Virus record (IMG/VR): IMGVR_UViG_3300005939_000029
Coordinates: 1 to 29,469 of that record
Length of the DNA: 29,469 nt
Reading direction: 5' to 3' (one strand)
DNA from: a virus
Part shown: piece after piece, positions 1 through 29,469 of the stretch
How the letters are laid out: every line of letters begins with the position of its first letter
Position numbering within the stretch: position 1 is the stretch's first letter
Position numbers and translations under genes: made by a program
Notes under the pieces: model-generated
What the model saw: the letters and a program-made list of their open reading frames with translations, nothing else
Told to the model about the DNA's origin: nothing
Database searches by the model: none

Positions 1-16
1 GAGTAGCGTCTAAGAA

Positions 17-847
17 ATGGCTATCCCCTCGACCGTAGTAGACGAGGTTCCCTACGCCTCCCCGGACGACGTTCTGAAACACGTCCGGAACCGGGACGGG
101 TTCTCCGACCCCGGGGAGTCGGAGGTTATCAGTATGTTACTCGACCGGACGGAGTTCGTGGACTCTCGGACTAACAAAGCGTGGAGGCGGCGGGAGGCGA
201 CACATACGCGCCCCGTGAAACTCTCTCACCTACAGAAACACTCTCGACACAGGCGGCGGAGTCGCTACTCCTCCGGGCGGCGTCTCCGAGATCCGACAAA
301 GGTAGCGGACGCGTGGGCTATCGTTCAGTTACCCGCGCTGGACGTGGAGAGTATAACCGAACTCGTCCTCTACCGCGGACGGAACTACGACGACCTAACG
401 AGTAGCGGTGGAGAGGCGTCCGAGTCGGTTCTCTCCGACGACGACTATATCATAGAACCCGACCGTGGGCGGCTAAAGATCCACATAAACGCGGTTACGG
501 TCGGGAACGTCTCCGCCTACGGGAAAGCCCTCGTAGACGACGCTACCGCCCGGGTGAACTACCGCTACGGTCCGGACGAGAGTTCCGCGGCTACGGAGGT
601 CCAGAACGGGAACGTCTCCGGGACCTCGAACCCCGCGACGACGACGGAGGGCGTTTCCTCGTCCGTCCCGGGGGACCTCCGGGACGCTGTGGGGAAACTC
701 GTCGCCTCGGACATAGCCCGTATGGACTCTCTCGGAGATATGTTCCGGACCTCCTCGGAGGCGGATCTCGACCTCACGGACGCCGCGGACAGTCTCCGGT
801 CGGACGCTATGGAGGCTATTCAGGAACACAGGAGGGCGGTTCCGTAA
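17..847 (+). CDS. putative head-tail adaptor/connector protein
   Basis: 276-aa acidic ORF. The N-terminal 'PYASPDDV' resembles the Y-x-S/T-x-x-D-V start of gp15/gp6-like adaptors, and the ORF lies first in a neck-tail gene cluster. Confidence 0.55.
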   Translation: MAIPSTVVDEVPYASPDDVLKHVRNRDGFSDPGESEVISMLLDRTEFVDSRTNKAWRRREATHTRPVKLSHLQKHSRHRRRSRYSSGRRLRDPTKVADAWAIVQLPALDVESITELVLYRGRNYDDLTSSGGEASESVLSDDDYIIEPDRGRLKIHINAVTVGNVSAYGKALVDDATARVNYRYGPDESSAATEVQNGNVSGTSNPATTTEGVSSSVPGDLRDAVGKLVASDIARMDSLGDMFRTSSEADLDLTDAADSLRSDAMEAIQEHRRAVP

Positions 848-1401
848 TGGCTAACGTCTCTACGGATCTGAACGACGACGCCTTAGAGGAGATCCGTCGA
901 GGGTTCGACGTAGAGGGCGCTTACGGCTATACCGCGGACCACGCCCCCTATGTCAATTGGGAAACGACCTACGCCGGGACCTCTCCTCCGTTCTCGCCTA
1001 TCCGGGAGTGGGTTCACCGAAAGTGGAACGACCTCGACGCGGGTATGAAAGACGCCGCGGTATCGGATCCCTCGGAGGTCACTACCTCGGAGTGGAAAGA
1101 CGCGGTAGCGTGGTTAGTCGTGAACGCTATCGCAAAGAACGGGACCGTCGCGGTCCGGTTTATGGAGAGGAGTATGGAGAAAGCAAAGGGGGCGCTGGAC
1201 TCCATAGAGACGCCCTACGCGAACTCGGAGGACCCGTCCGCCCCGTTCAAGATAATGCGGGACTTTCTGGACTTTGCTTTCGGCGTTTCACAGGACATAG
1301 TAGCGGACGAGGCGACGGACACGGGCGGACTCCTACAGTCCGGCTACGTGGACGTTCAGGAATTGAACGGGGAAAACTCGTTCGAGAAAGAGGGTAAATA
1401 G
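847..1401 (+). CDS. HK97 gp10-like neck/tail-completion protein (possibly circularly permuted)
   Basis: Motifs 'ADHAPYV', 'PPFSPIREWVHRK', 'AIAKNGT..RFMERS' and 'DTGGLLQSG'; TAATG coupling to the upstream gene. Confidence 0.55.
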   Translation: MANVSTDLNDDALEEIRRGFDVEGAYGYTADHAPYVNWETTYAGTSPPFSPIREWVHRKWNDLDAGMKDAAVSDPSEVTTSEWKDAVAWLVVNAIAKNGTVAVRFMERSMEKAKGALDSIETPYANSEDPSAPFKIMRDFLDFAFGVSQDIVADEATDTGGLLQSGYVDVQELNGENSFEKEGK

Positions 1402-1403
1402 AA

Positions 1404-1850
1404 ATGGTAGATCCCGACCACGACACTACAGGAGTCATAGAAACGCTACTCTCGGACGCCGCGAACTACTCGAACGGGAAACCGGACGTGGTTCGCGTCC
1501 GTCGAGACGAGAAAAGCGTCCCTCCGGGGACGAACGAGTATATCCTGATAGCGGACACGTCCGAACACTTCGAGAATTGGAGAGGGGCGCGGACGACGCT
1601 GGACCACGGTTCCGCTGTGTTCGCGGAGGCGAAAGTAATAGACTCTCACGCCCGACGGGTCGAACTCAAAGACGACGTGGTTCAGATCCTCCGGGACGTT
1701 CGAGACGACACGGAGGCGTCCGCGAACGGGCTTTCTATCGGGTCGTGGGACACGGTGGACTACGAATATACGTTCCCGGACGAGGAGATATTCGACGTGT
1801 TCCCGATACAATTCACGTTTACGTTCCGCGCCTACTCCCGGACCGCGTAA
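1404..1850 (+). CDS. putative tail terminator/completion protein
   Basis: 148 aa, directly upstream of the tail tube gene. The call rests on synteny and size only. Confidence 0.4.
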   Translation: MVDPDHDTTGVIETLLSDAANYSNGKPDVVRVRRDEKSVPPGTNEYILIADTSEHFENWRGARTTLDHGSAVFAEAKVIDSHARRVELKDDVVQILRDVRDDTEASANGLSIGSWDTVDYEYTFPDEEIFDVFPIQFTFTFRAYSRTA

Positions 1851-1852
1851 TC

Positions 1853-1872
1853 CCGTAGGCTATCCTTAAGGG
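1853..1872 (+). promoter_or_regulatory. putative promoter of the tail tube gene
   Basis: CGTAGGCTATCCTTAAGG in an intergenic gap, about 28 bp before the ATG at 1900. Confidence 0.45.
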
Positions 1873-1899
1873 TCCTCCGCGGGGAGAACGCTGTAACGT

Positions 1900-2919
1900 A
1901 TGAGTATCAGCGGTTCCCCACAGAAAGGACACGACTCCCGGATCCTCGTCGGGCTACAGGACGAACAGCGGACGACCGTAACCCCGACGAGACACCTCGG
2001 AAAGATAGAGGAGGAGACGGAACACCCGGACCCGGAGGTTTCGTGGAACGAGGAGTTCCTAATCGGGACGGGTCGAGAAATGAACGCGAAAACGGAGGGT
2101 CAAAAGGTCTACGAGGGCGGGTCCTACCCGGTTATCCCATACGACGGCTACCCTCTCGCGGTCCTCCTCGGATCCGAGACGTTCACCGCGGACACGCCCT
2201 CCGCCGGGACGAACGAACACGTCCTTACCGCGGCGGGGGCGTCCGCGGGGTCCGCGACGCCGGTCCCTCCGTCCCTCACGGTCGAGGCTACTCACCTCGG
2301 ACGGGGCGGGGCGTCCGACTTTGTACGGACGTTTAACACGGTCGTCCCGACCTCCGGGGAGATCTCGTTAGATAACGAGGGACGCCTCACTACGACGCTG
2401 GACACTATCGCTATCGGCGTCCAGAGGGGGAGTAGCCCGACCTCGGACCCGGGTATGCCGGACCGGAACCCGTGGCTGTTCTCGGATCTGTCCAGCGGGT
2501 TCACGTTCGACGGGACGACCGTCGCCCGGTTAGAGGAGTTCACTATCTCCATTAATCAGAACTCCTCCGCCCGACACTACATAGAGTCCACCCGCGCCCC
2601 GGACCCCTACGAGATCCTTTACGGGGGACAGGTCGGGTATGAGTTCACGGCTACGGTTACGGTCGTGGATAGCACTTTCTACGACGAACTACAGAACCCG
2701 ACCGCGGGCGGCGTGGACGCGTCTATGAAGTTCTCGAAAGCGAACGGGGACGCTGTGGAGTTCTCCCTCACCGGGAATAACCTCACGGACGCCGGACACG
2801 CGACGCCCCGCGGGGAGGGGGCGGAGGACGACACTCTACAGGTAGAAATGAATATCGTTCCCGAAAGCCTCACCGTTACGTTCGAGGACTCCAGCTCGAC
2901 ACAGGGTTATCTCGCCTGA
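1900..2919 (+). CDS. major tail tube protein
   Basis: 339 aa, beta-rich (e.g. 'LEEFTISINQN', 'YEFTATVTV'), immediately upstream of the chaperone pair and tape measure gene. Confidence 0.75.
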   Translation: MSISGSPQKGHDSRILVGLQDEQRTTVTPTRHLGKIEEETEHPDPEVSWNEEFLIGTGREMNAKTEGQKVYEGGSYPVIPYDGYPLAVLLGSETFTADTPSAGTNEHVLTAAGASAGSATPVPPSLTVEATHLGRGGASDFVRTFNTVVPTSGEISLDNEGRLTTTLDTIAIGVQRGSSPTSDPGMPDRNPWLFSDLSSGFTFDGTTVARLEEFTISINQNSSARHYIESTRAPDPYEILYGGQVGYEFTATVTVVDSTFYDELQNPTAGGVDASMKFSKANGDAVEFSLTGNNLTDAGHATPRGEGAEDDTLQVEMNIVPESLTVTFEDSSSTQGYLA

Positions 2920-2941
2920 ACGGTTCGGGGAACCACTTTTC

Positions 2942-2965
2942 GTTAGCGTCCGATATTTCTTTAGG
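2942..2965 (+). promoter_or_regulatory. putative promoter of the tail chaperone gene
   Basis: TTAGCGTCCGATATTTCTTTAGG, about 25 bp before the ATG at 2989; resembles the recurring viral promoter motif. Confidence 0.45.
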
Positions 2966-2988
2966 CCCTCCCTACGGTTCTGTATAGT

Positions 2989-3531
2989 ATGCCATTTCAG
3001 GAGACGCCGGAGGACGTAGAAACCGGGTCCTACTCGGACGCGACAGTAGACGAGACGGAGACGGTCGAGGAGTGGATCCGCCTCACCGTCGAGGACTCCG
3101 AGACGGGCGAACGGAAAGAAAAGGCGTTCGGGTTCGTTCTAATCCCGGCGGAAAACGTTAGCTGGCCTAAGAAACAGCGGATCGTTCAGTCCGTCGCGGC
3201 GGAGAGTAAGGGAGGGTTCGACTTTGTGGACTACTACTCCCGTATGTTCGACTATCAGGTTCAGGAGACGAGTTTCCTCCCGGACCATAAGACGGTGAAA
3301 GAGTGGGCGACGGAAAACGCCTCGAAAGATCTCCTCTCAAAGTTGGAGGAACACGTCCCCGACCCTATGGATATGGGAGAGGAGGGTATCACGGAGGGCG
3401 TCCTCGACGTTCTCGAAACCTACGCGGAGTCGGACGCGGGTTCGTGGGACGCGGACGTGGAACATTTCCGGGCGTGGCTTAAGGAACAGTCCGGCGTAGC
3501 GGAGGGCGACGAGGGAAAGTTAGAAGGATAG
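2989..3531 (+). CDS. tail assembly chaperone (lambda gpG analogue)
   Basis: Lies between tail tube and tape measure genes and carries an in-frame G GGA AAG slippery heptamer near its 3' end. Confidence 0.75.
   Translation: MPFQETPEDVETGSYSDATVDETETVEEWIRLTVEDSETGERKEKAFGFVLIPAENVSWPKKQRIVQSVAAESKGGFDFVDYYSRMFDYQVQETSFLPDHKTVKEWATENASKDLLSKLEEHVPDPMDMGEEGITEGVLDVLETYAESDAGSWDADVEHFRAWLKEQSGVAEGDEGKLEG
3513..3519 (+). other. -1 programmed ribosomal frameshift slippery site GGGAAAG
   Basis: Zero-frame codons GAG GGA AAG (3511-3519) give X XXY YYZ = G GGA AAG, identical to the lambda G/GT site. The -1 frame is open from here to 4022. Confidence 0.8.
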
Positions 3532-4022
3532 TCCGGGGGAAAGAGGTCGAGGATCCCCGGGCTATCCCGTGGAGTCGGGAGTTCGTGGAACTCCTCCTCC
3601 TGAAAGAGGGCGTCCCGCTGGACGCGGTAGCCCCGACGAGTGAGGTCCATACCGTCGAGGAGGAGAGACACGACACAGCGGCGTCTCTCGCCCGCCTGTC
3701 GCCCACGACAGTCCGGGCTATGTCCGTAGGTACAATCACCCTCGGAGTTATCGCCCTCGTAGAGACGGGGCTGTGGACGCCTCTCGCGGTAGCCGTAGCC
3801 GCGGCGGTCGGGATAGAACAGATCCGGGACCTCGACGCCCCCGACTCCGTAACTAAGACTCATAAGGTAACGAGAGGAGGTCTACCTGAACAGAAACTAA
3901 TGCGCTACCTCGTTATGTCGAACGAACTTCAAAAGATGGAAACGGAGGAACGGGAAAAGGCCCGTAAGAAAGCGGAGGGGCGACAGAACGCCCGTTCCGC
4001 TATGTCCGGGAGGCGGTTCTAA
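3513..4022 (+). CDS. frameshift extension of the tail chaperone (gpGT T-part; listed as 3585..4022 in the ORF track)
   Basis: The -1 frame reads GKVRRIVRGKEVEDPRAIPWSREFVELLLLK... with no stop until 4020-4022, and its stop overlaps the tape measure ATG. Confidence 0.7.
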   Translation, partial: GKVRRIVRGKEVEDPRAIPWSREFVELLLLKEGVPLDAVAPTSEVHTVEEERHDTAASLARLSPTTVRAMSVGTITLGVIALVETGLWTPLAVAVAAAVGIEQIRDLDAPDSVTKTHKVTRGGLPEQKLMRYLVMSNELQKMETEEREKARKKAEGRQNARSAMSGRRF

Positions 4023-5320
4023 TGGTAAAACTCGGGGAGGTCTTTTGGGTAGCGTCCGTTAAGGGAGGCGACGACGCGGCGGACACAGCCTCCGGTCTAC
4101 AGGATAACTTAGAGGGAGTCGCGGAGTCCGCGGTCGGGGCGGCGTCCGCACAGAACGACTACGGGGGACAGGTCGAGGAAAACACGAAACGGACGGAGGA
4201 GGCGAACCGCTGGACCTCGAAACTCGACTCCTCGACCGGACTCCTCGGATCCGCGCTGTTCTTTGCGGCGGATATGTTCGGCGTCGCGGGAGTCGCTACC
4301 ACCCTCTACGAGGGCGCGTTAGCCTTGGCGACGAGGGGGACCGCCCTCCTCACCGGGTCGAGTATCACCCTCTCCGGGGCTTTGGGAACCGTCTCCGGGG
4401 CGGCTACGACCGCGTGGGCGGCTATCGCCGGACCCGCGGGGTTAGCGGCGGGGCTGTTCTTAGCCGTAGTCGGGGTCGGACTCCTCGGATCTGAACTCCT
4501 CGGACTCACGGACGTAACCCCGGTCGTCCAGTCCGAAACCGATACTATGACCTCGACGTTCGCGGATCTCGCGTTTCTCGTCGGGGGTCCTCTCGTCGGG
4601 TATATGTCCGCGGCGTTCTCCGCGCTTACCGGGGACTGGACCGCGGCTAAAAACAAGTTCGTGAATACGTCCGTCGAGTGGGCGAAAGCGGCTACCCGGT
4701 TCACGTCGAAAGCCATACTCGGATTTCAGGCGTTCGGGATAGCCGTAAAGACCGGGATAGGGGCGGCGGTCGAGGCGGCGGACTACGTATGGAGGGCGGG
4801 ATGGAACGGGATCCTCACGTTCTCACAGGGGATAGTGAACGACATAGCGAACTCCATAATCGGAGGGATAGAGGGGGCGATTAACTCCGCCAGCGGCGGG
4901 CTGAACTCCCTTATCCAGATGGTGAATAAGATCCCGAAAGTCTCCATAGATCCGGTCGGGCGCGTCTCCCTCGGAGGTCGGAACCCGCTGGACGTGGGCG
5001 CGGGGACCGTCCAGAACGAGAGTATGTCCTCCCGTATGGCCCGGGTCCGGAACCGTGGGAACCGACAGTTACGGTCCGCGACGGAAACCGCCCGCGCCCG
5101 TCTCGACCGGTTCGCCCCCGACACTATCGGAGGGTCCCGACAGACCGCCCGCCCCGGAGAACAGCCCGGGACGAACGTTCAGGAACAGAACGTAAGTGTC
5201 TCCGTGGACGGGTCGAACGGGGATTTCTCGAATATGTCGAGGTCCGAGTGGAAAGAACTCGCCCGTATGATAGGGGAGGAGGTCGGGTCCAACACAGGCG
5301 ACTTAGCGGGAGGTAAGTAA
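4022..5320 (+). CDS. tape measure protein (short, 432 aa)
   Basis: Ala/Gly-rich, helical, with hydrophobic segments; follows the chaperone pair. Confidence 0.75.
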   Translation: MVKLGEVFWVASVKGGDDAADTASGLQDNLEGVAESAVGAASAQNDYGGQVEENTKRTEEANRWTSKLDSSTGLLGSALFFAADMFGVAGVATTLYEGALALATRGTALLTGSSITLSGALGTVSGAATTAWAAIAGPAGLAAGLFLAVVGVGLLGSELLGLTDVTPVVQSETDTMTSTFADLAFLVGGPLVGYMSAAFSALTGDWTAAKNKFVNTSVEWAKAATRFTSKAILGFQAFGIAVKTGIGAAVEAADYVWRAGWNGILTFSQGIVNDIANSIIGGIEGAINSASGGLNSLIQMVNKIPKVSIDPVGRVSLGGRNPLDVGAGTVQNESMSSRMARVRNRGNRQLRSATETARARLDRFAPDTIGGSRQTARPGEQPGTNVQEQNVSVSVDGSNGDFSNMSRSEWKELARMIGEEVGSNTGDLAGGK

Positions 5321-5325
5321 TACGT

Positions 5326-5781
5326 ATGACACAGATAGGTTCAGTCCAACTTACGCGGAACGACGGGACGGAGACGTTCGACTTTAAGGCTACCTCCGTC
5401 GAGTATTCAGCCTCGAACGGGGTCGTAACGTCCAGCGTTATCTCCGCCCTCCGGGAGGTCATAGGCGGGAAACTCGTTATAGAGAACGAGACTATCGTAG
5501 TGAAAGCGGACGTGAAAAATATGGACTCCGACCAATTCCCGAACTCCGGGACCTACTCGGACGAGGACTTAGGTTTCGAGTCGGAACTCCGTCGCGCACA
5601 CAAAGAGTGGGGGTTCGACACTACGGACGGGTTCGACCTCCTAACGTGGGGTCCGCGTCCGGACTTTCAGGGAGTCTTTACGGACATTACCGTAACGGAG
5701 GACACACAGGACGCGGAAATGGGCGCGGGATCCTACAGCGTCGAGGTCGAGTGGACCTACCTCGACGCGTTCATTAGTTAG
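5326..5781 (+). CDS. putative distal tail (Dit-like) protein
   Basis: 151-aa beta-rich ORF directly after the tape measure gene; synteny-based call. Confidence 0.45.
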   Translation: MTQIGSVQLTRNDGTETFDFKATSVEYSASNGVVTSSVISALREVIGGKLVIENETIVVKADVKNMDSDQFPNSGTYSDEDLGFESELRRAHKEWGFDTTDGFDLLTWGPRPDFQGVFTDITVTEDTQDAEMGAGSYSVEVEWTYLDAFIS

Positions 5782-5785
5782 ACCT

Positions 5786-7219
5786 ATGGCTTTCACAGTT
5801 ACAGTAGGCGGGACGACCGTGGACGGGCTTTTCGAGGTGAACTACTCCGGGGCGGACACGGATAAACTCGGAACCGCGGAGGTTCAGGTAAAGAACTCCG
5901 CCTCTAATCGGGCGTTCGAGTTCGGGGACGAGGTGATAATCCAGCGGGACGGGGAGACTGTGTGGACCGGCTACCTCGAAAAGAAACCGCCCACGGGGTC
6001 CCGGAACCTGAAACTGAACCTCACCGCCCGGGATAAGCGGGAGGAACTACAATTCGTGGAGGTTCACCGTCCGTGGTATAACCGCGACTCCGGAGAGGTC
6101 GTGGAGGAAATGGTGAACACACAGGTCCAGCCCCGGAGTCCGGTCGTCGTCCACACAGGCGACGACCTCGACGGGTGGAGTTCGGACGTTCCCGTGTTCG
6201 AGTTAGCGGACCTCCCCTCCGTCGAGTTTAACGAGTATGGGTCCGACCTCCTCTTTCTCTACTGGGGAGAGGGAGAGTCCGGGACGTTCTCCGTTACCTA
6301 CGACGACGTTCCGTTTTCCGCTGTGGACGACGCGGAGATCCTGTGGTTCGAGACGCGCTACGCGTTCAATAACGAGGGCGGGTTCTTTTCCGCGGAGGTC
6401 GAACTAACGGACGACTCCGGGACCTCTATGGTATGGGATCTCCCCGTCCCGGACGGAGTGGAGTTCACGAAACAGCGTCTCCCGCTAGAGGAGGCGACGA
6501 CGGACGGGGCGGAACTCTCCGGATCCCTCGAACTCGAATATCGGATTAGTCTCTCCGGGAGTCTCCCGGAGGCGCGGGCGGGAGTGATAGACTACGCCCG
6601 GACCCGACCGTTCGGAACGCGGTCGGGGGACACGGGACTGTCCACGGTGGACGTTCAGGACTCCGGTCGAGAGATAACGAGGCGGTTCGACGCCTCCGTT
6701 TTCGAGGCTATCGCACAGTTAGCCGTAGAGGACGGGGCTACGTCGTTCGTGGACGAGGACGACCACTTACACTATGAACCGGACGGGGACACGGACGCCC
6801 CGGAGAGTATATCCTACTCCTCTACGCGGGTCGTGGACATAGAACCGAACCGGGACGCGACGGACATAACGAATAAGGTCGTCGTTCAGGGGGCGGGAGA
6901 TCTACAGGTCCCGCTAAAGTCCTCCGCCTCTATCTCGTTCTACGGCGTCTCCTCCCGGGAACGCCCTCTCGTAAACAAAGAGATCCAGAACGAGGGCGAA
7001 CTCCGGGACTACGGAGAGGGCTACCTTTCGGAGGAGGCGTGGGAGGACACGGACGTTACGTTTACCGTCGCGGATCCGGCGTTTAAGAACGTCCGAGTGG
7101 GACAGTCCCTCTTTGTGGACTGGCCCCCGGAGGATCTGAACGGCTACTTTACCGTCTCCGAGGTAAGGACTGATACCGCTGGACGAGTAGAGGTAGGCGT
7201 AACGGGGTCGTCCGCCTAA
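5786..7219 (+). CDS. putative baseplate hub/Tal-like tail protein
   Basis: 477 aa. The features 'VWTGYL', 'FVDEDDHLHYEP', 'DATDITNKVVVQG' and a C-terminal 'VRVGQ..V..P' are typical of hub proteins. Confidence 0.55.
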   Translation: MAFTVTVGGTTVDGLFEVNYSGADTDKLGTAEVQVKNSASNRAFEFGDEVIIQRDGETVWTGYLEKKPPTGSRNLKLNLTARDKREELQFVEVHRPWYNRDSGEVVEEMVNTQVQPRSPVVVHTGDDLDGWSSDVPVFELADLPSVEFNEYGSDLLFLYWGEGESGTFSVTYDDVPFSAVDDAEILWFETRYAFNNEGGFFSAEVELTDDSGTSMVWDLPVPDGVEFTKQRLPLEEATTDGAELSGSLELEYRISLSGSLPEARAGVIDYARTRPFGTRSGDTGLSTVDVQDSGREITRRFDASVFEAIAQLAVEDGATSFVDEDDHLHYEPDGDTDAPESISYSSTRVVDIEPNRDATDITNKVVVQGAGDLQVPLKSSASISFYGVSSRERPLVNKEIQNEGELRDYGEGYLSEEAWEDTDVTFTVADPAFKNVRVGQSLFVDWPPEDLNGYFTVSEVRTDTAGRVEVGVTGSSA

Positions 7220-7998
7220 TGTCCAGTCTCACACAGAAAGAGAAACTACGCGCCCTCGGAGTGAAAGCCCCCACCGTCCAGAATAACCCCTACCTCTCGC
7301 CGTTCGACGCTATTCGAGAGGAGAAAGACTACTCCACGTTTACGTCCGACGTGAACGGACAGGCGTCCTTTGCGGAGTTCGAGACATACCTAACCGACAC
7401 TATCGGCGTGGGGTCGGAGTCCGCGTCCCGGTTCCGACAGCGTATGGAACAGAAATACGAGACGTTCGGGGACTTTGGGACCGCCCTCTCCGGGTTCTCG
7501 TCCTACGACGAGTGGATAAACTCGTTCAGCTGGGGGACGACCATAGCCGGGGACGAGACGGACGGAGAACAGATCTCCGCCGGGATCCGTATTCACGGAG
7601 AGGACGGACTCTCCTACGACGGAGTGGGAGTTCCGAAAGGGACCTTAGAAGTGTTCGGCCCGCGGGTCGAGTTATCACAGACACCTCCTCCGATAGACGC
7701 CTCCTCGTCGTTCTCGACCGCGAACCTACAGGTAAGCAAAACCCTCCCGTCGCCCTACGAGACTATCACTATCTCCGCGGACATTACGAACGACTCCGGC
7801 TACGGGCTGGACCATACCGCGAAACTCACGGAGGACGGACAGGTAGTGAAAAGTAAAACCGTCTCGTTTGCGGCGGGAGAGACGAAAACCGTCGAGTTCA
7901 CGCGCAGATATACCGACTACGTGAGTGTGGACGTGAAAGTGAACGAGGCGGGTCCGACCACGGTTACGGTTATCCCGCAGGGACTACAGGTATTCTAA
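7219..7998 (+). CDS. tail protein with a C-terminal Ig-like (CARDB-like) domain
   Basis: C-terminus 'TITISADITNDSG...TAKLTEDGQVVKSKTVSFAAGETKTVEFT' matches the CARDB/Ig pattern. Confidence 0.55.
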   Translation: MSSLTQKEKLRALGVKAPTVQNNPYLSPFDAIREEKDYSTFTSDVNGQASFAEFETYLTDTIGVGSESASRFRQRMEQKYETFGDFGTALSGFSSYDEWINSFSWGTTIAGDETDGEQISAGIRIHGEDGLSYDGVGVPKGTLEVFGPRVELSQTPPPIDASSSFSTANLQVSKTLPSPYETITISADITNDSGYGLDHTAKLTEDGQVVKSKTVSFAAGETKTVEFTRRYTDYVSVDVKVNEAGPTTVTVIPQGLQVF

Positions 7999-7999
7999 T

Positions 8000-8989
8000 A
8001 TGGTGTACTCCGCGGACCGCTACATAGCCGAGAACAGGCGGGACATACGCCGGACGGAGGCGAACTTTATAGAAGCCCCGGAGTCCGGATCTATCTCCCT
8101 CACGTTCGGGCGGAACGTAGTCGAGGTCGAGGTAACGGGAGAGGTCTACAAACGAGATCTGAACGACTCCCTGATAGTCGGACACCCGAACGGATCCGAC
8201 CACGGGATAGGGACCGGGGCGGTCGGGGACCAAAGGGGAGACTGGACCCTCGTCGCCTCGGACGAGGACTCCGGCGAACTCGTCCGCGACGGTCGAGGCG
8301 CTATCCGCGACGCGCTGGACGGACAGGAGGGCGGCGTCCGAGAGGTCGGAGTCGGGATCGGAACCTCCGGGGCGAACTCCGGGGACCGGACCCTCGTCTC
8401 CCTCTCCTCGAAAACGAACGGGGCGACAGATAAGCCCGCCCCGAAAGCGGCGGGCGCTATGGGCGTGTTCCGGTTTCACGAACACGAAAACGAGGCGACG
8501 GAGTTCGGCGTCTACGACGTAGACGGATCCCTGATAGCCCGCCTCACGTTCTCCGGCGTGAACCCGACCCCGGAGGAGGAGGTCCGCGTCCTCGTCTCCC
8601 TCACCGTCTCCGGAGAGGGCGTAGGCGACTCCGTGTTTACGGACGACGGAGAGATAGCGATAGCGGACGCGCTGAACCTCCCGAAACAGGTCGTCGGACT
8701 GAACGAGATAGCGTTCGGAACCGGGTCTACGGAGTTCAGTAAGTCGGACACAGGACTCACGTCCGAGATTATCAGTAAGACCGTTATCCGGGACCTCGAA
8801 TTAGAGGCTATCCGCGCCCGGACGAAACTCTACGAGAGTGAACCCGCCTCACAGCCCGTAGATCTCTCGGAAATGGCTGTATTTGATAACTCCTCGACGC
8901 CCCGTATGCTGTGGGCGACGACGTTCAGCCCGGAGGAGAAAGTAGACGGCGTTCCCCTCACGGGGACGGTCGGGTTCAGGATAGAGTAG
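8000..8989 (+). CDS. tail/baseplate protein with two tandem tail-collar-like domains
   Basis: Two related units: 'GIGTSG..SGDRTL...TEFGVYD..G.LIAR.TF' and 'AFGTGST..SKSDTGL...SEMAVFD....MLWATTF'. Confidence 0.5.
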   Translation: MVYSADRYIAENRRDIRRTEANFIEAPESGSISLTFGRNVVEVEVTGEVYKRDLNDSLIVGHPNGSDHGIGTGAVGDQRGDWTLVASDEDSGELVRDGRGAIRDALDGQEGGVREVGVGIGTSGANSGDRTLVSLSSKTNGATDKPAPKAAGAMGVFRFHEHENEATEFGVYDVDGSLIARLTFSGVNPTPEEEVRVLVSLTVSGEGVGDSVFTDDGEIAIADALNLPKQVVGLNEIAFGTGSTEFSKSDTGLTSEIISKTVIRDLELEAIRARTKLYESEPASQPVDLSEMAVFDNSSTPRMLWATTFSPEEKVDGVPLTGTVGFRIE

Positions 8990-8992
8990 TCG

Positions 8993-9010
8993 CGTAGGGA
9001 ACTTTTTAGC
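8993..9010 (+). promoter_or_regulatory. internal promoter of the tail fibre module
   Basis: CGTAGGGAACTTTTTAGC; the TTTTTA box lies about 26 bp before the ATG at 9035. Confidence 0.55.
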
Positions 9011-9034
9011 GGGTTCCCCGGTAGGTTCCTCCTA

Positions 9035-10744
9035 ATGACTACAGCGGACAGGTTCGACGCAGACACCGGGGACCCCGTTTTCCACACTACCTTTCAGGCG
9101 TTCGCGGAGGGGCTGGACGGGAACGGGATCCTCGACGCCGGGGATCTCGCGGTTACAGCGGGGACGAACACGAACGCCCTCGACGTAGCCGCGACGACCC
9201 GCGGGCTGTGGTATGGAGGGACGCTTCACTCCTACGCCGGGGCGACGAACGTCCTCTCCCTCTCCTCGAACACGTCCGGGAGTCCACGGTGGGATCTCGT
9301 CTACTTTGACACGGGGACCTCCTCTCCGGGGAAACGAGAGGGGACGCCCGCGACGAAACCCGACCTCCCGGAACTACAGTCCGGAGAGTTCCCTCTCGCG
9401 GCGGTCTACCTCCCGGACGGAACGACGGACGTAACCGACTCCGACATACGCGACTACCGCGTTCACGGAACCGCGGCGGAGGAGACGTGGTTCGAGGACT
9501 CCCCCGGAGAGTTCTCGTCCTCGACCGTCGAGGGGGCGCTAACGGAGGTTATCCGGGAGGCGGGGGATCCGCTGAACGGACCGCTGGACCTCTCCGGGTT
9601 CTCCGGGTCCGCGGTCCTCGACCTCGGAACGAACCCCGGGACGTTCGGGGCGGTCGTGGACGCTGTGGTAGACGGGAACGACGCCGCGGGAACGGAGGAG
9701 TCGTTCCTGTTCGCGGTGGACTCCACGACAGTCCTAAAGATCTACGCGGAGTCCGACGGGTCGGGCGGCGTTCAGAACCTCCGGGCGGAGGTTCCACAGG
9801 GACTCCGGACCGCGGACGACGTAACGGACGACCGCGGGAACACTCTCTACTCCTACTCGTCTAACGAGTTCACACAGGCGCGTCTCGGAGGTCCAGCGGG
9901 AGCTCTCACGTCCTACCCGCTACCGATAGGGGACCTCGACTCTCCCTACGCCCTCCCGTCCATTACGGATATGGACGTGGACTCTACGGACCTCACGGAC
10001 TCCACGGGTCCGGGAACTCTCTACGACGCGTCCGCGGGTGAGTTCCTACGCGGCGTCCTCGACCAAAACAGGAACACGTCCTCCGTCTCCTCGAACACGA
10101 CTACCTCCGACGAGGAGATCCTGTTCGTAGACACGTCCGGCGGGGCGGTTACTATCACTCTCGCCTCCGCGGACGCGGTGGACGGGAACCACATTATCGT
10201 AGTGGACTCCGGCGGTTCCGCGGACTCTAACCCTCTTACCATAGACACGGAGGGGTCCGAAACGATAGACGGAGTTTCCTCCGTTACCGTGGAAACCGCC
10301 TACGGCGCACAGGTCCTTTCCTCGGACGGGACCAATTGGTTCACCGCGGGCGGCGGATCCGGAGGCGGCTACGACCAAACGGTAGACTTTGACCACTCCG
10401 GGAGTAAGACCTCCCTCTCGACCGGGAATCAGGCGTTAGTCGGAGTCGCGGAGGTGGACGCCTCCGAGACGTTAGAGATCTACAAAGCCCAATTGATGAA
10501 ACCCGACGGAACCGCCTCCTCCACCTCCGTAGACCTCGAACTCGTTACGCTGGATAACGCCGGGTCGTTCACGTCGAGGAGTGTCCTAATCGCCGGGGAC
10601 GGTTCGACCGTCTACGACGACCAAACAGGTAGCCCTCTCGGATCCTACAGCCCGGGATCTACCACGACCGTAGCGGTCCTCGTAGATAATCAGTCCGGGT
10701 CCGCGGAGGGCGTCTACGCGGAGGCGAAAGGGGAGGTCGTCTAA
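9035..10744 (+). CDS. tail fibre/spike protein
   Basis: 569 aa, Ser/Thr/Gly/Asp-rich. Contains 'ILFVDTSGGAVTITL...IIVVDSGGSADSNPLTIDTEGSETIDG...L.SDGTNWF', a module common in tail fibres. Confidence 0.65.
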   Translation: MTTADRFDADTGDPVFHTTFQAFAEGLDGNGILDAGDLAVTAGTNTNALDVAATTRGLWYGGTLHSYAGATNVLSLSSNTSGSPRWDLVYFDTGTSSPGKREGTPATKPDLPELQSGEFPLAAVYLPDGTTDVTDSDIRDYRVHGTAAEETWFEDSPGEFSSSTVEGALTEVIREAGDPLNGPLDLSGFSGSAVLDLGTNPGTFGAVVDAVVDGNDAAGTEESFLFAVDSTTVLKIYAESDGSGGVQNLRAEVPQGLRTADDVTDDRGNTLYSYSSNEFTQARLGGPAGALTSYPLPIGDLDSPYALPSITDMDVDSTDLTDSTGPGTLYDASAGEFLRGVLDQNRNTSSVSSNTTTSDEEILFVDTSGGAVTITLASADAVDGNHIIVVDSGGSADSNPLTIDTEGSETIDGVSSVTVETAYGAQVLSSDGTNWFTAGGGSGGGYDQTVDFDHSGSKTSLSTGNQALVGVAEVDASETLEIYKAQLMKPDGTASSTSVDLELVTLDNAGSFTSRSVLIAGDGSTVYDDQTGSPLGSYSPGSTTTVAVLVDNQSGSAEGVYAEAKGEVV

Positions 10745-11779
10745 ATGACTATCGTGGGACTGGACTCTCTCCCGGAGGTCACACTCTCGGAGGTCACACT
10801 CCCGGAGGTGGACATTTTAGAGAGGGAGGTTCAGATAACCGAACAGTCCGGGTCCTCTCTCTCGGACTATCAGGTTCGGGTAACGTTCGGGTCCGGGGAT
10901 CCGATTTTCACGAACGCCCTCTCCGACGGGTCGGACATACGTTTCACCGATACACAGGGAGACTCCTCTCCCTATCTGGACCACTACCTACAGGAGTTCG
11001 ACGCCTCCGCGGAGACGGCTACGATATGGGTTAAGGTCCCGTCCATAGCCGCGTCCTCGACGGAGAGTATTTGGTTATACTACGGGGACGGAACGAACGC
11101 GAAAACGTCCTCCGGGATCGGGACGTTCCCCTACGGGTTCTATGACTTTGAGGAGTTCACGGACGGACAGGACATTATCGCAAACGACGCCGCGTTTACC
11201 GCAATTAGAAACTATGATACGACGCCCACGTTCACAGCCTATAACTCCTATGCGAAACAGGGGAGTGTCGGTTCACAGTTTACGACGGACGTTTCAGAGG
11301 GCGTTCAGTATGAATTGCCCCAAACTATAGATAGTTCTACAGAATCTAAATGGGTCCGTGAGTTCTGGATGAAAGGGACGGAAAGCACCTCCTCCCGGAC
11401 GACTCACGCTATGTCGGACGTAGTGGACGCCTCGAACACGGAGGAGAATATCTACGGACCCACCGACGATATGAGTAATGAAGGGGATGTCCGCTACTAC
11501 AACGGAGGCAGGTGGGTTATTATCTACTCCGGGATCTCGCCCGGGGACTGGGTATGGATTCACGAGGAGATAGACTTTCCCAATAATGTGACCTATACGG
11601 AGGTGAAAGACGCCCCGGACGGTAGCGTTCTCGGGTCCGGGACCGCGGGGTTCCGGTACTCGACTAACCAGTTATCGTATAAAACGATTCACGCGAACAG
11701 CGTTACCTCCGGAGAGGACCTGTTCCGGATCCGTAAGTGGGCGTCCACCGAACCCTCCGTTTCCGTGGGGGCTGAATAA
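10745..11779 (+). CDS. DUF2341-domain protein (putative tail adhesin)
   Basis: 'DYQVRV...DGSDIRFTD...ATIWVKVPSI...IWLYYG' matches DUF2341. The C-terminus 'FRIRKWASTEPSVSVGAE' is a typical ending for such proteins. Confidence 0.75.
   Translation: MTIVGLDSLPEVTLSEVTLPEVDILEREVQITEQSGSSLSDYQVRVTFGSGDPIFTNALSDGSDIRFTDTQGDSSPYLDHYLQEFDASAETATIWVKVPSIAASSTESIWLYYGDGTNAKTSSGIGTFPYGFYDFEEFTDGQDIIANDAAFTAIRNYDTTPTFTAYNSYAKQGSVGSQFTTDVSEGVQYELPQTIDSSTESKWVREFWMKGTESTSSRTTHAMSDVVDASNTEENIYGPTDDMSNEGDVRYYNGGRWVIIYSGISPGDWVWIHEEIDFPNNVTYTEVKDAPDGSVLGSGTAGFRYSTNQLSYKTIHANSVTSGEDLFRIRKWASTEPSVSVGAE
10769..10809 (+). repeat. 15-bp tandem repeat (~2.7 copies) encoding LPEVT/LSEVT/LPEV
   Basis: ctcccggaggtcaca ctctcggaggtcaca ctcccggaggt. 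Confidence 0.8.
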
Positions 11780-12564
11780 TGCCGAACTCGGACTACGTGT
11801 TTCAAAGCGGGGAACCCGTCGAGGTCGGACAGGCGGGGGACCACGCCTACGAGTTCGTTTCCGGGAGTCCTCTCGTAGATAGCGGGGCGTCCGAGTTCGT
11901 GTTCGCCTCCGGGACGGGTATCGGGTCGTCCGCTACGGTGATAGACGACTTGGAACGCGGAGATCTCTCTCCCTATATCCAATATGGGGACCAATATGGG
12001 AACCAGAACGACACGAGTATCACGACCTCACCGACTTACGAGGGGACCTACGCTATCGCTATGGTCGGGAGCGATAACGCCCTCGTCTCCTATCCCGGGG
12101 ACGGACTCCCGTATTACCCGGTCCGAGGCGACGTGATAGAATACTATACGTGGTTAAGTAGCGGGAACGATGTGGGCGTAGAAATAGACTTTTGCGTTCA
12201 GGACCACGGGTACAGAAACGAGTATTGGTATGAAGCCGCTCTAAAGAATTTCGACGCGTCTACGAACCCCGGGGGTGTCCACATAGGGAAACGGAAAGGG
12301 GACAGTTTGGACATAGGCCCTATCCGGTCGGGGGACCCGCTACCGTCCGATACGTGGTTACGCTGTAGGATAGAGATAGGGGATCCGACCATAGCCGTTA
12401 CCGGCTATTATCCCGACGGGTCGGGGGGCTGGACCGCGGAGGCGACGGTATCTATGGACGACACGGAGTGGAGTAGCGGCGGGGTCGGGTGGCATACCTC
12501 ACAGTCCGGACAGACGGGCGGGGATATTTACGCGGATTTAGCCCGGAAAACGGGGACCGTCTAA
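11779..12564 (+). CDS. putative receptor-binding/lectin-like tail protein
   Basis: 261 aa, aromatic-rich beta-sandwich-like body after 'IDDLERGDLSPY'; last gene of the tail module. Confidence 0.45.
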   Translation: MPNSDYVFQSGEPVEVGQAGDHAYEFVSGSPLVDSGASEFVFASGTGIGSSATVIDDLERGDLSPYIQYGDQYGNQNDTSITTSPTYEGTYAIAMVGSDNALVSYPGDGLPYYPVRGDVIEYYTWLSSGNDVGVEIDFCVQDHGYRNEYWYEAALKNFDASTNPGGVHIGKRKGDSLDIGPIRSGDPLPSDTWLRCRIEIGDPTIAVTGYYPDGSGGWTAEATVSMDDTEWSSGGVGWHTSQSGQTGGDIYADLARKTGTV

Positions 12565-12576
12565 CGTAGACAGTCT

Positions 12577-12598
12577 TTCGTAGCGAACTTTCTTATCC
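12577..12598 (+). promoter_or_regulatory. putative promoter of the membrane-protein pair
   Basis: CGTAGCGAACTTTCTTATCC, about 25 bp before the ATG at 12621. Confidence 0.45.
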
Positions 12599-12620
12599 GT
12601 TTTACGTTAGGGTTCCCTTA

Positions 12621-13064
12621 ATGGCTGAACCGACAGGGGGAATCGCGATAACGGAGTTTCAGTTAATCGTAGCCCTCCTCGGAGTCGCGGGGACCGCGTT
12701 CGCCGGGTGGCTGTATAGACACGAACGGTGGTTCCGCGACAGGGTATTTCCCGTTATTCAGGTTCTCACGGGAAAGTCCTCGGGCGGGGAGGACGTAGAT
12801 CCGACCTCCGACGGTGGACTCCTCGGAGAGACGGACGACCGACTCACCCGCTTAGAGGAGACGGTCGAGAAAGTCGCGGAGAATCAGGACGAACTACAGC
12901 GGGACGTAAAGGATCTCTCTCGAACACAGAAACGACATAACCGACAGACGGAGGGTTTTCTCCGCCGGATAGCGGGGGCTGTGGACGACGTGGACCTCTC
13001 TCCCGGAGAGGACGAACCGCTGTTCCGAGGAGGCGGCGGACCGGGGAATGGAGGGGGAGACTAA
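12621..13064 (+). CDS. membrane-anchored coiled-coil protein (candidate egress factor)
   Basis: N-terminal TM 'LIVALLGVAGTAFAGWLY' and a heptad-like segment 'DDRLTRLEETVEKVAENQDELQRDVKDL'. Confidence 0.55.
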   Translation: MAEPTGGIAITEFQLIVALLGVAGTAFAGWLYRHERWFRDRVFPVIQVLTGKSSGGEDVDPTSDGGLLGETDDRLTRLEETVEKVAENQDELQRDVKDLSRTQKRHNRQTEGFLRRIAGAVDDVDLSPGEDEPLFRGGGGPGNGGGD

Positions 13065-13480
13065 TGTCCCGGGACGGGCTGAACGCCTCGGACTACGTGT
13101 TTTCGGAGGACGGACTCCCGGCGTGGGTCCCCGCGTTCCTCCGTCGGGTTCTCCTCGACCTCACCTACTGGGAGTTTCACGCTATGGAACTCGGACTCCT
13201 CGGACTGTTCGCCGGGGCGGGCGTCCGCCTCGGACTCACGGAGTGGGTAGCGTTCGGGACCGCGTTCCTCGTCGGGACCTCGTTCGGGTTCCGGCGTCTC
13301 GACCCGGACCGGATCCCGTCGTTCGAGGGAGACGGGGTTCTCCGCGCCCTCGTCCACCTCGTCGCGGGGACCGCGGAGAACATAGCCTCCCGAACCCTCG
13401 GACGGGAACCGTGGTATTTCCTCGTCGTCTACGTCCTCACGACTACCGCGGCGTGGATCTCCTACCCGGTTCTCGCCTAA
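13064..13480 (+). CDS. small multi-pass membrane protein (holin-like candidate)
   Basis: 138 aa with 2-3 hydrophobic segments; TAATG-coupled to the previous gene. Confidence 0.5.
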   Translation: MSRDGLNASDYVFSEDGLPAWVPAFLRRVLLDLTYWEFHAMELGLLGLFAGAGVRLGLTEWVAFGTAFLVGTSFGFRRLDPDRIPSFEGDGVLRALVHLVAGTAENIASRTLGREPWYFLVVYVLTTTAAWISYPVLA

Positions 13481-13505
13481 CGTGAAACGGATTTTCACGG
13501 TAGCC
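13481..13505 (-). promoter_or_regulatory. palindromic site, copy A (inverted relative to copies B-D)
   Basis: CGTGAAA-CGGAT-TTTCACG followed by GTAGCC. The reverse complement GGCTACCGTGAAAATCCGTTTCACG matches the copies at 14147, 14246 and 14345. Confidence 0.8.
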
Positions 13506-13588
13506 CCCGTTCGGTAGCGGCGGGTCCGTCGAGATCTATCCCGGTCCAGCCCGTCGAGGCGGTGGGACGGACCGGACGCTAACCTGTC

Positions 13589-13610
13589 GTAGTGAGTCGG
13601 TAACTATAAG
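13589..13610 (+). promoter_or_regulatory. promoter-motif copy pointing at the hairpin cluster
   Basis: GTAGTGAGTCGGTAACTATAAG resembles the recurring TAG..CCGGTAAC-TATA motif. Confidence 0.5.
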
Positions 13611-13634
13611 ACGGTTCACTTGAAACCATACCCG

Positions 13635-13780
13635 TATGCCGTTAACACCGTGGGCGACGACAGCGGGGGCGTCGCCCTAAAGGGCGTATCTCCCGGAGGG
13701 AGGAGACGCCCGGGGCGACTCCCCGCGGAGTCGCCCGGGCTACGCGTTCGACTGAACAGGAGGACGCGGACCGCGGACGA
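13635..13780 (+). ncRNA. putative structured small RNA with three GGGCG/CGCCC-closed hairpins (ends approximate)
   Basis: Stems at 13652-13677, 13682-13711 and 13713-13736 lie downstream of a promoter motif. Only a 14-codon ORF (13636-13680) is present. Confidence 0.4.
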
Positions 13781-13784
13781 GATC

Positions 13785-14417
13785 TTATTCTAAGAACGAG
13801 AGGGCGTCCGAGGCTAACAGGCGGAGGTCGTCGTTCTGGATAGCGATAGAGGCGGGGCGTCCGTCCTCGACCTCGACCACTCCGGCGTCCCGGAGGTCGT
13901 GGACGTGGTTCTTTACCGTCCTCGTCGTCGTCTCCGTCCACTCCGAGAGGTGGGAGTAGGTCGTCGTCCCGTTCTGGACGAGACACGCTAAGATCCCGCG
14001 GCGGGTCGGTTCTCCGAGGGCTACCATACACTCCCGATACTCGTCCCGGTAACGACGACGGAGACGTTCGACGGAGACGACCGTCTCGACGGACCACTCC
14101 TCCCCGCATATCTGGACCTGTCCACGGAGGGGGCGGTCCTCCCCGTGGCTACCGTGAAAATTCGTTTCACGGTTCGAGTGTTCGGGTCCACACACAGCGT
14201 CCGCCTCTCCCGGGGGACGCTGAACGCGGTCTACTCCTCCCCCGTGGCTACCGTGAAAATTCGTTTCACGGTTCGAGTGTTCGGGTCCACACACAGCGTC
14301 CGCCTCTCCCGGGGGACGCTGAACGCGGTCTACTCCTCCCCCGCGGCTACCGTGAAAATCCGTTTCATCATAGCGTCCGGTTCTGTCGTCTAAGTGTTGG
14401 TGGCTTTCTGAACTCAC
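13785..14417 (-). CDS. ArsR/SmtB-type winged-HTH protein with an N-terminal 33-aa repeat (start uncertain: GTG 14417 or ATG 14027)
   Basis: C-terminal 'ALGEPTRRGILACL...TYSHLSEWTETTTRTVKNHVHDLRDAGVVEV' fits ArsR-type HTH. A GGAGG lies upstream of GTG 14417 and a promoter at 14461-14484. Confidence 0.7.
   Translation of the reverse strand: MSSESHQHLDDRTGRYDETDFHGSRGGGVDRVQRPPGEADAVCGPEHSNRETNFHGSHGGGVDRVQRPPGEADAVCGPEHSNRETNFHGSHGEDRPLRGQVQICGEEWSVETVVSVERLRRRYRDEYRECMVALGEPTRRGILACLVQNGTTTYSHLSEWTETTTRTVKNHVHDLRDAGVVEVEDGRPASIAIQNDDLRLLASDALSFLE
14141..14367. repeat. 99-bp tandem repeat, 2.3 copies, each carrying the palindrome CCGTGAAA-N5-TTTCACGG
   Basis: Palindrome cores start at 14152, 14251 and 14350 (exact period 99). 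Copies 1 and 2 are identical; copy 3 is partial with two substitutions. Confidence 0.95.
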
Positions 14418-14460
14418 GTCGAGGTCCCTCCTACGGGTAGCCTACCGCTACGGAGGAGGG

Positions 14461-14484
14461 TCTTAAAAAGTTACCGGAGGCTAC
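14461..14484 (-). promoter_or_regulatory. leftward viral promoter motif driving the wHTH ORF
   Basis: Minus strand reads GTAGCCTCCGGTAACTTTTTAAGA, just after the stop of 14491-14973. Confidence 0.65.
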
Positions 14485-14490
14485 GGCGTA

Positions 14491-14973
14491 TTAGCGAAAC
14501 AGGTCCCGCTTAGTCCACTCCGTAACGTCCCACTTTCGAACCGCGTCCTCCCGGGCTGGACATTTCTGTGTGTCCGTCCGGATCTCCCTCCCTGTGTCGT
14601 CGTCGTAGTGGGTCCAGTCATACTCCGCGGTAGTGTCCGCTGTGTATTGGTCCAGCGTGAACTCGTAGAGGGTCTTTGTGTCTCTCTCGTAGACGAGGAC
14701 GAGTTCCACCTCCTCGAATTGAAGGTTAGAGAGGACGGGGAGGCTAATCGGGTAGGAGTCGAATTTCCTAAACAGGTTCGCGTCCGTCGTCCGGGTCGTC
14801 CGGTAGCCCTTAATCTCCCGTTTCTCCTCGTCCCCGCGGTTATAGACCACTACGAGGTTCCCGATTTTGTGGTTCTTATACGGGTGAGGGACGGGACGCG
14901 CTTTCCGGATCTGTGGGGGCGCGTCGAACTCCGGTTCCTCCTGTGTGTCGGTAAAGTCGTCCAGCGTAGCCAT
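14491..14973 (-). CDS. hypothetical viral protein
   Basis: 160-aa acidic ORF with genome-typical codon usage and its own promoter motif at 15011-15033 (-). Confidence 0.7.
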   Translation of the reverse strand: MATLDDFTDTQEEPEFDAPPQIRKARPVPHPYKNHKIGNLVVVYNRGDEEKREIKGYRTTRTTDANLFRKFDSYPISLPVLSNLQFEEVELVLVYERDTKTLYEFTLDQYTADTTAEYDWTHYDDDTGREIRTDTQKCPAREDAVRKWDVTEWTKRDLFR

Positions 14974-15010
14974 TTTCTAATCTCCTCGTAGGGTCGTATC
15001 ACTCGTTCCA

Positions 15011-15060
15011 ACATAATGTTACCGGATGGCTAATACGCGTTTCGTCCGGTATCTTTAAAC
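15011..15060. promoter_or_regulatory. back-to-back divergent promoters
   Basis: Minus strand TTAGCCATCCGGTAACATTATG (15011-15033); plus strand TCGTCCGGTATCTTTAAAC (15042-15060), about 24 bp before ATG 15084. Confidence 0.6.
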
Positions 15061-15083
15061 CGTCCGTAGCCCTTATCTCCGGT

Positions 15084-15956
15084 ATGTCCACAGTCACGGA
15101 ACGGAGTAAGGACCCGGAGGCTATCGCCTCGGAGCTCGGACTCCCGGATCTCGTCGGACGAACAGCCCGCGTCTACCTCGACCGCCTCGAACAGGAGGAC
15201 TATCAGATCCCCGCGGACGCCCGGACCTACCCGGCTATCGTTTACTACGCGTCCCGGGACGAGGGCGAACCGTTCACCGCGGGAGAGGTAGCGGAACAGG
15301 CGGGCGTATCGGAAACCGCTGTTTCCCGGGAGTTCCGGCGTCTCGTAGACGCCCTCGGACACACCCCCGAACACGCGGATCCGGAGGCGTTCCTACAGCG
15401 GTTCGGGAACGAACTCTCCGCCTCGACGGAGACGGTGAACACAGCCCTCGACCTCTACCGGGAGGGCGCGGACACGGGGCTGTTCTCGAACCGGACGCCC
15501 GCGGTCGTCGCGTCCCTGTGTCTCTACGCGGCGTCCACCCTCACGGACGACGACCTCACACAGGCGGACTTTGAGGAGTTCGGCGTCTCGCGGACCTCTA
15601 TCCGGAAGGGCTACAAAACGGTTCTCTCCCTCCGCGGGGAGGAACAGTCCTCCGGTAAGATCTCCGAGGGCGACGCCGCGGACCGTCTCCGGGAGGCGGT
15701 CGAGGCTATCCACTCCGAACTCTCGTTCCCGGAGGTCGTTCTGGACGCCGCCCTCGAACGCGTCGAGGAGGTAGCCGGACAGGAGTGGGTCCGCGGTAAG
15801 TCCGCGGGTCCTATCGCCTCCGGGATCTACTGGATAGCCGCGGACGAGAACCGTATGGTCCTCTCACAGGGGGACGCCGCGGACGCCGCCCCCGGGAACG
15901 TCCACAAAGTCACGGTGAACCGTCGCGTCGCGGCTATCCGGGACCACGCCTCGTAA
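15084..15956 (+). CDS. tfb: TFB/TFIIB-like protein with three cyclin-fold repeats and no Zn ribbon
   Basis: 'IASELGLP...VYYASRDEGEPFTAGEVAEQAGVS', 'DPEAFLQRFGNEL...GLFSNRTPAVVASLCLYAAS...TQ' and 'IHSELSFP...GKSAGPIASGIYWIAA...VTVNRR' each match TFB core repeats. Confidence 0.85.
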   Translation: MSTVTERSKDPEAIASELGLPDLVGRTARVYLDRLEQEDYQIPADARTYPAIVYYASRDEGEPFTAGEVAEQAGVSETAVSREFRRLVDALGHTPEHADPEAFLQRFGNELSASTETVNTALDLYREGADTGLFSNRTPAVVASLCLYAASTLTDDDLTQADFEEFGVSRTSIRKGYKTVLSLRGEEQSSGKISEGDAADRLREAVEAIHSELSFPEVVLDAALERVEEVAGQEWVRGKSAGPIASGIYWIAADENRMVLSQGDAADAAPGNVHKVTVNRRVAAIRDHAS

Positions 15957-16243
15957 TGTCCGAGACTGTTCACGACCTCCGGGGACAGATCTCGCGGGCT
16001 GTGGGGATCTCCTCGTCGCCCTCCGGGGCGTTTCGTAAAGACGACCTGAACGTTATCCTCTCCACCCTCGGAGGAGACGCGCTGGACGCCGCGGAGGTCT
16101 ACGGGTGGGACGCCCCGCCTAAGTCGTGGTTCTACGAACAGGTAGCGGCGGAGGCGGGGTTCGACTACGACCCCGGAGAGGGAGATAACGCCCGCCCGTT
16201 CAATCGGGGCGAACTCCTCGACCTCCTCGACGCTGTTCAGTAG
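15956..16243 (+). CDS. hypothetical protein
   Basis: 95 aa, TAATG-coupled to the TFB-like gene. It has two related halves ('AFRKDDL..IL' and 'PFNRGEL.DLL'). Confidence 0.7.
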   Translation: MSETVHDLRGQISRAVGISSSPSGAFRKDDLNVILSTLGGDALDAAEVYGWDAPPKSWFYEQVAAEAGFDYDPGEGDNARPFNRGELLDLLDAVQ

Positions 16244-16260
16244 CCGCGAAACTTACGCTA

Positions 16261-16284
16261 TTAGTCTCCGGTAGCATTTTAAAG
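16261..16284 (+). promoter_or_regulatory. viral promoter motif
   Basis: TTAGTCTCCGGTAGCATTTTAAAG, 22 bp before ATG 16306. Confidence 0.6.
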
Positions 16285-16305
16285 ACCCACTCCGAACCGG
16301 AGGGT

Positions 16306-16809
16306 ATGGAGTGGAACCCCGGACCCAAATACCGGGCTTACCTGTCCGCTATTCAGGAGGTCCTACAGAACGGAGAGAAACGAACGGTGAGGGACGTTTA
16401 CTACGCGTTAGAGGCGCGTGGGTTCCCGGTCCGCGCCCGGTGGTATGAGTCCGAGGAGGAAATGGAGAACGACGGGGCGGGAACCCTGTCCAGTCTCGCG
16501 TTCGAGAGGTTAGCCGTGAACCCGGAGGACATAGCGGAGTTCGACCTCCCGGAGAACCCCACGCCCTCGTCCTCGGATAAGGACCGAAAGATCCGGGAGT
16601 CCTTTATGGAACACGTCTCCGGCGGTCGAGACGTGAACGTAGAACTAAACGCGCTGAAAGAGTTTCAGCGGGACTACTTAGAGGACCTGATAGAGGACGG
16701 GATCTCGAACCACGTAGACGAGGATCTGAAAGGGGAGGTAGCCCGTCGCGTCGAGGAGGCGAAACGGGACCTCTCCGAGGCGGTCCAGATAGACCGGGAC
16801 GCGCTGTAG
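16306..16809 (+). CDS. internally deleted Topo VI-A/Spo11-like (Toprim family) remnant
   Basis: N-terminal 'TVRDVYYALEARG' and C-terminal 'FERLAVNPEDIAEFDLPENP...SDKD...VELNAL' match the ends of such proteins, but no EK or DxDxxG core lies between them. Confidence 0.5.
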   Translation: MEWNPGPKYRAYLSAIQEVLQNGEKRTVRDVYYALEARGFPVRARWYESEEEMENDGAGTLSSLAFERLAVNPEDIAEFDLPENPTPSSSDKDRKIRESFMEHVSGGRDVNVELNALKEFQRDYLEDLIEDGISNHVDEDLKGEVARRVEEAKRDLSEAVQIDRDAL

Positions 16810-16819
16810 CCGGTTCCGG

Positions 16820-16841
16820 TTAGCGTCCAGTATCTTTTAGC
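16820..16841 (+). promoter_or_regulatory. viral promoter motif
   Basis: TTAGCGTCCAGTATCTTTTAGC, about 26 bp before ATG 16866. Confidence 0.55.
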
Positions 16842-16865
16842 CCCTCGTAGGGTAAGCCTACGAGT

Positions 16866-17165
16866 ATGAGTTCCGAGGAACCAATAGAACGCAAAGCGGA
16901 CCCGGAGGCGTCCCTCACGGAGGAGGACACGTCCGGGACCGGAGATCTCCTAACGAGTAGCCCGTCCCTCCCGACGTGGGGGACCGTCGCCCGCGTCTCC
17001 CTCGTCGTCCTCCTGTTCGGGGGACTCCTCTCGACCGTCGTAGGCGCGTCCCTGTGGACGCTGGACGCGTGGGGCGTGGAGGCTACTCTCGCGGTCGTAG
17101 GCGTGGGCGCGGTCGTCGTCGCGTTCGTTCTCGCACAGGTCTACGCCCGGAAAGGGTGGATCTGA
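16866..17165 (+). CDS. small membrane protein (2 TM)
   Basis: 99 aa with two hydrophobic stretches in the C-terminal half. Confidence 0.65.
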   Translation: MSSEEPIERKADPEASLTEEDTSGTGDLLTSSPSLPTWGTVARVSLVVLLFGGLLSTVVGASLWTLDAWGVEATLAVVGVGAVVVAFVLAQVYARKGWI

Positions 17166-17503
17166 TGGAACCCGGGACGGACGACCCGCGGGAGACGCTG
17201 GACGACCTCGTTCCGGAGGACGTTCTCTCTCACGTCGCGGGGGCGCTATCGGACTTTCCCTCCCTGTCTCTCCCCTACGAGGCGGTCGTCTACGAGGGCG
17301 GGGAGATAGACCGGGACGAACTCGGAAAGACGGTAGCCGCCCGGATTAAGTCCGAGAGTATCTACGGATCCGCCTACGTCGAGAGGGACGTAGAGGGCGA
17401 CGAGGACGACCCGGACAGTATCACTATCCGAGTTCTCGACCCGTCCGAGGTCGTCGTAGACGACGAGGGGAACGTTCAGGAGGTCGGTCGTGGGGAACAG
17501 TAA
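17165..17503 (+). CDS. hypothetical acidic protein (ATG 17165; the track extends it upstream to 16976)
   Basis: TGATG coupling to the previous stop; acidic composition begins at MEPGTDD. Confidence 0.65.
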   Translation: MEPGTDDPRETLDDLVPEDVLSHVAGALSDFPSLSLPYEAVVYEGGEIDRDELGKTVAARIKSESIYGSAYVERDVEGDEDDPDSITIRVLDPSEVVVDDEGNVQEVGRGEQ

Positions 17504-17900
17504 GGGCGACGCGGGCGAACGTGAACTCCGGGACATACTCCTCTCGGAGGCGTTCGCAGTTATCCGGGCGGCGGGATCCGGGTCCGCCCCGGGCGTCGAA
17601 CTCCCGGATCTCCACGTCGGGAACGGGGCGACGGAGTGGGCGATAGAGGCGAAACGACACAGCCCGGATAAGAACCGCTACCTCTCACCGGAGGAGGTCG
17701 AGGCGCTACTCTCCTACTCGACGTTCTTTCAGAACGCGAAACCGCGGGTAGCCGCCCGGTGGGACTACGACACTACGTGGTATCTCGCGGACCCGCGGGA
17801 TCTCCCGGAGACGCCCACGGGGAAACGGCGTCTCGACCCGGACGCCCGGGAGGAGGACCCGTGGACGACGCTGGACGACCTCCTCGAACGCGTCGCGTAG
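17490..17900 (+). CDS. hjc: archaeal Holliday junction resolvase (Hjc family)
   Basis: 'KGDAGERELRDIL...FAVIRAAGSGS...PDLHVGNG...AIEAK' is the Hjc signature. An AGGAGGT Shine-Dalgarno site precedes the GTG. Confidence 0.9.
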   Translation: MGNSKGDAGERELRDILLSEAFAVIRAAGSGSAPGVELPDLHVGNGATEWAIEAKRHSPDKNRYLSPEEVEALLSYSTFFQNAKPRVAARWDYDTTWYLADPRDLPETPTGKRRLDPDAREEDPWTTLDDLLERVA

Positions 17901-17936
17901 GATATACTTTTACTCGAACCGTTCGCGTGGTAGCGT

Positions 17937-18071
17937 ATGTCACGGACAGGCTACGGTCCGAGTGTCCAGCCCCCTCTCCGGAAACGACGCGACGGGTCCG
18001 AGGTCGTCGTAGAACTCCTCGACTACGAGGGCGGGTGGTATCCAGTAAAGCGGTTCGAGGAGTCGGACTAA
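17937..18071 (+). CDS. small hypothetical protein (44 aa, not in the ORF track)
   Basis: MSRTGYGPSVQPPLRKRRDGSEVVVELLDYEGGWYPVKRFEESD. A TATA-like TACTTTTA lies about 25 bp upstream and codon usage is genome-typical. Confidence 0.5.
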   Translation: MSRTGYGPSVQPPLRKRRDGSEVVVELLDYEGGWYPVKRFEESD

Positions 18072-18083
18072 CCCGCGCAACTC

Positions 18084-18100
18084 TCCCGGTATCTTTAAGA
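18084..18100 (+). promoter_or_regulatory. viral promoter motif
   Basis: CCCGGTATCTTTAAGA upstream of the operon that includes PCNA. Confidence 0.6.
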
Positions 18101-18184
18101 CCCTCCTATCCAAATGAATAGACGCCTTACCCGTAGCCCTCCCCGAACGTGCGACAGGCTACGAGTAACGGAGGATTACGCGCT

Positions 18185-19459
18185 ATGCCAAACGACGACG
18201 AAACAGAAACAGTCCGGAACGAGGAACGGGGCTGTGGCTTTCTCAAACACGGGAAAGCCTACGTCCGTTCCCCGCCCCGGTCCGCGGACGGGGTTCTCCC
18301 CTCGTTCGTGGAGTTCGACCCCGTGGTTCCCTACTTAGAGAGGTCTAAGTTCAGGGGCTACGAGTATTTCCCCGGAACGGAGTTCGAGTTATCCGTTACC
18401 GACTGGACGAACCTCCCGGAGGATAAAGAGACGTGGATCCGCCCACAGCCCGACGACGGGATAGACGAGGCGGCGTTTAACCCTATCAGCCCGGAGTTCG
18501 AGGACGGACCGGAGACGGAGTTCTCGACCGTTCCCCGTGGAGAGGTATGGAGACATATAGCCCGAACCGTCGGGTCCGCCTCTCCCTACGAACACGCGGG
18601 ACAGATCCCACAGTTTCAGTCCCGGGACCTGTTTATGTTCGTCGGAAAGTCCTACTACGAGACGCCGGAGGAGTTCATAGAGGAGGTCCACGAACAGGGA
18701 CTCTCTAAGGCTATCCCGGTGAGTGAATCACAGGAACCGCCCCGGATAGACCCCGGGAACACGCGTCTCTACCTCGTCCACCCGCGGGCGGTCTACTACG
18801 AGGAGACGGACACCTACAAGTCCGGGATAATCGGCTACGTCTACCTCCACAGAACGATTTACACGGAGGACGAGAAAGGGCGGTTCCCCGCGTGGGCGGA
18901 GAAACACGCCTCCGGTCGAGAGGATATGGACCTCGTTCGTATCGGGGACCAGATCTACGACGAAGGGACCCGGGCGACGACCATAAACGGAGTGTGTTCC
19001 GACGACGAGAGTCCCCGGAGTGAAACTGAAAGTGAACCCGTCTCCGTTCAGGCGTCCGATAAACCCGGGCGCGACGTGGAGGAGGTCCCGTCCGACGGAC
19101 TGGACGAGGACGCTATCCTCGACGGGCTGGACGAGGCGGAGGACGAGATCCGGGAGTTCGCGGAGGAGACGGAGAGGGTGGGCGAGTTCTACGTAGAGGT
19201 AAAGAACGACCTCTCCGAGTTCGGGATCTCCGGGTGGGACGAGTTCCGCGACGCGGTGGAGTTCGTGGACCTCCCGCCTGTCGAGGAGTTCCCGGACGAA
19301 CCTATGCGTCTACAGGCGGCGTCTACGGAACTCGAACTCCGCGACTCCGAGTATAACGACCTCCGCCGGAGGGCGTCGAGTAACGACCTGAACCCCGGAC
19401 GGAACCCGTCCGCGGACGACCTCGTTCGGGTTCTCCTGAAAGATATGGGGCTACTATGA
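18185..19459 (+). CDS. hypothetical viral protein (N-terminal ERGCG motif, acidic linker, small helical C-terminus)
   Basis: ATG 18185 has a GGAGG upstream (the track uses GTG 18149); 424 aa. Confidence 0.75.
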   Translation: MPNDDETETVRNEERGCGFLKHGKAYVRSPPRSADGVLPSFVEFDPVVPYLERSKFRGYEYFPGTEFELSVTDWTNLPEDKETWIRPQPDDGIDEAAFNPISPEFEDGPETEFSTVPRGEVWRHIARTVGSASPYEHAGQIPQFQSRDLFMFVGKSYYETPEEFIEEVHEQGLSKAIPVSESQEPPRIDPGNTRLYLVHPRAVYYEETDTYKSGIIGYVYLHRTIYTEDEKGRFPAWAEKHASGREDMDLVRIGDQIYDEGTRATTINGVCSDDESPRSETESEPVSVQASDKPGRDVEEVPSDGLDEDAILDGLDEAEDEIREFAEETERVGEFYVEVKNDLSEFGISGWDEFRDAVEFVDLPPVEEFPDEPMRLQAASTELELRDSEYNDLRRRASSNDLNPGRNPSADDLVRVLLKDMGLL

Positions 19460-19671
19460 GAGGGTGGGGGACGGTCCAGCGGGTCCTCCGCGAACTCTAC
19501 GACGAGGAGAACGGAGTCCCACGGGAGGAGATAGTTCGAGAGGCGGTCCGGGAGGGCGTCCCCCGCGACGACGCGGAGGACGCTGTGGACGAACTCAAAC
19601 GACGCGGTGAGATCTACAACTCGGACCCGAAAAACAACCTACTGAAACCGACACCTACGCGTAAACTATGA
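19456..19671 (+). CDS. stand-alone winged-helix protein resembling the archaeal MCM C-terminal domain
   Basis: 'LRELYDEENGVPREEIVREAVREGVPRDDAEDAVDELKRRGEIY' resembles 'GAP...V...A...G......IEKL...GE.Y'. ATGA overlaps at both ends. Confidence 0.55.
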   Translation: MRGWGTVQRVLRELYDEENGVPREEIVREAVREGVPRDDAEDAVDELKRRGEIYNSDPKNNLLKPTPTRKL

Positions 19672-20873
19672 GTCAGACACAGAAAGCGAAAGCGGACGAG
19701 GCGGAACAGGCGGACGAACAGAACGAGGCGGCTATCCACGTCGAGACGGGCGGAGATCTGTGGAGGTCTACGACGGACCTCCTCTCCGTCCTCGTAGACG
19801 AGTGTAAGGTCCGGTTCGACGCGGACGACGACGAGGACCCGGAGGTTCACGTCCGGGCTGTGAACCCCGCGAACGTGGGTATGGTCGAGGTCCGGATCCC
19901 GGCGGACGCGTTCGACGCCTACGAGGTCGAGGAGGCTACCGTCCTCGGACTCCCGCTGGACGAACTCACGACCATTACGGACTACGCCCGAAAAGGCGGG
20001 AACGGGGATAACCCGGGAGATCCCGTGATAGTCGAACAGGTCGGGAAACGGATCTACGTCCGCGTGGAACCGGAGGATAAGTGGAACCGGACGGGTTCCT
20101 TTTTCGAGATAGACCCGGACTCTATCCGACAGGAACCGGATATACCGGACCTCGACCGCCCGTGGAGGGGCGACGTGGAACCGTCGAACCTCCGCGACGC
20201 GCTGGACGGGATTAAGTCCCGGTTCGACTATGCCGCCCTCTCCGCGACGCCGGGGACTGTCGGAGACGGATCCCTCGGAAACAGGGAGGCGGCGTATTTC
20301 TCCGTCTACGCGGCGGAGACGAACGCCGCCCGGGAGATCCGCAAAGAGGACGAGTTTAGGTCCGACGAAAAACTCCTCCACGCCTCCCCGGGCGCGGACC
20401 CGGTTACGTCCGTGTTCAGTCTCGACCACCTCCGGGATATGCTACAGGGAGTCGTAAAGGCGGGGTTCGGGCGGGCGACGCTGGACCTCGGACAGGAGTT
20501 CCCGGTTACTATCTCGTTCTCCGGGAGTCGGTTCGGGATCTCCGGACAGTATATGTTAGCCCCTCGTATTAAGTCCGGAGAGTACGAGGACTCTACAGCG
20601 GACCTCTCGCGGACGTGGGGCGATAGGTTCGACGGGACGGACGAGGACACGGAGAACGACGCGGACGACGAGGAGGACGCTGTGGGCGACGAGACGGACG
20701 CCTCTACGGACGAGGACGAGGCGGAGGTCCCGGACTGTTCCGCCGGGGGCTGTGAGAACGACGCCTCCGAGGACGCGCTGGACGACGGCTACCCGCTGTG
20801 TGAGGACCACGACACTACGGACGCCCGCGAACTCTACGACTCCCGCGACGCGGACGAGGAGGAGGAGAACTAA
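19668..20873 (+). CDS. pcn: DNA sliding clamp PCNA with acidic C-terminal extension and Cys3His motif
   Basis: 'LVDECKV', 'AVNPANVGMV', 'IDPDSIRQEPDIPDLD', 'FSLDHLRDM', 'LGQEFPV' and 'YMLAPRI' are haloarchaeal PCNA hallmarks. Confidence 0.95.
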   Translation: MSQTQKAKADEAEQADEQNEAAIHVETGGDLWRSTTDLLSVLVDECKVRFDADDDEDPEVHVRAVNPANVGMVEVRIPADAFDAYEVEEATVLGLPLDELTTITDYARKGGNGDNPGDPVIVEQVGKRIYVRVEPEDKWNRTGSFFEIDPDSIRQEPDIPDLDRPWRGDVEPSNLRDALDGIKSRFDYAALSATPGTVGDGSLGNREAAYFSVYAAETNAAREIRKEDEFRSDEKLLHASPGADPVTSVFSLDHLRDMLQGVVKAGFGRATLDLGQEFPVTISFSGSRFGISGQYMLAPRIKSGEYEDSTADLSRTWGDRFDGTDEDTENDADDEEDAVGDETDASTDEDEAEVPDCSAGGCENDASEDALDDGYPLCEDHDTTDARELYDSRDADEEEEN

Positions 20874-21310
20874 TGGACGCAGACACGGCTAAACGGTTCA
20901 CCTCTCGCCTGAAACAACTCGACCTTTCCGAGGAGGCGGAGTCCGAGGTCTACGACCTCGTTCGAGATCTCCGACGAACGGCGAAACCGTCCGCCCTAAT
21001 CGGCGTCTCGACGGAGGAGGGCGGTATGGGAGGGAACGCCCGTATCACTCTCGGAGAGGATCCCACGGAGATCTCCGTCCCGGTCCCGGACGAACTCCGG
21101 AACTCCGACGACGACAAAGACTACGAGGCTATGTCCCTCTACCTGTCCCTGAACCGCGTCGAGGAGGGCGACGGGGCGGGACGCTGGACCGCGGTGGACA
21201 CGGTGAAAGACCCCGACTCCCGGGCGGAGTCGCCTAAGAAACTCGTCCTCGAACAGAACACGGAGACGGGGGAGTATCGCTACCGGAACCTCCCGGAGGT
21301 CGAGAAATGA
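20873..21310 (+). CDS. hypothetical protein
   Basis: 145-aa acidic ORF, TAATG-coupled to PCNA. Confidence 0.7.
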   Translation: MDADTAKRFTSRLKQLDLSEEAESEVYDLVRDLRRTAKPSALIGVSTEEGGMGGNARITLGEDPTEISVPVPDELRNSDDDKDYEAMSLYLSLNRVEEGDGAGRWTAVDTVKDPDSRAESPKKLVLEQNTETGEYRYRNLPEVEK

Positions 21311-21552
21311 GTTCCGAGAGTCGAACCTCCCCGTCCTCTATCCGTCGAGAGGCGGAGAAAGACGACGTAGTGGAGGCTATCCGGACCTCGGAGTTCTCGG
21401 ACGCCGGGAGTCGTGAGGTAGCCCGTCGTCTCGACCTGTCCCACGGACGCGTTCGGAAACTCGTTCAGGACCTCCGGGAGGAGGGACGGATCCGCGTTAC
21501 CCGGACGGTCGGACCCGCGAAACTCTACCGCGTCGCGGAGGAGGAGGTCTAA
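21307..21552 (+). CDS. winged-HTH DNA-binding protein
   Basis: 'SREVARRLDLSHGRVRKLVQDLREEGRIRVTRTVGPAKLY'. Confidence 0.75.
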   Translation: MSSESRTSPSSIRREAEKDDVVEAIRTSEFSDAGSREVARRLDLSHGRVRKLVQDLREEGRIRVTRTVGPAKLYRVAEEEV

Positions 21553-21644
21553 TGGAGGACCACGAACCCGGGGCGGGCTACGTTCTCGGAGTCGCGGTCT
21601 ACGCGCTGATAGCGGTAGCCCACGCCTACGAACAGTCCAACTAA
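21552..21644 (+). CDS. 30-aa hydrophobic peptide (not in the ORF track)
   Basis: MEDHEPGAGYVLGVAVYALIAVAHAYEQSN; TAATG coupling with GGAGG upstream. Confidence 0.5.
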   Translation: MEDHEPGAGYVLGVAVYALIAVAHAYEQSN

Positions 21645-21650
21645 CGCGGA

Positions 21651-21673
21651 GTAGTCTCCGGTAACTTTTTAAC
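21651..21673 (+). promoter_or_regulatory. viral promoter motif
   Basis: GTAGTCTCCGGTAACTTTTTAAC, about 29 bp before ATG 21702. Confidence 0.7.
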
Positions 21674-21701
21674 GGTCCTCTCCGTCGGGTAGTGTGTCGC
21701 T

Positions 21702-22511
21702 ATGACAGACACGGACGAACTCGGAGACTTTGAGGACTACGGGGACGCCCCCGACTCCTCGACGGACTCCGGAAACGACGGAGTGGAACAGGACGCGGAG
21801 GACCGCGGGCGGGAGATCTACGACGAAATGGTAGAACAGATCCCCGTAGACGAACTCGGAGACACGGATCCGGCGGAGGTAGCGAACGCCGCGGCTAAGA
21901 TCCTCGAACTCGAACGCGGCGGTCCGGAACAGAACCCGGTCGGGATAGATCCCCGCGTGGGCGAAAAGGACGTAGCCTACGACCGGGCGAAACCCGGGGC
22001 GAAACTCTACGTCGTCCAGATCCTCGCGGAGACGGTCGAGGACTACTACGAGGAGTTCCCGGACGCCCCCGAGCTGGACGAGTATGCCGGGAACGTCGTC
22101 TCCGGTTTCGACCCGGAGGGCGCTGTGTTCGCCTGTGTCTACCTGAAAGACTCCCTCACGTCCGTAGACACGAACCTCACCGCCTACCCTATGCCGGAGT
22201 CGCGTCTCACGCGCTACCCGACGGAACAGGCGTCTATGGTCGGGTCGTCCAGCGTGGAGTTCGAGAGGACGCGTCTCCCCGGTGAGACTCACCGCCTCGA
22301 CGCGGCGGAACCCGCGGAGATCCCCGACGACGCGGAACGCGACGAGGACGGAGAGGCGGTCCTCCCCGACGACGCCGGGAGTAGCCCGGGCGCGGGGGAA
22401 ATGGACCTCTCGACCGCCCTCTCTTGTATCGCTACCCACGGACATACCGAACGGGCGGAGGAGATCCGAGAGGTCGAGGGGCTGGACTCCGAGGAGGTCT
22501 ACGGACTATGA
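21702..22511 (+). CDS. hypothetical acidic protein
   Basis: 269 aa with its own promoter and genome-typical codon usage. Confidence 0.75.
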   Translation: MTDTDELGDFEDYGDAPDSSTDSGNDGVEQDAEDRGREIYDEMVEQIPVDELGDTDPAEVANAAAKILELERGGPEQNPVGIDPRVGEKDVAYDRAKPGAKLYVVQILAETVEDYYEEFPDAPELDEYAGNVVSGFDPEGAVFACVYLKDSLTSVDTNLTAYPMPESRLTRYPTEQASMVGSSSVEFERTRLPGETHRLDAAEPAEIPDDAERDEDGEAVLPDDAGSSPGAGEMDLSTALSCIATHGHTERAEEIREVEGLDSEEVYGL

Positions 22512-22696
22512 ACGACCTCGAACGCCTGTCCGTGGACGACCTCACGGAGGACGAGATAGAGGCGGTTCTGAACACGCGGGGCTTTCGGAAAATGTTAGCC
22601 TATCAGCGTCTCGCGGAGGGTATTCAGGTTCTCGCGGACGAGGACTTAGAGGATCTATACGTCGAGGAGGACGAGACGGGGGGCGCTAATGCCTAA
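22508..22696 (+). CDS. hypothetical protein (62 aa; ATG 22508)
   Basis: ATGA overlap with the previous stop; acidic MNDLERLSVDD... Confidence 0.6.
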   Translation: MNDLERLSVDDLTEDEIEAVLNTRGFRKMLAYQRLAEGIQVLADEDLEDLYVEEDETGGANA

Positions 22697-22865
22697 CTGT
22701 GAGGAGTGTGGGTCCCGGATCTCTCCCGACGGAGAACACTTCACCCACTACGAACCCACGAACCAACACTCCGCGACGGTCCACCCGCTATGTAGCCCGG
22801 GCTGTATGCGGGACTACCTCGACGGACTGGACGACGAGACGGACGAGGAGGAGGAGGACGCGTGA
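22689..22865 (+). CDS. small Zn-finger protein (CxxC...CxxxC, TRASH/MYM-like; 58 aa, not in the ORF track)
   Basis: MPNCEECGSRIS...HPLCSPGCMRDYLDG...; fills the gap and overlaps both neighbours. Confidence 0.65.
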   Translation: MPNCEECGSRISPDGEHFTHYEPTNQHSATVHPLCSPGCMRDYLDGLDDETDEEEEDA

Positions 22866-23644
22866 ACGGGGGAGTTATCGGCGTCCCCGTGGACACGGCT
22901 ACCCACGTCGAGATAGAGGGCGTCGAGGACTGGACCGGATCCTCTCACGGGGAACACGGGACGGAACTCGACGCCGCCCTCTCCGTGAAAGAGGTCCGGA
23001 CCCTCTCCGGAGACACGGACTACTACGTGGGAGAGGCGTTCAAACAGCGGGAGGAGGAGGTCGAGGACTACTACGAGGAGGACGGAACTATCCGGAACCG
23101 GACGACCTACCGGGCGGTTACGGACTACTCGGAGTTTATCGTAGTCCCCGGATCCGACTCTCACCGCGGCTACGTCCTCGTCTCCTCGTCCAGCGGGGAG
23201 TTCGTGTTCTCCCTCGTCGGGCGACAGAATAACGTAACTATGGACCGGGCGACTCTCCGCCTCGGAGACTGGATAGAGGCGCGGGAGGACGAGTTCGACG
23301 CGACGACCGGGGGCGGTTCGACCGGATCCCCGGACGCCTCGAAACTCACCGCGTGGGGGAACGACGTTCTGGACGACCCGGACGTAGGGAAACTCCTCTC
23401 CGGGGCTGTTCGGTCGAACGTCCTCAATCAGGTAGCGGGGCGCTACGTATGGGACGGGATCCCCCTCTACCTCACGTTAGCAAAGTCGGGCTACGCGGAG
23501 GTATGGAACCCGTCGGATATGGACACCTCGGAGTTCTTAGGGTGGATCTCCGCGGAGGTCGTTCCCGTCGCGGACGCCCCGACGGAGGACGAGGAGACGG
23601 AACAGGACACTCTCGGAGACGAGGGCGCGGAGGGGTCCGCGTGA
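22862..23644 (+). CDS. hypothetical protein
   Basis: 260-aa acidic ORF; GTG start in a GTGA overlap. Confidence 0.75.
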   Translation: MNGGVIGVPVDTATHVEIEGVEDWTGSSHGEHGTELDAALSVKEVRTLSGDTDYYVGEAFKQREEEVEDYYEEDGTIRNRTTYRAVTDYSEFIVVPGSDSHRGYVLVSSSSGEFVFSLVGRQNNVTMDRATLRLGDWIEAREDEFDATTGGGSTGSPDASKLTAWGNDVLDDPDVGKLLSGAVRSNVLNQVAGRYVWDGIPLYLTLAKSGYAEVWNPSDMDTSEFLGWISAEVVPVADAPTEDEETEQDTLGDEGAEGSA

Positions 23645-23976
23645 GGGAGAAAGTCGAGGTCCACGTTACGACCTCCGCGGAGTTAGAGGGGGACCTCCGG
23701 GATCTCCTCCTACAGATCCTCGTAGAGGACGGAGTGGATCCCGTCTCCGAACTCGCGGCCCGGGCGGACGTGGAACTCTCCGAGGCGTCTATGGAACCCG
23801 GGGAGATCTACGCGACTCTCGCGGTCCTCCCGGAGGACATAGAGGACGTGGAGGGCGTCGAGGAGTTCGTAGTCGAGGACGAGGACGACAGTCTCGAACG
23901 GAAAGCGGCTAAGACCTCGGACCTGTCCGTGGACGACTCCGTGGACGACTCCGAGGACGACGACTCCGACGACTGA
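23641..23976 (+). CDS. very acidic hypothetical protein (GTG 23641)
   Basis: GTGA overlap; the coding signature begins at VREKVEV. Confidence 0.65.
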   Translation: MREKVEVHVTTSAELEGDLRDLLLQILVEDGVDPVSELAARADVELSEASMEPGEIYATLAVLPEDIEDVEGVEEFVVEDEDDSLERKAAKTSDLSVDDSVDDSEDDDSDD

Positions 23977-24030
23977 AACCCCGGCTATTCCTTTCGGGCT
24001 GTTCTACGTTAGTGCCCCGGTATCTTTATA
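23977..24030 (+). repeat. intergenic terminator/promoter cassette, copy 1
   Basis: AAACCCCGGCTATTCCTTTCG...GTTAG..CCGGTATCTTTAT, similar to 25308-25363. Confidence 0.65.
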
Positions 24031-24054
24031 TGCCCCGGAGTGTTAGAGGTAGGT

Positions 24055-24780
24055 ATGGGACGACAGACCCGCGGACTCACGAACGACGAAACGCGACTCC
24101 TCAAACAGAACGACGACGCCGCCCGCCAGCTGGACGCCTCCGACGTGGAGGAGGGCGACGTTCTCGAACTCACGTTCTGGGACGGGCGTCGCGCCCGCTA
24201 CGAGGTCGAGGGGGAGTGGACGGACGAGGACACCCTCACGTTCGAGGACTACGACGACCCCGCGAACGAGGCGGAGGGTAAGTTCCCCGGACTGAAAGCG
24301 TCGAGAGTGTGGACCGTGGACTCCGGACTCTACTCCGAGATCCCCCGCTACCGGGCTACCCTCGTTCTGGACGCGGACTCCGCGACGGGCGCGTTAGTGG
24401 ATAATTGGAAAGACGACGAGGACGCGGGCTACGTCGTCCACTCCCTCCGAAAGGCGGAGGTCGTGGGCATCGAGGAACGGTGGACCGTCGAGGGCGATAT
24501 GTCCAGCCCGACCGCCCGACACGTCGCCCGGGTCGTCCGAGAGGCGATAGAGGAGGATCCCCTCGTCGGGACGACCGCGGCGGAGTCGTGGACTCTCAAA
24601 GACGAGGACCACAGCGGGACGGGCGTTCTCGGTAACGACCTCGGACCCGTCGTTTCCGTCGCGGAGGCGCTGGACCTCCACGTTCGGGAGGCGTTCGAGG
24701 AGTATCTATTCGAGAACCTGAACGAGGGCGTGAGTTTCGAGTGTGAACGAAACGGCGTATGGTCGTTCTACCGTAACTGA
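24055..24780 (+). CDS. hypothetical protein (ATG 24055)
   Basis: ATG lies 25 bp after the TATA-like box; acidic, 241 aa. Confidence 0.7.
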   Translation: MGRQTRGLTNDETRLLKQNDDAARQLDASDVEEGDVLELTFWDGRRARYEVEGEWTDEDTLTFEDYDDPANEAEGKFPGLKASRVWTVDSGLYSEIPRYRATLVLDADSATGALVDNWKDDEDAGYVVHSLRKAEVVGIEERWTVEGDMSSPTARHVARVVREAIEEDPLVGTTAAESWTLKDEDHSGTGVLGNDLGPVVSVAEALDLHVREAFEEYLFENLNEGVSFECERNGVWSFYRN

Positions 24781-24867
24781 ACGCGCCCTCTACCCGCCCG
24801 TAACCTCGTCGCGGACGGTCCGCGGCGGGGCGGGACGAGTAGGAGGATCCCGACCAAACACCCGACT

Positions 24868-25047
24868 ATGACACAGGCTACGACACAGATCCGCGAACTC
24901 GGACCCGACGACCGCGTTCGAGTTACGCTGGACGACGGAACGGAACTCCGCTGTATGGCACAGAACGAACGGAACGCGAACTACCACGGGGACCGGCGGA
25001 AATGCGGGACCTGTCTCCGGATCCTCGAAACACGGAGGGCGGACTAA
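24868..25047 (+). CDS. small hypothetical protein (59 aa, not in the ORF track)
   Basis: MTQATTQIRELGPDDRVRVTLDDGTELRC...CGTC...; AGGAGG upstream and TAATG coupling downstream. Confidence 0.5.
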   Translation: MTQATTQIRELGPDDRVRVTLDDGTELRCMAQNERNANYHGDRRKCGTCLRILETRRAD

Positions 25048-25307
25048 TGGGAGGGAACTACCCGCCCGGGACCTCCGCGGGAGATCCTAACGCCCCGTGG
25101 AACGCCCCGGATCCGCCGGAGTGTCCCGCCTGTGGGAACCTGATAGCGGAGGTCGAGGACCACGCGGACGACTGTGAGGAGTCCGAGCTCGACGCTGTAG
25201 ATCTCGCGGAGGCGGAACAGGAACCCTCCCGGACGTGGGACGACGTGAAAGAGGACCCGACTCCCTCCGAGGCGGAACGCTACGGACTGGACCGCCCGGA
25301 CGAGTAG
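25047..25307 (+). CDS. small CPxCG-motif protein
   Basis: 'MGGNYPPG...DPNAPWN...ECPACG'; ATG 25047 preceded by GGAGG. Confidence 0.65.
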   Translation: MGGNYPPGTSAGDPNAPWNAPDPPECPACGNLIAEVEDHADDCEESELDAVDLAEAEQEPSRTWDDVKEDPTPSEAERYGLDRPDE

Positions 25308-25363
25308 AAAACCCCGGCTATTCTTTCGAGACTATCCTCCGTTAGCCTCCGGTAACTTTATTA
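25308..25363 (+). repeat. intergenic terminator/promoter cassette, copy 2
   Basis: AAAACCCCGGCTATTCTTTCG...GTTAGCCTCCGGTAACTTTATTAT. Confidence 0.65.
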
Positions 25364-25402
25364 TCCCCTGTCCACTATTGTAGGTCGTAGGAGGAAACCG
25401 CT

Positions 25403-26656
25403 ATGTACGAAACCACCGACTCCGACGACGACCGAACCAACTACGAAACGACGGGCGACGTTATCCGCGCTATCCTCTCCGCGCTGGACGAGGGCGACGC
25501 CGCGGAGGTTAACGTCGGACACGCTACTCACCGCGTCGAGACGGGCGCGGACGTTTGGGACGACGAGGAACAGACGGAGGTCCGCCTCACGAACGAGGAG
25601 ATCCCGACGTGGGCGGGTATCGCCCCCGTGGACGTGGAGGACGTTCAGCCCGTTACGGACGACGAGGACGACGACGAGGACGAGGACCTGTGGACGGAGG
25701 AGTTCGCCCACTCCCCGGCGTCCGGGATCCACACTCCCGCCCACGTCCCGGAGAACCTACGCGACGAACTCGAACGCGTGTTCTCGGAGATAGAGGAGTT
25801 CGTGGACGGTCGTCGTCGGACCGAAAACGCGGGGACTGTCCGGTTCGAGTTCGACCGGGAGGCGTCCGAGTGGACGTTCCACTCCGTCGAGATCCGAGAC
25901 TACGCCCGACGGACCGCCTACTCGAACGACGACGTTCAGACGCGGGCTGAACAGGCGATAGCCGCGGTCCAGTCCTACGAGGACGACGACGTTCGGGCGG
26001 ACGGAGGCGACGAGGACGACGAGGAGGATCCGTTCCACCCGGACGACCTCGACGCGAAACACGTCCAGCCCTACGGCGTCCGCATTACCACGCCCGACGG
26101 TGAGGAGTTCGAGTTCGAGGTCCCGGAGACGTTCCGCGGTATGAACCTGAACGACCTCCTCGAACTCTACCGGGAACGGGTGGCTATGGACGGAGTGGAC
26201 GACCTCGAACCCGGGCGGTGGTATGCCGAACAGGTCGAGGAGGACCACGGCGTGAACCCCGACGACGAGGACGGTCCCGTAGTCCTCCCCGACGGAGGAC
26301 AGATCCTCCCGGAGGACGACGACGAGGGCTACCCGGCGGATCCCTCCCGGGACGAGACGACCGTCCACGGCGTTCAGGAGAACACGTCCGGGATAGTCGG
26401 GCTGTGTGTCCTCTACTCCGTCCACGGACTCCACTACCGCGTCCGCCTCCGCCCGGTGAACCCGCTGGACTCCGAGACGTTCGACCGCGGAGACGCGTGG
26501 ACTATGTTCGAGTGGGCGGAGGTCGAGACGCCCGACGAGGACGCGCCCTCCGTCTCGTTCGAGGAGATCCACGTCGTCCCCGCGGTCGTTCGAGAGGTCG
26601 TCCCCGGTCCCGTTCAGGTCCCCGACGAACCCGGACACGTCGGAGGTAGCCGATAA
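25403..26656 (+). CDS. large acidic hypothetical protein (modular)
   Basis: 417 aa; several compact segments separated by D/E linkers. Confidence 0.7.
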   Translation: MYETTDSDDDRTNYETTGDVIRAILSALDEGDAAEVNVGHATHRVETGADVWDDEEQTEVRLTNEEIPTWAGIAPVDVEDVQPVTDDEDDDEDEDLWTEEFAHSPASGIHTPAHVPENLRDELERVFSEIEEFVDGRRRTENAGTVRFEFDREASEWTFHSVEIRDYARRTAYSNDDVQTRAEQAIAAVQSYEDDDVRADGGDEDDEEDPFHPDDLDAKHVQPYGVRITTPDGEEFEFEVPETFRGMNLNDLLELYRERVAMDGVDDLEPGRWYAEQVEEDHGVNPDDEDGPVVLPDGGQILPEDDDEGYPADPSRDETTVHGVQENTSGIVGLCVLYSVHGLHYRVRLRPVNPLDSETFDRGDAWTMFEWAEVETPDEDAPSVSFEEIHVVPAVVREVVPGPVQVPDEPGHVGGSR

Positions 26657-26922
26657 TGGGACGAGGCGACTACGAGGAGTCCGACGGTCCCGTTCCCCGT
26701 AGCCTCCGGGATCTGGACTACGAGAACGTTACCGGGGCGGACGTGAAACCCGTCGTCCTCGGACGGACTACCCGGTATCGGTCCGCGAAAGTCGTCCTCC
26801 ACGTCGGAGAGGACGAGGACTCCGCGGAACCCCGCGGCTACGAACTCGACTACGAACAGGTCCAGCGTCTCGCGGGCGTGTTCGACCGTCTCGCCTCGGA
26901 CCTCGAACCGGACGACGAGTAA
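26656..26922 (+). CDS. hypothetical protein
   Basis: 88 aa; TAATG coupling with GGAGGT upstream. Confidence 0.65.
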   Translation: MGRGDYEESDGPVPRSLRDLDYENVTGADVKPVVLGRTTRYRSAKVVLHVGEDEDSAEPRGYELDYEQVQRLAGVFDRLASDLEPDDE

Positions 26923-27441
26923 CCACTACCGAACAGCGTCCCGGACCTTTTTCTAACCCCGACCCGTCGAGTAGCCTGTCCCACGGGAGACTCTACCCGT
27001 CTATGCCCTACCGGGTCGTCAGACGCCGGAGGGAGAGGGCGGGAGACGAACGTGGGAACACGTCCAGCCCTACGGACGACCCGGGTCCCGAAAGCCCGGT
27101 CCGAGTGAAAAGCCCGACGAGGGTAAGTAGCGACAGGCGGTAACGCCCCGGACCGGAGGACGAGGGTAGACCCCGGAGACGAGGGCGGGTAACGTCCGCG
27201 GTGAGACTCCGCGGAGGGTATGCCCGGACACGTTCCACTCCCCACGTTCACCGGGGAGTTCCCTTTTCGAGATCCCCACAGGTCCAGTAGATCTCCCTCT
27301 CCTCCTCTCCCCCACGCCTCCTCTCCTCCACTCCCTCTCGACCCCCGAACGCCCCCGTCGAACGCGTCCGCGAACGCGTCGAACGTTCGGCCCTACTCGT
27401 AGCCCGGACCCCCTCCCCTCGAAACAGCCCTCCGGTAGTGG

Positions 27442-27466
27442 TTAGCGGGACCGTATCTTTATTGAG
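27442..27466 (+). promoter_or_regulatory. viral promoter motif
   Basis: TTAGCGGGACCGTATCTTTATTG, about 26 bp before ATG 27489. Confidence 0.55.
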
Positions 27467-27488
27467 AGGCGACGGTAAGGGTAGGCTA

Positions 27489-28331
27489 ATGGGAGACGAG
27501 AACCGTCGAACGAACGACGACCCGGAGGACGACCGTCCTAACGACGGGTTCGACTACGGCGAACGTCGAGAGGACGGACAGTTTCAGAACCACCCGACGA
27601 AAGACGAGGGAGAGTTCGTCCAGCCCGTCCGGTCGTCCTACGTCCACGTCGAGGGCTGTGGGACGGCTACGAGTATGGGAACCGGGTTAGCGGAGTCGTT
27701 CGCCCGGGATCCGGAACAGTACGGTAAGACGTTTTGCGCGGGCTGTAACGACTACTACCCGCTGGACGAGTTTGAGTGGAAAGGGACGGGGATCCGACTG
27801 GACGAGGTGGGAGTCGTCGCGGACGACGAGGCGGATCCGACCGCCCTCTCTATCAGCCTGAACGGGTCCCTCCACAGCGTCCCCCGGGACGTGGAGACTG
27901 TCGCGGACCTGAACGACGCCCTCGGAGTGAAAGAAGGGCGCGAACTCGTCCGGGTCGTGGAGGGTGAGGAGGAGATCCACCCGGGACAGAACCGCCTCGG
28001 AGTCTCCGACCTCGGAGATCCGGACGACCCTGTGGTAGTCTCGGAGGGAGACGAGTTCCTACTCCGGGACGAGGACGCGGACGAGGGCGACGAGGTGAAA
28101 GACCTCTATCAGTCCCTCGAACAGGTCCGCCGGGATCTCCTCGACGTAGCGGAACAGGCGGAGGAGGCGGGCGTTCCCCTCGTCGCCCGGAACCTCGAAC
28201 TATGGTCCCACTCCGCGGCGGTCTTTCACGCGGACCTCACCCACGGACCCGCGCCCGGGACTATCGTAGACTACCTCGAACAGGCGGACTACAGCCCGCC
28301 CGCCCGCGGACGAGAGGACACGGAGGAGTAG
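27489..28331 (+). CDS. Zn-binding domain protein fused to a putative ubiquitin-like domain (ATG 27489)
   Basis: 'FVQPVRSSYVH..GCG...LAESFARDP..YG.TFCAGC' followed by 'SISLNG..HSV...ETVADL..ALGV..GREL...VVVSEGDEF'. Confidence 0.6.
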   Translation: MGDENRRTNDDPEDDRPNDGFDYGERREDGQFQNHPTKDEGEFVQPVRSSYVHVEGCGTATSMGTGLAESFARDPEQYGKTFCAGCNDYYPLDEFEWKGTGIRLDEVGVVADDEADPTALSISLNGSLHSVPRDVETVADLNDALGVKEGRELVRVVEGEEEIHPGQNRLGVSDLGDPDDPVVVSEGDEFLLRDEDADEGDEVKDLYQSLEQVRRDLLDVAEQAEEAGVPLVARNLELWSHSAAVFHADLTHGPAPGTIVDYLEQADYSPPARGREDTEE

Positions 28332-28332
28332 T

Positions 28333-28755
28333 ATGTCGGACTACGACTACGACCGGAGAAACGTCCTCGACTCCGTGGAGTCGTTAGCGGAGGTCCGCCT
28401 CTCGGATCCGTTCACTCTCGAACTCGTCGCGTGGAACGACGGGGACTTTCAGATCTCCGCGTTCCATACGATAGACGCTACCTACCCGTTCGAGGCGGAG
28501 GCGAACGACGAGGAGGACGGACTCCCGTTCTACCGGGAACGCCTCCGGTTCTCCTCGACGGGCGACGAGGAGGGCTGGATAGTCCACGAACTCGTCCGCG
28601 CCTACTGTGGGCGGACCCGGACGGAGACGGTATGGAGTGAACGCGTGGGCGGCTATACGTTCAATTGGCCCGCCCCGCTACTGGACGACGACGAGGACGG
28701 GGAGGACGACGGTCCGACCTATCCGGGGTCCACGTTCCCGGGGAGGTTCGCGTAG
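28333..28755 (+). CDS. hypothetical protein
   Basis: 140-aa acidic ORF, tightly spaced with its neighbours. Confidence 0.7.
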   Translation: MSDYDYDRRNVLDSVESLAEVRLSDPFTLELVAWNDGDFQISAFHTIDATYPFEAEANDEEDGLPFYRERLRFSSTGDEEGWIVHELVRAYCGRTRTETVWSERVGGYTFNWPAPLLDDDEDGEDDGPTYPGSTFPGRFA

Positions 28756-28756
28756 T

Positions 28757-29302
28757 ATGGGGGACCAAAACGTAGACTACCGGAACCTGTCCCTCCCGAC
28801 GGACAAAGCCCCCGCGGACTACTCCTATCAGGAGAGGCGGGCGGATATTCTACAGAACTATATCCTCGACAAAGGACACCCGGACGCGGTGAATTGGTCC
28901 GAACTCTCCCGCTACTACGATAAGAGTAAGTCCACTCTCCATAACGACAAAGAGACGCTTACGGAGTGGATCGTAGACGACCTCGACGTAGCCCGCGTCT
29001 CCGGGATAGCGTCCGCGCTGTTTGAACAGGGACTCTTAGAAATACAGGCGGACGACGACTACGACGCGTTCGACTACCACGCGTTCGTAGCAAAGTGGAC
29101 CTCTACCCTCGAAAAACTCGGAGTCCTCGACTTAGAGGACGACGACGAGGACCTGTTCCGGGCGGGCGGACAGGAGGGAGAGGGTATCACCGTCTCCATA
29201 TCCGGCGTCTCCGCGGACGAGGTGGATCTGGACGACCTCCCCGAACAGGACCGCCCGGACGGAGACGCGGACGAGGACGAACAGGAGGCGGTTACAGCGT
29301 GA
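28757..29302 (+). CDS. HTH protein, putative terminase small subunit (ATG 28757)
   Basis: 'LPTDKAPADYSYQERRADIL...GHP...NWSELSRYY..SKSTLHND' resembles halovirus HTH proteins found ahead of TerL. TerL itself is not in the window. Confidence 0.5.
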   Translation: MGDQNVDYRNLSLPTDKAPADYSYQERRADILQNYILDKGHPDAVNWSELSRYYDKSKSTLHNDKETLTEWIVDDLDVARVSGIASALFEQGLLEIQADDDYDAFDYHAFVAKWTSTLEKLGVLDLEDDDEDLFRAGGQEGEGITVSISGVSADEVDLDDLPEQDRPDGDADEDEQEAVTA

Positions 29303-29424
29303 ACCTCACTCCGAACCGGGACGCGTCGAGGGAGGACCGGATAGCCTACGTCTCGAAACGCCTCCGGATCCCGTCGGACGAGGCGGAACGACTCCTCGAC
29401 AGTATGGAGGGGGAGAACGCGTGA
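29299..29424 (+). CDS. small hypothetical protein (41 aa; GTG 29299)
   Basis: GTGA overlaps at both ends and GGAGG upstream. Confidence 0.5.
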   Translation: MNLTPNRDASREDRIAYVSKRLRIPSDEAERLLDSMEGENA

Positions 29425-29469
29425 ACCTCCCCTACGAACTAATCGGACAGGCGACGGTAGCCCTCGTCG
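29421..29469 (+). CDS. 5' fragment of a further ORF running off the window (VNLPYELIGQATVALV...)
   Basis: GTGA overlap with GGAGG upstream; truncated by the window end. Confidence 0.4.
   Translation, partial: MNLPYELIGQATVALV

Follow-up and report, generated by a model that had tools for sequence, protein, structure and literature searches.

The window analysed here, the whole 29,469-nt stretch of record IMGVR_UViG_3300005939_000029, carries four copies of a short interrupted palindrome, three inside the gene of an ArsR-type winged-helix (wHTH) protein and one beyond its stop codon. Our best explanation, which we regard as moderately probable, is that this dyad is the cognate binding site of the dimeric wHTH protein encoded there, protein and site forming a self-contained cassette. 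We infer both the binder, the wHTH protein, and the effect of its binding; the role is likely to be autoregulation, through a roadblock or through looping. Such an arrangement was found nowhere described in a literature search. The features of the locus were as follows.

13064-13480, plus strand: last gene of the tail module, 138 aa, hydrophobic, its stop codon adjoining the non-coding copy
13479-13505, plus strand: non-coding inverted copy, with the dyad at 13479-13501 and an AGCC flank at 13502-13505
13598-13780, plus strand: small-RNA promoter (13598-13611) and structured small RNA (13624-13780)
13785-14417, minus strand: ArsR-type winged-helix gene, 210 aa, with an HTH_20 match
14137-14367, no strand given: in-frame tandem repeat of a 99-bp unit, 2.3 units, TRF score 441, 97% matches
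14147-14173, minus strand: in-gene copy 3, an exact duplicate of copy 2
14246-14272, minus strand: in-gene copy 2, a perfect 8-5-8 dyad encoding N-R-E-T-N-F-H-G-S
14345-14371, minus strand: in-gene copy 1, with imperfect arms (GATGAAA / TTTCACG), encoding Y-D-E-T-D-F-H-G-S
14462-14476, minus strand: BRE/TATA-like wHTH promoter, CGGTAAC plus TTTTTAAG, from an alignment of the ORF160-wHTH spacer in 7 loci
14491-14973, minus strand: ORF160, a conserved partner gene upstream of the wHTH gene (phrog_13033, E 3e-18)

A dyad search allowing up to three mismatches found four copies in the window against 0.07 expected, a number that none of 100 shuffles reached. When the 29.5 kb were scanned for TGAAA-N5-TTTCA with at most one mismatch, only these four copies were returned, all at the wHTH gene; this uniqueness refers to the 29.5 kb of a fragment estimated to be 28% complete. 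The sequence-only reading had listed copies at 13481-13505, 14147, 14246 and 14345, and each was recovered there. It had also described the element as an 8-5-8 dyad, which holds for copies 2 and 3 but not for the non-coding copy (7-5-7) or for copy 1, which is perfect over 5 bp only. Copy 1 and the non-coding copy are identical over 23 nt, and the AGCC flank is asymmetric, being found on one side of the dyad only. The non-coding copy adjoins the TAA stop codon of the last tail-module gene, a module assigned as such because a tail tube homologue lies at 1900-2919 (44% identity to HHTV-2).

Since they are located in the 99-bp tandem repeat, the in-gene copies are not independent. The first two units are 100% identical, and two of the three copies derive from one perfect 99-bp in-frame duplication. 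Among near-identical genomes, two in-gene copies were counted in L254, L255 and L257 and three in L253; L005 has two. The repeat is a recent copy-number polymorphism, with the gain of one dyad and 33 residues, so that site number and protein length are alterable in a single step. Across lineages the in-gene copies numbered one to three, several lineages having one, and repeated copies were spaced 96-111 bp apart.

Ahead of the GTG start codon at 14417 lies a GGAGG ribosome-binding sequence (about 14426-14431), and both it and the BRE/TATA box of the wHTH gene were kept in relatives. The same CGGTAAC-plus-TATA type of box was found upstream of ORF160, of a TFB-like gene and of the small RNA. 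Three copies had been placed between the promoter and the DNA-binding domain; their position was correct, with the amendment that all lie within translated sequence.

Residues 134-184 of the wHTH protein matched HTH_20 (PF12840) at 27.5 bits, barely above the cut-off of 27, and the NCBIfam model NF033788 (E 1.4e-8) scored 34.4 bits, below its cut-off of 55. Searched against the PDB, the family profile found PH1932 (1uly, E 1e-4) and the ArsR protein 3f6o (E 7e-4). The dyad-bearing N-terminus (about 95-98 residues) was predicted to be disordered, and the dimerisation region and wHTH occupy residues ~100-210. An AF2 monomer model of the full protein was poor (pLDDT 46). For residues 95-210, a homodimer model (pLDDT 91, at least 97% of contacts common to three runs) scored 0.79 versus 0.02 for the best control, a mark that 20 of the 30 proteins solved as one-chain pairs attained, against 1 of the 23 solved as single chains. 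The C-terminal domain is predicted from these models to be a symmetric dimer. Passing the mark may reflect resemblance to ArsR dimers already solved. The protein is like ArsR/SmtB regulators (PH1932, PF12840) in its wHTH profile and predicted symmetric dimer, but differs from them in its ~95-residue disordered N-terminal extension and its NCBIfam score under the cut-off. The His residues of the N-terminal motif were not conserved across the wHTH family. In the cultured-phage collection nothing matched 13000-16000 at the DNA level or the wHTH by tblastn, and scans of IMG/VR at the protein level, with wHTH and ORF160 as queries, returned no relatives.

The scan of relatives for the motif found the dyad conserved, with 33 copies from 14 loci. 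Invariant in all of these were GAA, TTTC and the flanking G22, T24 and G26. The codons that write the element are rare in this genome (GAA 24%, GAT 12%, TTT 25%, AGC 6%, GGT 9%, CAT 8%), the chance of one copy using them being about 2e-4; elsewhere, Asp-Phe was written GAT-TTT in 0 of 15 cases and Glu-Thr was written GAA-ACG in 5 of 59. Genome-wide 4-mer avoidance was tested as a cause of these rare codons and did not account for them. Across the same loci, the invariant residues of the HTH domain used three or four synonymous codons each. Within the element the wobble bases were fixed and the residues varied, R, H, D and Y all coming from NNT and G, V and D from G-N-T, and the non-coding copies shared the sequence of the in-gene copies. 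As judged from the aligned copies, the element was shown to be under nucleotide-level, not peptide-level, selection, and the conserved "peptide motif" is most likely the mere translation of a DNA signal.

The layout recurred in homologues at 30-45% identity, with direct copies in the part that codes for the N-terminus and, 20-300 bp beyond the stop codon, a non-coding copy in inverted orientation. The bracketing of the HTH coding region by inverted repeats, proposed earlier, was confirmed in the window and is kept in relatives. The downstream inverted copy was present in L005, L006, L009, L013, L015 and L030, as well as in L253-L257, L259, L260 and L261; L263 had two. It was missing from L010, L012 and L262 (the last with a variant in-gene dyad), and because these loci do without it the downstream copy is dispensable. 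The dyads were lineage-specific, either TGAAA..TTTCA or GGAAA..TTTCC. Layout was kept in L259, L260, L261 and L263, where the downstream inverted copies shared the in-gene variant.

The consensus of the 33 copies, A-N-C-R-TGAAA-N5-TTTCA-Y-G-N-T, has 10-bp arms in which positions 1, 3 and 5 from the outer end are loose. At pair 6-20, 25 copies had T-A, 5 had G-C and 3 were exceptions, and the A2-T24 pair was kept in 32 of 33. The dyad covariation score was 0.082 versus 0.054 in shuffled data and was equalled by 14 of 500 shuffles. Each copy in L013 is internally symmetric though the two differ from one another. Comparison of the loci showed dyad symmetry to be maintained through sequence change, and the wHTH layout to be family-wide. 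The arms were conserved and the central spacer was variable, with conserved outer contacts parted by loose positions; read from the alignment, this is the pattern of a protein-read dyad, not of an RNA helix.

A Lys in the recognition helix accompanied TTTCA in 25 representatives and an Arg accompanied TTTCC in 8, the Arg/TTTCC pairing being verified on DNA in three lineages (L259, L260 and L262). P0033 was the exception, with Lys, TTTCC and an asymmetric dyad. On a poorly resolved tree this correlation comes down to about three changes, short of significance, with one independent pair on well-supported branches. The earlier interpretation was right in part: its core suggestion, that the dyad suits a dimeric wHTH, gained support from the nucleotide conservation, the family-wide architecture, the covariation that tracks the recognition helix and the predicted homodimer.

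The small RNA sits between the inverted copies and is convergent on the wHTH gene. Its structure has 36 pairs, 10 of them with compensatory changes. The small-RNA model matched the window clade and L262 (E 1e-22) and, weakly, L263 (E 0.045), with no match in L259, L260, L261 or L068; because it is missing from distant relatives and limited to one clade, the small RNA was placed outside the core cassette. Rfam gave no match in 12500-15500, no tRNAs were found in the window, and a scan for bacterial-type promoters and terminators found nothing. ORF436 and ORF417 had no sequence relatives in the PDB.

In the cassette, one to three direct copies lie 50-280 nt inside the ORF, in the stretch for the disordered N-terminus, and one or two inverted copies 20-300 bp beyond the stop codon, the two sets together bracketing the part that codes for the DNA-binding domain. 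The wHTH dimer would bind these dyads and restrict its own synthesis, either as a roadblock to RNA polymerase during elongation or by drawing the two clusters of sites into a loop. A further possible role of the downstream site is to protect the gene against convergent transcription from the tail operon. Counting against this explanation are two features that a symmetric dimer does not explain, an AGCC flank on one side only and an inverted orientation that is constant, and the position of the sites 50-280 nt into the ORF, which is unusual for an archaeal repressor. Archaeal repressors usually act at the TATA box or the transcription start. Also against it are the exception P0033 and the few changes behind the Lys/Arg correlation, the lack of the downstream copy in L010, L012 and L262, and the poor model of the full protein. 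The lambda-like switch proposed earlier, or a genome-wide one, would be hypothetical, since no further dyad lies at any other promoter in the 29.5 kb.

Intragenic auxiliary operators that act with looping are known from lac, with O2 in lacZ, and from gal, with OI in galE. The likeness to the present locus is that the operators are within coding sequence and far apart, with a loop possible. However, lac O2 and gal OI sit in regulated target genes whereas the sites here are in the regulator's own ORF, and, unlike in lac and gal, there is no promoter-proximal primary operator. The parS site within spo0J and the lambda origin within gene O are likewise sites of a protein embedded in its own gene; sites embedded in this way are co-inherited with the gene, and the coding sequence is therefore constrained at the DNA level. 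Unlike parS and lambda O, the present locus has no partition ATPase, AT-rich unwinding region or closely packed iterons. Two proteins, SNJ2 Orf4 and the phiH1 repressor, are, like the protein here, small dimeric winged-helix proteins of haloarchaeal viruses that use interrupted palindromes, and the phiH1 repressor is thought to autoregulate (PMC10123103). Their palindromes are in promoters, by the TATA box or upstream of the start codon. By comparison, the sites here are inside the ORF and past its stop codon, with none at the other promoters of the window, and no integrase was found.

It is possible, though unlikely, that the cassette is not a simple autoregulator but a portable cis/trans module which, with its conserved nuclease-like partner gene, would act at the level of the genome, for instance in replication initiation, end processing or exclusion. 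Site and recognition helix would then co-evolve, and tandem duplication would shift site number and protein length together.

Less likely again is a cis-acting genome function for the same protein-site pair, as replication origin, packaging recognition site or centromere-like site. A self-contained cassette with no more dyads in 29.5 kb is typical of initiator-origin, small terminase-pac and ParB-parS pairs. Initiator, helicase and polymerase were not recognised among the ORFs scanned, the ORF160 partner is weakly nuclease-like in fold, and PHROG matches to replication initiation proteins were obtained, but these were weak (E 0.002 and 0.009) and confined to the generic wHTH. However, no AT-rich unwinding region was present between or beside the copies: the GC content of 60-nt windows over 13441-14520 was 50-78%, and the stretch has its nine lowest-GC windows of this size elsewhere. 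The copies are ~99-111 bp apart, with a single in-gene copy in some lineages, and no partition ATPase lies beside the cassette, which is situated between the tail and early modules, away from the terminase genes. The iteron origin offered by the sequence-only reading was not supported, the AT-rich region being missing and the repeats not closely packed.

We consider it improbable that the element acts in RNA, as a U-run hairpin serving as attenuator or terminator or as a protein-binding hairpin, same-sense in the wHTH mRNA and at the 3' end of the convergent tail-operon mRNA. Copies 2 and 3 do fold as 9-bp hairpins (-11.4 kcal/mol, z -2.8), both convergent transcripts would have the same sense, and the T-A to G-C change would keep an RNA base pair too. 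The terminator motif of Haloferax volcanii is a T-stretch followed by C (PMC7237163), which TTTTC fits, and AGATC stands after the non-coding copy. The stem is nevertheless impossible in many copies, pair 5-21 being an A-C mismatch in 20 of 33 and pair 3-23 lacking pairing in most, although conservation holds at the outer pairs 2-24 and 4-22. In addition, copy 1 of L009 fails to fold as a hairpin, the AU-rich inner stem never co-varies, the downstream copy in L259 and L260 is not after a convergent gene, and the element is missing at all other operon ends of the window. A tail-operon terminator was rejected because distant relatives keep the downstream copy with no convergent gene. Likewise, an RNA duplex between two copies was rejected because each copy is self-symmetric while differing from the other, and the spacers vary more than the arms.

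The dyads could also be targets or control sites of a two-gene module of ORF160 and the wHTH, which we judge quite improbable. Such a module would be either a pair of the toxin-antitoxin-like or restriction-controller-like kind, with the disordered N-terminus of the wHTH binding the partner, or a site-specific nuclease guided by the wHTH. Immediately upstream of the wHTH gene, an ORF160-like gene is present in the window clade, L068, L259 (hhalign 96%) and L263 (hhalign 97%); in L259 and L260 the two genes overlap. The wHTH also resembles many antitoxins in having a long disordered arm besides a DNA-binding dimer. The ORF160 model (pLDDT 81.5) gave fold matches that were all weak (PvuII Z 5.5, Hjc Z 5.4, NhoI Z 5.3; Foldseek E 5.6e-3). 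The top ones were all PD-(D/E)xK nucleases, and a fold of this kind is weakly suggested by the model, but the Z scores are within the range common for unrelated proteins. ORF160 had no PADLOC or NCBIfam match, and its protein-atlas feature matches were all below 0.9. The two-gene module would still include autoregulation by the wHTH, and it extends the operator-cassette explanation without replacing it.

Three further readings are very improbable. Crossover between the inverted copies in a site-specific inversion would part the HTH-coding part from the promoter and N-terminus. The inverted orientation, the identity of the copies over 23-25 nt and the asymmetric spacer would suit it, and phiCh1 has an int1-mediated inversion. 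It was rejected because a single orientation was seen in all ~20 independent contigs and no tyrosine recombinase was found, the PF00589 domain being absent from the window record (G000) and from G001, a related 42-kb virus record judged 82% complete; moreover, it is in the spacer that the copies of one genome differ most from each other, where crossover sites have to be identical.

It is equally hard to credit that conservation concerns the peptide (H/R)ETDFHGS, as a linear motif or a metal site that readthrough of the stop codon would append to the last tail-module protein. His, Asp and Glu are frequent in the motif, and the non-coding copy is in frame right after TAA or TAG in the window, L006, L009 and L013. 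However, the synonymous sites are frozen while the residues vary, and His changes to Pro exactly where the opposite arm changes. Readthrough was rejected because the frame is lost in L015 and the copy is not after a convergent gene in L259, L260 and L261.

Origin recognition boxes for host Orc1/Cdc6, which had been suggested from the loose resemblance of GTGAAAC to the ORB core and which would fit asymmetric sites in inverted arrangement, are scarcely plausible: the dyad follows the viral wHTH as it changes from one viral lineage to another, conservation does not extend to the downstream G-run, no AT-rich region is present, and the Cdc6_C domain is absent from the window record and G001, both of which are incomplete.

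Gene regulation in tailed archaeal viruses is almost uncharted. The operator cassette, known by sequence comparison from a haloarchaeal tailed virus and its relatives, offers a protein and its probable DNA site together. It also indicates a caution for annotation, in that a disordered region can show a conserved "peptide motif" which is a translated DNA signal. The cassette comes with specificity variants that occur in nature (Lys with TGAAA, Arg with GGAAA), and protein-DNA recognition and regulation are therefore directly testable in these viruses.

The window record was 29,469 bp, linear and estimated to be 28% complete (IMG/VR). Its tail tube protein (1900-2919) had 44% identity to the Haloarcula hispanica tailed virus 2 counterpart, indicating by homology that the window represents part of the genome of an uncultured haloarchaeal siphovirus. 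The genes around the palindromic element were arranged as follows:

up to 13480, plus strand: tail-module genes
13598-13780, plus strand: promoter and structured small RNA, converging on the wHTH gene and lying between the inverted copies of the element
13785-14417, minus strand: ArsR-type winged-helix (wHTH) gene
14491-14973, minus strand: ORF160 (phrog_13033), conserved partner immediately 5' of the wHTH gene
from 15084, plus strand: TFB-like gene, then Hjc, then a weak PCNA-like match

The PCNA-like match was weak in the window (PCNA_N, E 0.01); the syntenic gene of the relative L009 had a precomputed PCNA_N match. For the wHTH gene, a separate BRE/TATA box and a GGAGG ahead of the start codon were present, both kept in relatives, showing that the in-gene copies of the element, 50-280 nt into the ORF, sit in translated sequence. 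A CGGTAAC box directly 5' of the TATA element, also kept in relatives, was common to the promoters at 13598, 14462, ~15010 and ~15045, which serve the small RNA, the wHTH gene, ORF160 and the TFB-like gene.

The four copies described by the sequence-only reading were all located at the positions it gave, well above the 0.07 expected by chance in the window. The three in-gene copies were parts of a 99-bp in-frame tandem repeat, the first two units of which were identical. Near-identical genomes from other metagenomes carried either two in-gene copies (L005, L254, L255 and L257) or three (the window and L253), indicating from this comparison that the third copy is a recent duplication. The L005 contig (44.9 kb) had two 1-nt deletions, in G and C homopolymer runs (10001-10110), that shifted the N-terminal 25 codons to another frame, and its protein was called from the ATG within copy 1; at the DNA level the dyads were intact despite these deletions, which may be sequencing error or a real variant. 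The contigs of L030 and L068/G001 (a related virus) ended inside the wHTH gene near the repeated element, probably as assembly breaks at repeats rather than real genome ends. Isolated half-sites were mildly enriched in the window: CGTGAAAC occurred 7 times versus 0.76 expected, four of these being outside dyads (214, 8473, 13174 and 26742). The half-site at 13174 (minus strand), TAGCGTGAAAC, resembled the left half of the relatives' non-coding copy.

The peptide motif (H/R)ET(D/N)FH(G/V/D)S was present two or three times in the otherwise variable N-terminus of all 55-80%-identity homologues, and the same nucleotides encoded every copy. The genome seldom uses the codons concerned (GAA 24%, GAT 12%, TTT 25%, AGC 6%, GGT 9%, CAT 8%), and the chance that one copy would have them is ~2e-4. 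Wobble bases of the element were fixed while residues varied (R/H/D/Y from NNT, G/V/D from G-N-T), the non-coding copy had the same sequence as the coding copies, and invariant residues of the HTH domain used 3-4 synonymous codons each across the same loci. Together, this evidence points to selection acting on the DNA of the element. Several 4-mers were strongly avoided in the 29.5 kb (CTTC 4, GAAG 10, GAGC 5, GCTC 5, CATC 2 and GATG 9 occurrences), probably as an escape from host restriction sites, and codon choice tracked this avoidance (Asp-Phe was GAC-TTT in 14/15 cases). Avoidance of CTTC, GAGC and GATG did not account for the element's codons, since in the rest of the window Asp-Phe was GAT-TTT in 0/15 cases and Glu-Thr was GAA-ACG in 5/59.

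Across 33 aligned copies the consensus was A-N-C-R-TGAAA-N5-TTTCA-Y-G-N-T, then AGCC. Pair 6-20 was T-A in 25 copies and G-C in 5, pair A2-T24 was kept in 32, and pairs 3-23 and 5-21 were mismatched in most. The outer contacts were conserved with loose positions between them, the AU-rich arms were invariant and the central spacer varied, a pattern that suits a DNA dyad read by protein better than it suits a stem in RNA; a hairpin fold was not obtained for several copies. Pairing between copies was argued against by L013, in which each copy was symmetric within itself, yet the two copies differed from each other.

Among 1.84 billion representative proteins, 135 wHTH family members were recovered by profile search, the distant ones retaining only the degenerate peptide E-x-x-F-[H/P]. 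DNA was examined for five distant members (30-45% identity).

Dyads of five distant loci (in-gene dyad; in-gene copies; inverted copies after the stop)
L259: GGAAA..TTTCC; 1; 1
L260: GGAAA..TTTCC; 1; 1
L262: GGAAA..TTTCC; 1; 0
L261: CGAAA..TTTCC; 1; 1
L263: TGAAA..TTTCA; 2; 2

In these copies Glu was always GAA and Phe always TTT, and the His-to-Pro change in the peptide corresponded simply to a right-arm A-to-C mirroring a left-arm T-to-G. The inverted non-coding copy of L259, L260, L261 and L263 lay 20-300 bp past the stop and had its own lineage's dyad. Retention in these distant loci indicates that the layout, direct copies in the gene and an inverted copy after it, is ancient and independent of the neighbouring tail operon, which ruled out stop-codon readthrough and a tail-operon terminator. 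The most symmetric version observed was a perfect 8-3-8 palindrome, CAGGAAAG-N3-CTTTCCTG (L260:2036-2068).

An ORF160-like gene lay directly 5' of the wHTH gene across the family. The ORF160 model (pLDDT 81.5) matched only PD-(D/E)xK nucleases (PvuII, Hjc, NhoI, D212), weakly (Z <=5.5), and a nuclease-plus-regulator module is possible. The small RNA (13624-13780; ~36 predicted pairs, 10 with compensatory changes) had no Rfam match. A covariance model of this RNA matched the window clade and L262, a more distant relative (E 1e-22), gave a weak match in L263 (E 0.045) and did not find it in L259, L260, L261 or L068; this distribution places the RNA outside the core cassette. The motif GTCGAGATC lay at 13526-13537, ~25-35 nt past the non-coding copy, and at the corresponding position in L006, L009 and L010; AGATC is a reported termination motif of Haloferax volcanii (PMC7237163).

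The suggestion that the dyad suits a dimeric wHTH was partly strengthened. The protein was probably ArsR-type by profile matches, and residues 95-210 were modelled as a symmetric dimer (score 0.79 versus 0.02 for the best control; pLDDT 91) with at least 97% of contacts in common between runs. Among proteins of solved structure, 20 of 30 one-chain pairs and 1 of 23 single chains reached this dimer-score mark; the result may be informed by solved ArsR dimers. The association of site with gene persisted between distantly related lineages, which is what a cognate pair would be expected to show. The recognition helix began R-T-V-K in TGAAA/TTTCA lineages (25 representatives) and R-T-V-R in GGAAA/TTTCC lineages (8 representatives, three verified on DNA), with one exception (P0033, a family representative, Lys with TTTCC). 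A pairing of Arg with G makes chemical sense; this covariation is suggestive and not significant, because the tree implies only ~three changes.

Precedents exist for genes that contain the binding sites of their own product (parS in spo0J, the lambda origin in gene O) and for intragenic auxiliary operators (lac O2, gal OI). The haloarchaeal virus wHTH repressors SNJ2 Orf4 and phiH1 repressor act via palindromes at promoters (PMC10123103), whereas the sites here lie inside the ORF and after its stop. The literature searched contained no account of an archaeal virus that combines sites within the part of the ORF encoding a disordered N-terminus, a further copy inverted past the stop, suggestive site-protein covariation and in-frame duplication changing copy number.

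A genetic switch acting at other promoters, early or late, was not supported by the window, as no further full dyad was found in the 29.5 kb with up to one mismatch. The proposed replication origin and host Orc1/Cdc6 sites were not supported: the repeats were widely spaced, no AT-rich region was found around the copies, and no Cdc6_C domain was found in this record or G001, both incomplete. Inversion was rejected, with no integrase found in these two records and a single orientation in ~20 contigs. Autoregulation is the most economical proposal for the function: the wHTH protein would act as a roadblock or would join the two site clusters in a loop. This proposal does not account for the presence of AGCC on one side only or for the constancy of the inverted orientation. 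In the window clade and L263, the downstream copy may also shield the wHTH gene from the convergent operon.

What the first reader, a model, noticed from the sequence alone, without database searches (positions are those of the whole stretch)
15084..15956. Virus-encoded TFB with three cyclin repeats and no Zn ribbon/B-reader
Cellular TFB/TFIIB has an N-terminal Zn ribbon that recruits RNA polymerase and exactly two cyclin repeats. This 290-aa protein starts directly at repeat 1 and has a third repeat (about 15680-15950). The BRE-reading helix (host-type VTEVTIRNRY) is altered to VSRTSIRKGY in repeat 2 and appears as VHKVTVNRRV in repeat 3. It is the first gene of the rightward early region. 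It could be a dominant-negative TBP/promoter sequesterer that shuts off host transcription, or a specificity factor that reads an extended viral BRE through the extra HTH. I do not know of a described three-repeat TFB, but cannot search.
Basis: partly seen in the sequence, partly recalled or inferred. Interest (0 to 1): 0.85.

Follow-up and report, generated by a model that had tools for sequence, protein, structure and literature searches.

The report
Ribbon-less three-repeat viral TFB
An uncultured tailed virus of salt-loving archaea encodes a copy of the host transcription start factor TFB that keeps the promoter/TBP-binding core, has a third copy of the DNA-reading repeat and lacks the part that recruits RNA polymerase, so it most likely occupies promoters rather than fires them; its function has not been tested.

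Summary
ORF 15084-15956 (290 aa) has three TFIIB-type cyclin repeats and no Zn ribbon, B-reader or B-linker. There is no coding room for them upstream, and no TFB ribbon anywhere in the window. Repeats 1-2 model as a canonical TFB core (1ais_B, Z 19.3). Repeat 3 folded alone is a TFIIB cyclin fold (TM 0.80-0.88) and resembles the BRE-reading second repeat of cellular TFBs.

The protein belongs to a conserved family (25 clusters, 47-99% identity, all about 290-320 aa). It sits at a fixed position in related haloarchaeal tailed-virus contigs. The architecture is rare in cells: 1 of 401 sampled haloarchaeal genomes, and none of 76 plasmid TFB hits. Distant three-repeat branches do occur on islands and plasmid-like contigs.

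These viruses also share a private promoter element, CCGGTAWC, at the BRE position next to the TATA box. It differs from the haloarchaeal CGAAA consensus.

The favoured mechanism is a TBP/promoter-docking competitor of host TFB that cannot recruit RNA polymerase, with repeat 3 adding DNA contacts. A positive specificity-factor role is not excluded.

Canonical viral TFBs are published, but I found no description of a three-repeat ribbon-less form. This scan has flagged the same kind of protein before on other DNA. Verdict: new variant of a known kind.

The parts
15084..15956 (+). Gene for the 290-aa ribbon-less, three-repeat TFB-like protein (P0001)
   Evidence: ORF; Pfam, NCBIfam and PHROG hits; 25 full-length homologues.
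15114..15359 (+). Repeat 1 (aa 11-92). It is of the TFB cyclin-repeat-1 type and contains the invariant R58, which aligns with human TFIIB R169.
   Evidence: Five helices in the AF2 model. The R1 HMM scores 24 bits on canonical repeat 1 against 17 on repeat 2. Alignment to TFIIB.
15381..15638 (+). Repeat 2 (aa 100-185). It is of the TFB cyclin-repeat-2 type, with HTH GVSRTSIRKGY. R174 and Y177 align with TFIIB R286 and Y289; T171 replaces V283.
   Evidence: (42 against 14.5 bits).
15639..15674 (+). Linker of about 12 residues between repeats 2 and 3, poorly conserved and modelled with low confidence
   Evidence: pLDDT block of 69; mean pairwise identity 0.26.
15675..15947 (+). Repeat 3 (aa 198-288). 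An extra TFIIB cyclin fold of the repeat-2 (BRE-reading) type, with invariant GKS, YW and HKVTVNRR.
15040..15059 (+). The gene's own promoter: a degenerate class-1 element TTTCGTCCGGTATC abutting TATA box TTTAAA, 25 nt before the ATG (leaderless-type spacing)
15013..15032 (-). Back-to-back class-1-like element (CCGGTAAC + ATTAT) facing the leftward gene 14491-14973
14463..14483 (-). Class-1 promoter (TAGCCTCCGGTAAC + TTTTTAA) of the leftward wHTH regulator gene 13785-14417
16262..16283 (+). Class-1 promoter before gene 16306
16821..16840 (+). Class-1 promoter variant (CCAGTATC) before gene 16866
18080..18099 (+). Class-1 promoter before gene 18149
21652..21672 (+). Class-1 promoter before gene 21702
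   Evidence: (I2).
24011..24031 (+). Class-1 promoter about 25-30 nt before an ATG near 24056-24058 (frame not checked against the listed ORF 24040-24780)
25343..25363 (+). Class-1 promoter before gene 25403
15956..16243 (+). 95-aa ORF overlapping the stop of the TFB-like gene (ATGA). It is co-conserved directly downstream in relatives and is a possible partner; it has no family match.

Best explanation
The gene encodes a virus-adapted derivative of the TFB core. Repeats 1 and 2 keep the geometry and key residues of the TBP- and BRE-binding B-core. A flexibly tethered third repeat of the BRE-reading type adds a further helix-turn-helix.

The Zn ribbon, B-reader and B-linker are absent. The protein can therefore dock on TBP-TATA complexes but cannot bring in or position RNA polymerase by the canonical route. 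It would act as a promoter-occupying competitor of host TFB.

The likeliest targets are the virus group's own CCGGTAWC-TATA promoters. These include its own promoter, that of the divergent wHTH regulator and those of the replication-module genes. Repeat 2 would read the BRE-position core and repeat 3 the conserved upstream extension (TAGYCTC). The outcome would be autoregulation or temporal shut-down of that gene class, while tail-module promoters with a host-like BRE stay open.

Shown here: the architecture, the fold, the conservation, the absence of the ribbon, and the private promoter element. Inferred: TBP binding, DNA binding, the choice of target and the repressive outcome.
For: Architecture: three PF00382 repeats, no ribbon, reader or linker, and no room upstream.

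Fold: the whole-protein model has pLDDT 91. Residues 6-186 superpose on P. woesei TFBc from the TBP-DNA complex at Z 19.3 and rmsd 3.0 A over 181 aa. Foldseek gives rmsd 2.2-2.4 A and TMt 0.78. So repeats 1-2 are predicted in the TBP-bound core geometry.

Residues: R58 is invariant across all 18 sequences of the broad three-repeat alignment. It aligns with human TFIIB R169 in 'YIACRQEGVPRT', a TBP-stirrup contact by my recollection of Tansey and Herr 1997. R174 is nearly invariant and aligns with TFIIB R286; Y177 is invariant and aligns with Y289.

Repeat 3: it is a TFIIB cyclin fold of the repeat-2 type (26.7 against 16.2 bits). Its HTH segment is net positive in a protein of net charge -22.

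Published roles: the ribbon is essential for RNAP recruitment, while the B-core binds TBP and the BRE (PMC6212726).

Promoter element: CCGGTAWCNTTTW with up to 1 mismatch occurs 10 times against 0.4 expected, with 0 of 100 shuffles reaching 10. Nine of the 10 lie in the right orientation about 20-60 nt before a start codon. It differs from the haloarchaeal BRE CGAAA (PMC4983044). It is at chance level in five haloarchaeal genomes. The same core recurs in four other virus contigs carrying the gene.

The gene's own promoter carries the element, so host factors must be able to fire class-1 promoters before the protein exists.
Against: No binding or transcription data exist. The relative position of repeat 3 is uncertain (pTM 0.69, linker pLDDT 69).

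The base-reading V283 position is Thr in repeat 2. The recognition helices could serve another purpose.

The private element could instead be read by the adjacent wHTH regulator or by a host TFB paralogue.

Simple co-variation between helix and motif was not demonstrable. P0015 shares the window's repeat-2 helix, but its contig shows CCGATAC and CCGTTATC variants.

Only about 28% of the virus genome is in hand, so a trans-acting ribbon protein cannot be excluded.

A repressor of the virus's own replication genes as the first rightward gene is not an obvious design.
Confidence: 0.45

Rival explanations
1. Positive promoter-specificity factor, acting like a sigma factor. The protein replaces host TFB on the private CCGGTAWC-TATA promoters and still supports initiation. 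RNA polymerase would be recruited non-canonically, through repeat 3, through the co-conserved 95-aa downstream protein, or through a ribbon protein encoded in the unseen 72% of the genome.
For: The private BRE-position element travels with the gene across contigs at 48-100% identity. It is not a generic host motif. The repeat-2 and repeat-3 recognition helices are nearly invariant in the close family. The gene heads the rightward module. A canonical viral TFB in HRTV-DL1 is proposed to recruit host RNAP (PMC10544981; architecture verified). A translationally coupled 95-aa ORF is co-conserved.
Against: No ribbon, reader or linker is in the protein or the window. The related 38-kb virus has only a sub-threshold generic ribbon at the C-terminus of a replication-module protein. 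The ribbon is described as essential for recruitment (PMC6212726). The gene's own promoter is class-1, so host factors already use these promoters.
Confidence: 0.25
2. Host shut-off decoy. The protein titrates host TBP or occupies host promoters genome-wide as a dominant-negative TFB, freeing resources for the virus.
For: The TBP-contact Arg and the core geometry are retained. Recruitment domains are missing. Repeat 3's helix (VTV.RR) is closer to the canonical BRE-reading helix than repeat 2's is.
Against: The virus has no RNA polymerase gene in the window and depends on host TBP, TFB and RNAP, so global titration would also hit viral genes. The repeat-2 helix departs from the canonical sequence at several positions, and those changes are fixed in the family. 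That pattern suggests retargeting rather than mimicry of host specificity.
Confidence: 0.15
3. TBP-independent DNA-binding regulator or replication-origin factor. The three cyclin-fold HTHs would be used as an ordinary multi-HTH DNA binder, as with the TFIIB-like domains of Orc6, at the head of the replication module.
For: Many weak generic HTH hits overlap the repeats. Human Orc6 appears among the fold matches at Z 10.1 and 8.7. The gene neighbours Hjc and PCNA-like replication genes.
Against: The repeat-1/repeat-2 pair keeps the specific TFB core packing and the TBP-contact Arg across the whole superfamily. Orc6-type matches are far weaker than TFB matches. No repeated origin-like array was seen next to the gene apart from promoters.
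Confidence: 0.1

Closest known systems
Archaeal TFB / eukaryotic TFIIB core domain (P. woesei TFBc in 1AIS/1D3U; human TFIIBc in 1VOL/1C9B)
   Same: Repeats 1-2 share sequence family PF00382, the five-helix cyclin folds and the inter-repeat packing (Z 19.3; rmsd 2.2-3.0 A). The Arg matching TFIIB R169 and the Arg and Tyr of the BRE-reading helix are conserved.
   Different: There is no Zn ribbon, B-reader or B-linker. An additional third cyclin repeat follows a flexible linker. The repeat-2 recognition helix is altered at four positions (E to R, V to T, N to K, R to G). About 25% identity.
Published virus-encoded TFB homologues: HRTV-DL1 ORF43 (PMC10544981), Italian rudiviruses MRV1/ARV3/SSRV1 (10.1101/2020.01.16.907410), and Asgard viruses WyrdV1 and JinchiV1 (10.1101/2021.07.29.453957; PMC13700489)
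   Same: These are TFB homologues carried by archaeal viruses that rely on host RNA polymerase. Their function is untested (PMC9501531).
   Different: HRTV-DL1 ORF43 is canonical, with a PF08271 ribbon and two repeats in 310 aa. It shares only a one-repeat tblastn match with a distant family member (P0035); P0001 itself has no match in that collection. None of these papers describes a ribbon-less or three-repeat form.
Distant ribbon-less three-repeat proteins of the haloarchaeal mobilome (P0178 = Haloarcula sp. CBA1115 SG26_01580 and P0183, paired with an HNH_2 gene; P0036 on contig AOIU01000020)
   Same: Same architecture (three repeats, no ribbon, 287-300 aa) and the invariant R58 equivalent. 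They align over the full length at 24-31% identity.
   Different: They are chromosomal or island-borne rather than in a tailed-virus early module. The repeat-3 recognition helices differ. They have other fixed partners, either an HNH_2 nuclease gene or a second TFB-like paralogue.
Sulfolobus TFB3 (from my own knowledge, not tested here)
   Same: A naturally truncated TFB paralogue that modulates initiation rather than acting as the general factor.
   Different: It is the opposite truncation. TFB3 keeps the ribbon and reader and lacks the cyclin core, and it activates in trans. The present protein keeps only core-type repeats.

Membership tests
Archaeal TFB / TFIIB general initiation factor | N-terminal TFIIB-type Zn ribbon (PF08271) that recruits RNA polymerase | tested here: not met
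   There is no PF08271 hit in the protein or anywhere in the window at E <= 1. The protein has a single Cys (C146, inside repeat 2) and no CxxC motif. Only 10 residues precede repeat 1.
Archaeal TFB / TFIIB general initiation factor | B-reader and B-linker between the ribbon and the core | tested here: not met
   The NCBIfam PRK00423 alignment starts at model position 132 of 312. The open frame has only 38 codons upstream, and a divergent gene lies 110 nt away.
Archaeal TFB / TFIIB general initiation factor | B-core of two cyclin repeats in the canonical packing | tested here: met
   PF00382 matches at 20.4 and 36.7 bits. 1ais_B gives Z 19.3 and rmsd 3.0 A over 181 aa. 1d3u_B gives TMt 0.78. 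This rests on a predicted model with pLDDT 91.
Archaeal TFB / TFIIB general initiation factor | Binding to TBP and to the BRE upstream of the TATA box | not testable with these tools
   The only evidence is indirect. The R58 equivalent of TFIIB R169 is invariant and the R174 equivalent of R286 is nearly invariant. The V283 position is Thr.
TFIIB-type cyclin repeat (PF00382), applied to the third segment | Sequence match to the repeat profile and a five-helix cyclin fold ending in an HTH | tested here: met
   PF00382 scores 21.5 bits at E 4.9e-6 within the genome search, below the 23.6-bit whole-protein cut-off when taken alone. The repeat-3 profile hits 1d3u_B at E 4.6e-18. hhalign of repeat 1 against repeat 3 gives 95.6% probability. 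The domain model has pLDDT 95, and its top hits are TFIIB/TFB repeats at TM 0.80-0.88 and rmsd 1.2-1.9 A.
Published viral TFB homologues (vTFB) | Virus-encoded homologue of TFB | tested here: met
   The window is an IMG/VR virus record with tail tube, tail and Hjc genes. Synteny is conserved in other virus contigs.
Published viral TFB homologues (vTFB) | Canonical full-length architecture (ribbon plus two repeats), as verified for HRTV-DL1 ORF43 | tested here: not met
   HRTV-DL1 ORF43 has PF08271 (29.8 bits) and two PF00382 stretches. The present protein has no ribbon and three repeats.

The most novel reading that the evidence does not exclude
The three-repeat ribbon-less TFB is a true alternative initiation factor. 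It reads a private, extended BRE (TAGYCTCCGGTAWC) with two tandem BRE-reading repeats. It recruits host RNA polymerase by a ribbon-independent route, through repeat 3 or the coupled 95-aa protein. This would give an archaeal virus a sigma-factor-like switch of promoter specificity.
Probability: 0.2. Interest if true: 0.85.

Novelty: new variant of a known kind. Interest (0 to 1): 0.6.

Why it matters
How archaeal viruses time their gene expression and take over a eukaryote-like transcription machinery is largely unknown, and the few published viral TFBs are canonical and untested.

A conserved natural TFB that has lost the polymerase-recruiting module and gained a second BRE-reading repeat offers a concrete, testable case. 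It sits in viruses whose regulatory and replication genes all carry a private BRE-position element. It could show either promoter occlusion at the TBP/TFB step or ribbon-independent recruitment.

Either result would bear on the minimal requirements for TFB/TFIIB function. It would also give a tool for promoter-specific control in haloarchaeal genetics.

Tried and rejected
Split TFB. I looked for a TFB zinc ribbon encoded separately. There is none in the window. The related 38-kb virus has only a sub-threshold hit (26.5 bits against a 29-bit cut-off) at the C-terminus of a 326-aa post-Hjc protein. That model also 'rings' in bacterial control genomes, and the window's counterpart has no CxxC...CxxC motif. 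Not supported, but not excluded, because about 72% of the genome is missing.

Pseudogene or truncated remnant. Rejected: 25 clusters keep the same length and start, and repeat 3 carries many invariant residues.

Generic host promoter motif. Rejected for five haloarchaeal genomes: 4 exact hits in 22.6 Mb against 2 for the reversed control. The true host is unknown.

Common cellular architecture. Rejected: 1 of 401 genomes and 0 of 76 plasmid hits. Caveat: only 6-12 candidates per genome were scored.

Close relatives in cultured viruses. There is none in the phage collection by DNA or tblastn. The pattern scan of species genomes found none, and the second attempt failed for lack of a conserved block.

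Defence-system models (PADLOC). Nothing for the protein or for its cellular cousin, and only weak HNH hits for the cousin's partner.

A solved structure with three TFB-type repeats. None was found. Rows spanning all three repeats (Rb, p107, Brf2) have rmsd 13-16 A.

Helix-motif co-variation across five contigs. Too few promoters, and the pattern was inconsistent.

ESM Atlas. It gave only generic TFIIB clusters with scores below 0.9.

The contigs of several distant members were too short to give context.

Full report
THE GENE AND ITS CONTEXT

The window is an IMG/VR virus record that CheckV puts at about 28% complete. Its left half encodes a tail module on the + strand: a Phage_tube_2 tail tube at 1900-2919, tape-measure-like and baseplate-like proteins, and a DUF2341 protein. 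Two leftward genes follow. One is a wHTH regulator at 13785-14417, and the other, at 14491-14973, matches a PHROG family of unknown function. A long rightward block then begins with the gene in question and continues through Hjc (17490-17900), a weak PCNA-like protein and others.

ORF 15084-15956 is the first start-to-stop reading in its frame. Its stop-to-stop frame extends only 38 codons upstream. The divergent gene starts 110 nt away.

CHECKING THE OBSERVATION

Pfam's TFIIB repeat model matches three separate stretches, at aa 12-89, 96-180 and 205-282. NCBI's TFB model aligns aa 12-180 to model positions 132-302 of 312, so the protein begins at the first cyclin repeat. No TFB zinc-ribbon match exists in the protein or anywhere in the window. 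The protein has a single Cys, inside repeat 2, and no CxxC motif.

The AlphaFold2 model built on 22 family members has mean pLDDT 91. It shows three five-helix bundles joined by short linkers, and the second linker has low confidence.

Residues 6-186 superpose on the P. woesei TFB core taken from its TBP-DNA complex. VIA-align gives Z 19.3 and rmsd 3.0 A over 181 residues. Foldseek gives rmsd 2.2-2.4 A and TMt 0.78.

I folded repeat 3 alone from an 8-sequence alignment built from DNA references. The model has pLDDT 95 and pTM 0.88. Its best PDB matches are all TFIIB, TFB or Brf cyclin repeats at TM 0.80-0.88 and rmsd 1.2-1.9 A.

By sequence, the repeat-3 profile finds the P. woesei TFB core at E 4.6e-18. 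It matches the second, BRE-reading repeat best, at 40 against 27 bits. Against 22 canonical TFBs, repeat 1 behaves as cyclin repeat 1, and both repeat 2 and repeat 3 behave as cyclin repeat 2. Within the protein, repeat 3 is homologous to repeat 1 at 95.6% hhalign probability and to repeat 2 at 76.6%.

The architecture is therefore CLR1-CLR2-CLR2'.

THE FAMILY

Twenty-five clusters at 90% identity, spanning 47-99% identity to the query, all cover the full length and measure 289-321 aa. Invariant residues are densest in repeat 3, including GKS, W250 and HKVT..RR.

The gene occupies the same place in every contig with context. The order is tail module, two leftward genes, this gene, an overlapping ORF of about 95 aa, and then Hjc a few genes on.

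An exhaustive HMMER search of 1.8 billion representatives found 17 clusters at 50% identity that align across all three repeats. Some are as low as 24-38% identical.

Some of these distant branches are cellular. One 287-aa branch (P0038, P0178, P0183) is chromosomal in haloarchaea and is always followed by an HNH_2 gene. P0036 sits on an island-like contig two genes from a second ribbon-less TFB-like gene.

The architecture is nevertheless rare in cells. Among 401 sampled haloarchaeal species genomes, only the one I started from has a three-repeat match. This held both with the full-length profile and with the repeat-3 profile (122 bits, against 62 or less for ordinary TFB repeats). Each genome carries many canonical TFBs, about 18 in G001.

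Seventy-six haloarchaeal plasmids have TFB hits that cover only repeats 1-2. No cultured virus in the phage collection has a detectable relative.

Complete two-repeat 'core-only' TFBs of 179-202 aa also exist in metagenomes. Loss of the ribbon is therefore a wider phenomenon, and the third repeat is the rarer feature.

FUNCTIONAL RESIDUES

Aligned to human TFIIB, the family's 'YvaaRdegepvT' segment matches 'YIACRQEGVPRT'. The Arg in that segment, R58, is invariant in all 18 sequences of the broad three-repeat alignment. It corresponds to TFIIB R169, which I recall as the partner of TBP E284 in the altered-specificity pair of Tansey and Herr (1997). That point comes from my own knowledge and was not tested here.

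In repeat 2, 'GvsrTsiRkgY' aligns with 'GVADVTIRQSY'. The Arg and Tyr are kept (R174 nearly invariant, Y177 invariant), but the base-reading Val is Thr.

In the close family, the repeat-2 and repeat-3 helices are almost invariant. In distant branches, repeat 2 reverts to the canonical V-T-I/V-R-N-x-Y pattern, while the repeat-3 helix differs from branch to branch.

This pattern fits a conserved TBP/BRE-docking unit in repeats 1-2 plus a branch-specific extra reader in repeat 3. The HTH segments of repeats 2 and 3 are net positive in a protein of net charge -22.

PROMOTERS

The gene's upstream region has TTTAAA 25 nt before the ATG, with TTTCGTCCGGTATC immediately upstream of it.

The same arrangement, TAG[CT][CG]TCCGGTA[AT]C abutting a TATA box 22-45 nt before a start codon, recurs widely. 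It precedes genes 16306, 16866, 18149, 21702, an ATG near 24056-24058, 25403 and 2989. It also precedes both leftward genes.

The core CCGGTAWCNTTTW, with up to one mismatch, occurs 10 times against 0.4 expected, and none of 100 shuffles reached 10.

It sits where the BRE lies, but it differs from the haloarchaeal consensus CGAAA (PMC4983044). In five haloarchaeal genomes it occurs at chance level.

Tail-module promoters instead read GTAG(G/C)GAAC plus TATA, which is closer to the host consensus.

Related contigs that carry the gene, at 48-59% protein identity, show the same BRE-position core with small variants such as CCGATAAC, CCGGTATC and CGGTAGC. I found it independently before seeing that note.

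MECHANISM

Published work states that the B-core binds TBP and the BRE and that the Zn ribbon is essential for recruiting RNA polymerase (PMC6212726). A protein that keeps a canonical core and lacks everything N-terminal to it should form TBP-DNA complexes that cannot proceed.

I therefore favour a promoter-occupying competitor of host TFB (confidence 0.45). Its own promoter is of the private class, so host factors must be able to fire that class before the protein exists. The simplest circuit is then negative feedback, or an early-to-late switch, acting on class-1 promoters. Repeat 3 would supply added affinity or specificity on the upstream half of the element.

The main rival is a positive specificity factor that recruits polymerase some other way (0.25). 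The private element and the canonical viral TFB of HRTV-DL1 make this attractive. I verified that the HRTV-DL1 protein has a ribbon and two repeats, and its authors found it in virions and proposed that it recruits RNAP (PMC10544981). However, I found no ribbon here.

A global host shut-off decoy (0.15) and a TBP-independent DNA binder or origin factor (0.1) are less well supported.

COMPARISON WITH WHAT IS KNOWN, AND NOVELTY

Virus-encoded TFB homologues are published for Italian rudiviruses, for Asgard viruses and for HRTV-DL1, and none has an experimentally established function. I found no paper, solved structure or catalogued viral model describing a TFB-like protein with three cyclin repeats and no ribbon. 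An unnamed 298-aa BFVD entry, H9YPD1, may be one.

It should not be filed as a general initiation factor. It is a new variant built from TFB parts.

This scan has flagged the same kind of protein on other DNA before (e1-371896, e1-3432236, e1-3260963, e1-3426551, e1-5803957). Those notes agree with my reading but are not independent evidence.

Noticed in passing
L013:232-2384, L014:10001-12153, L015:10001-12150: A distant 287-aa branch of ribbon-less three-repeat TFB-like proteins is chromosomal in haloarchaea. In all three loci it is followed, with overlapping stop and start codons, by an HNH_2 (PF13391) protein of about 429 aa. The loci lie in islands carrying PLDc_2/DrmC-like, DUF499 and HicA genes. 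This may be an undescribed two-gene module; it is absent from PADLOC.
   Followed up: partly
window 1900, 9035, 12621 upstream regions versus 14463-25363: There are two promoter classes. The regulatory and replication half uses TAGYCTCCGGTAWC plus TATA. Tail-module genes use cgTAG(G/C)GAAC plus TATA, which is closer to the haloarchaeal CGAAA BRE. Both classes share a 'cgTAG', at different distances from the TATA box.
   Followed up: partly
window 15956-16243: A 95-aa acidic ORF overlaps the stop of the TFB-like gene (ATGA). It is conserved directly downstream in L004, L007/L009, L033 and L034. It has no Pfam or PHROG match and may be a partner protein.
   Followed up: no
proteins P0033, P0037, P0040, P0041, P0044, P0059 (alignment A2, C-terminal columns): A subgroup of three-repeat proteins (331-354 aa) carries a conserved C-terminal tail, 'YN.LK.LA....DVG.TPE...LI..L'. 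It resembles a HeH, SAP or Rho_N-type DNA-binding motif.
   Followed up: no
L031:8001-8903 and L031:9928-10806: Two ribbon-less TFIIB-like genes (300 and 292 aa) lie two genes apart on a 40-kb contig of hypothetical genes in a sequenced haloarchaeon (AOIU01000020). A MazE/PIN pair and AAA genes are nearby, which suggests a plasmid or island.
   Followed up: partly
proteins P0042, P0052, P0064, P0070, P0072, P0080: Complete two-repeat 'core-only' TFB proteins (179-202 aa, Met start, canonical VT(I/V)R recognition helices) occur in metagenomes. The ESM Atlas lists clusters of about 190 aa with 79-82 members in Thermoproteota and Nitrososphaerota.
   Followed up: partly
window 14141-14338: A perfect 99-bp tandem duplication lies inside the wHTH regulator gene 13785-14417 (repeat finder family D9).
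   Followed up: no
L004:13120-14100 and L033:6132-7535 versus window 18149-19459: In relatives, the large protein after Hjc ends in a CxxC...CxxC zinc ribbon, with a sub-threshold PF08271 hit of 26.5 bits in L004. The window's 436-aa counterpart has no such motif.
   Followed up: partly
window 16306-16809: A 167-aa protein matches a PHROG 'DNA topoisomerase' family (E 1.4e-21) only over the C-terminal part of the profile. It also has a weak TP6A_N hit at its N-terminus, so it looks like a shortened Topo VI-A/Spo11-like protein.
   Followed up: no
BFVD entry H9YPD1: An unnamed 298-aa viral protein aligns to the model's TFB core at 26% identity and rmsd 2.3 A. Its length suggests it may be another three-repeat form in a deposited virus.
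   Followed up: no
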